DNA from: Arcobacteraceae bacterium
GTDB taxonomy: Bacteria > Campylobacterota > Campylobacteria > Campylobacterales > Arcobacteraceae
Assembly: GCA_963662945.1 (NCBI GenBank)
Contig: OY759974.1
Span: 1,920,001-1,984,000 of the forward strand
DNA: 64,000 nucleotides
Direction of reading: 5' to 3'
Below are positions 1-64,000 of this stretch, in pieces. The position numbers and the translations under genes are program-made. The notes under the pieces are model-generated. The model ran no database searches. It was given only the letters and a program-made list of their open reading frames with translations, and had not been told where the DNA came from. Every line of letters begins with the position of its first letter. Position 1 is the first letter of the stretch.

Positions 1-741
1 TTGATAGAAGAGTTTAAAGATAAACTTGATTCTTATCAGGAGAATAGAGACTATTTTTATAGAGATGATACTTCTAAATTATCCGTGCATTTACGATTTG
101 GATTAATATCTCCAAGACAAGTGTTTAATAAAATAAAACAATATTCACAGTCAGAATTTTTTATCAGAGAGTTATTTTGGAGAGAATTTTATAATTACAT
201 TTTATATCATTATCCAGAATCAGAATTTGAAAATTTTAATGGAAAAAATATTCCTTGGCGTTTAAGCCAAAAAGATTTTGAAGCTTGGTGTGAAGGAAAT
301 ACCGGAGTTCCTCTTATTGATGCTGCAATGCGACATTTGAACGAAACTGGAGAGATGCACAATAGACTTCGTATGATTGTTGCTTCATTTTTTACAAAAA
401 ATTTATTTTTACCATGGCAATGGGGTGAAAAGTATTTTGCACAAAAACTTCTTGATTATGAGTTGAGTAGTAATGTCGGCTCTTGGCAATGGAGTGCAAG
501 TACGGGAGCTGATAGTGTTCCTTATTTTAGAGTTTTTAATCCTTATGCTCAAAGTGAAAAGTTTGATAAAAATGGAATATTTATCAAATCAGTAATTAAA
601 GAATTTCAAGATATGTCTAGTAGTTTATTTCACAAAGAAAATAAAGTACAATCAAATCTTTTTATTGATTACCCATATTCAATAGTTGATATTAAAAAAT
701 CAAGAGAATATGCAATAGAAATTTTCAAAAAATATAATTAA
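1..741 (+). CDS. phrB: DNA photolyase/cryptochrome family, C-terminal FAD-binding domain (5' end outside window)
   Basis: TSKLSVHLRFG, FFIRELFWREFY, GNTGVPLIDAAMR, HNRLRMIVASF, LLDYELSSNVGSWQW, YFRVFNP motifs. Confidence 0.9.
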   Translation: MIEEFKDKLDSYQENRDYFYRDDTSKLSVHLRFGLISPRQVFNKIKQYSQSEFFIRELFWREFYNYILYHYPESEFENFNGKNIPWRLSQKDFEAWCEGNTGVPLIDAAMRHLNETGEMHNRLRMIVASFFTKNLFLPWQWGEKYFAQKLLDYELSSNVGSWQWSASTGADSVPYFRVFNPYAQSEKFDKNGIFIKSVIKEFQDMSSSLFHKENKVQSNLFIDYPYSIVDIKKSREYAIEIFKKYN

Positions 742-795
742 TAGGTATATAAATAATAATACTCTATAATAAAAATAAACTAGTAAGGGTGTTGA

Positions 796-3700
796 TTGTT
801 TAGAAATATATTTAAAAGTAGAGTTTTCGTTATACTTACTTTTGTATCTCTCTCCTTTTGTATATATTTACTTATTGACTATCTTAAAGATAAAGAGATA
901 CAACAATATAAAATTGAAACATATCGTGAAAAAGTTATTGAGTCAAAAGTCTATCTTAATACCCTTATAAAAGAAAAACAAAATACTACCTCTACAATAG
1001 GACTTGGATTATCTAGAAATAGTGATATTATTGACGCATTAAAAAATACCAAAATTAATCCAAAACTATTAGAAGAATATTCAAAGCGACTTAAACACAA
1101 TACAGATTTTAAAAATGTGTGGTTTCAACTAATAACAAAAGATGGTATTTCAGTACAAAGAAGTTGGACAGATTATAAAAATGATAAAATTTCACTCTCA
1201 AGAACAGATTTACAACAAGTTTTAAAAGATAAAAAACTCTTAAATACTATAAGTGTTGGAAAATATGATATGACATTTAAAGTTATAGTTCCAGTTTTTG
1301 ATATAGATAATGTAACATTCTTAGGAGTTGTAGAAGTTATTACCCATTTTAATTCAATAGCTAAAAAACTAGAAGAGAAAAAAATTGATGCGATAGTTTT
1401 AGCAGATAAAAAATATAAAACACAATTAACAAAAGCTTTCAGTAAAACATTTATAGATGATTATTATGTGGCAAATTTAGATGCAAAAACCTATTTAGTA
1501 CATTATTTTCAAAAATATGGGATGGATAAATATTTAGAAAATCTTTCCCTTGATGATTTTTATATTGATTATGAGTTACATAGTATTGTAAGTTATTTTA
1601 AAATAATGGATGACGTGAGTGGTACAGTCATAGGGCATATCCTTCTTATTCAAAGTATAGATAAAATTGATATTAGTAAAATATCATATATACAATATAT
1701 TCACAATATTTATCTTCTATTTTCAATCATAGTTTTAATTCTTATCTTTTATTTTTTTAATACTATTGAGATTAGAAATATAGATGGAAAATCATATTCG
1801 TTAAAAATATTTTTAACTATTTTTATTGTTTATATTGTATTAGCATTTAGTATATATAAATTAGTAAAAATAAAATATATTGGAGATATTGAAAATTATA
1901 AACAAACAGTTGTAAATCAAACACTTTTAGAGTATAACTCAATAGTTCAGAAAAATAAAGATATTTCAGAATTTATTTTTCTAGAGTTATTAAATACTGA
2001 TAAAGTAAAAGAATTGCTCAAAGCAAGAAAGCGAGAAGAACTTTATAACTTATTGTTGGATAAATACAAAGCATTGACAATCAAATATAACTTAAGACAG
2101 TTACATTTTCATTTACCTGATTCTACAAGTTTTTTACGTATGCATAAACCAAACATTTATGGGGACAGTTTACTTGGGGTTCGTCAAAGTGTTGAATATG
2201 TTAATGTAAACTATAAACCATTTTTTGGTTTTGAAGAGGGGAGAGTTTATAATGGTTTTAGATATGTTTTCCCTCTTTTTGATAAGCAAAATACTTGTAT
2301 AGGAAGTGTAGAGAGTAGTTTTGATATTAAAACTTTTGTTGATAACTATATGAATCTATTTGAAACAAAAAGAGTAAATTTTTTAATTAGTCAAAAAATT
2401 GTAGAGGATAAAGTTTTTAAAAGTCAACAATCTAATTATATCAAAAGTCCAGTAAAAGGTTTTTACTTTGATAGGCTTATTATAGAAAAACTTGAAACTT
2501 CTACATCAAGAATTATGCAACACAAAGCAAATCAAGAAGTCTTTGATGAGATTGCTTATAAAATTTATCAAGGTAGTCCTTTTACAGTTCATTTTAGTAA
2601 TGTAGATGAACTTACAGTGGTAATTCCAATTATTAATAAAATTAGTGGAGAAGTTGTTGGTTCTTTAAATGTTTCAAAAAGTGATAGATTTATAAAAAAT
2701 AGACTTCAAGAGTTTACTCAACTTATAGTGATAATTTTAATAGTCCTTGGCTTTATAATGTTTTTTATATATAGAGAATATTTATCAAAAATGAAAGCAA
2801 AAATAGAGTCAAAAAACAATCAGAAAATTTTAGACTCTCAAAATTCATTTATAGTTATTACTGATGGTATATCGATAAAAAGGGTAAATAATACATTTTT
2901 GGAATTTTTTGGTTATGAAACTCTTGATGATTTTAGAGAAAAACATGATTGTATTTGTGATTTCTTTCTCAATGAAAAAGGGAAAAATTATCTACAAAAA
3001 AACATGGGAGAGTTGACTTGGTTTGAGTATATGGAACAAAATCAAGGTATGACATTTCAAGTTAAAATAGATGATAAACAACAACAATCTCATATATTTT
3101 ATATTGAATTTGATATGCAACATAAAATATATGATGATAATTTTATTTTAACATTTATAGATATTACACACTTAAAAAATGTAGAAAATCAGCTTTTATA
3201 TGCTGAAAAAATGGCATCATTGGGAAATATGATTGGGAATATTGCTCATCAGTGGAGACAGCCATTGTCTATAATCTCTACTTGTGCAAGTGGAGTGCAT
3301 ATGAAACAACAATACGGATTGTTACAAGAAGGTGATATTGAAAAGAATATGGATTATATTGTACAAAATACACAATATTTATCTGAGACTATTGATACAT
3401 TTAGAGATTTTATTAAAGATAATGACAATAAGGAATTTACACTTGTAAATATAAATGAAGCTATTAATTCAGTATTAAAAATTATGGAAGCTACATTAAA
3501 AAATAATTATATAGAAGTTATTTTTGATGCTCAAGATGATTTTGAAAAATATATGGCAAAAGGTGAATTTACTCAAGTAATTACAAATTTGATTAATAAT
3601 GCAAAAGATGTATTAAAAGAGAGAAAAATTGCCAATCCTCAGATTTATATAATGACTCAAAAAAATAATAGCGATATATTGATAACAGTTGAAGATAATG

Positions 3701-3912
3701 CTGGAGGAATTGATGAGAGTATTATAGATAATATCTTTGAACCATATTTTACAACTAAACACAAAAGTATGGGTACAGGTCTTGGACTGTATATTTGTCA
3801 TAAAATTATAGTAGAGAGTTTTGAAGGTGATTTAACTGTTCAAAATACAGTAAAAGGTGCGCAGTTTTCTATTAGATTACCAATTGATAATATAAATAAG
3901 AATTATAAGTGA
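796..3912 (+). CDS. Sensor histidine kinase with two periplasmic Cache-like domains, PAS-like domain, HisKA/HATPase
   Basis: Four hydrophobic segments; FLRMHKP..GD Cache motif; IAHQWRQP H-box; NLINNAKD, EDNAGG, GTGLGL; TTG start after AAGGG. Confidence 0.85.
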   Translation: MFRNIFKSRVFVILTFVSLSFCIYLLIDYLKDKEIQQYKIETYREKVIESKVYLNTLIKEKQNTTSTIGLGLSRNSDIIDALKNTKINPKLLEEYSKRLKHNTDFKNVWFQLITKDGISVQRSWTDYKNDKISLSRTDLQQVLKDKKLLNTISVGKYDMTFKVIVPVFDIDNVTFLGVVEVITHFNSIAKKLEEKKIDAIVLADKKYKTQLTKAFSKTFIDDYYVANLDAKTYLVHYFQKYGMDKYLENLSLDDFYIDYELHSIVSYFKIMDDVSGTVIGHILLIQSIDKIDISKISYIQYIHNIYLLFSIIVLILIFYFFNTIEIRNIDGKSYSLKIFLTIFIVYIVLAFSIYKLVKIKYIGDIENYKQTVVNQTLLEYNSIVQKNKDISEFIFLELLNTDKVKELLKARKREELYNLLLDKYKALTIKYNLRQLHFHLPDSTSFLRMHKPNIYGDSLLGVRQSVEYVNVNYKPFFGFEEGRVYNGFRYVFPLFDKQNTCIGSVESSFDIKTFVDNYMNLFETKRVNFLISQKIVEDKVFKSQQSNYIKSPVKGFYFDRLIIEKLETSTSRIMQHKANQEVFDEIAYKIYQGSPFTVHFSNVDELTVVIPIINKISGEVVGSLNVSKSDRFIKNRLQEFTQLIVIILIVLGFIMFFIYREYLSKMKAKIESKNNQKILDSQNSFIVITDGISIKRVNNTFLEFFGYETLDDFREKHDCICDFFLNEKGKNYLQKNMGELTWFEYMEQNQGMTFQVKIDDKQQQSHIFYIEFDMQHKIYDDNFILTFIDITHLKNVENQLLYAEKMASLGNMIGNIAHQWRQPLSIISTCASGVHMKQQYGLLQEGDIEKNMDYIVQNTQYLSETIDTFRDFIKDNDNKEFTLVNINEAINSVLKIMEATLKNNYIEVIFDAQDDFEKYMAKGEFTQVITNLINNAKDVLKERKIANPQIYIMTQKNNSDILITVEDNAGGIDESIIDNIFEPYFTTKHKSMGTGLGLYICHKIIVESFEGDLTVQNTVKGAQFSIRLPIDNINKNYK

Positions 3913-3955
3913 TAATTTAGATTATCTAAGATAACATTATGTTTTATAGGAGAAT

Positions 3956-4747
3956 ATGATGTTTAGATTTATGAAAGCTTATTTGATTTTGTTATTTTTA
4001 GGAACAACCTTATTTGCACAAGAATCTAAACTTGATAAGATTTTAGAAACAAAAACTTTAAAAGTATGTATTTGGCCTGAGTATTACGGTATATCATATC
4101 TTGATAAAAGAACACAAAAAACTATTGGAATTGATAGTGATTTAGCCCATGAATTGGCAAAAGACTTAGGTGTTAAATTAGAATTTATACAAAGTTCTTT
4201 TGCCAAATTGATTGATGATGTTACAACTCAAAAGTGTGATATTGCAATGTTTGCTATAGGTAATACACCAGCAAGAAGAGAAAAAATAAGATTTACAACA
4301 CCACATTTATCAAGTGATATCTATGCAATTACAACAAAAACAAATAAAAAAATTCAATCATGGGATGATATTGATAAAAAGGGAGTTGTAGTAGCTGTAG
4401 CTAAAGGAACATATCATGAACCTGTAATGAAAAAGAAACTGCATAATGCAAAATTGCTTGTTGTTGATAGTTTTCATGCTAGAGAGCAAGAGGTGCAAGC
4501 AGGGCGTGCAGATGTTTTTATGACAGATTATCCTTTTGGAAAACGAATGGTAGCTAAAACTAATTGGGCCAAACTTATTGCGCCATCAAGCACATATCAT
4601 ATGACACCTTACGCTTGGGCTATGAATTATGGCGATGATAAATTTTATAACCGTGTCGAAAAATTTATTGATGAAATTAAAAAAGATGGCCGTCTTTTAA
4701 AAGCAGCACAGAGCAATGGTCTTGAACCAATAGTAAAATTAAAATAA
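3956..4747 (+). CDS. Family 3 (amino-acid type) periplasmic solute-binding protein
   Basis: Signal peptide; GIDSDLAHELAKDLGVK, TPARREKIRFT, AGRADVFMTD; start may be a few codons later. Confidence 0.85.
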   Translation: MMFRFMKAYLILLFLGTTLFAQESKLDKILETKTLKVCIWPEYYGISYLDKRTQKTIGIDSDLAHELAKDLGVKLEFIQSSFAKLIDDVTTQKCDIAMFAIGNTPARREKIRFTTPHLSSDIYAITTKTNKKIQSWDDIDKKGVVVAVAKGTYHEPVMKKKLHNAKLLVVDSFHAREQEVQAGRADVFMTDYPFGKRMVAKTNWAKLIAPSSTYHMTPYAWAMNYGDDKFYNRVEKFIDEIKKDGRLLKAAQSNGLEPIVKLK

Positions 4748-4760
4748 AAGTTAAAAAAGT

Positions 4761-7166
4761 TTGAAGAGTATCTATAAAATTGTATTAATTTCTTTCTTTA
4801 TTGTTTCAATAATCTTGGGAAGTATTCTTATTTCAATGAATATACTCAAAAGTGAAGCTATAAAAAGTCACATAAAAATTGCAAATTTATATTCAAATAT
4901 TTTTGCAGAACAGCTAACGCAAACTTTTAATAATATTGAACATATTGCAAGTGGATTAACTATATTTTTAGATGATGCAAATCCTCTTCTTTTAGAAGAA
5001 AAATTTAATGATATTTTATCTACAAATCCATATATTCGTTCTTTGAATATAGTTGATAAAAATAATCTGATTATTCAAAGCTCAAATAGTATAAATATTG
5101 GTCATTATGTGAATAGTAGTAACTATTATCCAATACCTGTCTTTGACAAATATATTTTACGATTTGGAGATTTAAAATATGGCAGAGATATTGGACAAGG
5201 TGACACTCAATTAATATATATTCCAATAAGTAAAATTGTAGGAACACCTAAAGGGGAATATACAATAATCATTACAATAAATATTGATAATTTTGTTAAT
5301 AGATATATTGATTCAATAGCTCAAAAATTAGATCATATTGATATAATACGTGTAGATGGGAAGTTGCTATTCTCTACTAGAGAAAATCATCAATTCAATA
5401 GTAACGTGATTCAAACAGAACTCTATAAACAGTCTGTAGAAAAAAGTTTTGCTGCGGGTGAAGAGTATATAGGCAAAAATCATTACTTAACATCTTATCA
5501 GTTATCTGAACTATATCCTTTAAATGTTGCTATTAAACTAGATTATGAACAAAGTTTACATGAATGGGAGAAAAAAAGAGAAATTATTTTGCTTTTGTTA
5601 GCTGTGTTGATATTTTTATGTACAGTATTAATTATAGCACTTATTCTTAAATATGATAAATCAAAAAATGAAGAGTTAGCTTTCCAAAAAGAAAAAAATC
5701 AAAGTAGAAAAAGATTTCAGATGATCTTTGAACAAAATAATTTTTTAGTAGCTATTTTAAAAGTTGATGGCACTATTTTACAGTTAAATAATAAGTCTTT
5801 AGAATTTTTAAAAGAAAATAATAATGAGATAATTGGTTCTAAATTTTACAAGTTGTCTTGTTGGAATGAAGAAAATGCAACTTGGTTTGAAGAGAATATT
5901 TTTGTAGATAAAAATATTAATGTTGTGAAAAAAGAGTTAATAGCAAAAGATAAAAATGATGAAGAACATTATCTTGATATAGTAATTAGTCCAATAGAAT
6001 ATGATGGGAATATTGAACTTGTAATTATGGGAACCGATATAACCGAAGATAAAATTAAAGAAGATAAACTAAAAAATGCTTATACTGTTTTTGACAATAC
6101 AAATGATGGTATTCTTATTACAGATAAAAATGTAAAAATAGTAGATGTAAATAAAGCATTTACCAAAAATACAGGATATACACTTGAAGATGTAGTTGGC
6201 AAAAATCCTAATATATTAAAATCACAACGACATGATAATGATTTTTATAACAAAATGTGGGATGCATTAGAAAAAGATAATTTTTGGCATGGTGAAATTG
6301 TGAATAAAAATAGCGATGGTTCATTTTATGTGGAGCTACTTACTATTAATAGAATTCTTACAGAAAAAGGTGAAGTAAAAAACTATATAGCAGTTTTTAC
6401 AAATATTACTCAACAAAAAAAACAAGAAAAGCTTTTAAAAGAAAAAGAACAAATATTGTTTCAACAATCAAAAATGGCAGCAATGGGTGAGATGTTAGAA
6501 AATATTGCTCATCAATGGAGACAACCATTATCTGTAATCTCAACAGCAGCAAGTGGTATTCAAATGCAAAAAGAGTTTAAAATACTCGATGAAAAAGCAA
6601 TGGATGATACTTTAAAACTTATAGTTACTACAACAGCTCATTTGTCTAGTACAATAGATGATTTTAGAAACTTTTTTAAACAAGATAAAGAGAAAATGGA
6701 GTTTGCATTAGCAAAAGCAGTTGAAAGGTCTCTGAACATTGTAAAATCAAAATTTAACAATCGAAGTATTGTGATAGAAACAGAACTTGAAGATATAATT
6801 GTTGTAGGATTTGAAAATGAATTAGTACAAGTTATTATGAATATTCTAAACAATGCACGTGATGTTTTAGAAAAAAAAGAGATTAATGATAGAGTAATTA
6901 TTATTAAAAGTTTTGTTAAAAATAATCAAGCATTTTTAACTATTCAAGATAGTGGTGGAGGTATACTTGAAGAGATTATTGATAAAGTTTTTGAACCATA
7001 CTTTACCACAAAGCATCAAGCACAAGGTACTGGAATAGGGCTTTATATGTCTGCTGAGATAATAACAAAACATATGGATGGAGTTTTAAGTGTAGAAAAT
7101 AAAATATTCCATTACAAAGATAAAAAATATAAAGGTGCATATTTTACTATAGCTTTACCTATTTAG
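4761..7166 (+). CDS. Sensor histidine kinase, Cache-like plus two PAS domains
   Basis: Two TM segments; VNKAFTKNTGY..EDVVGKNP PAS motif; IAHQWRQP; GTGIGL. Confidence 0.85.
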   Translation: MKSIYKIVLISFFIVSIILGSILISMNILKSEAIKSHIKIANLYSNIFAEQLTQTFNNIEHIASGLTIFLDDANPLLLEEKFNDILSTNPYIRSLNIVDKNNLIIQSSNSINIGHYVNSSNYYPIPVFDKYILRFGDLKYGRDIGQGDTQLIYIPISKIVGTPKGEYTIIITINIDNFVNRYIDSIAQKLDHIDIIRVDGKLLFSTRENHQFNSNVIQTELYKQSVEKSFAAGEEYIGKNHYLTSYQLSELYPLNVAIKLDYEQSLHEWEKKREIILLLLAVLIFLCTVLIIALILKYDKSKNEELAFQKEKNQSRKRFQMIFEQNNFLVAILKVDGTILQLNNKSLEFLKENNNEIIGSKFYKLSCWNEENATWFEENIFVDKNINVVKKELIAKDKNDEEHYLDIVISPIEYDGNIELVIMGTDITEDKIKEDKLKNAYTVFDNTNDGILITDKNVKIVDVNKAFTKNTGYTLEDVVGKNPNILKSQRHDNDFYNKMWDALEKDNFWHGEIVNKNSDGSFYVELLTINRILTEKGEVKNYIAVFTNITQQKKQEKLLKEKEQILFQQSKMAAMGEMLENIAHQWRQPLSVISTAASGIQMQKEFKILDEKAMDDTLKLIVTTTAHLSSTIDDFRNFFKQDKEKMEFALAKAVERSLNIVKSKFNNRSIVIETELEDIIVVGFENELVQVIMNILNNARDVLEKKEINDRVIIIKSFVKNNQAFLTIQDSGGGILEEIIDKVFEPYFTTKHQAQGTGIGLYMSAEIITKHMDGVLSVENKIFHYKDKKYKGAYFTIALPI

Positions 7167-7187
7167 TAAAGATACAATGTCGTAACC

Positions 7188-9434
7188 TTATGTAAGAGGT
7201 ATATTTATAATAAAGTTTGCTCCTTTGTATTTTTCATTATTATAAGTTACTGCAACATTACTTACAGTAATATTGCCTTTAAAACTTTCTTGAATAATCT
7301 TTTTACTCATATACAAACCAATACCTGTTCCATAATATTCATCTTTAGTTGTGAAATGAGCTTCAAAAACATCATGTAAAATATTTGGTTCTATTCCACC
7401 TGCATTATCTTTAATTTCTATGGTTAAGTTATTATTAGAAGTATAAGCATCTATAAATACAACTTTATTTGTATCTTGATTTTTTAATTGGTCTATGGCA
7501 TTATTAAAGATATTCATAAATACTTGAATTAGTTCATTATTGAATCCTTCTAGTTGAATTTTTGGTATATTTTTAATAATCTTTATATTTTTATTAATAA
7601 ATCTTGATGAAAGCAAAAAGATTGTTTTTTCAATAGACTCATCAATAAAAAATAAGTGTTTCTGTTTTGAGTCTTTGAAAAAATCTCTAAAATCAATTAC
7701 TGTATCATTAAGATGTTGAGTTGAAATAAGTGCTTGATTTAATGAGTTATCTAAAAACTTATCATCTAGAAGATTAAGACTTTTTTTGACTTGAATACTA
7801 CTAATAGTTGTTGAGATTACAGATAATGGTTGTCTCCATTGATGAGCAATATTTTCTAACATCTCACCCATCGCTACCATTTTTGATTGCTGTGCCAACA
7901 TTTCAGAGTTTTTCTTATTTTCAATTCTTAAATTTTCTTGTTCTGTAATATCTTGAATAGTTCCATTAATTGTGCTTAATTTATTGTCTTTGTCATATCT
8001 TCCAACTTCAAGTGTTGAAGACAGTATTAGTTCTACACCTTTTATGTGTGTGTGGAAGATAAAAGAAGTGATAGTTTTTTCTCCATTAATAATGCTAGCA
8101 ATGTTTGTCTGTACGAGTTTTTTATCTTCCTCATTAGTAATAGTTTCTAATAAGGTTTGTAAAGTATGAGGCATTGGAGTTTGTTCTAGATTTAAAATTG
8201 TTAAAAGTTTATTAGAACATGATAAGGAATTTTCTTTTACAAAATATTCGTAACTTCCTAATTTTGCGATAGTTTGTGCTTTATTGAGTTTTTTAACTTC
8301 ATCTTCCAATTGTTCTGTCAGTTGGCTATAGCTTTTTTCTAAAGCATAACCCATTTGGTAAATATCTTGTTCTAAAATATTTAATTCATTACTAAAACTA
8401 TTTGCTGATGGTTGTTTTTCATAGAGAATATTAAATTGATTATTTTTAATTTGATGTGTAATTTTTTGCATTGAAGTAATTTTATTTAAAATACCATTTA
8501 TTCTTTTTTGTAAAATAAAGTAGATAACAAATGCTATTAATAGTATGAGTAAAAAATGTTCTATTGTTTCATCTATAAATCTATTATTTAAATCAGATAA
8601 GTTATTTAAAACACATACATAAGTTAATAGTTTTCCATTAAAACCATTAATAGTAAATATATCTAAAGTATAAGTTATTTCATTTATTTTTATCAATTGT
8701 GTTTGTTTTGAAAAGTCTATTTTTTTTATTATATCTTGTGGGATTTGCATTGTTTGTTCACCAAGAACATAGTTTCCAATAATTTGTTTATCTTTTATAA
8801 AATCTTTGTAATATTTTTCCATTAAACTAGTCGTGGCTTCTTTTGAATAGAGTAAAAACACTTCATTATGGATAATATCTTTCATTGTTTGTGGGAGCCA
8901 ATCTATTTTTTTCCCCATAGAAAGTCCTCCTAGCATAGTTCCATTATTATCGACTATTGGATAAGTAGCACGAATACCAGCATAAGTTTTACACATCATT
9001 ACATGAGTACTATTTTTGAAAGAAGAGGTAACCCATTGTATATCTGTTCTTACATCAGAAGTATCTTGTCCTATACTTGCAAAATTAGAAAAATTTACAA
9101 AAGACTCAGCTGGTGGCTTAAAAAAATGTATTTCATGGACAAGTTTATCTTCTTGAACTTTTTTCCAAAAAGGATTGATATGTTGTTTGATAATTTCTGG
9201 ATTATTTTCTAGATATCCTTTTTTGATGAGTGTATCATTTGATAAAGCTAATGCTAATGTTTTAATAGTATCGCTTTGCATTTTCATTATATTATTAAAG
9301 ACCGTTTGATTTTTTGAATAAGATTCGTGTTTTGTTTCATTTACCTCTAAATAATAATGATATATTTCATAAAATGTAAAAAACAAAGTTATAAGAAGAA
9401 TAAAAAAAATTAAAAATTTATTTTTAAATGACAT
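7188..9434 (-). CDS. Sensor histidine kinase, Cache-like plus PAS-like domains
   Basis: Two TM segments; AQTIAKLGSYE PAS start; IAHQWRQP; KDNAGG; GTGIGL. Confidence 0.85.
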   Translation of the reverse strand: MSFKNKFLIFFILLITLFFTFYEIYHYYLEVNETKHESYSKNQTVFNNIMKMQSDTIKTLALALSNDTLIKKGYLENNPEIIKQHINPFWKKVQEDKLVHEIHFFKPPAESFVNFSNFASIGQDTSDVRTDIQWVTSSFKNSTHVMMCKTYAGIRATYPIVDNNGTMLGGLSMGKKIDWLPQTMKDIIHNEVFLLYSKEATTSLMEKYYKDFIKDKQIIGNYVLGEQTMQIPQDIIKKIDFSKQTQLIKINEITYTLDIFTINGFNGKLLTYVCVLNNLSDLNNRFIDETIEHFLLILLIAFVIYFILQKRINGILNKITSMQKITHQIKNNQFNILYEKQPSANSFSNELNILEQDIYQMGYALEKSYSQLTEQLEDEVKKLNKAQTIAKLGSYEYFVKENSLSCSNKLLTILNLEQTPMPHTLQTLLETITNEEDKKLVQTNIASIINGEKTITSFIFHTHIKGVELILSSTLEVGRYDKDNKLSTINGTIQDITEQENLRIENKKNSEMLAQQSKMVAMGEMLENIAHQWRQPLSVISTTISSIQVKKSLNLLDDKFLDNSLNQALISTQHLNDTVIDFRDFFKDSKQKHLFFIDESIEKTIFLLSSRFINKNIKIIKNIPKIQLEGFNNELIQVFMNIFNNAIDQLKNQDTNKVVFIDAYTSNNNLTIEIKDNAGGIEPNILHDVFEAHFTTKDEYYGTGIGLYMSKKIIQESFKGNITVSNVAVTYNNEKYKGANFIINIPLT

Positions 9435-9592
9435 GATAAATCCTTATAGAATTTTATAATAATAACTTATATAATGTTTAGATATGCTTTAATCTTTAGT
9501 CAAAGATATATAGTTCAAATTAAAAAATATTTTTTAGTTACTAAATTGTAAATTATTTGTTATAATAAATAGAAGAATACAAAGGAGATATT

Positions 9593-10453
9593 ATGGCAAA
9601 GATAGCAATAACTGGTGCAAGTGGATTTGTAGGTACAAATTTAAAAAATATATTTCACCAGAATGGTCATGATGTAATAGCTATAAAAAGAGAAGATTTA
9701 AAAGAGGTAGAAAAATTATCAAATCTTCTTGATGGTTGTGATGTAGTTGTCAACTTAGCGGGTGCAAATATTATTGGTCGTTGGAGTGAAGAGTATAAAA
9801 ATCTTTTGTATAGTAGTAGAATTGGAACAACGAGACATCTTTTTAAAGCTATAGAAAAAACAAAACATAAACCAAAACTTTTTATCTCTACGAGTGCTGT
9901 TGGTATTTATGACAATCAAGCTGTGTATGATGAAGAAAATTATCATTATGGTGAAGACTTTTTGGCAAATCTCTGTAAAGATTGGGAAAATGAAGCTTTA
10001 AAAGTTCAAAATCTTGGTGTTCGAACGGTTATCTTTAGATTTGGTATTGTATTGGGTGATGGTGGTGCATTAGCTAAAATGTTATTGCCTTTTAAATTAG
10101 GACTTGGTGGAACAATAGGAAATGGGAAACAAGCATTTTCATTTATCCATATTGAAGATTTAAAAAATGCTTTTGAATTTGCTCTTGAAAATGAGAGTTT
10201 AGAGGGTATTTATAATATGACAGCACCTACACCTACTACAAATTATGGTTTAACAAAAGCATTAGGCAATTCTCTTCATAGACCAACACTATTACCTGTA
10301 CCTACTTTTGTACTTGATTTGATTTTTAGTGAAGGTTCTAAAGTTTTAACAGATGGGCAAAGTGTTATTCCTAAAAGATTACAAGAGGCTGGATTTGAGT
10401 TTCAATTTAAAACTATAGAAGATGCTATTGAAAATTTAGTACATAATATGTAA
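9593..10453 (+). CDS. TIGR01777/YfcH-family NAD-dependent epimerase-like oxidoreductase
   Basis: TGASGFVG, VVNLAG, GGALAKMLLPFKLGLGG, GFEFQF; RBS AAGGAG. Confidence 0.9.
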   Translation: MAKIAITGASGFVGTNLKNIFHQNGHDVIAIKREDLKEVEKLSNLLDGCDVVVNLAGANIIGRWSEEYKNLLYSSRIGTTRHLFKAIEKTKHKPKLFISTSAVGIYDNQAVYDEENYHYGEDFLANLCKDWENEALKVQNLGVRTVIFRFGIVLGDGGALAKMLLPFKLGLGGTIGNGKQAFSFIHIEDLKNAFEFALENESLEGIYNMTAPTPTTNYGLTKALGNSLHRPTLLPVPTFVLDLIFSEGSKVLTDGQSVIPKRLQEAGFEFQFKTIEDAIENLVHNM

Positions 10454-10455
10454 GT

Positions 10456-11352
10456 TTAAATCAATTTATAAAAAATGTAAGAGGTAGCAAAAGATAAAAT
10501 TGCTCCATATCCAATAATAGCAGAACTAAGTCTTGGAGCGAGTCCCGCAGCACTTGCCATTGCACCTGCTGTTATCATAGGAGCCATGGCGGCTTCTAAT
10601 ATAGAAACTTTACTTGCAAGATTATCCCAAGAAAAGATTGTACAAATTGTTATGGCAATAATAGGAGCAATTATAAGTTTCACAAGTAGAGCAATACTTA
10701 ATGGTTGAAGATCATTTTTTGGTAGTTTAAATTGTAGTTGTAAACCAACAGCAACTAATGCTACAGGGACAACAGTTGCTGACAAAGATGTTAAAAGAGA
10801 TTCAATAGCGGTATGAAATTGAGTACCAATAAAAAATAGTGCAAAACACAATGCTATAAATGGAGGGAAAGTGATCACTTTATATGATATCATCGAAATT
10901 GTAATTTTGCTTTTTGCACTATAATATGCCGCTATAAAAGTTCCATAAGTTGCCAATGCTAAAAAAATTCCCAATTGGTCATATACCATAATATAAGGTA
11001 AGGCATTAACCCCATAAAAAGCTTCAATAATAGGAATTCCAAAAAAAGAGCTATTTGTTAAAACAGCAACTAACATCAAAGCACCCGTTATCTCTTTTGA
11101 AAAGTTTAGTAATTTTGAAAGAAACAATATAATAACTGCAGAGCAGATGATTACAGACCAAGAGATAATAATAGGTATAAGAATATCAAAAGAGAGAGTA
11201 AGCTTTGGTATTTGTAATAAAATCATAGCTGGAAGAGAAATATATATTACAAATTTATTCAATAGAGCAGCTGATTCTTGTGGAAAAACATTAAACTTAT
11301 TAAAACAATAACCAATAAAAATAGTAAAAAATATGAGTATGAAATTTTCCAT
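10456..11352 (-). CDS. AEC (auxin efflux carrier) family membrane transporter
   Basis: Polytopic; LNKFVIYISLPA, NSSFFGIP, EAAMAP. Confidence 0.85.
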   Translation of the reverse strand: MENFILIFFTIFIGYCFNKFNVFPQESAALLNKFVIYISLPAMILLQIPKLTLSFDILIPIIISWSVIICSAVIILFLSKLLNFSKEITGALMLVAVLTNSSFFGIPIIEAFYGVNALPYIMVYDQLGIFLALATYGTFIAAYYSAKSKITISMISYKVITFPPFIALCFALFFIGTQFHTAIESLLTSLSATVVPVALVAVGLQLQFKLPKNDLQPLSIALLVKLIIAPIIAITICTIFSWDNLASKVSILEAAMAPMITAGAMASAAGLAPRLSSAIIGYGAILSFATSYIFYKLI

Positions 11353-11418
11353 TGAAAAAAGGACCTTTTTATCTTTGATATTATATTTGAAGTTGTGAAA
11401 TGGTATTATATCATTATC

Positions 11419-13047
11419 ATGATAACAAAAGACTCAATAGAAAACTTAAAATCTCACCTTGATGTTGTTGACATTATATCTCAGTTTATTGAGCTAAAAA
11501 AAAGTGGAGCAAATTTTAAGGCGTGTTGTCCTTTCCATGGAGAAGATACACCATCTTTTGTAGTAAGTCCAACGAAACAAATTTATCATTGTTTTGGTTG
11601 TGGAGTAGGTGGAGATAGTATAAAGTTTGTGATGGAATATGAAAAGCTTTCATATCCAGAAGCTATAGAAAAGTTAGCTTCCATGACAAATGTATCATTA
11701 CAGTATGACAATGATGCAAAAAAAGTTGATTTATCTATTATTACAAAAGTAAATAATCATTATCAGAAACTTTTAGTATATCACCCAAATGCTATGGATT
11801 ATTTAAAAAGTAGGGGTGTTTCTTCCTCATCAATAGAAAAGTTTGAGATAGGCTATGCAAGTAGTTCTCAAGATACTATTAATTATCTCAAAACTAACTT
11901 CTTAAATTTAGCAGATGCAAAAGAATTTGGGATTATAGATAGTGGGCAAAATGGTTTATATGCGAGATTTATAGATAGAATAACATTCCCTATATATACA
12001 ATTAATGGAAATATTGTTGGATTTGGTGGACGAACTATCACTGGACACAATGCAAAATATGTAAACTCACCACAAACAAAATTTTTTAATAAATCAAGAT
12101 TATTATATGGATATAATATTGCAAAAGAGGCAATATATAAACAAAAAACAATTATTGTAACAGAAGGATATCTTGATGTTGTGATGCTTCATCAAGCTGG
12201 ATTTTCAAATACTGTAGCAACTCTTGGAACAGCATTGACACAAGAACATCTTCCTTTATTAAAAAGAGGTGAGCCTAAAATTATTGTCGCTTATGATGGA
12301 GATAATGCTGGATTAAATGCAGCATATAAAGCAAGTTTACTTTTAAGTCATAGTAATTTTAATGGTGGAGTTGTGATTTTTAAAGAGGGACAAGATCCTG
12401 CTGATATGGTTGTTGGAAATGCAATAGATGAACTAAATTCAATGTTTTCAAATCCACAACCTTTTATCCCTTTTGTAATAGATTACATAATAAAAAAATA
12501 TAATCTTGAAAATCCGCAAGAGAAGCAACAAGCATTACAAGAATCAAATGATTATTTAAAAACATTAAATCCTATTTTACAAGAAGAATATCAAAGTTTA
12601 GTCGCTAGAAAACTTAATGTAAATTCTCAACTTGTACAAGTACAACATTTTAATAATCAAAGAGTAACTCAAGTAAATCTAACTTCAATTAATATTTCAG
12701 AGTTAAGTATTATTAAGACAATATTAGATAATCCTTCCTTACTCAATGTAGTAAAAGCTGAATTAGAACCCGATATGTTTGAAACTCATGCAAATGAATA
12801 TAATATTTTATTACAAGATATTAATGACCCAAGTTTACATGGACTGATGCTGAATGAACATATTATTTCCTATACAAAAGAAGAGCTTGATAGTCAACTG
12901 AAAATATTACTTGTGCCATATTACAAGAAAAAATTACAACAATTAAAATTTGATGAAACAATTGATTTTAAAATTAAGGCTAGAAAAACTATAGAGTTCA
13001 AACATAAATTAATTGAATTAAATAGTAAAAAACTTATTGCAGTTTAA
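11419..13047 (+). CDS. dnaG: DNA primase
   Basis: CHC2 zinc finger CCPFH..CFGC, KYVNSP, TOPRIM EGYLDV and YDGDNAG; start moved to ATG 11419. Confidence 0.95.
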   Translation: MITKDSIENLKSHLDVVDIISQFIELKKSGANFKACCPFHGEDTPSFVVSPTKQIYHCFGCGVGGDSIKFVMEYEKLSYPEAIEKLASMTNVSLQYDNDAKKVDLSIITKVNNHYQKLLVYHPNAMDYLKSRGVSSSSIEKFEIGYASSSQDTINYLKTNFLNLADAKEFGIIDSGQNGLYARFIDRITFPIYTINGNIVGFGGRTITGHNAKYVNSPQTKFFNKSRLLYGYNIAKEAIYKQKTIIVTEGYLDVVMLHQAGFSNTVATLGTALTQEHLPLLKRGEPKIIVAYDGDNAGLNAAYKASLLLSHSNFNGGVVIFKEGQDPADMVVGNAIDELNSMFSNPQPFIPFVIDYIIKKYNLENPQEKQQALQESNDYLKTLNPILQEEYQSLVARKLNVNSQLVQVQHFNNQRVTQVNLTSINISELSIIKTILDNPSLLNVVKAELEPDMFETHANEYNILLQDINDPSLHGLMLNEHIISYTKEELDSQLKILLVPYYKKKLQQLKFDETIDFKIKARKTIEFKHKLIELNSKKLIAV

Positions 13048-13111
13048 AAGAATTATTAATAGGTTTTGTGTATAATTGCAAAAATTTATAACTATAAAGA
13101 AAAGGAAATTT

Positions 13112-13495
13112 ATGGAGTTATTACATTCAGATAATGCACCAGCAGCAATCGGACCATACTCACAAGCAGTTAGAGTTAATGGTTTATTATATACATCAGG
13201 TCAAATCGCATTAAAAGTTAATGGTGAAATGGTTGAAAATGATATTAAGAAACAAACAAGACAAATCTTTGCAAATCTTGGTGCAATCTTAGAAGATAAT
13301 CACACAAGTTTTGAAAATGTTGTAAAAATTAATATTTTTTTAACAGATATGAATGATTTTGGTGTTGTAAATGTAATTATGGCAGAAGTTTTTGGATTAC
13401 ATAAGCCTGCAAGAAGTACAATTGAAGTTGCTGGATTACCGAAAAATGCTATGATTGAGATGGATTTAATAGCAACTGTTGCTGATTATCATTAA
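13112..13495 (+). CDS. ridA: RidA/YjgF family enamine/imine deaminase
   Basis: APAAIGPYSQAV, SGQI, PARS, LPKNAMIE; RBS AAGGA before ATG 13112. Confidence 0.9.
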   Translation: MELLHSDNAPAAIGPYSQAVRVNGLLYTSGQIALKVNGEMVENDIKKQTRQIFANLGAILEDNHTSFENVVKINIFLTDMNDFGVVNVIMAEVFGLHKPARSTIEVAGLPKNAMIEMDLIATVADYH

Positions 13496-13568
13496 ATAAT
13501 TTCTCTTAAAGAAAGTTTAAAGTAATTTTCAGTATAATTCGCTTCATAAATTTTAAGAGGATAAGCTA

Positions 13569-13877
13569 ATGTACGCAATTATCAAAACAGGTGGAAAACA
13601 ATATAAAGTATCAGAAGGTGATATTTTAAATGTTGATTTATTAAGTAAAGCACCTAAAGAAACTGTAGAATTCACAGAAGTAATAGCTGTAAACGATGGT
13701 AAAGCATTAACAACTGGTGAAGCAGTAGCAAGTGCTAAAGTTACAGCTGAGGTTATCGTTGAAGGTAGAGACAAAAAAGTTGTTATCTACAAAAAACGAA
13801 GAAGAAAAGATAGTAAACTTAAAAGAGGTTTCAGAAGAAGCTTCACAAAAGTTAAGATTACTAAAATAGCAGCATAA
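13569..13877 (+). CDS. rplU: 50S ribosomal protein L21
   Basis: [14 protein letters not shown]. Confidence 0.98.
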
Positions 13878-13887
13878 GGAATATAAA

Positions 13888-14142
13888 ATGGCTCACAAGA
13901 AAGGTCAAGGTAGTACTAACAATAATAGAGACTCAGCTGGTAGAAGACTAGGAGTTAAAAAATTTGGTGGAGAATCAGTAGTAGCTGGTAATATCATTTT
14001 AAGACAAAGAGGTACAAAAGTACACGTAGGTGCTAATGTTGGAATTGGAAAAGATCATACAATCTATTCTTTAATAGACGGTGTTGTTAAATTCGAGCAA
14101 AAAGATAAAAAAAGAAAGAAAGTTTCTGTTTACGCTTCGTAA
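13888..14142 (+). CDS. rpmA: 50S ribosomal protein L27
   Basis: [23 protein letters not shown]. Confidence 0.98.
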
Positions 14143-14167
14143 TCAAACTTTTTTAATAACTTGAATT

Positions 14168-14205
14168 TAAAGGGTATTGAGGAATTTTCCTTGATACCCT
14201 TTTTT
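14168..14205 (+). terminator. Intrinsic terminator after rpmA
   Basis: AGGGTATTGAGG-AATTTT-CCTTGATACCCT stem (G-U pairs) followed by T run. Confidence 0.8.
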
Positions 14206-14215
14206 AATTAGATAC

Positions 14216-14280
14216 AGTGCTAAGTGCTAAGTGCTAAGTGTTAACATAATATTAACACTTAGCACTCAATACTTAACACT
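14216..14280. repeat. Inverted array of 7-bp tandem repeats upstream of obgE
   Basis: (AGTGCTA)3-AGTGTTA-A, loop CATAATA, then T-TAACACT-TAGCACT-CAATACT-TAACACT. Confidence 0.9.
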
Positions 14281-14295
14281 ACTAGGAGAATAATT

Positions 14296-15396
14296 ATGTT
14301 TGTAGATAGTGCTAGTTTTTCAGTTAAATCTGGAAAAGGTGGAGCAGGATGTGTTTCATTTAGAAAAGAAAAATTTGTGGTTCAAGGTGGACCAGATGGT
14401 GGAGATGGTGGAAAAGGTGGAGATGTTTACTTTGAAGTAGACAACAATACTGATACACTTTCAAACTATAAAGGTTGTCATCATGTGAAGGCAGATAATG
14501 GACAACCAGGTATGGGGCGTAATTGTAGTGGAAAATCTGCAAAGCCTATAGTATTAAAAGTGCCACCTGGAACGCAAGTTATTGATGAAGAAACAGAAGA
14601 AGTTTTATTTGATTTAACAGAAGATAAACAAAAAGTATTGTTTCTTGAAGGTGGAAAAGGTGGTTTAGGAAATACACACTTTAAAAATTCAAGAAATCAA
14701 ACACCAACATATGCACAGCCAGGACTTATGGGTGAAAAAAGGCTTATAAGATTAGAGTTAAAACTTATAGCAGATGTTGGAGTTGTAGGTTATCCAAATG
14801 TTGGTAAATCAACATTAATATCAACAATCTCAAATGCAAAACCACAAGTGGCAAACTATGAGTTTACAACACTTACTCCAAAATTAGGTGTTGTTGAAGT
14901 TGGAGATTATAACTCTTTTGTTGCAGCAGATATTCCTGGTATTATTGAAGGTGCTGCCGAAGGAAGAGGACTTGGTATTGAGTTTTTAAAACATATTGAA
15001 AGAACAAAAACACTTCTTTATATGATTGATATGGCAAATTATAGAGAGATGTTGGATCAATATAAAGTTTTAAAAGAAGAAGTTGCTAAATTTTCACCTG
15101 AATTAGCAAGTAGAAAATTTGCAATTGCATTAACAAAAATAGATGCAATACCAGCTGAAGAGTTAAATGAAAAGGTTGATGGTTTTATAAAAGCAATTGG
15201 TCTAAGAACAACAAATGAGAATAGTTTTGCATTTGAAAAAGAAAAAAACTATTTTATTCAAGATTTAACATATAATAGATATGATGAAACTTTACCATAT
15301 TTTGTGTTGCCAATATCTTCTGCGACAAGACAAAATATAGAACCTCTTAAATTTGCATTATATGATTTAATAAGTAGGGATAAATGCGTAGAATAG
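14296..15396 (+). CDS. obgE: GTPase ObgE/CgtA
   Basis: [35 protein letters not shown]. Confidence 0.97.
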
Positions 15397-16142
15397 TATT
15401 AAAAGTTGGAAGTGCTGTTTTAACACAAGATGGTAAAATTGCACATAGACGATTAGATAATTTAGTTGAATTTATTGCTTCATTACAAAAAAAATATGAA
15501 GTTATACTTGTAAGTTCTGGTGCAGTTGCAGCTGGATATACACTCCTTAATCTTGATAAAAAAATTGTATCCAATAAACAAGCACTAGCTTCAATTGGAC
15601 AACCTTTATTGATGCATACATATAGAACAGAGTTTGCTAAATATGATATTATCTGTTCTCAAGTTTTAATTGAAGCAACAATATTTACAGATGAAAAAAG
15701 ATTACAGCATTCAAAAGATGCTATTAATAAATTATTGGAAAATAAAGTAATTCCAATCATTAATGAAAATGATGTAACTGCAATTGAAGAACTTGTATTT
15801 GGTGATAATGACCAATTAGCTGCTTATGTTACACATCATTTTGATTGTGAATTGTTAACAATTCTTACAGATATTGATGGTTTTTATGATAAAAACCCTC
15901 ATGAAAATAGCGATGCAAAATTACAAAAAATAGTACATTCAATTGATAGTGAATTATTACAACAAAAACATAGTGCAAATAGTGAGTTTGCTACAGGTGG
16001 AATTGTGACAAAACTAAAAGCAGCTGATTTTTTAATACAAAATAATAAAAAGATGTTTTTAACAAGTGGATTTGATTTACATTGTGCAAAAGAGTACCTT
16101 CTTGAAAATATTCACAACAATGGAACTTTATTTAAAGCATAA
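15384..16142 (+). CDS. proB: Glutamate 5-kinase
   Basis: [40 protein letters not shown]. Confidence 0.95.
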
Positions 16143-16159
16143 GAATAAAAGGGATAGCA

Positions 16160-17083
16160 ATGAACAAGCAACAACGAATAGTATTTATGGGAACACCAGA
16201 TTATGCTACAATAATTTTTCAAGAGTTGCTAAAAAACGATTATAATATAGTAGCACTTTTTACACAACCAGATAAGCCAGTTGGTAGAAAACAAGAATTA
16301 ACACCTCCTCATATTAAAAAGTTTTGTTTAGAAAATGGCTTGAGCTTACCAATATATCAGCCTAATTCATTAAAAGAGAAAAGTACTATTGATAATATCC
16401 GTGCGTTACAACCTGATATTATTATAGTAGCTGCTTTTGGTCAAATATTACCAAAAGATGTTTTAGATATTGCTCCTTGTATTAATCTTCATGCCTCACT
16501 TCTTCCTTTATATAGAGGTGCAAGTCCAATACAACAATGTTTACTTAATGATGATAAACTTACGGGCGTAACTGCTATGTATATGGATGTAGGACTTGAT
16601 AGTGGAGATATTTTAGGATATAAATATACTAAAATATCTAAAGATACTATAGTAGCTGAGCTTTTTGAAAGATTATCAACAATTGCTGCACAACTTACTA
16701 TTGAAATCTTAGAAAGATTTGAAAGTTTAAATCCAAAAAAACAAGATTTATCGTTAGTCTCTCATTGTAAAAAAGTAAATAAAAAAGATGGATTGATTCA
16801 GTTTAATGATGTCAATGTTGTATATAATAAATATAGAGCATATAAAACATGGCCAGATATATATTTAGAAAGTGGCTTAAAGATAATAAATTGTGAATTA
16901 ATGGAAGCTCATTCACAAAATACACCAGCACAAATAATAGCAATTGAAAAAACATATATTATAGTTGGGTGTGGAAAAGGAACAATAAAAATAATTGATG
17001 TTCAACCACAATCAAAAAAACAAATGAATGTTGTTGATTATATTAGAGGAGCGAGGTTAGAAGTTGGAGATTGTATATCTTAA
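16160..17083 (+). CDS. fmt: Methionyl-tRNA formyltransferase
   Basis: IVFMGTP, TQPDKPVGR, INLHASLLP.YRGASPIQ. Confidence 0.95.
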   Translation: MNKQQRIVFMGTPDYATIIFQELLKNDYNIVALFTQPDKPVGRKQELTPPHIKKFCLENGLSLPIYQPNSLKEKSTIDNIRALQPDIIIVAAFGQILPKDVLDIAPCINLHASLLPLYRGASPIQQCLLNDDKLTGVTAMYMDVGLDSGDILGYKYTKISKDTIVAELFERLSTIAAQLTIEILERFESLNPKKQDLSLVSHCKKVNKKDGLIQFNDVNVVYNKYRAYKTWPDIYLESGLKIINCELMEAHSQNTPAQIIAIEKTYIIVGCGKGTIKIIDVQPQSKKQMNVVDYIRGARLEVGDCIS

Positions 17084-17699
17084 AAGCGTAGATTCCACAC
17101 ATAAATATTTACAAAAACATATTGCCACTGCTGGATATACCCATCCACTTATAGTCGTAACACAAAATCAAACAGATGGCATAGGAAGTAGAAACAATCA
17201 ATGGATTGGTTGTGAGGGTAATCTTTTTTTCTCTTTTGTTATTGATAAGAGTTATATCCCTGATGATTTACTAGTACAATCTTATTCTATATATTTTAGT
17301 TTTCTTTTAAAAGAGATTTTGGCTCAAAATGGTTCAAACATTTGGTTAAAATGGCCAAATGATTTTTATATTGATGAATCAAAAGTTGGTGGAGTTATTA
17401 CAAATCTTAAGGGTGATTTAATATATTGTGGTATTGGTTTAAATCTTCTTAATATAGAGGATTTATATAGTGCTCTGGATATAGAGATTGATGTAGAAAC
17501 ACTTTTAAAAGAGTATAGTAAATCAATTGAAGAAAAAAAATCTTGGAAGCAAATATTTAGTAAGTTTTCGATAGAATTTGAAAAAAGCAAAGTTTACAAA
17601 ACAACAATAAATGATAAAAAAGTCTCACTTAAGACAGCAGAATTAGACAGTGATGGCTCTATAATTATAGATAATAAAAAGGTATTTAGTTTAAGATGA
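17064..17699 (+). CDS. birA: Biotin--protein ligase
   Basis: VDSTH, QTDGIGSRNNQW, LKWPND, KVGG. Confidence 0.9.
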   Translation: MEIVYLKSVDSTHKYLQKHIATAGYTHPLIVVTQNQTDGIGSRNNQWIGCEGNLFFSFVIDKSYIPDDLLVQSYSIYFSFLLKEILAQNGSNIWLKWPNDFYIDESKVGGVITNLKGDLIYCGIGLNLLNIEDLYSALDIEIDVETLLKEYSKSIEEKKSWKQIFSKFSIEFEKSKVYKTTINDKKVSLKTAELDSDGSIIIDNKKVFSLR

Positions 17700-18475
17700 C
17701 GGAAGTTATAACAATCGCAAACCAAAAGGGTGGTGTAGGTAAAACTACTACTGCTGTTAATTTAAGTGCAGCTTTAGCCCTGGAAGGGAAGAGAGTTCTT
17801 TTACTTGATGCAGATCCACAATCAAATGCTACAACAAGTCTTGGATTTCACAGAGATTCTTATGAATACAATTTATATCATGTAATGTTAGGTACGAAAG
17901 ATTTACAAGATATTGTTTTAGATGTAAAAGATATTGAAAATCTTTTTGTTGCACCCTCAAATATTGGTTTAGTAGGGATTGAAAAAGAGTTTTATAAAAA
18001 TACTAAAGACCGAGAATTAGTATTAAAAAGAAAAATTGATCCTATAAAAAATGATTATGATTTCATCATTATTGATTCACCACCGGCACTTGGACCACTT
18101 ACAATTAATACATTAAGTGCTGCAACATCTGTACTTATACCAATTCAATGTGAATTTTTTGCACTTGAAGGATTAGCACAACTTTTAAATACAGTTAAAT
18201 TAATTCGGCAAACTATAAATAGGCAACTAGATATTAAAGGTTTTTTACCAACAATGTATAGTGCTCAGAATAATTTATCAAAACAAGTATTTTCGGATCT
18301 TGCAAAACATTTTGAATCAAAACTATTTAAATTAAATGATGAATCATACGTTGTTATTCCTAGAAATATTAAACTAGCAGAAAGTCCAAGTTTTGGAAAA
18401 CCAATTATGTTGTATGATGAAAAGTCAAGTGGAACAAAAGCTTACATTAATTTAGCAAAATCTATTTTGAGATAA
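17696..18475 (+). CDS. parA: ParA/Soj partition ATPase
   Basis: ANQKGGVGKTTT, DADPQSNAT, LAESPSFGKP. Confidence 0.95.
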   Translation: MTEVITIANQKGGVGKTTTAVNLSAALALEGKRVLLLDADPQSNATTSLGFHRDSYEYNLYHVMLGTKDLQDIVLDVKDIENLFVAPSNIGLVGIEKEFYKNTKDRELVLKRKIDPIKNDYDFIIIDSPPALGPLTINTLSAATSVLIPIQCEFFALEGLAQLLNTVKLIRQTINRQLDIKGFLPTMYSAQNNLSKQVFSDLAKHFESKLFKLNDESYVVIPRNIKLAESPSFGKPIMLYDEKSSGTKAYINLAKSILR

Positions 18476-18485
18476 AGGGTTATTT

Positions 18486-19346
18486 ATGGCATTAGGTAGA
18501 GGATTAGGTGAATTATTAGGGGAAATCGAAACAGCTTATGTAAATAATAATGATCTAAATAGAAGTAATATACTCGAATTACATGTCGATGATATACAAC
18601 TAAATCCTTATCAACCAAGAAAAATCTTTAATGAAGAAAAACTAAAAGAACTTAGTGATTCAATAGTTAAAAATGGTCTAATGCAACCCATTGCTGTAAC
18701 AAGAGATGGTGATAAATATATTTTAATTGCAGGTGAGAGAAGACTTAGAGCTACCAAACTTGCTGGTATTACACTTATAAAAGCTATTATATTTGATGTA
18801 GATAATAGTAAATTAAGAGAACTTGCACTTATTGAAAATATCCAAAGAGATGATTTAAATGTAATAGAAGTTGCATATTCTTATGCTGGTTTAATCAATG
18901 ATTATAAAATCACTCACGAAGAATTAGCAAATATCGTATCGAAAAGTAGAAGTAGTATATCAAATATTTTACGATTATTAACATTAAGTAACTATACACA
19001 AAAAATGTTAGGCAGTGAAAAAATTTCACTTGGACATGCAAAACTTATTGTTGGATTAAGTGAAGATGAACAAAAATTAGTTGTTGATTCGGTAATTGGA
19101 CAAAAGTTAAGTGTACGAGAAACAGAAGTTTTAGTAAAAAAAATTAAAGATTCTACAGAAAATACACAAGAAAGTGTAAAAAAAATAAACAATAAGTTGA
19201 ATATAGATTATAAGCCTCTAGACAGCTTAAAAAAAGAGCTTAGTAGTAAAAATTTAGAAATAAAAGTTGATAAAAATTACTTTAAAATCAAAATTAACTC
19301 TCAAGAAGATATAGAAAATATCGTTAATTATTTTCAAAATCAATAA
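18486..19346 (+). CDS. parB: ParB/Spo0J partition protein
   Basis: ALGRGL, NPYQPRK, IAGERRLRA, ENIQR, HTH region. Confidence 0.95.
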   Translation: MALGRGLGELLGEIETAYVNNNDLNRSNILELHVDDIQLNPYQPRKIFNEEKLKELSDSIVKNGLMQPIAVTRDGDKYILIAGERRLRATKLAGITLIKAIIFDVDNSKLRELALIENIQRDDLNVIEVAYSYAGLINDYKITHEELANIVSKSRSSISNILRLLTLSNYTQKMLGSEKISLGHAKLIVGLSEDEQKLVVDSVIGQKLSVRETEVLVKKIKDSTENTQESVKKINNKLNIDYKPLDSLKKELSSKNLEIKVDKNYFKIKINSQEDIENIVNYFQNQ

Positions 19347-19444
19347 AAATCATAACCAGCTTTAATATAAATTATAGTTTCCTTTCGGTACAATACCCGC
19401 AAGTTTTAGTGTAACTAAACTGTAAAAATTGTATGGAGAAATAG

Positions 19445-19867
19445 ATGTTAGACATAAGTCCAATATTGCTACTTGGTTCAGGTTTAGTGTTTTTATTAGT
19501 ACTTGCAAGGCTAAATAGCTGTCTTTACAAGCCTTTATTTAAGCATATGGATGATAGAGATTTACAAATTAAAACAGATTTGGAAAACTCTAAAAGCAAT
19601 GCAGCAGAGGTAGAAGGTATGCTTGAGGAAGCCAATAGTATTATTGCTCAAGCTAAAAAAGAGGCTTTTTCAATTCGTGAAAAAGCTAAAGCAGAGGCTA
19701 TGGATTTAGCAGAAACAAAATTTTCAGAAGCAAAAGTTATGATGGATAGTAAGTATGAACAATTTATCAATACACTTGCAGATGAAAAAGTTGCTTTAGA
19801 AAAATCTTTAGTTTCTAACTTGCCTCTATTTAAAGAAGGCTTAAAAGCTAAGCTAAGCACAATATAA
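19445..19867 (+). CDS. ATP synthase F0 subunit b'
   Basis: N-terminal TM plus coiled coil, LYKPLFKHMDDR; first gene of atp block. Confidence 0.9.
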   Translation: MLDISPILLLGSGLVFLLVLARLNSCLYKPLFKHMDDRDLQIKTDLENSKSNAAEVEGMLEEANSIIAQAKKEAFSIREKAKAEAMDLAETKFSEAKVMMDSKYEQFINTLADEKVALEKSLVSNLPLFKEGLKAKLSTI

Positions 19868-19880
19868 GGTGGTAGGAAGA

Positions 19881-20393
19881 ATGAAGAGAATTTTATTTAT
19901 GATGTTGGTTGCGTCACCATTAGCATTATTTGCTAATGATGCTAATGTGCAAACTGATATTTTAGAAAGAACAGTGAACTTCTTTATTTTCGTTGCTATT
20001 TTATATTATTTGTTAGCAGATAAATTAAAAACGTTTTTTACTGATAGAACAAAATCTATTCAAGCCGAATTAGATAAAGTTCAAGAGATGGTTAAAGAAT
20101 CAGAAAAAAAAGTTCTTAATGCTAAGCAAGAAATTGAAAATGCGAAAAAAATTGCTGATGAATTAATCTCATCTGCAAACAATGATGTAGAAGCAATAAA
20201 AAGAAAAATAGAAGTTGCTATGGAAAAAGATATAGCTAATCTATCTAAAAGTTTTGATGAAAAAACAGAACTTGAAACAAAAAAAGTAAAACGAGAAGTG
20301 GTTCAAAGTGTACTTGATCAATTATTAAGTAATGAAAATATAGATTTAACTCAAGAAGAGTTAACAAATATTGTATTGAAAAAGGTTGCTTAA
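19881..20393 (+). CDS. atpF: ATP synthase F0 subunit b
   Basis: TDILERTVNFFIFVAILYY; position; ATG 19881 after AGGAAG. Confidence 0.9.
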   Translation: MKRILFMMLVASPLALFANDANVQTDILERTVNFFIFVAILYYLLADKLKTFFTDRTKSIQAELDKVQEMVKESEKKVLNAKQEIENAKKIADELISSANNDVEAIKRKIEVAMEKDIANLSKSFDEKTELETKKVKREVVQSVLDQLLSNENIDLTQEELTNIVLKKVA

Positions 20394-20924
20394 ATGGTTG
20401 AATTAGTTGCAAAAAGATACGTTAAAGCTTTGATGACTCAAAGAGATAATGACAGTTTGAATTCAGTTTATAATGAATTAGTAACAATAGCATCTGCATT
20501 TAATGATGAAAAATTTGTTTCAATTATAGCTTCAACAGATATTGCTGTTGAAATAAAAGTTGAATTAATAGTATCATTTTTAAATAATGGTAGTGTTACA
20601 GTTGTTAATTTAGTAAAACTTCTTGCTGAAAAGAAAAGATTAGATATTATCCCAGAGATAGTAAAAGAATTAAAAAAAGAATTAGCAGTTTTAAATAACT
20701 CTTATACAGGGATTGTTTATACAAATAAAGAGTTAAGCTCTGAAGATATGAATAAACTTAACGGACAATTTTCTAAAAAATTCAATGTTAATTTATCATT
20801 ATCACAAAATGTATGTGACTATGACGGTATAAAAGTTGATATAGATGGACTAGGGTGTGAGGTTGCTTTCTCTAAAGAGAGATTAAAATCACAAATGATT
20901 GATCATATTTTAAAAGCAGTTTAG
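20394..20924 (+). CDS. atpH: ATP synthase subunit delta
   Basis: VAKRYVKAL, LLAEKKRL; position. Confidence 0.9.
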   Translation: MVELVAKRYVKALMTQRDNDSLNSVYNELVTIASAFNDEKFVSIIASTDIAVEIKVELIVSFLNNGSVTVVNLVKLLAEKKRLDIIPEIVKELKKELAVLNNSYTGIVYTNKELSSEDMNKLNGQFSKKFNVNLSLSQNVCDYDGIKVDIDGLGCEVAFSKERLKSQMIDHILKAV

Positions 20925-20944
20925 AAAAATAAAGGAGAATTTGA

Positions 20945-22462
20945 ATGAGTACAAAAATTCAAGCAGATGAAATTAGTTCTATAATCAAAGAAAGAATTGA
21001 TAATTTTGAATTAAATGTAGATGTCAACGAAACAGGAAAAATTATATCTTTTGCAGATGGTATTGCAAAGGTTTATGGATTAAAAAATGTTATGGCAGGT
21101 GAGATTGTTGAGTTTGAAAATGGTGCTAGAGGTCTTGCATCTAACTTAGAAGAGTCAGCAGTTGGTGTTGTTGTTTTAGGTAGCAGTGAAGGTTTAAGAG
21201 AAGGTACATCTTGTAAAAGAGTTGGTGAACTTCTTGAAGTACCAGTTGGTCCTAATGCTTTAGGAAGAGTTGTAAATGCACTAGGTGAACCAGTAGATGG
21301 TAAAGGTGTTATCGAATCAACAGAAAAAAGATTTGTTGAAGAAAAAGCACCAGGAATTATGGCTAGAAAATCTGTTCATGAACCATTAGAAACAGGTATT
21401 AAAGCGATTGATGCACTTGTTCCAATTGGACGTGGGCAAAGAGAGCTTATCATTGGTGATAGACAAACAGGTAAAACAACAGTTGCTATTGATGCTATTA
21501 TTAATCAAAAAGGACAAGATGTTAAATGTATCTATGTTGCTATTGGTCAAAAAGCTTCTTCTGTTGCGAACGTTGTTGGTGCTTTAGAAGCTGCTGGTGC
21601 TATGGAGTACACAACTGTTGTTACTGCAAATGCATCTGAATCTTCTGCATTACAATTCCTTGCACCATATACAGGTGTTACAATGGGTGAGTACTTTAGA
21701 GATAATGGTCAACATTGTTTAATTATCTATGATGATTTATCAAAACATGCAGTTGCATACAGAGAAATGTCATTATTATTAAGAAGACCACCAGGTCGAG
21801 AAGCATACCCAGGGGATGTTTTCTACCTACATTCAAGACTACTTGAAAGAGCTGCTAAGTTAAATGATGATAAAGGTGCTGGTTCATTAACTGCATTACC
21901 AATCATTGAAACTCAAGCTGGAGATGTTGCTGCGTATATTCCAACAAACGTAATTTCTATTACTGATGGACAAATATTCCTTGAAACAGATCTATTTAAC
22001 TCAGGTATTAGACCTGCTATTAATGTTGGTTTATCTGTATCTAGGGTTGGTGGTGCTGCACAAGTTAAAGCTACAAAACAAGTTGCTGGTACATTAAAAC
22101 TTGATCTTGCTCAATATAGAGAGTTAGAGTCTTTTGCACAATTCGCTTCTGATTTAGATGCTTCTACAAGAGCACAATTAGAAAGAGGTCAAAGAATGGT
22201 TGAGCTTCTAAAACAAGGTGTTAATAAACCACTTGTTATAGAAAAACAAGTTGCTGTTCTTTATGCTGGTGTTAACGGATTTATTGATGATATTGAACCT
22301 TCAGATGTTGTTAAATTTGAAAATGAGTTCCATGAATTTATTGAATCAAAATACTCAAGCTTATTAACAGACTTAAATGCTAAAAAGAAAATTGATGATG
22401 ATATTAAAGAAGTTCTTGAAACTGCTATAAATGAGTTTAAAACAATCTTTAAAGCAGACTAA
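20945..22462 (+). CDS. atpA: ATP synthase subunit alpha
   Basis: [32 protein letters not shown]. Confidence 0.98.
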
Positions 22463-22474
22463 GAAGGATAATTA

Positions 22475-23362
22475 ATGGCTAACTTAAAAGATATATCAAG
22501 ACAAATAAAAAGTGTTAAGAATACTCAGAAGACAACAAAAGCTATGAAGCTTGTTTCTTCTGCAAAGTTAAGAAGAACACAACAATTGTCAGAACAAGCA
22601 AAAAGTTATGCTTTAAAAATTAATGATATTTTATCTGAAATTGCTACAAGAATAGCAAATGTTCAAGATGAAGCAAATATTAGTCGAGCTTTTGTTCCTA
22701 ATGAAAATCCAAAAACAGTTGATATTGTTTTTGTAACTGCGGATAAAGGTCTTTGTGGTGGTTTTAATATGACTACTATAAAAGCTGTTAGAAAACTAAT
22801 AGAAGAATATTCTTCTAAAGGTACTACAGTAAGATTAAGAGCAGCGGGAAGAAAAGGTATTGATTACTTTAATTTTCAAGGTAGAGAATTAACTGATAGT
22901 ATTGTTGGTTTAACATCTGCTCCAACTTATGAAAAAGCTTCAGATTTTATTGCTGATGCGTATTCAGAGTTTAATACTGGTGCAACAGATAAAATTATAA
23001 TGGTATATAATGGTTTTTTAAATATGCTTACACAAGAGCTTAAATTAAAAACAATATTACCAGTAGAGCTTAACTCTGTTTCAGTAGAGCAACAATCATC
23101 TTCTATGTTAGATGTAGAGCCGGATGATGATGAAGAGATTTTAAATGAACTAACATCTAAGTATGTTGATTTTAATATGTATTACTCTTTAATTGATTCA
23201 TTAGCAGCAGAACATAGTGCAAGAATGCAAGCTATGGAAAATGCTACTAATAATGCAAAAGAAAGAGTTAATGATTTAACAGTTGAATATAATAAAGCTA
23301 GACAGGCTGCAATTACAACAGAATTGATTGAGATCATTTCTGGTGTAGAGTCGATGAAATAA
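22475..23362 (+). CDS. atpG: ATP synthase subunit gamma
   Basis: TADKGLCGGFN, YNKARQAAITTELIEIISG. Confidence 0.98.
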   Translation: MANLKDISRQIKSVKNTQKTTKAMKLVSSAKLRRTQQLSEQAKSYALKINDILSEIATRIANVQDEANISRAFVPNENPKTVDIVFVTADKGLCGGFNMTTIKAVRKLIEEYSSKGTTVRLRAAGRKGIDYFNFQGRELTDSIVGLTSAPTYEKASDFIADAYSEFNTGATDKIIMVYNGFLNMLTQELKLKTILPVELNSVSVEQQSSSMLDVEPDDDEEILNELTSKYVDFNMYYSLIDSLAAEHSARMQAMENATNNAKERVNDLTVEYNKARQAAITTELIEIISGVESMK

Positions 23363-23372
23363 AAGTAAATAG

Positions 23373-24782
<1,410 letters not shown>

Positions 24783-24802
24783 TTGCTTAAAAAGGTATAA
24801 AT

Positions 24803-25183
24803 ATGGATACAATTAAATTATCAATAGTTACACCAAACGGAGAGATTTTTAACAATGAAGTTAAATCTGTAACTCTCCCTGGAAAAGAGGGAGAGTTTGG
24901 AGTATTACCTGGTCATGCTTCACTTGTATCTTCTTTAACAGTTGGTGTAATTGAGATAGAAAAGAAAGATGCTTTAAAAGAAGCAGTTGCGATTAACTGG
25001 GGACATGTAAAAGTTTCTGAAGACTCAGTAGATATATTAGTTGATGGTGCAGTTGCATTATCAGAAGGAAAAGAGTCAGATATATCTGCAAAACTGGAAG
25101 AAGCTAAAATTTTAGTTAATTCAGTACAAGATTCAAATGTTTCTATGGCAGCAGTTGAGTCAAAAATTAATTCATTCGCGTAA
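24803..25183 (+). CDS. atpC: ATP synthase subunit epsilon
   Basis: IVTPNG, LPGKEGEFGVLPGHA. Confidence 0.95.
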   Translation: MDTIKLSIVTPNGEIFNNEVKSVTLPGKEGEFGVLPGHASLVSSLTVGVIEIEKKDALKEAVAINWGHVKVSEDSVDILVDGAVALSEGKESDISAKLEEAKILVNSVQDSNVSMAAVESKINSFA

Positions 25184-25191
25184 AAGATGAG

Positions 25192-25755
25192 ATGATAGAT
25201 TCAACATTGAATTATTTAGGTGGTAGTAGTGCTATATCTATTGGGGTATTAGTATTACTATCTCTTTATTTTATACTTATATTTTGGATATTTATTTATA
25301 AATATTTTAAGTTATCATCTGATATTACTACAGAGATAAACAATCTAAATTCACTCTTAGCTAGAGAATCAACAATCAATCCACTTTCAAGACTTGGACA
25401 ATGCCTAAGTAGAACAACTGTAAGTAAAGAATACTTAAATGTTTGTGAAACAACACTCATTAGAGATGCAAGTAGTGGTATATCTTGGTTATCTATTATA
25501 TCTTCAACAGCACCTTTTATTGGATTATTTGGTACGGTTGTTGGAATATTAGAATCATTTGCACGATTTTCAACTGCTAGTAAAGTAAGTTTTGCAACTA
25601 TTGCACCTGCAATTAGTGAAGCACTTGTTGCAACTGCAGCAGGTATCTTTGTAGCAATTTTTGCATATACATTTCATCAAATACTTACAAGAAAGGTTTA
25701 CGAGTTAAATACTTATTTAAAATCTCAAATAGATATTATTCTTAGTAGGAATTAA
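25192..25755 (+). CDS. tolQ: MotA/TolQ/ExbB proton channel protein
   Basis: APFIGLFGTVVGI, IAPAISEALVATAAG; tol-pal context. Confidence 0.85.
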   Translation: MIDSTLNYLGGSSAISIGVLVLLSLYFILIFWIFIYKYFKLSSDITTEINNLNSLLARESTINPLSRLGQCLSRTTVSKEYLNVCETTLIRDASSGISWLSIISSTAPFIGLFGTVVGILESFARFSTASKVSFATIAPAISEALVATAAGIFVAIFAYTFHQILTRKVYELNTYLKSQIDIILSRN

Positions 25756-25760
25756 ATAAA

Positions 25761-26153
25761 ATGTATGACTATGAAAAAAAACCTGAACTAAACATTACAC
25801 CATTGGTGGATGTAATGTTAGTTTTACTTGCAATTCTTATGGTTACAGCACCTGTTTTAGAATATGAAGAAAACATTAATTTACCAAAAGGTAGTAAATC
25901 AGTTAAACTACAGGAAAATAATAAAATAGATATTCTCATTAATAGTGATAAAGTTATAAATATTGATAAAAATAATAAATATGAATTTGATAATTTTTCT
26001 GATAATTTTGTTTTATTTTCTAAAGATAAAGATAGAAATACACCAGTGCACATAAGAGCTGATAAAAATTTGAAATATGAAGATGTTGTTTATATTTTAA
26101 AAACAGTGAAAGAAGCTGGATTTTTTAAAGTTGCATTGATTACAGATGGTTGA
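25761..26153 (+). CDS. tolR: ExbD/TolR protein
   Basis: LNITPLVDVMLVLL, IRADK. Confidence 0.85.
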   Translation: MYDYEKKPELNITPLVDVMLVLLAILMVTAPVLEYEENINLPKGSKSVKLQENNKIDILINSDKVINIDKNNKYEFDNFSDNFVLFSKDKDRNTPVHIRADKNLKYEDVVYILKTVKEAGFFKVALITDG

Positions 26154-26889
26154 TAAAAAGAATTTATATATTTCAGCTGTATTGGCTTTATTTATTTATG
26201 TTTTTTTAGTATTACTAATACTCTTATATTTAAAAGAGAGTAATGTTAAGAAAATTGATGCATTATCAAAAAATACTGTATTGCAATTAGATATAGTATT
26301 TGATACTCCAACTGATGAAAAAAAAACTATTAAAATCAAAAGTGAAAATAACAATGATTTAGCTCAAAAAGTAGTAAAAAAAACTACTTCTAATAGTTTA
26401 AAACAAAAATCTGATTTAAAATCATTATTTGCAGATGTAAAAACAAGTGCAAAACAAGTTGTAAAAGATGATATTTTAAATGTTAAAAAAAGTAGTATAG
26501 CTAGTAGATTTAAATCAAAATTTGAAAAAGAAAAAAAAGTTAAAGATGTTGTATTATCAGATTTATTAGAAAAACAAAATCAAAATAGTGTTAAAAAAGT
26601 TGTCTTAAGTGAGTCGAAAAATGAAACAGATCCTTATTTTTCAAAGATTTATCAAATGCTTTCATCACGATGGAGTCCTACAGTTTTTTCTAATAATCTT
26701 AGTGCTAGAGTGTTAGTAATTATCTCAAATAATGGGATTTTTAGTTTTAAGTTTATACAATACTCTGAAAATATTGGTTTTGATCAACAATTGAAAGATT
26801 TTTTAAATGGTGAAAGTTTAAAAAAATACCCAATAAATCCAAATAATAATACAACAAATATAGAGATATTATTTCAATCAAAAGGATAA
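26146..26889 (+). CDS. TolA/TonB C-terminal-domain protein
   Basis: N-terminal TM, Lys-rich linker, position between tolR and tolB. Confidence 0.7.
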   Translation: MVDKKNLYISAVLALFIYVFLVLLILLYLKESNVKKIDALSKNTVLQLDIVFDTPTDEKKTIKIKSENNNDLAQKVVKKTTSNSLKQKSDLKSLFADVKTSAKQVVKDDILNVKKSSIASRFKSKFEKEKKVKDVVLSDLLEKQNQNSVKKVVLSESKNETDPYFSKIYQMLSSRWSPTVFSNNLSARVLVIISNNGIFSFKFIQYSENIGFDQQLKDFLNGESLKKYPINPNNNTTNIEILFQSKG

Positions 26890-26891
26890 AT

Positions 26892-28166
26892 ATGAAATTA
26901 AAACAGATTTTAATATGGTTGATATTAACAAATTATCTATTTGCACTTGATGCAACAATGGAGATAATTAAAAATAAATCTACACTTCCAACAATAAGTT
27001 ATGCCATATCAACAGATACTAAAATAGAAGATGATTTAGATAACAAAGTACTTTCATTAATAAAAAAAGATTTATTGGTAAGCGGACATTTTAATAATAA
27101 TGACATTAATATTGATAATAATTATGAAGAGAAAGCAGATTACAAAACATTACAAACTAATGGTATTGATTTATATTTAGTTTTACAATTGAAAAAAAAT
27201 TTACAGGATAATAGTGTAGTTGTAAATACAAAACTTTATGATGTAAATGCGAATAATTTAGTATTAAGTAAGTCGTATGTGACAACAGCAGAAGTTAGAT
27301 ACCCATTTCTTTCTCATAAAATTGCCATTGATATTAATAATTATTTAAAAGCACCATCAATAGAATGGATGGATAAATTTATAATTTTTTCAAGATATTT
27401 AGATTCAAAAACAAGTGAAATAGTTGTATCTGATTATACATTAACGTATCAAAAAGTTGTTGTAAAAGGTGGATTAAATATATTCCCAAAATGGGCAAAT
27501 AAAGAACAAAGCGAATTTTATTTTACAACATATAATTATGAAAAACCTACATTAGTAAAACAAAATTTATTTACATCAAAATCTGAAAAAATTTTATCTA
27601 GTGATGGTATGATGGTATGTTCTGATGTAAGTAGTGATGGAACAAAACTTATTGTAACAATGGCACCAAATTCACAACCAGATATTTATATTTATGATAC
27701 TATCAATAAACTTAAAACGAGAATTACCGAATACAACGGTATTGATGTAGGTGGAAGTTTTGTTGAAAATGATACAAAAATAGTATTTGTATCTGATAGA
27801 CTTAAGTATCCAAATATATTTGCTAAAAAGATAGGACAAAGAGGAGTTGAACGTCTTATCTATCATGGGAGAAATAATTCTCAGTGTTCAACACATGGTG
27901 ATTATATAGTGTATGCTAGTAGAGAAACAGATAATGAGTTCGGAGATAATGTGTTTAACTTGTATCTTATGTCAACATATAGTGATTATGTGAGACGTCT
28001 AACGACAAATGGTAGAAATCAATTTCCAAAGTTTTCATCTAATGGTGAATCTATATTATTTATTAAGAATGATACTAAAAGTTATTTAGGTATTATAAGG
28101 TTGAATTACAATAAAAGCTTTTTATTTCCACTAAAAAGTGGTAAGTTACAATCGATAGATTGGTAG
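26892..28166 (+). CDS. tolB: Tol-Pal system protein TolB
   Basis: Signal peptide, beta-propeller-like repeats (FPKW, SSDG, FVSDR), ends IDW; position. Confidence 0.9.
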   Translation: MKLKQILIWLILTNYLFALDATMEIIKNKSTLPTISYAISTDTKIEDDLDNKVLSLIKKDLLVSGHFNNNDINIDNNYEEKADYKTLQTNGIDLYLVLQLKKNLQDNSVVVNTKLYDVNANNLVLSKSYVTTAEVRYPFLSHKIAIDINNYLKAPSIEWMDKFIIFSRYLDSKTSEIVVSDYTLTYQKVVVKGGLNIFPKWANKEQSEFYFTTYNYEKPTLVKQNLFTSKSEKILSSDGMMVCSDVSSDGTKLIVTMAPNSQPDIYIYDTINKLKTRITEYNGIDVGGSFVENDTKIVFVSDRLKYPNIFAKKIGQRGVERLIYHGRNNSQCSTHGDYIVYASRETDNEFGDNVFNLYLMSTYSDYVRRLTTNGRNQFPKFSSNGESILFIKNDTKSYLGIIRLNYNKSFLFPLKSGKLQSIDW

Positions 28167-28228
28167 TTATATTCGTTTAAGTATCAATAGTGTAGAATAA
28201 CAAGAACTAAAAAAAAATGGGGAAAATT

Positions 28229-28825
28229 ATGAAAAAAATTATGAAAAATACAATACTAAGTATCTGTGCGATAGGTTTATTAGCAGGTTGTACTTCTAAA
28301 GATGTTGATTATGATAACACAGCAACAAGTAATGCTCAATCAGTTGATGGAAAAGCAGGAAGTATTGGTGGTTCTGGTGAACAAGCAGTATCTGACAATG
28401 AAAAAGTAGTTACAAATACTTTAAAAGCAGTTACAAATGAAGGTGTTAACACTGTAGAGAGTGAAATCGATGGAAATACTGTTTTATTAGAATCAGTTCA
28501 TTTTGCATTTGATAAATATAATTTAACTGACGAGATGAGAGAAGTTGCTACATCAAATTATAATAAAATTAGTGCTACACAACAGGCTTACAATGGTTTA
28601 AAAATTAAACTAGAAGGGAACTGTGACGAGTGGGGAACTGATGAATATAATTATGCATTAGGTTTAAAAAGAGCTAAAACAGCAAAAGATGCTTTAGTAG
28701 CTGATGGTGTTGATGCTGAAAAAATTATCATGGTTAGTTTTGGTGAAAGTAATCCAATATGTACACAAAAAAATACAACTTGTTGGAAAATGAATAGAAG
28801 AGTAGATTACAGATTACTTCCATAA
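28229..28825 (+). CDS. pal: Peptidoglycan-associated lipoprotein
   Basis: Lipobox LAGC; VHFAFD, EGNCDEWGTDEYNYALGLKRA, NRRV; exact start uncertain (28217/28229/28241). Confidence 0.92.
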   Translation: MKKIMKNTILSICAIGLLAGCTSKDVDYDNTATSNAQSVDGKAGSIGGSGEQAVSDNEKVVTNTLKAVTNEGVNTVESEIDGNTVLLESVHFAFDKYNLTDEMREVATSNYNKISATQQAYNGLKIKLEGNCDEWGTDEYNYALGLKRAKTAKDALVADGVDAEKIIMVSFGESNPICTQKNTTCWKMNRRVDYRLLP

Positions 28826-28839
28826 TTTAAGAGTGTTTA

Positions 28840-29766
28840 TTGATTAAAGTATATATTTACCTATTTTTATTATTCAGTCATAGTGTTTATGCTGAGCAGT
28901 CTGTATTTGGTGCGGGTGATTTAAATTCTCCAACACCATATGGGTTGACACCTGCCGAAGAGGTGATAGTAAAAAATAAAAAAACAACTACAATCAATGA
29001 AAAAAAGATAAAAAAAGTTGATTCAAAAATTACTCAAATTTATGATAAAGTTGATGGTTTAGAGTCTTTATTTGAAGGTGAAAGTAGAAAGTTAAATGAA
29101 CTTTCTATGGATTTTAAAAAACAAACTACTCAATTTGAACTCTTACAAAAAACGTCAAATACTCACAATGAACAAATTGAACTTTTACAAGAAGATATTA
29201 TTTCTTTAAAAAAACAATTAGAATTAAATACAAAAAATATAGAATTATTAAAAGAATCATTTGATAAAATTGTTACATTAGCAAATAAAATTAATAAAGA
29301 ATATGTAACAAAAGATGAGTTTAATAAACTATTATCAATGTTAGATAAAAAAACAACAAGTACTAAATCAAAAAGTACAAGTAATGAAAATGTTCCAAAC
29401 AAGCCAAGTAGAGAACTTATGGAAGAGGTAAGAGAACTCTTTAAAAAAGATTACTTTACAAAAGCTATCCCTATTTTAGAACATTTAATTAGTATTAAAC
29501 ATAGACCAGCTGAATGTAATTATTATATGGGTGAAATTAACTATTATAGAGAAAATTACAAAGATGCATTACACTATTTTAAAACGAGTATGATGTTGTA
29601 TGATAAAGCAAAGTATCTTCCAAAATTATTACTTCATAGTGCGATTTCATTTGAAAAAATAGGTGATATGGGAAATGCTAAAAATTTTTACAATACAATT
29701 GTAGATGTTTATCCAGATACAGATGAAGCAAAAGAAGCTTCTAAAAAAATAAAGTCGATTAAATAA
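28840..29766 (+). CDS. CpoB/YbgF-like coiled-coil plus TPR protein
   Basis: Signal peptide, coiled coil, C-terminal TPRs ending YPDTDEA; follows pal. Confidence 0.75.
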   Translation: MIKVYIYLFLLFSHSVYAEQSVFGAGDLNSPTPYGLTPAEEVIVKNKKTTTINEKKIKKVDSKITQIYDKVDGLESLFEGESRKLNELSMDFKKQTTQFELLQKTSNTHNEQIELLQEDIISLKKQLELNTKNIELLKESFDKIVTLANKINKEYVTKDEFNKLLSMLDKKTTSTKSKSTSNENVPNKPSRELMEEVRELFKKDYFTKAIPILEHLISIKHRPAECNYYMGEINYYRENYKDALHYFKTSMMLYDKAKYLPKLLLHSAISFEKIGDMGNAKNFYNTIVDVYPDTDEAKEASKKIKSIK

Positions 29767-29782
29767 AAACAAAGGAAATAAT

Positions 29783-30397
29783 ATGTCAAAAGTAATAGCA
29801 ATAGAATATACTCTTAATGATGCAAATTCAAAAGAGCAATTAGATACAAATGTTGGTGGTAATCCATTAGAATTTATTAGTGGTATGGGTCAAATCATCC
29901 CAGGATTAGAAAAAGAGATTGAAAATTTATCAGCTGGTGAAAAGGTTGACGTAATGGTTCAACCAGCAGAAGCGTATGGTGAATATAATGATGAAGCTGT
30001 ACAAACTCTACCAAAAGAACAATTCGCAGGAATTGATTTAGTTGAAGGTATGACTTTATATGGTACTGGTGAAGATCAACAAACAGTTCAAGTAACAGTA
30101 AAAACAATAGCTGATAATGAAGTAACAATTGATTATAATCACCCAATGGCTGGTAGAACATTAATGTTTAGTGTTGCTATTTTAGATGTTAGAGATGCAA
30201 CTGCTGAAGAGATTCAAACAGGTATTGTAGGTGGTTTAGCTGCAGCAGGTGGATGTTGTGGTGGAGGATCTTGTGGTTCTCATGACCATGGACATAGTCA
30301 CTCACACAAAGAAGTAGAATGTTGTGGTGGTGAAAAGCATGGTGAAGAGCACGAATGTTGTGGTGGTCACGATGGAGAAGGTTGTAAAAACCACTAA
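29783..30397 (+). CDS. slyD: FKBP-type PPIase SlyD with His/Cys-rich tail
   Basis: GQIIPGLE, IDYNHPMAG, tail GGCCGGGSCGSHDHGHSHSH. Confidence 0.95.
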   Translation: MSKVIAIEYTLNDANSKEQLDTNVGGNPLEFISGMGQIIPGLEKEIENLSAGEKVDVMVQPAEAYGEYNDEAVQTLPKEQFAGIDLVEGMTLYGTGEDQQTVQVTVKTIADNEVTIDYNHPMAGRTLMFSVAILDVRDATAEEIQTGIVGGLAAAGGCCGGGSCGSHDHGHSHSHKEVECCGGEKHGEEHECCGGHDGEGCKNH

Positions 30398-30418
30398 AAA
30401 CTATTTTTATAGTATTTT

Positions 30419-30454
30419 AAAATCCTCTTATTTTTTAATAAGAGGATTTTTTTT
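30419..30454. terminator. Bidirectional intrinsic terminator between slyD and ABC permease
   Basis: AAAATCCTCTTATT-TTTT-AATAAGAGGATTTT plus T run. Confidence 0.75.
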
Positions 30455-30464
30455 GTCTAATATT

Positions 30465-31592
30465 TTAGAGTTCAGATTCTAAACTTTTTCTAAACATAAA
30501 AAGTGCAAAGAGAAAAAATATAACACCAATTATAAATATACTTACTATACTCTTCCATACTACATTAAATCCAGCACCTTTAAATAGTATTGCTTGTGCA
30601 ATATCAACAAAGTGACTACTTGGCATAAAGTACATAATATATTGTATTGCTTCTGGCATACTTTCATAGGGGGTTATATTCCCAGAAAGCATCATTAAAG
30701 GAAGAATAGTTAATATAAATATCATTCCTAATTGAGGCATATTTTTTGCAAGAGTTCCCATAAAAATTCCTATAGAGGTAGTGGAAAATAATACTAAAAA
30801 TGTAGAAAATAAAAATAGAGGGATGGAACCTGGTAAAGGTACATGTAATATCCCTTGAACCATTATAAAAAGGGAAAAGGTAACACAGATTAATATTACA
30901 AGAGTGACTGAGAGTACTTTTGAGAACATAATTTCTGTAGCATTCAGCGGCATTACTAAAAGGTGTTCGATTGTTCCATGTTCTCTTTCTCTAATTAATG
31001 CAGCACTAGAGAGTAATATTGAAAGCATTATGATATTGTCTATAACTTCATTGATTGCCCCAAACCAACTGCTAGTGAGATTTGGATTATATTTATATCT
31101 CGTTACTATTGCAACTTTTGAAGTAGGATTTTCTTGAGTTTTTAAAAGATAGTTTTGAAGCTCTTGTGAAATGATTTGTTGAATATAACCACTACCTATA
31201 CCAGCTTGTGTCATTCTTGTTGCATCGATATTAACTTGAATATCTGGACTATTACCTGAGAGAATATCTTTCTCAAAATTAGAGGGTATAACCACAATAA
31301 AAGTATAAAATCCACTATCCATACTTGAATCAATTTGGGATAAAGATATAATTTCAGGAGTATTAAATCTTGGTTTATAAAAAGAGGAGATAATACGATT
31401 TGAGAGAGTAGTTCTATCTTCATCTACAAAAGCAATAGAGGTATTTTTAATTTCAGTTGATGTAGCTGATGAGCCTATATAAATAGCAAAACTAAATGAA
31501 TAAATGATGAAGATTAACATAACTCTATCACGCCATAAACTTCGGAGCTCTTTAATACTTAGGTTATAAATATTTAGTAAATTATTTTTCAT
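30465..31592 (-). CDS. ABC-2 permease, YhhJ-like
   Basis: KELRSLWRD, DATRMTQAG.GSGYI, REREHGTIEHLLVMP, TPYESMP. Confidence 0.88.
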   Translation of the reverse strand: MKNNLLNIYNLSIKELRSLWRDRVMLIFIIYSFSFAIYIGSSATSTEIKNTSIAFVDEDRTTLSNRIISSFYKPRFNTPEIISLSQIDSSMDSGFYTFIVVIPSNFEKDILSGNSPDIQVNIDATRMTQAGIGSGYIQQIISQELQNYLLKTQENPTSKVAIVTRYKYNPNLTSSWFGAINEVIDNIIMLSILLSSAALIREREHGTIEHLLVMPLNATEIMFSKVLSVTLVILICVTFSLFIMVQGILHVPLPGSIPLFLFSTFLVLFSTTSIGIFMGTLAKNMPQLGMIFILTILPLMMLSGNITPYESMPEAIQYIMYFMPSSHFVDIAQAILFKGAGFNVVWKSIVSIFIIGVIFFLFALFMFRKSLESEL

Positions 31593-34322
31593 TTAGACTT
31601 CCTGCTTTTTAAGAGCTAATATTGACAAAATAGTAATTACAAAGATAGAGATTATTAAGATTATGAACTCTTTATAAAGATCAGAAAATTCAACTGCTTT
31701 ACTAAAAATACCACGACTGATATTTATATAATAGCTTGCAGGAAAAATATTACCAATAACAGCGCCAATTCCTTCTAATGAACTTATAGGTTCTTTTAAA
31801 CCTGAAAATTGAATAGTTGGTAGAAGTGTTAATATAGCAGTTCCAGCTATTGCAGCAATTTGTGTTTTGGCAAAAGAGGACATAAGTAGTCCAACACCAG
31901 TAGTTGCAATTACATATAAAAATGTTCCAAAAGTGAGTGTGAGTATACTTCCTTTTAAAGGAACTTTAAAAACAAAAATTGCTAATAATACCAGTCCAAA
32001 GAAACTAATCATCCCTACAATTATGTATGGAAGTTGTTTTCCTATTAAAAATTCTAATTTTGTAACAGGTGTTGCATAAAAATTTGTTATTGAACCTAAC
32101 TCTTTTTCTCTTACAACACTCAGTGCCATTAAAATAGAGGGAATAAAAATAAGTAACATAGGTATAACGGCTGGAACCATAGAGTAAATACTTTTAAAAT
32201 CTTGATTGTATCTGAACCTTGATTCTATATTTACTATACTTTTTGTATCTTTATAATTAGTAGATTCTTTTTGAAGTTGTTGTAGATAAGTATTATGTAT
32301 ACCTGCAACATATCCTTTTATTGTTTCTGCACGAAAAGGCATTGAACCATTAATCCATACAGCAATTTGGGTATTGTAACCTTTGGTTAAGTCTTGACCA
32401 AAATTTGGCGGTATAACAAAAGCTAAATTTATATTGCCACTTTTCATATTTTGATCAAGTTGTGTTTGTGAATTAAGTTCAGGTTGTTCTAGAAAATATC
32501 TTGAGCCAGATATATTTTCTATATATTCTCTACTTTGAGGAGATTTGTCATAATCTAATACAGAAAATTTTAAATCCTCTACATCCATAGAGATACCGTA
32601 TCCCATAATAAACATTAAAATAACACTTCCTAAGAGTGCAAAAGTTAGTCTAACAGGATCTCTTGTTAATTCTAAGGATTCACGATAACTGTAGCCAAAT
32701 AGTCTTAGCAAATCAAATTTTTTGTGTTTTCTTGATTGTTTTTTTACAGTTATTGTATTTTTATCTTGTGAAATAGTAGTTGAATCTTCTATTGGATTAG
32801 ATGCTTCTTCTAAATATGCTATAAAAGCATCTTCTAAATTCTCTTTTTGTTTTGACTTTATTAGTTGTTCTGGAGTATCGCTTGCTAGCACTTTTCCTTG
32901 ATGCATTAAAGAGATTCTATCACACCTTTCCCCTTCATTCATAAAATGCGTTGAAACAAATATTGTCACATTGTCATTTCTCGCAAGATCAATAAGTAAT
33001 TCCCAAAAATTATCACGAGATACAGGATCAACTCCTGAAGTTGGCTCATCTAAAATTAGCATCTCTGGTTTATGTATTACAGCAACTGCTAAAGATAGTC
33101 TTTGTCGAATACCAAGCGGTAATTCCTCTGCTAAAGTATCTTGATACTGTTTTAGATTAAATCGAATAAGTGTCTCTTCAATTCTTTGAGTTATGTTTTT
33201 TTTATCAATATGAAATAATTTTGCATGAAGTGAGATATTTTGCAGTACGGTGAGTTCAGTATAGAGTGAAAATGATTGTGTCATGTAGCCCACTTTTTTT
33301 CTCATCTCTAAAGAGTTCTCTTTTACATACTCTCCAAATAATTTTGCTTTTCCATTTGTTGGCTGTAAAAGTCCAGTAAGCATTTTCATAGTGGTAGTTT
33401 TTCCACAACCATTTGAGCCTAAAAAGCCAAATATCTCCCCTTGTTTTATCTTAAAACTAACATTATCTACAGCTGTAAAATCTCCAAATCTCATAGTTAA
33501 GTTATCTGCTTCTATAGCAAAGATATCATTTTCTTTTTCAATTTTTTTAGGAACTATAAGTTTTTCATGTCCTTTTCTTTTTTCTACTGGTAAAAGTTCA
33601 ATAAAAGCTTCATCAATATTTGTGGTATTTGTTTTTTTTAATAACTCTTGCGGTGTTCCAGATGCCAAAATTTTACCATCATCCATAGCTATAATTAAAT
33701 CGTAAGTTTGGGCTTCTTCCATATATGCAGTGGCAATTAATACACTCATATTTGACATTCGTTGGCGAATTTTTCCGATGAGTTCCCAAAATTGTCTTCT
33801 TGAAAGTGGATCAACTCCAGTAGTTGGTTCATCAAGTATTAACAGATCTGGATCATGTATCAAAGAACAACAAAGTCCTAGTTTTTGTTTCATTCCTCCA
33901 GAGAGTTTTCCTGCTGGTCTATCTTTGAAAGGTAAAAGTCCTGTACTCTTTAAAAGTTCATCTATTCTAGCTTTTCGTTCACTTTTTTCTTGTCCAAATA
34001 ATCTTGCAAAAAACTCTACATTTTCATATACCGAAAGTGACATATAAAGATTTTTTCCTAACCCTTGTGGCATATAAGCAATTTTAGGACAATTTGCATC
34101 TCTAAAGTTTGAGTTTGTAATATCTCCACCTAATACTTCTACATTACCAGTTTGAACTTTTTTTATACCTGAGATGATTGATAATAGTGTAGATTTACCA
34201 ACACCATCAGGACCTATAAAACCTATCATTTTTCCAGATGGTATTTCTAAAGTGATATTATCTAAAGCAACAACATCATTATAATGGTGTGATAGATTTT
34301 CTAACTTAGCTATAAAGTTCAT
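31593..34322 (-). CDS. rbbA: RbbA-like protein: two ABC ATPase domains fused to an ABC-2 permease
   Basis: [53 protein letters not shown]. Confidence 0.9.
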
Positions 34323-34323
34323 A

Positions 34324-35328
34324 TTATTCTACACTAGTTGTTGTACTCTTTGGAAGTTTATTTAAACTCGCTGGCCAAGGTGTATTTGAGTTAAGTCTTA
34401 CATATGCAATACCAGGGAGTCCTGTTTTAATTTTATCAAAATATTTTTCAAGTAATTTTGAATCTATTTTAACTTTTATTCGAAACATTAACTTTTCTCT
34501 TTCTGTCTGTGTTTCTATCTCTTTTGGAGTAAATTGCGCTTGTGGAGAGACAAAGGTAACAGTTGCTGGGATAGAAACATTTGGTAAAGCATCAAGGACA
34601 ATTCGAGCTTGGGAACCTATATTTACCAATCCAGCTTGAGATGTAGGAAGAAAGATAGTCATATAAGTATTCATTAAATCCAACACCACTAATACTCTTC
34701 CACCATTTGAGATGATTTCTCCATTTTGTGCTATTTTATATAATACTCTCCCTTTAATAGGTGAATATAATTTACTTTCATCTATTTGAACTTGTATTGT
34801 TTCAACTTGCGCAAGTGCAGCATTAATTGCAGCATTGGCACTAATAACTTGAGCTTTTGAAGCTGTAAGGGCAGCAATAGCTGTTTGATATGCAGTTTCA
34901 TCTCTTTGTAACTCTACAAGAGGAATACTTTTGTTTTTGTACAGAGTTTTTGATCTACTATAATTATTGTTAGCTAAATTCAATTCACTTTCTCTTTGTG
35001 TAACAATCGCTAGTGCATAATTTTTATTTTGTTTGGCTTGTTCGACATACGCAAGTGCTTCTTGGAGTTTTGAGTCGAGTTGTTTCGTGTCAAGAGTTGC
35101 TAATAATTGATCTTTTTCTACCGTATCTCCCTCATCTACATTGATGTTTAATAATCTTCCCGAAAGTTTTGAAGAGATATCCACTTGTGTTGTTTCAAGT
35201 CTTCCATTTCCTACTGCAAATTCTTTTGGAAGTTGTGGAACTTGTAGGTAATTGTAAATAAAATATAGAGCTATAGCACAAACTATTAAAATTATAAAGA
35301 GGAATATTTTTTTGAAGTTATCAGACAT
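34324..35328 (-). CDS. HlyD-family membrane fusion protein, YhiI-like
   Basis: [34 protein letters not shown]. Confidence 0.88.
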
Positions 35329-35356
35329 AAGTTTTCCTTAGTATGTAAGTTGAAAG

Positions 35357-35383
35357 TTATAAATGACTCTTAGTCACTTATAA
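35357..35383. promoter_or_regulatory. Operator-like palindrome upstream of the ABC operon
   Basis: TTATAA-A-TGACT-ctt-AGTCA-C-TTATAA, 12-bp arms with one mismatch. Confidence 0.5.
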
Positions 35384-35603
35384 TAAAATGGTAATATCAA
35401 TTTGCTGTTTTATAGCTTAAATAATTCAAAGGATACTTTTGAAATATACACTAAATTGTTACATTTTATCTGAAAAATACTTTTTATTGCTATTAATTTT
35501 ATAACTAAAATTTCTTAAAACAGATGTTCAATAAAATTATAATATAATCCGTTGAACGTTTAAATAGAGATTTAAAATTTTTAATAAAGTATATGGAGTA
35601 AAT

Positions 35604-36536
35604 ATGAAAAAAGTAGCATTTATTTTCCCTGGTCAAGGGAGTCAATCTGTAGGTATGGGAAAAGATTTTTTTGAAAATAGTGATATTGCAAAAGAGATGA
35701 TAGCAAAAGCTAGTGAGAGATTAGGTTTTAGTTTTGAAGAGTTGTTATTTACTGAAAATGAAAATTTAGGTAAAACAGAGTTTACACAACCTGCAATTTT
35801 ATTGGTTAGTTGTATTGCACTTGAAGTTTTCAAATCAAAATATACTATAACACCACAATTTGTTCTAGGTCACTCTTTAGGTGAGTTTTCTGCACTTGTA
35901 GCAAGTGGTGCTATATCGTATCTTGATGCTGTTGAGTTAGTTCATAAAAGAGGATTATTTATGAATGAAGCTTGTGCAGGAGCAGGGGCTGGTATGATGG
36001 CACTTGTTGGACTAGATGATGCAACAGTGGAAGCTATGACAGAAGCTCAAAGAGCAGAGGGTAAAAAAATCTGGGCAGCAAACTACAATATGGATGGTCA
36101 AATTGTTGTAGCTGGTATTAAAGCAGATTTAGAAAGCTTAGCAGATGCATACAAAGAAGCAGGAGCTAAAAGAGCAATCGTACTTGATATGAGTGTAGCT
36201 AGTCACTGTGAACTTTTAAATAGTGCAGTAGAGAAGTTAAATCCATACCTAAATGAGTTTGTAACAGATAACTTTGAAACATCTGTTATCTCAAATGTTA
36301 CAGCGGATGCTTATAATACAAAAGCAGAAGCTATAGAATTATTAGGAAAACAACTTGTAAGTCCTGTAAAATATAAACACTCTATTGCTTCAAAAGAGAG
36401 TGAAGTAGATATGTTTATTGAGTTTGGAAATGGGGCTGTTTTAAAAGGATTGAACAAAAAGATTTGTAAAGATGTACCTACATTAAGTGTATCTGATATG
36501 AAGTCTTTAGAGGTTACTTTAGAAACTTTGGCATAA
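35604..36536 (+). CDS. fabD: Malonyl-CoA:ACP transacylase
   Basis: FPGQGSQ..GMG, TQPAI, GHSLGEFSAL. Confidence 0.95.
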   Translation: MKKVAFIFPGQGSQSVGMGKDFFENSDIAKEMIAKASERLGFSFEELLFTENENLGKTEFTQPAILLVSCIALEVFKSKYTITPQFVLGHSLGEFSALVASGAISYLDAVELVHKRGLFMNEACAGAGAGMMALVGLDDATVEAMTEAQRAEGKKIWAANYNMDGQIVVAGIKADLESLADAYKEAGAKRAIVLDMSVASHCELLNSAVEKLNPYLNEFVTDNFETSVISNVTADAYNTKAEAIELLGKQLVSPVKYKHSIASKESEVDMFIEFGNGAVLKGLNKKICKDVPTLSVSDMKSLEVTLETLA

Positions 36537-36561
36537 TATTTTTATAGAATATATAGTTTTT

Positions 36562-36591
36562 AAAAGCTCTATGGAAACATAGAGCTTTTTT
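36562..36591 (+). terminator. Intrinsic terminator after fabD
   Basis: AAAAGCTCTATG-GAAA-CATAGAGCTTTTTT. Confidence 0.85.
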
Positions 36592-36684
36592 AATATAAGT
36601 TACTATAGAGCTAACTTAAGGTTAATAAGCCACTTTTACAAACAAATATGTTAAAATTCAAACAAAAATTTACAAGGCTTTTAA

Positions 36685-37377
36685 ATGACAAAACTAGCAA
36701 TAATGGGTGCGATGGAAGAGGAGATAACTCCACTTTTAGAGTACTTTACTGATATAAAGAAAAATGACTATGCAAACAATACTTATTATGAGTGTAAACT
36801 TGGAAATCTTGATGTAGTTATCGCGTATTCTAAGATTGGGAAAGTATTCTCTACTTTAACAGCATCAACTATGATTCAAAAATTTGGTTGTGATACTTTA
36901 CTATTTAGTGGTGTAGCTGGTGGAATTAATCCTAAGTTAGCAATAGGGGACTTAATCGTTGCAAATAAACTTTCTCAACACGATTTAGATATTACAGCAT
37001 TTGGTCATCCACATGGATATGTACCAGGTGGAGAAGTGTATGTAAACACTGATGAAAAGTTAAAAAATATTGCTCTTGAAGTTGCAGCTGAAAATAATAT
37101 TAAAATTATTGAGGGTATTATAGCTACTGGTGATCAGTTTGTTGCAGATGAAAAAAGAAAAGAGTTTATTGAGACTACTTTTAAAGCTGATGCTTTAGAG
37201 ATGGAAGGTGCGTCAGTTGCAGTTGTATGTGATGCTTTACAAGTTCCTTGTCTTATTTTAAGAGCTATTAGTGATACAGCTGATATGGATGCTGGATTTA
37301 ATTTTGATGAATTTTTAGAATCAAGTGCAAAAAACTCTGCGCAATTTTTAATGAAAGTTATTGAAAAGTTAGTTTAG
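36685..37377 (+). CDS. mtnN: 5'-methylthioadenosine/S-adenosylhomocysteine nucleosidase
   Basis: IMGAMEEE, KIGKV, GVAGG, TGDQF, EMEGASVA, RAISD. Confidence 0.95.
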   Translation: MTKLAIMGAMEEEITPLLEYFTDIKKNDYANNTYYECKLGNLDVVIAYSKIGKVFSTLTASTMIQKFGCDTLLFSGVAGGINPKLAIGDLIVANKLSQHDLDITAFGHPHGYVPGGEVYVNTDEKLKNIALEVAAENNIKIIEGIIATGDQFVADEKRKEFIETTFKADALEMEGASVAVVCDALQVPCLILRAISDTADMDAGFNFDEFLESSAKNSAQFLMKVIEKLV

Positions 37378-37395
37378 AATTTAATATAAGAAACT

Positions 37396-37432
37396 AAAAA
37401 AGGGTTCAACTGAAAAGTTGAACCCTTTTTTT
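37396..37432. terminator. Bidirectional intrinsic terminator
   Basis: AAAAAAGGGTTCAACT-GAAA-AGTTGAACCCTTTTTTT between convergent genes. Confidence 0.9.
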
Positions 37433-37446
37433 ATAGAAGAAAAATT

Positions 37447-37644
37447 TTATGCTAATTCTTCTACAGCTTTTTTGATAGCTTGTTTTAATGGTAAATCTAC
37501 CATATCACAATCATCTTCTAAACAACACTCACAAGCAGTTCCAGCACTTGTTTCTTCTTTGATAATTTCAATATCACTACCGTGTTTTGCTACGGCATCT
37601 TTTATTTCATCATATTCTACATCGTTACAGTTACATACTTGCAT
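37447..37644 (-). CDS. BFD-like [2Fe-2S]-binding protein
   Basis: VCNCNDV and AGTACECC motifs; RBS AAGGA. Confidence 0.85.
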   Translation of the reverse strand: MQVCNCNDVEYDEIKDAVAKHGSDIEIIKEETSAGTACECCLEDDCDMVDLPLKQAIKKAVEELA

Positions 37645-37654
37645 TTATTATCCT

Positions 37655-38179
37655 TTATTTCATATATGCTTTTATGATTTTTTGTTCAACTCTTGGTCTA
37701 TCCATATATCCTGTTGGTACATTTTCAAGTTTTTTTACAATAGCAAAACTTTGCTTATCTTTTACATATCCAAAAATAGTATGTCTTCCATTTAAGTGTG
37801 GAGTTTCTACTGTTGTTATGAAAAATTGACTTCCATTTGTATTTGGACCAGCATTTGCCATAGCAAGTATTCCTGCTCTATTAAACATAGCTTTTGATGT
37901 AAATTCATCTTTAAAAGGTTTTCCCCAGATTGATTCACCACCACGACCAGTTCCCGTTGGATCGCCACCTTGTATCATAAATTGTTTAATGATTCTGTGA
38001 AAAATAAGCCCATTATAATATCCATTTTTAATATGTGTTTCAAAATTTTCAACTGCAAGAGGTGCTAAGTCTGGTCTTAGTTCTATCTCTATATTTCCTT
38101 GTGTAGTTTCAAGAACTGCAACTGGATTTGCTGCTTGAAGATAAACTATACTTAATACTAAAAGTATAAATTTTTTCAT
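37655..38179 (-). CDS. Cyclophilin-type peptidyl-prolyl isomerase, exported
   Basis: Signal peptide; FHRIIKQFMIQGGDP, MANAGPNTNGSQFFIT, HTIFG. Confidence 0.95.
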   Translation of the reverse strand: MKKFILLVLSIVYLQAANPVAVLETTQGNIEIELRPDLAPLAVENFETHIKNGYYNGLIFHRIIKQFMIQGGDPTGTGRGGESIWGKPFKDEFTSKAMFNRAGILAMANAGPNTNGSQFFITTVETPHLNGRHTIFGYVKDKQSFAIVKKLENVPTGYMDRPRVEQKIIKAYMK

Positions 38180-38357
38180 TGGTTTCCTTTGTTTTTAAAT
38201 TAGGTTTTAATCATAACAAAAAAAAATTAAAATTAGGTAGTAAAATATTTTTACACGAGTTTAAATAAAAATTGACTCATAGTTCTAGCTTATAATATTT
38301 ATTTAATTTTGTTTAGGTAAAATCACACGATTTTAGTTAAAAAAGAAAGGAAGTTAG

Positions 38358-39518
38358 ATGTTATTAAAAGAAAAATACTCACCAATGTATTTTTTAGCCG
38401 CGTTAGGAGCAGGTGGATTATCTGTATCATTTTTTATGTATTTGATGTTTTTGATTCCACATCCAAAAACACCAATGGCAACATACGATCAGGTTATGCC
38501 AGCACTATTGAGAGGAGATTGGTTGTCATTTGTGACAGCTTTTTCATTAGTATTTATTATTGCTTTTGCATATTTTCATTTCAAACTTTTGATATGGAAT
38601 ATTAAGCAATATAAAGCGTTCAAAGAAACAGAAGCATTTAGTGCTTTAAAAAATAGTAATGCAGAGATTACATTGATGACAATGCCTCTTACATTTGCTA
38701 TGACTATCAATGTTTGTTTTGTTTTGGGTGCAGTTTTTGTACCAGGACTTTGGAGTATAGTTGAGTATCTATTTCCAGGGGCTTTAATAGGATTTATGGT
38801 TACTGGATATTATGCAGTAAAGATATTTATGGATTATTTTAGTAGATTGATCACAACTGGTGATTTTGATTTTACAAAAAATAATAATCTTTCTCAAATG
38901 ATCTCGATATTTGCATTTTCTATGGTAGCAGTTGGATTTGCAGCACCTGGGGCAATGAGTCATAATATTACTATTAATGCTATAGGTATTTTTGGTGCAA
39001 TATTTTTTGCAGCTATCTCAATATTGTTAATCACTATTAAACTAATACTTGGATTTAAAAATATGTTTGAACATGGTATTGGAAGTGAAGCTAGTCCATC
39101 TTTATGGATAATGATACCTATTTTAACACTACTTGGTATTACATTTATAAGAGTAAGTTTTGGACTTGATCATCATTTTAATCAAGCTTTAGAAAATGCT
39201 TCATTATTTACACTTACAAGTTTAGTTTTTGCACTACAACTTATTTTTGGTATGTTAGGATTTTCTGTTATGAAGAAAATAGGGTACTTTGAAGAGTTTG
39301 TACATGGTGAGAAAAAATCAGCAGTTTCATTTGCATTGATTTGTCCAGGAGTTGCATTTTTTGTATTTGGTATGTTTTTTATCAATCTAGGGTTAGCGAT
39401 GAATGGAGTAGTTGCAAAATACTCAATAGCTTATTTTATACTGATGTTACCATTTATATTTGTACAATATAAAACTATAGTCTATTTCTTTAAATTAAAA
39501 AATAAATTTGCATTATAA
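38358..39518 (+). CDS. Polytopic membrane protein, probably TsoY family
   Basis: YSPMYFLAALGAGGL N-terminus and ALICPGVA motif recalled from that family; about 10 TM segments. Confidence 0.6.
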   Translation: MLLKEKYSPMYFLAALGAGGLSVSFFMYLMFLIPHPKTPMATYDQVMPALLRGDWLSFVTAFSLVFIIAFAYFHFKLLIWNIKQYKAFKETEAFSALKNSNAEITLMTMPLTFAMTINVCFVLGAVFVPGLWSIVEYLFPGALIGFMVTGYYAVKIFMDYFSRLITTGDFDFTKNNNLSQMISIFAFSMVAVGFAAPGAMSHNITINAIGIFGAIFFAAISILLITIKLILGFKNMFEHGIGSEASPSLWIMIPILTLLGITFIRVSFGLDHHFNQALENASLFTLTSLVFALQLIFGMLGFSVMKKIGYFEEFVHGEKKSAVSFALICPGVAFFVFGMFFINLGLAMNGVVAKYSIAYFILMLPFIFVQYKTIVYFFKLKNKFAL

Positions 39519-39557
39519 AGAGGAAAGAGGGGAGAAACGTCCCTTCTTTTTTCTATT

Positions 39558-39920
39558 TTATTTTTCTTTCATACTCTCTTCATAAATAGGTCTACAATCA
39601 ACACAAAATCTTGCGTGGGGTTTTGCTTTTAGTCTTTGTAAACCAATCTCTTCATCACACATATCACATATTCCGTAGGTTCCATTTTTTATTTTTTCCA
39701 AAACGATATCTATATCTTTAAGTTCATCAAGTTGTTTATTTCTTGCACTAGTCATATTAAAACTATCTGAGGATATCTCTGCATAATCTAGCTCATCATA
39801 AGAAGCTTCGCTTAATAGATTTTTGATAAGAATTTGACTTGAAGAGACTTCTAAAAGAAGTTGTTCTCTCCTTATTTGTAGTTGTAATTTTAATTTTTCA
39901 ATTGATTTTTTTGTTAACAT
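39558..39920 (-). CDS. dksA: DksA/TraR C4 zinc-finger protein
   Basis: DELDYA coiled-coil tip, GTYGICDMC..IG.QRLKAKP.ARFCVDC. Confidence 0.9.
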   Translation of the reverse strand: MLTKKSIEKLKLQLQIRREQLLLEVSSSQILIKNLLSEASYDELDYAEISSDSFNMTSARNKQLDELKDIDIVLEKIKNGTYGICDMCDEEIGLQRLKAKPHARFCVDCRPIYEESMKEK

Positions 39921-39929
39921 AATTGTCTC

Positions 39930-40502
39930 CTATTCAAGTAAATGATTCATTGATTCTTTTTTTGTTTGTAAATATTTTTCATTATAAATATTTGAGGGTG
40001 TGATAGCTTTTATTCTGTTTACAACGATTATGCCATTTTCTTTTAAGAACTTTATTTTTTCTGGATTGTTTGTAATTAGATTGAGTTTTGTTACCTTTAA
40101 ATTTTTTAATATAAAAGCTATAGGGGTATAGTCTCTCTCATCATCTTTGAAGCCTAGTTTTCTATTAGCTTCTATAGTATCTAAGCCTTGATCTTGGAGG
40201 TAGTAGGCATTGATTTTATTCACAAGTCCAATATTTCTTCCCTCTTGTCTATGGTAAATTACAAGACCACCAAATTGATTAATATACTTTAAAGCAAGAT
40301 GAATTTGGTTGCCACAGTCACATTTTAGACTTCCTAACGTATCTCCAGTGAGACACTCAGAGTGGATTCGTACATTTGGTATCTCCATACTATTAAACTT
40401 TTCACTCATAATTGCCAAATGTTCTTGGCAACCATCTTTAAAAGCTTTTACAAAAAAGTTCCCGTATTTTGTAGGTAACTTTGCAACTTTTGAAAAAGTC
40501 AT
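39930..40502 (-). CDS. ribA: GTP cyclohydrolase II
   Basis: LPTKYG, RIHSECLTGD..GSLKCDC, QEGRNIGL, TNNPEK. Confidence 0.95.
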   Translation of the reverse strand: MTFSKVAKLPTKYGNFFVKAFKDGCQEHLAIMSEKFNSMEIPNVRIHSECLTGDTLGSLKCDCGNQIHLALKYINQFGGLVIYHRQEGRNIGLVNKINAYYLQDQGLDTIEANRKLGFKDDERDYTPIAFILKNLKVTKLNLITNNPEKIKFLKENGIIVVNRIKAITPSNIYNEKYLQTKKESMNHLLE

Positions 40503-40537
40503 AACTCAATTGTCCTTTTATTACACAAGAGTGTGAA

Positions 40538-40565
40538 ATTTTATAAATGCAACTTAGTCGCATTT
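40538..40565 (-). promoter_or_regulatory. -10 box (TAAAAT) with adjacent operator-like palindrome upstream of ribA-dksA
   Basis: AAATGCAAC-TTA-GTCGCATTT at 40545-40565; TAAAAT on minus strand at 40538-40543. Confidence 0.6.
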
Positions 40566-40707
40566 TGTGAATAGTAGGAGATAATCACTTAAAAATAACT
40601 TATATTTATAATAAAAAGCTATTTGAATAACTATTTTATTATATTTTTTGATAGTAATTATGTAAAAATGTATATATCTAATGAAGTTTTAGAAGCGATA
40701 AAAAAAT

Positions 40708-40863
40708 TTATTTTCTCTCTTTTTTTGTTTTTAAAATATTTCTTATTAATAATCCTATAAAAAAGAGAGCAATACTCCCATTAATCAAAGCATTTGTAGT
40801 TTCTCCATCTATATAAAAACTATAGGCTAAATAACTAAAAACACCACTTATAATTAAACACAT
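40708..40863 (-). CDS. Small 51-aa membrane protein (not in ORF track)
   Basis: MCLIISGVFSYLAYSFYIDGETTNALINGSIALFFIGLLIRNILKTKKERK; AAGGT RBS; starts 3 nt after radical SAM stop. Confidence 0.7.
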   Translation of the reverse strand: MCLIISGVFSYLAYSFYIDGETTNALINGSIALFFIGLLIRNILKTKKERK

Positions 40864-40866
40864 ATT

Positions 40867-42384
40867 TTACCTTTTTTGTTGTCTTTTATTTTTCAGTTCT
40901 ATATCTTTGATATTTTCATTATTTGAACGAATTCGTATATCACTATACTCTTTTAAAAATTTTGGAAGTTTTCGTCCATTTACTTTTAGTATATCTTCCA
41001 CTAAAATAGCAGCAACTTTTTGTTTCTCTAGACCCTGAAGCTCTACCATAAAATCAAATAAAAATTTAGCAACTCTATCAAGGGATATTTGCCAAGTTGA
41101 AAATGTCTGAGAATAGAGCCAATCACTAAAAGCATAAAAAGTTTCAAAGACACTTTTGTCTTTTACTAAAAGTTCAAAAGTTTGTATAAAATTTCCACTG
41201 TTATAAACAATATCCCAAAACCGTGCAAATCTTTTGAGTTTTTGCATCGTTTCAAAAGGGATTAAATCGTTTGCTAATATATCATAAGGTGGTATATCGC
41301 TATAAACCATACCATAAATTTCATCATGTCTATTAAGAGTTGTTCCAGAGAGTTTTTTTAATACTCCAAGTTGTATTTCACATTGTGTTATTGCAGATAA
41401 TTTATCTAGATTTTCACCAAAACTTTTCATACTCTCACCTGGTAATCCGATAATTAAGTCAACATGAATATGTGCATTGGTTTCATTTTCCAAAAAAGCT
41501 AAATTTTCTTCTATCTTGGGGATATTCAGATTTCTTTTAATATTTTTTGCAATATCTTTTTTTAGTGTTTGTATACCAACTTCAAGTTGTAAACTGTGTT
41601 TGGGAAATAGTTTTATTTTTTCTCGCAATGGTGCTGGAAAATTATCAGGTATCACTTCAAAGTGTGTAGTATAAGGTTCTTTCTTTTCTAAAAAAAAGTC
41701 AAGAAGTTTTGTCGCAACTTTAATATTAAGATTAAATGTTCTATCGATAAACTTAAATCCTCTAGCACCTCTTTGCCATAAAAGTTCAAATTCTTTTAGA
41801 AGTTCATCTATATTAAAATCCCGTACTTTTTTATCTATTGAAGATAAACAAAATTCACAATTATAGGGACAACCTCGTGAAGCTTCCACATAAATATGTC
41901 GATTTTTAATATCATTTTCCGTATAGTATTTATAGGGAAGTACAATTTTGCTTACATCTAAAATTTGTGGAGGGAAGATTTTTTGTTCAATAATTTTATT
42001 TTCTAAGACATCTTTACATAAGTTGTAAAATTGAATTTCACCTTCACCTTGTATAATATAATCAGCAACATCTAAATTGACACGAAAAGGTGTATAACTA
42101 ACTTCAGGACCACCTAAAATTATAATAGTATTAGGACTTACTTTTTTGATGATATGAATAAGTTGTGCTACATCAGAGACATTCCAAATATAAACACCAA
42201 TTCCTATTATTTTAGGATTTAGTCTTAATAACTTTTCTGCAATATCCTGCATATTTTCATTTATAACATATTCTTGTATTGTCGTGATTGGCTGTAATTC
42301 GTGCAAATTTGCATAGAGATATTTTAAAGCTATACTGGTATGAGAATATCTTCCATTGAGGGTTGTGAGTATAATATTTGACAT
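40867..42384 (-). CDS. B12-binding-domain radical SAM protein
   Basis: IGIGVYIWN, ILGGPEVS, ASRGCPYNCEFC, DLIIGLPGE. Confidence 0.9.
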   Translation of the reverse strand: MSNIILTTLNGRYSHTSIALKYLYANLHELQPITTIQEYVINENMQDIAEKLLRLNPKIIGIGVYIWNVSDVAQLIHIIKKVSPNTIIILGGPEVSYTPFRVNLDVADYIIQGEGEIQFYNLCKDVLENKIIEQKIFPPQILDVSKIVLPYKYYTENDIKNRHIYVEASRGCPYNCEFCLSSIDKKVRDFNIDELLKEFELLWQRGARGFKFIDRTFNLNIKVATKLLDFFLEKKEPYTTHFEVIPDNFPAPLREKIKLFPKHSLQLEVGIQTLKKDIAKNIKRNLNIPKIEENLAFLENETNAHIHVDLIIGLPGESMKSFGENLDKLSAITQCEIQLGVLKKLSGTTLNRHDEIYGMVYSDIPPYDILANDLIPFETMQKLKRFARFWDIVYNSGNFIQTFELLVKDKSVFETFYAFSDWLYSQTFSTWQISLDRVAKFLFDFMVELQGLEKQKVAAILVEDILKVNGRKLPKFLKEYSDIRIRSNNENIKDIELKNKRQQKR

Positions 42385-42442
42385 TGTGAAATTATACTGT
42401 AAATAGGATAAACATAGCTTGGTTTATCCTATTTAATGATAT

Positions 42443-43030
42443 TTATAGAGCGACAGTTTCTAATTCTATAGTGATTTTTACTTTATCTCCAACAAGAACT
42501 CCACCCATTTCTAAAGCTTTATTCCAAGTAAGACCAAAGTCTTTTCTATCTATTTTTGCTTCTAAAGTAAATCCTAGTCTAGTATTCCCCTGTAAATCTT
42601 TTATAATACCATTGTTTTCTAGTTCAAAACTAATTGGTTTTGTTATGCCATGAATAGTTAAGTCACCATGTAAATAACCATCTTCGTATTTAGTCATTTT
42701 AAAAGTAAGTTTTGGATATTTAGAAACTTCAAAAAAATCTGGACTTCGTAAATGATTATCACGTTTTTCTATGCCTGTATCAATACTTTTTGCGACTACA
42801 AATGCATCAAATTTAGTAAATTTTTTCGCTTTTAAATCATATTCTAAATCACCATCAAACTCCGTAAATTTTCCTTTTACATTACTTATCATCAAATGTT
42901 TAATAGAAAAACCAACTTCTGAATGACTTTTATCAATTGCAAGTGTTTCACCACTTAACTGTGATGAACCAAATAAAAATAATAAAGCTACAACCATACT
43001 TTTGAGTGTTTTATTTACATAGTTAAACAT
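42443..43030 (-). CDS. YceI family polyisoprenoid-binding protein
   Basis: IDKSHSEVGFSIKHLMISNVKGKF, RDNHLRS.DFF, IDRKDFG. Confidence 0.93.
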   Translation of the reverse strand: MFNYVNKTLKSMVVALLFLFGSSQLSGETLAIDKSHSEVGFSIKHLMISNVKGKFTEFDGDLEYDLKAKKFTKFDAFVVAKSIDTGIEKRDNHLRSPDFFEVSKYPKLTFKMTKYEDGYLHGDLTIHGITKPISFELENNGIIKDLQGNTRLGFTLEAKIDRKDFGLTWNKALEMGGVLVGDKVKITIELETVAL

Positions 43031-43171
43031 AATCTCCTCCTTATTGAATATTACACTATTAAAAATGTATTATAATAATTATTAAGGAACTATTAATAAA
43101 ATAGTTTAGATTTAATAAACATGTAAGGTTTTATATAAGATTTGAAGGGAAAGGAAATAAAAAAGGCAAGC

Positions 43172-45169
43172 TTAAAAGCTTGCCCATTCATCATCGTCAC
43201 TCTTAGAAGCTTTAATAGGTTCTATTTGTTTAGATGGTTTAGATTGTGATACAGGTTTTGGTGTATCGTGTTTTGGTGTTGTAGATTTTGTTTCTACTGG
43301 TTTAGTTGGTATAGAATGTTGATTATCCATTACTTTAGCTTTTACAGTATTTTTACCAATAAATTCTTTTGTATTAGCATCACTTACAACTAATTTTGCA
43401 ATCTTATCTGTATCTAATGCAACATCATGAGTTTGAGAAGCTATCATTGCATTTTGTTGTGTTTGTTGGTCTAAAGAGTTAACTGCATCATTGATTTGTT
43501 CAATTCCTGTAAGTTGTTCTTTACTTGCCATCTCTACATCTTTGATTAAATCTATTGTTTTAGTGATGTTTTCATTAAGTGCTGTATATCCACTTATCAT
43601 CTCATCTGAGATTTTTTTACCACTGTTTGCTTTTTCTGTTGCATTTTGAACTAGAGCTTTAATCTCATTTGCTGCTTCAGCACTTCTTGAAGCTAAGTTT
43701 CTAACTTCTTGAGCAACTACGGCAAATCCTTTTCCAGCTTCCCCTGCAGTTGCAGCTTCAACTGCTGCATTTAAACTTAAAATATTTGTTTGGAATGCAA
43801 TTTGATCAATAACTGTAATTGCTTCATTGATTGCATTTACCTCTTTATCTATCTCATTCATAGCTTGTGTTGTTTGATTTGCTAATGCTTCACCTTTTGA
43901 AGCTGATTCTGTTACATTTGAAGCTAGTTTAGACATTTGTACAATATTAGATGTATTACTAGATATATTACCTGTAATCTCTTCTAGAGCTGCTGCTGTT
44001 TCTTCTAGTGCTGCTGCTGCTTCATTTGAGTTTTGGTTTAGGATATCTACATTTTTAAGTAATATATCACTACTATTATCTAATGTTAAACCGTTTGCTT
44101 TATTTTCTATTAACATAGCTGTAACTGCATCACCAAGTGTATTTACACCACTTGCAAGTTTTAGAAGATGTTCTTTAATACCATCTGTTTTTACTCTACT
44201 CATATAATTACTATGTGAATATTGTTCTAATACATCTAATACATTATCAATATTTGTTTCAACATTATTAGCCATTTGATTTAATAGTTTAGTTAACTCT
44301 TGTAATGCTGGGTTATTACTTTGTGTACTTACTCTTTTACATAAGTCACCTTGTTCAAATTCACTTAAAACGGTAATAGTATCGTTGATAACTTGTCTAT
44401 CTTCTTCTATGCCTTTTTTAGTCTTAATAATATTTTCATTAACTACTTTTGCCATCTCTCCAAATTCATCTTTTGCTGAATCATTTAATAAATTTGTATC
44501 TTGTGTTTCTCTATTGAGATAAGAGAAGAAAGAATTTAATCCAATACTAAATTCTTTAATAGAATTTACAATCATTGATGAGATTAGAATAGATATAATA
44601 ATAAATACAACTACTACAACAATTGAGATAATAAGTAAAACATTATTCAATTCATTTGCTGCTTCATTTTTTAATTGTATAGCACTATGATTAATTTGAG
44701 CTAATTTCTTTTCTAAAATAAGACCCGTATTTGCCATTTTACTAATGATTGCAGATATCTCTTTTGATTCTTTATCTATTCCATTGGCATGTTCGTCTAT
44801 TCGTAACTGTGCAAAATCATCAAAATATTTTATATAGCTTTGAGATAATGATAAAATTTCATCACATAAATCTCTATTGTCTTTTAAACTTAAATGAGGT
44901 TTTAATGTAGATACTTGATTATCTAAAACATTAAAATCTTTTCGCACTTGATCTGCTTTTTGAGTATTTGGTATTCGTAAAAATTGATAAACTGAGATTC
45001 GTCCTTTAAGTATTTGTTGTATAAAGACATCAGTTTGTGAAGCTGCTGCAACACGGTTATTTACCAAGGTGTTGTAGTGCATAAACACTCCACTTAAAAC
45101 GAGCATAACTAAAATAATTAACACAGGGAAACTCAATAACTTATTTTTTGTTGACAAATTTTTAAACAT
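43172..45169 (-). CDS. Methyl-accepting chemotaxis protein
   Basis: Two TMs, HAMP-like region, [35 protein letters not shown]-terminal pentapeptide EWASF. Confidence 0.95.
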
Positions 45170-45222
45170 TCAACATCTCCTTACAATATTTTGCTACGAA
45201 TATTATAGAAAAAGATTATTTC

Positions 45223-45918
45223 TTAAAAATTTCCTTTTAGTTTATAACCAACATTATAAATAGAATCAAAGAGATTACAAGAAAGTTTTGTTTTGAGTTT
45301 TGAAAATATTATTCTTAGTTTATTGGGATTATATGTATCTTCATCATCTTCCCAAATATAGTTTAAAATATCTTCATTTGAAAATATTTTTTGTTTATTT
45401 TCACAAAAAAGTTCTATAAGTAAAAATTCTTTTTTTGTTAGTTTGATTTGTTTTTTAGTTTTAGAATAAAGTTGTTTTGTAACTTTATCCCAATAATAAC
45501 CAGAATCAAGAGGTATAATATTTTCAATAAGTTGATTTTTTTTCAGTTTACAAATAGCTTCTGAAAGTATATCTTCTAGTTCAAAAGTTTTTATTGGTTT
45601 TATAAGATATTTCATAAGATTTAATTCTATAGCATCTAACAATTTTTCTGTATCTGAATAAGCTGTTAGCATAATTAGTAGAATGTTATCATTATCTTTT
45701 CTAATTTTATTTGCGACTTTAAGTCCATTGATTTTTGGAATATTGATATCTATTATTGCTATGTCAGGTCTATAAAGTGAATACTTTTCTATGGCTTCTT
45801 CCCCATCAGCTGCAGCATAAACATTTTGGAAATATAATTTAAATAATTTTGTATATTTATCTCGTAAACTTTCATCATCTTCTACATATAAAATTGAAAA
45901 GTTATTTTGAGAGATCAT
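45223..45918 (-). CDS. OmpR-family response regulator
   Basis: LYVEDD, DINIP..NG, YLIKP, winged-helix C-terminus. Confidence 0.9.
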   Translation of the reverse strand: MISQNNFSILYVEDDESLRDKYTKLFKLYFQNVYAAADGEEAIEKYSLYRPDIAIIDINIPKINGLKVANKIRKDNDNILLIMLTAYSDTEKLLDAIELNLMKYLIKPIKTFELEDILSEAICKLKKNQLIENIIPLDSGYYWDKVTKQLYSKTKKQIKLTKKEFLLIELFCENKQKIFSNEDILNYIWEDDEDTYNPNKLRIIFSKLKTKLSCNLFDSIYNVGYKLKGNF

Positions 45919-47380
45919 TTTGAATCCTTATGGTGAATTTTACACCTTGATTGTAATTGGTTACAAAAATATTACCTTTAAAATGTTGAGTTAAAATCTT
46001 TTTTGCAATATAAAGACCAAGTCCACTTGCAGCTTTTTTATTTTTTGTAGAAAAGTATAAATCAAACACTTTAGAAATATATTTTTGTGGTATTCCTCCT
46101 CCATTGTCAGATATTTCAATAAAAGTAAATTGATTGTTATCATATGTTTTGATTGTAATATTTGGATTAGTGATATTATTTGCATTAAAAATATCAATTG
46201 AATTTGAAATAATAGATAAAATCACTTGTTGAAAAAGTGTTAAGTATCCATTTATATGACCACGGCTTTCGTAACTTAAGTGTAAATGAATATGGTTCAT
46301 AGATGGATTAATAATACTAATACAGTGTTCTATAGCATCATTAACAATAAAATTTTTGGCTTCTGTTTCTGGTACGAAAAAGTTACTAAAATCATCTATT
46401 GTTTGTGATAAATACTGTGTAGTATTTTCTATAGAATTAATTTTGTTTTTTAAATTATTTTCATCTAGAGAACCATTTTTTTGTTCTAAATACATATCCA
46501 AAGTAATAGAGTTGATTTGGGATAATGGTTGTCTCCATTGGTGAGAAATCATATTAATTAGTTCACCAATTACTACCATTTTTGATTGATGATAAATGAT
46601 TTCATTTTTTTGTATATTTTCTTGTTCTGAAATAAGTATTTTATTTTTATAAGCAGTAAAAATATTTTCAATACTTTTTGAAAGTAATAAAAGTATACTA
46701 CTTAAAATAACTGTAATTGCAATAGTTATAATAATCAGTTCTGTTAAATATTTGTGATGTTCTTGTTTTAAACTTACTATTTTTTCATCAATTGTAGTTT
46801 GTACATCGCTTGGATGAAAACCATATCCTATAGCCCAATTCCAAGGTTTAAAGCTTTTAATATAAGAAATTTTTAGTGTTTCTCCTATATGTGTGCCAGA
46901 GATAGCAATATAGGAAATATAACCTTCCCCTTTTTTTGCAGTTTCTATAATTTGTTTCGTAACATGTGTCCCTTTTTTATCAGTTAAATTGATTTGATTT
47001 TCTGAGAGCAAACTTTGTTTGATATTAATAAGAAAATTACCATCATAATCTACGATAAAGATATAACCATTTTTATCATATTCTATAGAACTAATAAGTT
47101 CTAAAATATTTTTTTGTATTTGCTCTTCAGATAATTGATATTCGGTTTTATTTTCATTATATTCAATTTCAATTATTTTGACTATTTTATTAACTTCTTT
47201 TTTTATTAACTCTTTATTGAGATTAATATAATCATTTTTTACATTTACTGTTTCTCGTTCGAGTTGTTTCTTGTGAGAATTTATTATTATTGTAGTAATA
47301 ACAATAGAAAATAAAATAAATACTACAATAGGTATAATACTCATATTTCTAAGTAAATTAGTTTCGTTGTATAATTTCAT
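45902..47380 (-). CDS. Cache-domain sensor histidine kinase
   Basis: GYIFIVDYDG, KISYIKSFKPWNWAIGYG, ISHQWRQP, DNGGG; overlaps its response regulator. Confidence 0.9.
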   Translation of the reverse strand: MKLYNETNLLRNMSIIPIVVFILFSIVITTIIINSHKKQLERETVNVKNDYINLNKELIKKEVNKIVKIIEIEYNENKTEYQLSEEQIQKNILELISSIEYDKNGYIFIVDYDGNFLINIKQSLLSENQINLTDKKGTHVTKQIIETAKKGEGYISYIAISGTHIGETLKISYIKSFKPWNWAIGYGFHPSDVQTTIDEKIVSLKQEHHKYLTELIIITIAITVILSSILLLLSKSIENIFTAYKNKILISEQENIQKNEIIYHQSKMVVIGELINMISHQWRQPLSQINSITLDMYLEQKNGSLDENNLKNKINSIENTTQYLSQTIDDFSNFFVPETEAKNFIVNDAIEHCISIINPSMNHIHLHLSYESRGHINGYLTLFQQVILSIISNSIDIFNANNITNPNITIKTYDNNQFTFIEISDNGGGIPQKYISKVFDLYFSTKNKKAASGLGLYIAKKILTQHFKGNIFVTNYNQGVKFTIRIQNDLSK

Positions 47381-47455
47381 AGAAAAATTATAACACTATT
47401 TATGTAAAGAGGTGTTGAGTAGTGGGAATATTACAGATAACTAAAAAAAGGTCTT

Positions 47456-48841
47456 TTAATCTTCTTGTAGTTTGATAGTAAAAGTTGAACCTTCATTTTC
47501 GACACTTTGAATGTCTAATTTAAATTTATGGAATTTAACAATATTTGATACCAAAGATAATCCTACACCTAAAGAGTTATTCCAAGTGTTATTTGATACA
47601 CGATAAAATTTATTTGTAATTTTTTGGATATCTTTTTGTTTTATACCTATTCCATTATCTTTAACACTTATCTCTTTTTCTGTAATAACGACAAAAACAT
47701 CATCTTGAGAATATTTTAAACCATTTTCTATTAAATTTTCAATAGCTATACGTATCATAGTTTCATCTGCATCAATTTTAATATCATCAGCTTCCAAATA
47801 TATCTCTCTTGATGGATAGGAGATTTTTAAATCATCGATTATAGCCTTTGTTACTTTTACTAAATCTACTTTTGTAAAATTTTTTACCTGTTTACCATCT
47901 TCTAATTTAAGAGTTAAGCGAAGCCTATCAATCATAGTTGTTAACTTATCTGAGTTAGATGATATTTTTTTAAGAAATTTTTCTCGTATTGTTGGATTAA
48001 TATCTTCATCTTCAAGAAGCGTTTGAGTATATCCACTAATTACTGCAATAGGATTTTTAAATTCATGGGAAATTGCAGAGATGATATCATCTTTTTGTCT
48101 ATTTGAAAGTTTTAATTTTGCAGTATACTTAGATTTTTGTTTCTCTTTTTTCATCAATGTTTTAGAAACTTCACTTAAAACTTGCGTTATTTTATGAAAC
48201 TCATAAGAATAGTTTGATTCTATCTTTGTATCTTTGTTTTGTTTTGCAAGATTATTTAAAAATTCCAAAATTTCTGTAGTCTCATATTCTACTTTTTTAC
48301 TAATATATCGCGCAACCCAAAAAGCAATAGCAATAAAAAAAAGAAATAAAATTCCAATTTTTATTGAAAGATAAAAAAACTCTTGATTGATTTGTTCAAT
48401 ATCTCTAGCCATTCTAATATAATAATCTTCACCATGAAGTGTAAATTTTTTTGAAACATATAAAAGTTTTTTGTTGAGTGTGTCAGATTTTCGAATAATT
48501 GAACCATATTCTTGATATTTTGAATTGATAACTTCAGCTCTATCTGAATGATTTTCCATTAATGTTTTATCTTCATCACTCTCTCCAATAACTACACCAT
48601 TTTTATTTATAATAGTAACTCTTAGGGCAATTGAGTGTTTGATATCTGCAACTATTTGATCAACATCGTTAAAGTCTTTAATACCAAGTGAAAGTATATT
48701 TATATTATGAAGAAGGTCAATCTTGGTTTGTTCTATATAAATATTTTTTATCCATATATAAACTACTATTCCTAAAATTAAAAAGATTGTTCCAAAAAGT
48801 ATTATAAATTTTCTTAGGAATATATCATGGAGTCTAAGCAA
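47456..48841 (-). CDS. phoR: PhoR-like sensor histidine kinase
   Basis: MENHSDRAEV, ISHEFKNP, ENGLKYS, KDNGIG; follows phoU-phoB; TTG 48841 has RBS AAGGA (track start 48856). Confidence 0.8.
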   Translation of the reverse strand: MLRLHDIFLRKFIILFGTIFLILGIVVYIWIKNIYIEQTKIDLLHNINILSLGIKDFNDVDQIVADIKHSIALRVTIINKNGVVIGESDEDKTLMENHSDRAEVINSKYQEYGSIIRKSDTLNKKLLYVSKKFTLHGEDYYIRMARDIEQINQEFFYLSIKIGILFLFFIAIAFWVARYISKKVEYETTEILEFLNNLAKQNKDTKIESNYSYEFHKITQVLSEVSKTLMKKEKQKSKYTAKLKLSNRQKDDIISAISHEFKNPIAVISGYTQTLLEDEDINPTIREKFLKKISSNSDKLTTMIDRLRLTLKLEDGKQVKNFTKVDLVKVTKAIIDDLKISYPSREIYLEADDIKIDADETMIRIAIENLIENGLKYSQDDVFVVITEKEISVKDNGIGIKQKDIQKITNKFYRVSNNTWNNSLGVGLSLVSNIVKFHKFKLDIQSVENEGSTFTIKLQED

Positions 48842-49505
48842 AAATGTATCCTTCACCTCGTACAGATTTTATATATTCTTTTTCCCCTGTTGGGTCAATT
48901 TTTTCTTTTAGTCGTTTAATTGCAACATTTACAGTTTTTGATTTTACATCTGTAAAATCTTCCCATACATTTTGAAGAAGTACCTCTCGACTTAATAAAA
49001 CATCTTTATTTTTAAAAAATTCTAACAATAAGTCATGTTCAAGATGTGTAAGATTTATCTCTTTATCTGCAATAAAAAATTTTTTTTGACTTGCTTTATA
49101 AACAATATCTTTGATTTTTTCTATTTCAACATCTTTTGTAGATCTTTTAATAACAGCATTTACTCTAGCTTTGAGAACTTCTAGATTAAAAGGTTTTGTA
49201 ATATAATCATCAGCACCTCTACTAAAGCCTTCAAGGATATCTTCCTCTCTATCTTTAGCAGTTAAATAAATTACAGGATGATTATATCCTTTTTCTCTAA
49301 TGCTTTTTATGAATAAACTTCCTTCAATATTTGGAAGGTTTCTGTCCATAATTATAAGACTAATATCTTCTTCTTCTAATAATTGTTCAACAAGTTTTGT
49401 ATCTAAGCAAGATATAACATCATGACCATCTTTTGTCAATGTATACTCTATTAAGTCTAAGATATCTTGTTCATCTTCAACAACTAAAATAGTACTATCT
49501 TGCAT
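48834..49505 (-). CDS. phoB: PhoB-like OmpR-family response regulator
   Basis: VVEDE, MDRNLP, GADDYITKPF, TVNVAIKRL, SVRGEGY; pst/phoU context. Confidence 0.85.
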   Translation of the reverse strand: MQDSTILVVEDEQDILDLIEYTLTKDGHDVISCLDTKLVEQLLEEEDISLIIMDRNLPNIEGSLFIKSIREKGYNHPVIYLTAKDREEDILEGFSRGADDYITKPFNLEVLKARVNAVIKRSTKDVEIEKIKDIVYKASQKKFFIADKEINLTHLEHDLLLEFFKNKDVLLSREVLLQNVWEDFTDVKSKTVNVAIKRLKEKIDPTGEKEYIKSVRGEGYIFA

Positions 49506-49542
49506 TAATAATCCTTTTTTATATAATTATAGCAAGTTAATA

Positions 49543-50205
49543 TTATACTTGGTGTATCTCACCACCATTGTTTGCAAATAATAATAAGCTAGCAATACTA
49601 ATAGCTCTATCTGCCACTTTTTCACTTTTTCTAAGTGAAGAAAGCATTTGGTGATATCGTGAAAAGTTATCTGCTTTATCTGCTTGTTTGATTAATGTAT
49701 TTTCAATCATTTCATATAAATCATCAGTTTTATTTTCAGCGATTAATACTTTATTAAAATGTTCTTGAATCTCATCTACACAATCAATATCAAACATTTT
49801 AACAGCAAACTCCAAAGCTTCAACTGTAGATTTTTGCATTGGTATTGCATATTCATTAATAGTTTTTATATCAACTTTTTTACAAACTTCTTGAAACCCT
49901 TTTATAAAACTTCTTGTATTAGAACAAGCTCTCACTAACTCGTTTGTAATTTTTAAATAAGAGACCATCGTTCGTAAATCTTTAGCTTCTGGTGCATGAA
50001 GTGCTAATGTTGTTATAATATCATTATCAATTTCATTTGTTTTATTACTTGTATTTTTTATAGCTAATTTAGCTTCGTTAAATTTATCTAGTTTACAATC
50101 TTTTAATGCATTAATAATAATGATATTTGCTTCAATAAGATTATGTCCAATCTCTTTAATGTTTTTTTTAATTTCATCAAGTTTTTCTTTATAATTTACT
50201 AACAT
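49543..50205 (-). CDS. phoU: Phosphate signalling protein PhoU
   Basis: LALHAPEAKDLR, ENKTDDLY, EKVADRA; ATG 50205 after AAGGA. Confidence 0.85.
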   Translation of the reverse strand: MLVNYKEKLDEIKKNIKEIGHNLIEANIIIINALKDCKLDKFNEAKLAIKNTSNKTNEIDNDIITTLALHAPEAKDLRTMVSYLKITNELVRACSNTRSFIKGFQEVCKKVDIKTINEYAIPMQKSTVEALEFAVKMFDIDCVDEIQEHFNKVLIAENKTDDLYEMIENTLIKQADKADNFSRYHQMLSSLRKSEKVADRAISIASLLLFANNGGEIHQV

Positions 50206-50215
50206 ATTTTTCCTT

Positions 50216-50983
50216 TTATCCAAATCTTCCAGTGATATAGTCTTCTGTCTTTTTCTCTTTTGGGTTTATAAATATTTTTTCTGTTTCATCATATTCTATT
50301 AAATCACCTAAATGGAAAAATGCTGTCATATCAGCTACCCTAGCTGCTTGTTGCATATTATGAGTAACTGTTACAATCGTATAGTCTTTTTTTAGTTCTA
50401 ACATAAGTGCTTCAATTTTTTCTGTACTAATTGGATCTAGTGCTGAAGTTGGTTCATCCATCAAAATAATATCTGGTTGTACTGCAATAGTTCTAGCTAT
50501 ACAAAGTCGTTGTTGTTGTCCACCACTTAGACCTGTCCCTGGTTCTTTTAAGATATCTTTTACCTCTTCCCAAATACCAGCACCTCTGAGTGATTTTTCA
50601 ACAAGTTCATCACACTCCTTACCTTTTTTGACAAGACCATGTTTTAAAGGTGCATAAGCAACATTTTCATAAATAGACTTTGGAAATGGATTTGGTTGTT
50701 GAAATACCATACCAACTCTTTTTCGTACACTTACTTCATCAACATCTTTATCATATATATTTTTTTCATCAATTATAACTTGACCATCAACTCTTGCAGA
50801 ACTAACTAAGTCATTCATTCTATTTAAACATCTTAAAAATGTTGATTTCCCACACCCAGAAGGTCCTATAAGTGCGGTGATTTGGTTTTCATATATTTCA
50901 ATATTTAGACTATGAAGAGCATGTTTCTCTCCATACCAAAGGTTTAAATCTTTTACATCAATTTTTGTTTTATTTTTTCCCAT
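50216..50983 (-). CDS. pstB: Phosphate ABC transporter ATPase
   Basis: [39 protein letters not shown]. Confidence 0.97.
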
Positions 50984-51013
50984 TTATACTACTTTTCTAA
51001 ATTTTTGTGTTGA

Positions 51014-51046
51014 ATTGTACAAATTATTAATTACAATATGGTTACA
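51014..51046 (-). promoter_or_regulatory. Candidate Pho box plus -10 for pstB-phoU
   Basis: Minus strand TGTAAC-catat-TGTAAT, 10 bp, TACAAT. Confidence 0.75.
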
Positions 51047-51171
51047 TCCATTTTTGCAATAAGACTTTGAAGACAAATTTGGCAATTTTTAAGAAAATTA
51101 TTATAGATAATAGTAATAAAATAAGTAACTATCCTATATTTTATGATTTACTTAACGGGAAGGTTTAAGAA

Positions 51172-51218
51172 TATGGATTGTACAATCCATACAATAAAAA
51201 AGTTACAAAATAGTTACA
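51172..51218 (+). promoter_or_regulatory. pit promoter: 20-bp palindrome containing TACAAT, then reverse-oriented Pho-box candidate
   Basis: TATGGATTGTACAATCCATA at 51172-51191; GTTACA-aaata-GTTACA at 51202-51218. Confidence 0.65.
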
Positions 51219-51232
51219 TTGATAAAAGGTAA

Positions 51233-52870
51233 ATGAATATGGAAATACATACAGTAAAGAAAATGGAAAAAGAGGCAATGAAAAGCAGTAGTTTTGATTT
51301 TATCAGACTAGGCTTTGCTCTTTTTTTTATGGTTGTTGTATTAAGTTATAGTTTTATTAATACAGGCGGTATTCCAAACAATGTATTTTTAGCAATAGCA
51401 GCACTTTTTGGTGCATATATGGCTATGAATATTGGTGCAAATGATGTTGCAAACAATGTAGGACCAGCTGTAGGTTCAAAAGCTTTAACAATGGGTGGTG
51501 CAATTGTTATTGCTGCTATTTTTGAAGCAAGTGGTGCATTAATTGCAGGTGGAGATGTTGTAAATACAATTAAAAAAGGTATTGTAGATATTTCTGCTTT
51601 TGGAAGTCATACTGATTCTTTTATCTGGGCTATGATGGCTGCACTTTTAGCAGCAGCTATTTGGTTAAATTTTGCAACTTATTTTAAAGCACCTGTTTCA
51701 ACTACACACTCAATAGTAGGTGGAGTTATGGGAGCTGGTATTGCAGCTGCAGGATTTAGTATTGTTGCTTGGGGTACAATGGGAAAAATTGTATTGTCTT
51801 GGATTATTTCACCTGTGTTAGGTGGAATTATTGCTGCATTGTTTCTTTTTGCTATTAAAAAGACTATGGTATATAAAGAAGATAAAATAAGTGCTGCTGT
51901 AACTTGGGTTCCAATATATGTAGCTATTATGTCTTGGGCTTTTGTAACATATATTACATTGAAAGGTTTAAAAAAAATATGGCCTACAATTGTAGATATT
52001 CTGATCTTTTTACCTGATAGTAAACAACCAACATTTTTAGTGGCTGCAACACTTGGGCTTGTAGTTGCAGTAGTTGTTTTTATCATTGTAAAGTCATCTG
52101 TAAATAAAAAGTCTTCAAGAATTAAAAACACAAGAGTTGGTGTTAATAGACTTTTTACAGTACCTCTAATTTTTGCTGCTGCACTTCTTAGTTTTGCACA
52201 TGGTGCAAATGATGTTGCAAATGCAATTGGACCATTAGCTGCAATTAATGATGCTGTTATGAGTGGTGGTATTTCTGCAAAAGCAGGTATACCATTATGG
52301 GTTATGGCTGTTGGTGCTATTGGTATTGCATTAGGACTTGCCTTGTATGGACCAAAACTTATAAGAACAGTTGGAAGTGAAATTACGGAGTTAGATCAAA
52401 TACGAGCATTTAGTGTTGCTATGGCTGCTGCTATTACTGTTATTATTGCTTCTCAGTTAGGATTGCCTGTATCTTCAACACATATTGCGATTGGTGGTAT
52501 TTTTGGAGTAGGTTTTTTAAGAGAGTATTTAACACAAGCAGAAAAATTTGATATAGTTGCAAAAGAGAAAGAGATAGTAGATGATGAGAAAAAGTTTTTA
52601 AAAGCTTTAAGTAGTGAACTCAAAACTTTAGAAGGTAAAAAAGATAAGAAAAAAGATGATTATGAAAGAATAGTTGTTTTATATAAAATGATAGATGAAG
52701 AAGAAGAAAAACTTAAAGAGGCAAAAAGACAGCTAAAAGATGCCGAAAAAATACAATATGTAAAAAGAGATGCAGTTAAAAAAATAGTTGCAGCTTGGAT
52801 TATTACAGTACCAGCAGCAGCTGTTCTTTCGGCAATGTTATATTTTATGATTAGAGGAATTGTTCTTTAA
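51233..52870 (+). CDS. PiT-family inorganic phosphate transporter
   Basis: GANDVAN twice, PVSTTH and PVSSTH, AWIITVP. Confidence 0.95.
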   Translation: MNMEIHTVKKMEKEAMKSSSFDFIRLGFALFFMVVVLSYSFINTGGIPNNVFLAIAALFGAYMAMNIGANDVANNVGPAVGSKALTMGGAIVIAAIFEASGALIAGGDVVNTIKKGIVDISAFGSHTDSFIWAMMAALLAAAIWLNFATYFKAPVSTTHSIVGGVMGAGIAAAGFSIVAWGTMGKIVLSWIISPVLGGIIAALFLFAIKKTMVYKEDKISAAVTWVPIYVAIMSWAFVTYITLKGLKKIWPTIVDILIFLPDSKQPTFLVAATLGLVVAVVVFIIVKSSVNKKSSRIKNTRVGVNRLFTVPLIFAAALLSFAHGANDVANAIGPLAAINDAVMSGGISAKAGIPLWVMAVGAIGIALGLALYGPKLIRTVGSEITELDQIRAFSVAMAAAITVIIASQLGLPVSSTHIAIGGIFGVGFLREYLTQAEKFDIVAKEKEIVDDEKKFLKALSSELKTLEGKKDKKKDDYERIVVLYKMIDEEEEKLKEAKRQLKDAEKIQYVKRDAVKKIVAAWIITVPAAAVLSAMLYFMIRGIVL

Positions 52871-52889
52871 TTGGATACTATTTTCAAAT

Positions 52890-52921
52890 AAAAAAGGGGT
52901 ACTTTGTGTACCCCTTTTTTT
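52890..52921. terminator. Bidirectional intrinsic terminator between pit and pstA
   Basis: AAAAAAGGGGTAC-TTTGT-GTACCCCTTTTTT. Confidence 0.9.
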
Positions 52922-54101
52922 ATTGCCATTTTACTTCAAATTTTTTTCGTAAATAAACGGCAAGTGCATTGAGTGATATAAGTATTGAGAGTAGTACTAA
53001 AATACCAGCAGCTGTTCTTTCAATATATGCTTTCTCTGGCATACCAGCCCAAGTAAATATTTGTGCTGGCATAACAGTTGCAGCATCCATAATAGAAGAT
53101 GGACTATCAGGAATAAATGCAATCATACCTACAATAATCAAAGGTGCAGTTTCACCCATAGCTTGTGCAAGACCAATAATAGAACCAGTCATTACTCCTG
53201 GAAATGCTAATGGTAAAACATGGTCTCTTACAACTTGTATTTTTGTTAATCCTAAACCGTAACCAGCTTGTCTAATACTCGCAGGAACACTTCTTAATGC
53301 AGCTCGTGAACTTACAATTATAATTGGTAACGTCATAAGTGCAAGTGTAAGACCACCAACTAAAGGAGAACTTCTTGGTAGACCAAACATATTGATAAAA
53401 ATAGATAAACCTAAAAGACCAAAAAGAATTGAAGGAATAGCCGCAAGATTGTTAATATTAATCTCAATTAAACTTGACCATCTACTATCTGGATTTGCAA
53501 ATTCCTCAAGATAAACAGCAGTCGCAACACCGATAGGAAAAGCAACAGCCATAGTAACTATCAGTGTAAATATTGAACCAATAATTGCAGATGCAAGTCC
53601 TGAATTTTCAGCTATTTTGCTATCTCCTTGAGTGAAAAATAGGGTATTAAATCTTTTTTCAACTCTATCATTGTCAATTAAGCCTTTTAAAGTTTTTAAG
53701 TCTTTGTTTGAAAGTTTATAATATTGTTGTTTCATATACATATCAACTTGGTCATCAGCTAAAATCCAAAGAAGTTGTTTTGTCCCCATAAGTGATGGGT
53801 CTTTTTTTGCATTCATTGGTATATCTCTGATTGCAGAACGACTTACTAGGTTAAGATATTTTCGTTCAATTGCTTTTCTGTAACTTTGAATACTTGCTTC
53901 ATTGTATGTTACTTCAACTTGAATATATGTTTGCATAAAAGCACTCTTACCTTTTGCAACCATATCACTTAAAAATATTGCTAAAAAGATTAATGATAAA
54001 ACAAGCGCACCTAAAGAGAGTCCTTTAAATACTTTTGCTTTTCTGTGTCTTTTTGCTAATGTTGGATCGTAGAATACATTATTATTGTTTGTGTTTTTCA
54101 T
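52920..54101 (-). CDS. pstA: Phosphate ABC transporter permease PstA
   Basis: NINNLAAIPSILFGLLG, LAQAMGETAPL. Confidence 0.93.
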   Translation of the reverse strand: MKNTNNNNVFYDPTLAKRHRKAKVFKGLSLGALVLSLIFLAIFLSDMVAKGKSAFMQTYIQVEVTYNEASIQSYRKAIERKYLNLVSRSAIRDIPMNAKKDPSLMGTKQLLWILADDQVDMYMKQQYYKLSNKDLKTLKGLIDNDRVEKRFNTLFFTQGDSKIAENSGLASAIIGSIFTLIVTMAVAFPIGVATAVYLEEFANPDSRWSSLIEININNLAAIPSILFGLLGLSIFINMFGLPRSSPLVGGLTLALMTLPIIIVSSRAALRSVPASIRQAGYGLGLTKIQVVRDHVLPLAFPGVMTGSIIGLAQAMGETAPLIIVGMIAFIPDSPSSIMDAATVMPAQIFTWAGMPEKAYIERTAAGILVLLSILISLNALAVYLRKKFEVKWQ

Positions 54102-55033
54102 TATAAATTACTCATTTTATATTTTTCTTTAAATTTTTTAATCATCATAACCGATACTATATTCAGTACAAGTGTTACTACAAATAAAACAAGCCCAAGA
54201 GCAAAAGCACTTAATGTATCAGGAGAGTTAAATTCGAAATCTCCTGTAAGTGCGGTAACAATTTGTACAGTAACTGTTGTCATATCTTCTAATGGATTGA
54301 TTGAAAATTTATTTGCATTCATACCAGCTGCCATAACAACAATCATCGTTTCCCCTAAAGCTTTAGAGATAGCTAAAAGTGTTGCTGAGATGATACCTGG
54401 AAGTGCTGATGGTAAAACAATATCTTTGATTGTCTCAGATTTTGTCATTCCAAGTGCAAGGCTTCCTTTTCTTAAACTATCAGGAACCGCATTAATAACA
54501 TCATCACTTAAACTTGAAATTACAGGAATAATCATAATCCCCATAACAACACCAGCAGCTAATGCACTATTAAAAGAAGCTTCTAAACCAAAGAAGTCAG
54601 CTATGTTAACAATAGCAGGTGCAACAGTAATAGCTGCAAAGAAACCATAGACAACAGTAGGTATTCCTGCAAGTATTTCTAAAAGTGGCTTCACCGTTGT
54701 TCTTACATTGTCAGTTGCATATTCACTCATATAAATTGCACTAAATACCCCAATAGGTAATGCAACAGCTATAGCAATAAACGTAATGATAAAAGTTCCT
54801 GCAAAAATAGCACCAGCACCAAATTCACTGTGTGCAGTACCAGGAGACCAATGTGAACCTGTGATAAAATATGTAAAGCTTCTTAAGTTAAAAAACTCTA
54901 TAGCTTCAAAGAGAATTGAAAATAAGATACCAAAAGTAGTGAGTATTGATATAATAGCAGCTGCTATAAGAAAATATTCAATAATAGTTTCTTTTAGTAG
55001 TGTTTTTTTATTTTTTGGTTGAAATGATTCCAA
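54101..55033 (-). CDS. pstC: Phosphate ABC transporter permease PstC
   Basis: KPLLEILAGIPTVVYGFFA, ALGETMIVVMA; TTG start after AAGGA. Confidence 0.93.
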   Translation of the reverse strand: MESFQPKNKKTLLKETIIEYFLIAAAIISILTTFGILFSILFEAIEFFNLRSFTYFITGSHWSPGTAHSEFGAGAIFAGTFIITFIAIAVALPIGVFSAIYMSEYATDNVRTTVKPLLEILAGIPTVVYGFFAAITVAPAIVNIADFFGLEASFNSALAAGVVMGIMIIPVISSLSDDVINAVPDSLRKGSLALGMTKSETIKDIVLPSALPGIISATLLAISKALGETMIVVMAAGMNANKFSINPLEDMTTVTVQIVTALTGDFEFNSPDTLSAFALGLVLFVVTLVLNIVSVMMIKKFKEKYKMSNL

Positions 55034-55061
55034 AATAATCCTTTAACGTTTTGTTAAAGTT

Positions 55062-55094
55062 ATTTTAGAATATTTTAGTTACATATTGATTACA
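55062..55094 (-). promoter_or_regulatory. Candidate Pho box plus -10 for pstCA
   Basis: Minus strand TGTAAT-caata-TGTAAC, 10 bp, TAAAAT. Confidence 0.75.
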
Positions 55095-55527
55095 TTGTTG
55101 TATTTGTTTTGTTTTCCTCATCAATCCATCTATCAGGTGAGGTAAAGACAGCTAACCATCTTAATATAAAAAGAAATAGTAAAACACCGCTGAAAATAAG
55201 AATATGAAAATTTGTACTATTTGAGAGTAACATCTCAAAACTAGTGATATCTTCTTTGTTTATTTTAATAACATTGACAATAAATTCTCTTAATGTCAAA
55301 ATTATAAAAGCATCTATCAAAATTCTTATTTTAACACGTTTTTCTCGTAAAAAACTCATTACAGCTCTAACAATTTCAAGCATAATAATAAAGTATAGTA
55401 AATAAATTATAACTAGTACAACGCTATCTGTAACAACAGCTACAATAAATAATACTGTCGCAACAATAAGTTCAATATAAAATTTACTGTAAAAAAACTC
55501 TTTTAATTTTCGCATACTGCTATACAT
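55090..55527 (-). CDS. PsiE-like phosphate-starvation-inducible membrane protein
   Basis: Four TM segments, LLYFIIMLEIVR and IDAFIILTLREFI pattern; Pho context; start moved to ATG 55527. Confidence 0.65.
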   Translation of the reverse strand: MYSSMRKLKEFFYSKFYIELIVATVLFIVAVVTDSVVLVIIYLLYFIIMLEIVRAVMSFLREKRVKIRILIDAFIILTLREFIVNVIKINKEDITSFEMLLSNSTNFHILIFSGVLLFLFILRWLAVFTSPDRWIDEENKTNTTM

Positions 55528-55531
55528 CAAA

Positions 55532-55930
55532 CTAGTCCCTTTTTCTAAAATAGTGGTATTTTTGTTCTTCAAGTAACTCTTCTACATATTTTTTAACTGC
55601 TTTATTTGCTTTTTGCCAGATACCAGAAGGTAATCGTACTTCGAGTTTTTTCTTTTCTCTAAATTTAATAATTTTCTTAGGTGTTAAAATTTTATCAATT
55701 GGCGTAAAGTCATATTCTGTTAAATCAATATCATTTTTATAAAATAGTGTTTGTTCTTTAAATTTTCCCCAACCTGGAATTCCTTCTTCTGTATATGGTA
55801 CTTCATAATCATTTTCAAATGTTACCATTAATTTATAATGCCCATCATCAAATACTGTTGTGACTATTCCAAGTCCAAATACTAAACCAAATACTTTATC
55901 ACCCTTTTTTGCTTTTTCAAAATAACCCAT
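55532..55930 (-). CDS. Hypothetical protein with possible SH3/Tudor-like N-terminus
   Basis: 132-aa ORF, RBS AAGGA, own promoter; KGDKVFGLVFGLGIV pattern. Confidence 0.7.
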   Translation of the reverse strand: MGYFEKAKKGDKVFGLVFGLGIVTTVFDDGHYKLMVTFENDYEVPYTEEGIPGWGKFKEQTLFYKNDIDLTEYDFTPIDKILTPKKIIKFREKKKLEVRLPSGIWQKANKAVKKYVEELLEEQKYHYFRKRD

Positions 55931-55957
55931 TTAAAATCCTTATGTTACATTTTTAGA

Positions 55958-55990
55958 ATTATACCGTACTATTATTACATATTGATTTCA
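55958..55990 (-). promoter_or_regulatory. Candidate Pho box plus -10 for hypothetical-psiE
   Basis: Minus strand TGAAAT-caata-TGTAAT, 10 bp, TATAAT; extra half-site TGTAAC at 55944-55949. Confidence 0.7.
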
Positions 55991-55996
55991 ATTTTG

Positions 55997-58450
55997 TCAA
56001 GCTTTACAATTAAGAATTTTAATTTCATTAAACTTATCAAATAGCATTAAAGTATTACTTTCTATTCTTGCTGCAATTTCTCTTAACTCATCATTAGAAG
56101 CTCTTTTGGCATTGCTGTCAACATATCTTTGAATTGAACTGTGGACATTTCCATGTATTGTTTTTAATTCATCCCATTGTGGCGTATTGACAAAATTTTT
56201 ATTTTTATTTTCTTGTTCTTCTATCCAAGTATTCATATTACAATGTTCGTCAACTTCAACTTTCCATTGTTCATATGTACCTAGTTTTTCAAAATTTTTA
56301 GATTTTAATAATATATGTTCATTTTTAAGTTCAGCAGTTTCATACACTAGTTCTATATCACAAACTTGTTGTCTAATTTCATTTTTAAAAGTAGCTTTTG
56401 AAGAGGCATTGATCAGGTCTTCTGCTAGATTCGAGATAGATTGTGAAAGTTGTGCAATATATTGCGAGTTTTGAGCATTTATTTGTGTATTTTTATCTAA
56501 GTTACCAATTGCATCGTTGATTTGTTTGATACTTTCATGTTGTCTTGTACTTGCCGTTGATACATCTTGAATAATTTTTGTTGTTAATTCCACTTTGGTA
56601 TTCAGTTCCTCATAGCCTGTACTCATTTGTGTAGAGATAGTTTTCCCTTCATTTGTTTTTGTGATTGCTGTTTGTACCAGAGCTTTTATCTCATTTGCAG
56701 CATCTGCACTTCTACTAGCTAAGTTTCTAACCTCTTGAGCAACAACAGCAAATCCCTTTCCAGCTTCTCCAGCAGTTGCAGCTTCAACAGCAGCGTTGAG
56801 TGAGAGAATATTTGTTTGGAATGCTATTTGGTCTATTACTGTTATTGCTTCATTAATTGCTGTTACTTGATTGTTTATCTCATCCATAGACTCTAATGTT
56901 TTTGTAGCTAATACTTTTCCATCATTAGAAGCAAGTGTTAATTCTTGAGCATATTGTGCCATTTGTTTTGCATTGTTTGTATTATCTAAAATATTTTTTG
57001 TAACTTCTTCAAGGGAAGCTGATGTTTCTTCAAGGGAAGCTGCTTGCATATTTGAAGCATTTGAAAGTTCATTTGCACTTTTATTGAGTGTTGTTGTATC
57101 ATTATTGAGTTTATCACCTGTATTTAAAATCATTGCTAAAAATTCAGATACATTGTTTCCAATGAGTTTTGTACTTGCAACTAATGAACCAAAATCTCCA
57201 TAAAGCCCAAGTTCATTTTTCTTTGGAATAGTATGTTCAAAGTTATATCTTCCATACGCTTCAAGGGCATTGTTTAAAATCGTAAACTTACTTTTGGTTT
57301 CATCTAACATTTTATTGATATTGATAATAAGATCTTTTACATCAGGAGAAACATTATTGTGATGTGGAATTTTATAACCATAGAAACCATTTGATACTTT
57401 TTGTAAAATATCATTTGCTTCTTCTAATACCTCTTTATTGTGGTTGATTAGATTTACACTTCTCGTAATATTTTGATTAATATCAGTTGCAATTGTATGA
57501 AATTCATCTTTTGTATTTATTATGATTTCTGTTGCAGAATCTTTTTTATAAGATATTACATCAAAGAAATCATTGAGTCCATGATGTACTAAACTTAAAT
57601 TTTTAACAATATCTTTTGATATAACTGTAGCTATAATAAATTCTACAAGTCCTATAATACAAGATATACCTAAAATAAGATAAAGTAGGTTTGTATCACT
57701 TTGCTCTATCTCTTCATTTATAAGTTTTTTATTTGTTTCTAAAATTTGTAAAGTAGTTTTAAAATCTTGTTGTAATTGTTGTTGTAATTTATTTATATTT
57801 CTTTGACCAGATACTACGCTTTCAAGCATATTTTTATATTGAATTAGTTCTTCATTTATCTTTTTTTGCATTGGTTTATTTTCAGTAAAGTTTTCACTTC
57901 CACGTACAGATCTTCTCATTTTAAAATGTACTTTCCCTAATTCAACTAAATCTATCGTGTTTGTTAAAAAAAATGTTTTTTCATAAAGTTCCAATTGCAT
58001 CATATATTGGATAAGTTTATAATCATAGACTTTTTGAAATATCTCATTAATCATATCTTTTGATTTATGCATAAGTTCTAAATGTTCATCGATTTTTTTT
58101 TGTGTATCAAAAACAGTTTGATATGAGCTTTTAGAAACTTCAAGTTGTTTTGTTAAGTTGTTAAGAGAAGTAGTATTGAGATTACTATTATCCATTGAGT
58201 TTTTAAGATTTGTCAGGTTCTGAGTAACTTGTTTATATTCATCAAAAAATATTTGATTTGCCTTTTGTTTTGAAATGTAATCAAGTTTCATAATTGATGT
58301 TTGTAATAAATTTGAATGATATTTTATGTTTGAATAATTTTTTTGCGTTTGTGAATAAAAGATGATAAGACTTATTAATATGGCAAAACCTAGAATGGTT
58401 ATTGCTGATATGGATTTTAGTTTTGTTTCTACACTGTTAAATATAAACAT
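55997..58450 (-). CDS. Methyl-accepting chemotaxis protein with C-terminal CZB-like domain
   Basis: Two TMs, MCP signature, C-terminal H..(DEHC...W)..H...H pattern. Confidence 0.9.
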
Positions 58451-58473
58451 ATATAATTCCTTTTTTTGAGCGA

Positions 58474-58506
58474 ATAATATAGTTATATTGTTACAAATTG
58501 ATTACA
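58474..58506 (-). promoter_or_regulatory. Candidate Pho box plus -10 for the CZB chemoreceptor
   Basis: Minus strand TGTAAT-caatt-TGTAAC, 10 bp, TATTAT. Confidence 0.72.
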
Positions 58507-58573
58507 ATAGAAAAGGAGTTTGCTTTTTAAATAAGGGATAGTTAGTAAGTATATAAAAAAATTATTTTTTTAA

Positions 58574-58601
58574 AGCATAGAAGAAAAACTTCTTCTATGC
58601 T
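58574..58601 (-). terminator. Hairpin overlapping the stop of the 77-aa ORF, probable terminator
   Basis: AGCATAGAAGAA-AAAC-TTCTTCTATGCT, 12-bp arms; U-tract short. Confidence 0.5.
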
Positions 58602-58828
58602 GAAATTTTAGATTTTGTACTATAGTGTCTTTCTACTTCTTTAGCAGCACTTTTGAACGCTTTTTTTGTAGACTTACCTACACCTCTAAAAATTCTATCT
58701 TCATTGATAAATTCAACGATATCAAGATTTTTCTTTACTTTTGTGTCAACAACTCTAAAAATGTGAAACTCTTTTTTGAGTTTTTTAATCTTTGGGAACT
58801 CTTGACTTTTTAGTACTTTTGTTTCCAT
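58595..58828 (-). CDS. Small basic hypothetical protein (77 aa), possible dsRBD-like fold
   Basis: ATG 58828 after AAGGA; FRGVGKSTKKAFKSAA motif. Confidence 0.65.
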   Translation of the reverse strand: METKVLKSQEFPKIKKLKKEFHIFRVVDTKVKKNLDIVEFINEDRIFRGVGKSTKKAFKSAAKEVERHYSTKSKISA

Positions 58829-58919
58829 TTTTATATCCTTTAGTAATAATATATTACTAATATACATAATTTAAGCTTAAAGTTTGATTAGTTATAAGAA
58901 AAACGAATATGTAATTATA

Positions 58920-60596
58920 CTACAAAAAAACTTCATAAAGTATGTTTTTTATATCTTCAATCATATTTTTAGATAAAGTTGATTTGTTTGAAAAAATATA
59001 AAATGGAACAGTATTTAAAATAGATTTTTTTAATCGTTTTCTCAATGTTGAAACTTGGTCTATTTTGACAAGTTCATCACCATCAAAAAGGCAAAACTCT
59101 TTATCAATTCCAATATTTAATGAAACAATTCTATAGGTATAAAAAGTATTGTTGTCTATATCTTCATATTTCTTACATAAAGCTTCTAACTTATCTTGAA
59201 GTTTTTTATAATTGTTTTTACTTACATATCCAAAGCTCTCTCGAAACTTGTATCTTTGAATATCTGGAAACTCCAATAGATTATATAAGTCATTGAGATT
59301 TCTCCAAGCACTGTTGTAAAATTTTTTTCCAAATAATATCTCTTCAAATGAACAAAGATATTTTTTATCTTTGAAGTTATAAGTTTCTTTATATTTTATA
59401 GTGAAATACTCTTTTTTAAAAAGTGTGATAATCCAATTTTCATCTAACTGACTTATGATGTCTAGTTTTTTTTCATTGTTTTCTTCATCTAAAAACTTCC
59501 ATAACATTGAGATAGAGTTGATTTGTTCATCATCTATGTTTGTGGATTTGAGATATTTTTTAGCAAGATAGAGTATGACATTTTCTAAAAGTGAGTCAAT
59601 AACAGATATTTTATGGTTATAGATGATTTTTTTATAGAGATTAAATCGCATCTCGATCATATGTTCTATATCTATAAGTTCACTATCAAAAAAAGATATT
59701 GTAAATTGTTTTTTATTTTGGACGAGGATTGCTCTTTTTGCTATTCGTATAAAATCTATACTTCCACCAATATAACCACTTGCAAGCATATCACGATTGA
59801 TATAATCAAGTCTATCAGCATCTACAGTTCCATCAATAAATTTATGCAATACCCCATAATCAAAGATTTCATCATCTTTTTCATTTAGAATATTTTTTAC
59901 TATTAAGTAGATAAGTTTTGTGTAGTTTTTATCTTTTGTATTTGAGGTAAATTGCTGCATCTCATGTTCAAAAAGGAGTTTTACAAGCTTTTCTCCAATA
60001 GCTTCATGTAAGACTAATGAAGAGTTTTTTGTTATCTTTTCATAGAAAGTGATAAACTCCTTCTCTTTTTCATTTTGTGTTGGATTTGCTTTTAAAATAT
60101 CATACAATTTTTCCATCGCATATTCCACTTGGTGCGAAAATGGAAAATGTCCCACATCATGAAGTAAGCCAACTATTCTTAAAGCTTGTAAAGCTACTAG
60201 ATAAATATCTTTGAAATTGTTCGATTTAAGAGGTATCATAAACTCATAGAGTGTTTTATCACTAAGATTATCAATATCTTTGATGGTCAAATCAAGTTTA
60301 TTTTCTTTGATAATATTTTTGATAGATTTTTTGAGTTTTTTTAAAAAATCATATTTAACATTTTCATTTGCATTTAATATGGCATTTTTAAACATATGCC
60401 CACTCATATGCATAGTTCCTAAACTGTGGATATATCTTTTTGTATTGATAGAAGGATAAGCAAAATAGGCTAGGGCATTTTGTGTCACAAAGAAAAGGCG
60501 ATTGACAATTTTAGTTTGCAGTAGTAAACTTTCAAATTCACTACACTCTATATGTTTATATATGGTGTCATTTATAAGTTTTGTTCTATTTAACAT
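58920..60596 (-). CDS. HD-superfamily phosphohydrolase, dNTP triphosphohydrolase (SAMHD1/dGTPase)-like
   Basis: RYIHSLG, LLHDVGHFPFSH, LHE, VDADRLDYINRD, RFNLYKKIIY. Confidence 0.85.
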   Translation of the reverse strand: MLNRTKLINDTIYKHIECSEFESLLLQTKIVNRLFFVTQNALAYFAYPSINTKRYIHSLGTMHMSGHMFKNAILNANENVKYDFLKKLKKSIKNIIKENKLDLTIKDIDNLSDKTLYEFMIPLKSNNFKDIYLVALQALRIVGLLHDVGHFPFSHQVEYAMEKLYDILKANPTQNEKEKEFITFYEKITKNSSLVLHEAIGEKLVKLLFEHEMQQFTSNTKDKNYTKLIYLIVKNILNEKDDEIFDYGVLHKFIDGTVDADRLDYINRDMLASGYIGGSIDFIRIAKRAILVQNKKQFTISFFDSELIDIEHMIEMRFNLYKKIIYNHKISVIDSLLENVILYLAKKYLKSTNIDDEQINSISMLWKFLDEENNEKKLDIISQLDENWIITLFKKEYFTIKYKETYNFKDKKYLCSFEEILFGKKFYNSAWRNLNDLYNLLEFPDIQRYKFRESFGYVSKNNYKKLQDKLEALCKKYEDIDNNTFYTYRIVSLNIGIDKEFCLFDGDELVKIDQVSTLRKRLKKSILNTVPFYIFSNKSTLSKNMIEDIKNILYEVFL

Positions 60597-60601
60597 AAGA
60601 T

Positions 60602-60634
60602 ATTATAGCTAGTTTTTATTACACTTTGGTTGCA
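60602..60634 (-). promoter_or_regulatory. Candidate Pho box plus -10 for the HD gene (leaderless)
   Basis: Minus strand TGCAAC-caaag-TGTAAT, 10 bp, TATAAT, 5 bp, ATG. Confidence 0.62.
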
Positions 60635-60648
60635 TATAAAATGTAATT

Positions 60649-60949
60649 TTATTTTTCATCGTGAGATATTTTATTTGCTATATCTTTGTAGTTTAAAGCA
60701 AATTCTCTCATTTTTGTAAATGTTCTCATAATTTGTTTTGTAACTTGTGTTGCTATAGAATTATTTATAACTGTTGCTAACATATAAACACCTTGTTCAG
60801 TAAAAACAAATGGTAATTTTCTTTGACCACCACAACTTGAAGTGCCAATTTGGCATTTCAAGTTTTCAAACTCCTCTTTTGTGAGCTGAAACATAAAATC
60901 GGATTCATCAAATTTATCAAAATGTCTTTTTACTTGTCTGTTTAAGTAA
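60649..60949 (-). pseudogene. 5'-truncated ORF6N-domain gene
   Basis: LNRQVKR..F..DFMFQLTKEEFENLKCQIGTSS.GG.RKLPFVFTEQGVYML; the usual upstream IRG.QVMLD.DLA.LY part is absent; the track ATG lies inside the attC stem. Confidence 0.75.
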
Positions 60950-61018
60950 GTATAACGTTTAAAATGAGCCAATAAATGTCCCGCAGGGTAATTTATTGGC
61001 TCCTCTGATTTGTTATAT
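60950..61018 (-). mobile_element. Candidate integron attC site (69 bp)
   Basis: Minus strand ATATAAC-AAATC-AGAGGAGC-CAATAAAT...ATTTATTG-GCTCATT-TTAAAC-GTTATAC; GNAT stop TAA lies in R''. Confidence 0.75.
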
Positions 61019-61453
61019 TTTCTTTAATTTCATGTGTATTAAAGGAAATGGGTTACCTTGTCCATCAAGTACAGAGCGACCTGATTGAACAAATCCCATT
61101 CGCTGATAAAACCCAATTGCATCGGGATTTTGTTCGTTTACGTCAACTTTTGATGCGCCAAGATTCTCAATGGCGTATTTAGTTAACTTTCGACCGATTT
61201 TTTGACCGATATAATCTGGATCTACAAATAACATTTCAATTTTCGAATCAGCAACACCAATAAATGCTAATATCTTATCGTTACTATCTTTAAAACAATG
61301 CAAATCAACAGCATCAAAATACTGTTCCAAAATCAGAAGTTTTAACTCTGCAATTTTTCCCTCTGGTAAAAATTTATGTGTTGCTCTAACAGAAGCTTCC
61401 CAGACATTGATTAATTCCTGATAATTTTCTTTTGTAACTTTTTGAATATTCAT
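61013..61453 (-). CDS. GNAT acetyltransferase, YjaB-like
   Basis: VWEASVRATH.FL, IEMLFVDP..IGQKIG, VDVNEQN..AIGFY..MGF, DGQGNPFP. Confidence 0.92.
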   Translation of the reverse strand: MNIQKVTKENYQELINVWEASVRATHKFLPEGKIAELKLLILEQYFDAVDLHCFKDSNDKILAFIGVADSKIEMLFVDPDYIGQKIGRKLTKYAIENLGASKVDVNEQNPDAIGFYQRMGFVQSGRSVLDGQGNPFPLIHMKLKKI

Positions 61454-61457
61454 ACGA

Positions 61458-61748
61458 TTATTTTCCGCTTTTGACTATAGGCAGTAAATTCGATTGACCA
61501 TATTTTTCAAATATATCCCGAATCTGTTTATTCGTAACTTCATAACAATCACATACTCCATCTTTACGAAGTTTTAACGATGCAATATGTCTTAGTGTCG
61601 ATATTTGTATAGGTGCAAGTTCTTTTGCAGCTTCAAAAAGTAGTTCATGCATAGCATCAATCTTTTCTTGTATATTAGGCAAATTTTTACGTTTTTCAAT
61701 TTCTTTTTCCAACAAATTTAAAAGCTCTTGTAATTCATCAGCTAACAT
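61458..61748 (-). CDS. Hypothetical helical protein (96 aa)
   Basis: RBS AGGAG, 4 nt upstream of GNAT; no recognised motif. Confidence 0.65.
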   Translation of the reverse strand: MLADELQELLNLLEKEIEKRKNLPNIQEKIDAMHELLFEAAKELAPIQISTLRHIASLKLRKDGVCDCYEVTNKQIRDIFEKYGQSNLLPIVKSGK

Positions 61749-61773
61749 ATCATTTCTCCTAGTAAGGTTTTAA

Positions 61774-61824
61774 ATATAACTCTTTATTGAACATACATTA
61801 TATATAAAACACCCTAAAAATCAA
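61774..61824 (-). promoter_or_regulatory. attI-like entry site and upstream promoter
   Basis: Minus strand TTGATT-16 bp-TATAAT, then GTTCAAT-aaaga-GTTATAT. Confidence 0.5.
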
Positions 61825-61863
61825 TAAATAACATACACAAAATATGTCGTATATTAAAACAGC

Positions 61864-61891
61864 GAAAAATACCTTAGATAAGGTATTTTTC
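61864..61891. terminator. Inverted repeat downstream of phoH-like gene, probable terminator
   Basis: GAAAAATACCTTA-GA-TAAGGTATTTTTC, perfect 13-bp arms. Confidence 0.65.
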
Positions 61892-61926
61892 CATATATTA
61901 CTATAAAAAATAATACTATTTAATAA

Positions 61927-63300
61927 CTATTTTTTATTCTCAAAAATTCTCTCTGTAAACTCTGCAAATTTTCCTCTTACAGCTTTATCTAACTCTATAG
62001 CAAACATACTAAGTTCTGGATGTTGATGACTTGTATGTTTAAGAAGTGTTGTAAGACCATTGTTGTATTTATTTAGGTACAAGTTATCTATTTGTCTATT
62101 TGACCCGATAACCACACCCATACAACTTTCATCAAGTCTACTTAAAATAAGTTGCGTTGTATTTTCACTACTATTTTGCCATTCATCCATTATTACTATT
62201 GCATCACTTAGAGTTCTACCCCTTGCTTCCCCAGGCCAAAGCATCTCTATATTGTATTTGTTTATTAGCTCTTCTATTTTTGATTTTATTGATTCTTGAT
62301 TTTCTTTGTTTTCATTCTTTTTGAGTCGTTTTTTTGCTATGAACTCTAAAGTATCGTATAAAGCCATATTGTAGATTCTAAATTTCTCATCATTTCCAGC
62401 TAAGTATCCTACATCTGCACCTTTATCAAGTGACTCTATAGAGTTTCTTACATATACTATCTTTTCATAAGCTCCAATATCTATAAGTCTCATAGCACTT
62501 GCAATACTCATCAGTGTTTTTCCACTTCCAGCTTTTGCATCTATAACCATAAGGTTGTACATATTTGAAAGCATAGCTTTGAGGAAAAACTTTTGTTTGA
62601 GATTTGCAGGTCTTATTACAAGTGAGTTAAACAGTGCATCTTCTATGATATCAATTTTTTCATTGACAATAATTCCATACGTTGAGTTTCCATCTTTTGA
62701 CAAAAACTTATAACAAAAGTTTTGGATATGATAATCTGGGTCTATATCTTTGATATTTGATAAGTTTAAAGAGTTAAATCGTGATGAGTCCAGCTCAATC
62801 TCTTTTACAAATTCAAATGTAGGAATATCAGCTTTGTCTTCATGTAAAGTTTCTGTTTTTATATTTGCAAAAAGTGCAAATGTTCGTGCATAAATATCAA
62901 TTGAGAGGAAAACTACTTTTTCCCCTGTATAGTATTCTTTTGCTACTTTTGCAACCTCTATGATTCTTTTATCATTGCTTTCAGCGATATTGTGTGCTAA
63001 CACTTCACTTTCATATTTATCTTTTGAAATAATATGTATCTCAATATTGTCATCATAAAGTTTTACTACTTTGAAATCTTTTTTATAATCAATTTCTTTG
63101 ATTTTTGTTTGTGCTAAAAATCTTGCGAATTGTCTTGATTGATAACCAAGTTCATTAAAAAGTTTTTTCTTATCTTCTAACTCTATTAAAACCGTTTCTG
63201 GTATTACAACAATGTTTGTGCCATTATCTGCAATATTATAAATATTTTGGATATTTTGTAAAATAACATTTGTATCAACTACGTAGATTTTTTTTCCCAT
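61927..63300 (-). CDS. PhoH2-type protein (PIN domain plus PhoH ATPase)
   Basis: YVVDTNVIL, V..ELED, NDKRII PIN motifs; AKAGSGKT, RGRTL, DEWQN. Confidence 0.9.
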   Translation of the reverse strand: MGKKIYVVDTNVILQNIQNIYNIADNGTNIVVIPETVLIELEDKKKLFNELGYQSRQFARFLAQTKIKEIDYKKDFKVVKLYDDNIEIHIISKDKYESEVLAHNIAESNDKRIIEVAKVAKEYYTGEKVVFLSIDIYARTFALFANIKTETLHEDKADIPTFEFVKEIELDSSRFNSLNLSNIKDIDPDYHIQNFCYKFLSKDGNSTYGIIVNEKIDIIEDALFNSLVIRPANLKQKFFLKAMLSNMYNLMVIDAKAGSGKTLMSIASAMRLIDIGAYEKIVYVRNSIESLDKGADVGYLAGNDEKFRIYNMALYDTLEFIAKKRLKKNENKENQESIKSKIEELINKYNIEMLWPGEARGRTLSDAIVIMDEWQNSSENTTQLILSRLDESCMGVVIGSNRQIDNLYLNKYNNGLTTLLKHTSHQHPELSMFAIELDKAVRGKFAEFTERIFENKK

Positions 63301-63349
63301 AAGAAGCCTTTTTTTATTTGGTTAGTGTTTTATTTTATCTGTTTTAATT

Positions 63350-64000
63350 TTACTGCAAAAATACTTTAGCAATCTCATCACTAAGTTCTAGTTGTGTGGA
63401 TATACCTACACAAGAACAGTTAATCTCACTTAAAACGAGTCTATCTTTCCCTTTTTTATCATAATCAAGAATATAATCCATAGTCCAAAGTAGGGGATAG
63501 CTTTGTTCGTTGAGATGTTTTTTTATATCTTTTAAAGCTTTGTTTGTAAGTTCTACCACATCTTTATATTTTGAATTATCAGGTTTGTGATATTCATACT
63601 GTGCACCACTAAAGAGTGTAGCTGAGAACTCTCCATTTTGTGGTTTTTTGTGAACGATACTTACAATTTTATCATTTACAAGGATTGCTCTTATTTCCCC
63701 TTCATTGATTCTAGGTAAATATCTACAACCTACAAAACCACTTTTCCCTTTAAAATATACTTCATTTGAATCATCATAATCAAATTTTTCTTTGAAGCTT
63801 TTAAGAAACTCATCTATATTTGTATAAAAGTATTTAGTATTATCAACAGCTTCTGTACAAACAATACTCTCATCATCTCGCAAGTTTATAAGATAAACAC
63901 CAACTCCTGTTGAGCCATAGTTTGTTTTTAATACTCTAACTCTATACTTTTCAAGGATTTGTGGAAACTCTTTTTTAAACTCTTTGTATGTATGAAAAAA
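63350..64000 (-). CDS. ATP-grasp-like protein resembling the Cj0069 family (5' end outside window)
   Basis: Frame open to 64000 (RVLKTNYGSTGVGVY); YLPRINEGEIR, FSATLFSGA, LSEINCSCVG. Confidence 0.75.
   Translation of the reverse strand, partial: FFHTYKEFKKEFPQILEKYRVRVLKTNYGSTGVGVYLINLRDDESIVCTEAVDNTKYFYTNIDEFLKSFKEKFDYDDSNEVYFKGKSGFVGCRYLPRINEGEIRAILVNDKIVSIVHKKPQNGEFSATLFSGAQYEYHKPDNSKYKDVVELTNKALKDIKKHLNEQSYPLLWTMDYILDYDKKGKDRLVLSEINCSCVGISTQLELSDEIAKVFLQ

Follow-up and report, generated by a model that had tools for sequence, protein, structure and literature searches.

A fused integron cassette on a predicted attI platform without an adjacent integrase gene in an Arcobacteraceae genome

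In the parts of Cury et al. 2016 considered here (PMC4889954), the origin and liveliness of integron cassette clusters that lack an integrase were left open; the loss of intI from one of several integrons and the action of an integrase in trans were named as possibilities, and the search for attI and Pc was limited to exact matches with those of classes 1–3. Service in trans was also raised in the accessible text of Loot et al. (bioRxiv 10.1101/2022.09.11.507474), which deals with isolated cassettes that have no other att site nearby, and the idea was repeated for excision in sections of later work in which Campylobacterota are counted among integron hosts (PMC9668308, PMC8618304). In Xanthomonas, according to the main-text passages used (PMC12444791), intI was found at one locus (ilvD), extra CALINs were present at a few conserved loci, and the same intI lesion usually went with identical arrays. 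A fused cassette of class 1 integrons, blaGES-1/aacA4, was described as cotranscribed and excised as one unit (PMC4670013, in part).

We analyzed a locus within a 64,000-nt stretch of the genome of an Arcobacteraceae bacterium (the window; the genome is designated G000, and window position 61780 corresponds to C1:1981780). At this locus, intI does not adjoin attI, as it does in complete integrons; one attC and the genes of two cassettes are present, whereas a strict CALIN has at least two attC sites and no nearby intI; and attI lies 760 bp upstream of attC, whereas SALIN or attG cassettes have no other att site nearby. The locus resembles CALINs and SALINs in having attC-bounded cargo without a neighboring intI. 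Unlike these clusters, which are defined by attC only, it appears to keep attI and a candidate Pc, and the site could both receive and donate cassettes. It shares with the Xanthomonas integrons a chromosomal platform from which intI was apparently lost by deletion (PMC12444791, in part). In contrast to Xanthomonas, intI has 13 different neighbors at 14 loci here (some of which may reflect rearrangement), and arrays differ behind shared lesions. Like sedentary chromosomal integrons, as described in the portions of PMC8618304 considered, this system has an attI of the L-5-R type, a conserved attC family, a TIGR02249 integrase, and cargo mostly of unknown function; unlike them, it comprises 6–7 short arrays in each genome and no more than one intact intI. 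As in blaGES-1/aacA4 (PMC4670013, in part), the first attC is lost and both coding regions are kept, whereas here the attC appears to have been lost entirely through an 8-bp microhomology, the two parents are known as free cassettes, and the platform is a chromosomal orphan, that is, one without intI. No description of several attI-bearing orphan platforms per genome was found in the literature on retained attI or on Arcobacter and Sulfurimonas integrons, which consisted mostly of open-access text without supplements.

The locus is bordered on the left by phoH2 (61927–63300; PIN and PhoH domains, Pfam PF13638 and PF02562) and on the right by an HD-domain gene (58920–60596; PF01966, E = 3.4e-4). 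Both host genes and all of the integron parts described between them lie on the minus strand, and the inserted DNA starts immediately after the phoH2 stop codon. The original prediction had placed an integrase-less integron cassette between these two genes, and a comparison with empty sites bore on it directly: phoH2 adjoins or overlaps HD (−4 to 23 bp) at seven loci in relatives (G012, G015, G011, G020, G007, G004, and L065), so the interval is not stably syntenic. The same platform with other cargo was present between phoH2 and HD in G013, G006, and G009. HD was missing at this site in G010 and G023, and in G002 the site was interrupted by a contig end. A 90-aa ORF 3′ of HD (58595–58867) had only a weak dsrm match (E = 0.042); it directly follows phoH2 in the two genomes that lack HD at this place, G010 and G023.

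The site that bounds the cargo on the distal side spans 69 bp (60950–61018), a usual length for attC. It consists of an R″ box ATATAAC (61018–61012), which contains the stop codon of a GNAT gene, a 5-nt spacer, a perfect 12-bp inner stem, a 6-nt spacer, and an R′ box GTTATAC (60956–60950), with the crossover after the G at 60956. The boxes, spacers, and stem had all been proposed earlier, and each was found at its proposed position. The reading of the element as attC was likewise confirmed: folded as single-stranded DNA it reached −14.0 and −14.1 kcal/mol (z = −5.74 and −6.02), with none of 200 shuffles folding equally well on either strand, and 20 distinct related copies were found behind unrelated genes, at or just past the stop codon (copies were kept only with GTT; three rows without it, representing two distinct sites, were dropped). 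In the bottom-strand alignment of these copies, 91.2% of 476 cells were paired, compared with 26–47% in slid controls; the shuffle test of this pairing is inflated by the kinship of the copies. Three pairs had two-sided changes, G-T and A-T alternated at two stem positions, and the four core pairs were 98.8% paired over the 20 copies. The bottom strand is the better folding one in attC sites (PMC5027507, in the text considered), and it gave the better fold in 19 of the 20 copies, the sole exception being the window site (bottom strand, −14.0 vs. −14.1 kcal/mol).

The deviant R boxes and imperfectly paired L boxes already recognized in the original prediction amounted to one departure from RYYYAAC/GTTRRRY in each R box, with the outer three bases variable among copies, and to L″/L′ pairing at 5 of 7 positions once one bulged base is removed; one L position was unpaired in 19 of the 20 copies. 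The bulge is a single base in L″, a C on the bottom strand, as opposed to the G16 of the sites treated in the relevant part of PMC5027507. Other attC sites of G000 and the related copies also bulge a C, whereas the usual G is bulged in a GC-rich 64-bp site of G013. A strict genome-wide scan of G000 (AAC…GTT with an inner stem of at least 9 bp) returned only the window attC and one sister copy, each on both strands. Near copies are present at two places in G000 other than the window. An attC model built from these copies found six sites in G000, one of them in the intI-linked array, and gave 90.5 bits to the window site, which is itself among the sources of the model. The cassette unit was matched in 13 of 28 genus genomes. 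A known RNA family at this locus was also considered and was rejected, with no Rfam match at E ≤ 1 over 60400–62100. Fold, pairing, and family membership together indicate that the element at 60950–61018 is a real attC.

At the opposite end, the heptamer GTTATAT (61780–61774), complementary to R″, had been taken as the start of the unit, which measures 824 bp from there to the G of R′. The heptamer alone is weak evidence (0.12 expected per 831 bp), but it marks a true boundary, to judge from two observations: free copies of the first cassette start at the same G/TT, and the heptamer is the R box of attI. The impression that the cargo is richer in CG dinucleotides than its flanks held on counting, with 27.7 per kb in the unit vs. 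6.6 in HD, 8.0 in phoH2, and 7.1 in the genome; the 23 CGs of the unit were reached by 24 of 3005 genome tiles of 831 bp.

Just upstream of the unit, at 61774–61824, we identified what the alignments indicate is an attI site with a promoter-like platform. The attI is a simple site (61774–61792) with an L box GTTCAAT, a 5-nt spacer, and an R box G/TTATAT, and its crossover lies between 61780 and 61779; six G000 sites share one attI core, one of them upstream of a divergent intI. The approximately 150 bp upstream of GTTATAT (61781–61926, by BLAST) are repeated at four other places in G000 with 79–82% BLAST identity. The spacer of the divergent, intact intI in G000 is of a different type, and only its last 28 bp are common to the orphan platforms. 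Spacers of complete integrons in relatives matched the window platform with 83% (G043) and 80% (G008) aligned identity, and the alignment of the orphan platform with the intI-attI spacers of these two genomes extends over about 330 bp. By this homology, the platform is the attI-proximal part of the intI-attI spacer of complete integrons, in eroded form. Two further places in G000 were left uncounted, one at C1:409.5 kb with no GTT and a match at C1:2262319 with a different context.

Conservation over 21 orphan copies, which were chosen by a pattern ending in GTT and are subject to that ascertainment bias, decreased from 1.0 at GTT to 0.59 across the next 8 bases. Different cassettes start exactly after G/TT in different attI copies, and each orphan platform of G000 carries its own cargo. 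The candidate Pc (TTGATT-16-TATAAT, 61797–61824) matches the consensus at 10 of 12 positions, which is at chance level (10 sites found vs. 10.0 expected); its −10 region was 98% conserved in the 21 orphan copies. This promoter would drive both cargo genes, and the likely role of the site is the expression of whichever cassette sits in front. The left, eroded part of the platform contains a 12-bp hairpin (61864–61891) that scored as terminator-like; it is perfect in the window and imperfect in most other copies, and could block read-through from phoH2. Platform copies 79–88% identical were also present in genomes of other families (G037 C12, G273 C1, and G259 C14), which suggests integron transfer between families.

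The original prediction had assumed an integrase elsewhere in the genome or now lost. No intI lies beside the cassette, and the search for intI and similar repeats that had been suggested recovered both, in G000 and in relatives. In G000, the only TIGR02249 match over the cut-off is an ORF without stops at C1:545688–546632 (403 bits; cut-off, 265), 1.4 Mb from the window site. Its product has what we take to be the motifs R, K, HxxR, H, and Y and the IntI insertion region. Alongside this one intact intI, G000 has five intact integrase-less platforms (window site included) and a decayed one. The decayed, attI-like site is the seventh (C1:878356–878515) and is accompanied by the first 20 codons of intI (85% identical), which point away from it. 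Each of the 28 genus genomes searched had at most one intact intI. Intact intI was absent from G006, G011, G015, and G020, all of which have platforms, and G009 had only a frameshifted intI. The latter (C30:122505–123497) is full length in three frameshifted pieces and looks like an earlier stage of the same decay.

The reading that we consider likely is that the window holds a one-unit array on a platform whose integrase was lost in place, with cassettes that were added in trans and then fused. The main competitor, in our view an unlikely one, is that the cassettes entered while intI was still beside them and that the platform was later kept only as a promoter for domesticated genes. Such a frozen relic would agree with the lost internal attC, the truncated distal gene, and the eroded spacer in the window, with the decayed attI sites known between phoH2 and HD in G043, at dnaK in G013, and at C1:878.5 kb in G000, with the several relatives that have no intact intI, and with the same outcome reported for Xanthomonas. 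The comparison of arrays gave a different picture. When nine genome pairs were compared at orphan loci, the first cassette differed in eight and was the same in one, the M23-lysA pair of G000 and G013; at least this orphan looks frozen. Five pairs share an intI-less left junction (compared by eye), and four of these five differ from the base after GTT(A), which points to cassette loading after integrase loss, in trans. In G011 and G020 the old, distal end is shared (3.4 kb, 97.7% identity) and the new, proximal 3 kb are wholly different, a polarity that would be expected for insertion at attI. The first cassette of the window is 97.6–98.4% identical across genomes in which phoH2 is 77–91% and the platform 86–91% identical, and is thus far more alike between species than either the platform or the host gene. 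The L box was 93% conserved in the orphan copies, a value subject to the bias of their selection by a pattern ending in GTT, and it too argues against a relic. Together these comparisons suggest that the docks in relatives keep acquiring new genes. The genomes are of different species, and differing arrays could also have come by homologous recombination from a donor. Neither an excised circle nor an empty attI joint was present in the assembled contigs of four runs, material that is uninformative on this point.

How the platform came to be without intI bears on a second alternative, which we regard as improbable: the promoter, attI, and cassettes may have been duplicated or transferred into the site without intI rather than left there by deletion. 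The orphans are closer to each other and to the G043 and G008 spacers than to the intI spacer of G000, and no complete integron was found between phoH2 and HD among 14 + 7 orthologous loci in relatives. The platform was present in 24 of 36 family genomes and in 58 of 301 order genomes, with 84–88% matches outside the family (the order-wide search scored two candidates per genome, and no copy numbers can be read from it). Neither terminal repeats nor a common end was seen. The left ends vary between loci and between strains at one locus, and the orphan platforms are cut back from the intI side by varying amounts. Several left ends lie at or inside intI, with 5′ remnants of 20 codons in G000 and about 50 in G006; the uvrA orphan of G006 holds both ends of the gene, its last and first codons being joined, and the thrC orphan of G009 keeps the start. 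Three loci, moreover, differ between genomes, with a complete integron in some and an orphan in others: thrC (G000 vs. G009), aspS (G013 vs. G000 and G006), and ubiD (G043 vs. G009), names that we assigned presumptively from translations. At the phoH2 locus itself, platform versions of approximately 320 bp in G013 and G006 reach a decayed intI start (a short, AT-rich remnant) right after the phoH2 stop, whereas the window platform keeps only three bases that are possibly the intI stop. We infer deletion in place in the window from these intermediates in relatives, the erosion in the window being further advanced. The TTA after the phoH2 stop is better read as the intI stop itself than as a crossover. 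Self-mobilization of the whole integron via a G/TT at the intI stop was rejected as a general route; of the 12 complete integrons examined, only 1 has a G before the intI stop.

The cargo, which had been predicted to be one cassette, consists of two, fused at 61446–61453. The first (61446–61779) has no attC of its own and carries a 96-aa ORF (61458–61748) for which Pfam, NCBIfam, PHROGs, and PADLOC gave nothing better than E = 0.013 and the Atlas no usable match. G011, G020 (two loci), and G013 have this cassette in free form, ending in a 69-bp attC of its own. The second cassette contains the gene of a YjaB-like GNAT acetyltransferase of 146 aa (61013–61453; PF13673, PF13508, and PF00583), which scored 129.4 bits with PRK10514, just below the cut-off of 134, and matched YjaB (PDB 2kcw) at E = 9.6e-22; like YjaB, it probably acetylates a protein or a small molecule. 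The octamer ATGAATAT (61446–61453) occurs both in the tail of cassette 1 and around the start codon of cassette 2, and an 87-bp deletion between its two copies, comprising the attC of cassette 1 and the leader of cassette 2, reproduces the window sequence. In runs X3 and X4, which come from two samples of a single study (X3 may be the source sample), contigs cross the junction without differences, and an assembly artifact was rejected on these grounds. The cargo has two cassette genes, has lost the first attC, and ends in a single attC, as expected of a fused cassette, and a microhomology deletion is strongly supported by the match between scar and parents. Both parent cassettes have the R″ box ATATAAC, and for this reason the earlier argument from complementarity between the two ends of the unit survives the finding of two cassettes.

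Capture of the GNAT gene by the 96-aa cassette, at a point between the stop region and the attC of the latter, would also leave GNAT, from start to stop, flanked by the two halves of the tail of the free cassette and followed by an attC of the same family as that of the 96-aa cassette. We consider this very improbable: GNAT also occurs on its own as a free cassette in L129 (97% nucleotide identity, 20-nt leader) and in run X5, with the same R″ overlap and attC family as in the window; an attC-like site follows the stop in 9 of 29 tested GNAT relatives vs. 1 of 29 controls; and a single deletion over the octamer accounts for everything. At one position the window has a G in place of the T of the free 96-aa cassette in G011, which gives a GGA 10 nt before the GNAT start (61454–61468); speculatively, this may be a weak replacement ribosome-binding site after leader loss. 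In G013 (L109, about 1890–1920 bases past attI), a fusion affects the opposite end of the 96-aa cassette: the R″ of the preceding cassette runs into its leader, and the attC is gone. Loss of attC is apparently recurrent in the arrays of these genomes.

Beyond attC lies a 5′- and 3′-truncated ORF6N-domain gene (60649–60949; PF10543, E = 9.6e-20, model positions 27–86), which appears to be distal array debris. It matches a full 178-aa gene of G013 at 93%, and the match begins 1 base past R′ and ends short of the end of that gene. A split of the gene by clean attC insertion was rejected, as the match begins after the whole R′ box and not at G/TT; truncation by deletion is likelier. Non-cassette modules, ORF6N among them, are shared by the distal ends of several arrays (L118, L127, L126, L109, L110, L059, and G000 C1:2434–2436 kb). 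The other modules are presumably an opposite-strand HTH gene, a 77–83-aa ORF, and a pair of TetR-like and MATE-like genes. Behind decayed or orphan platforms in L031 (G043), L067 (G020), and L062 there are small gene pairs that we take to be toxin-antitoxin-like; these platforms include the phoH2-HD site.

Of the solitary cassette of the Campylobacterota type that the original prediction described, the part that stood is an integron cassette of a Campylobacterota organism; it is not solitary, since it occupies the first position of a platform with attI and a promoter candidate, and that platform, the fusion point at 61446–61453, and the truncated ORF6N gene had been overlooked. Insertion of a lone cassette at a secondary chromosomal site (attG) is the least probable alternative. 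With one attC and no intI within the window, the locus would by definition count as a SALIN as Loot et al. use the term (bioRxiv 10.1101/2022.09.11.507474, in part), but the attI homology contradicts this reading: on its left the cargo joins a conserved attI and roughly 150 bp of integron spacer, which the empty-site relatives lack.

The reading of in-place integrase loss with later loading in trans would imply the following history. In an ancestor of G000, G013, G006, G009, and G043, a complete integron would have established itself between phoH2 and HD. Its intI would then have been deleted from about the stop to the start codon and the spacer eroded, with Pc and attI spared. An IntI from another locus would have recombined the folded bottom strand of attC with the double-stranded attI, and it is rather likely that this enzyme inserted the GNAT cassette first and the 96-aa cassette later, ahead of it. 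The deletion between the ATGAATAT copies would have removed the middle attC; both genes would since have been transcribed from Pc as a small operon and could leave only jointly, as an 824-bp circle.

The cassette by itself is ordinary, and the point of interest is the architecture around it. The locus and its relatives allow complete and orphan states of the same sites to be compared in pairs, with intI deletion scars; in the relatives, arrays behind a shared lesion have changed at their attI end; and the fused cassette comes with both of its parents and the exact scar. With one integrase and six natural attI variants in G000, service in trans is directly testable. We give about even chances to a more general model, a distributed integron of this Arcobacteraceae lineage in which complete integrons continually colonize new intergenic sites and shed intI while retaining promoter and attI, and the remaining or a passing intI loads all docks in trans. 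If this is true, such a genome would have five to seven expressed first-position slots in place of a single long array that is largely silent, and many CALINs and SALINs would be live receiving sites with an overlooked attI.
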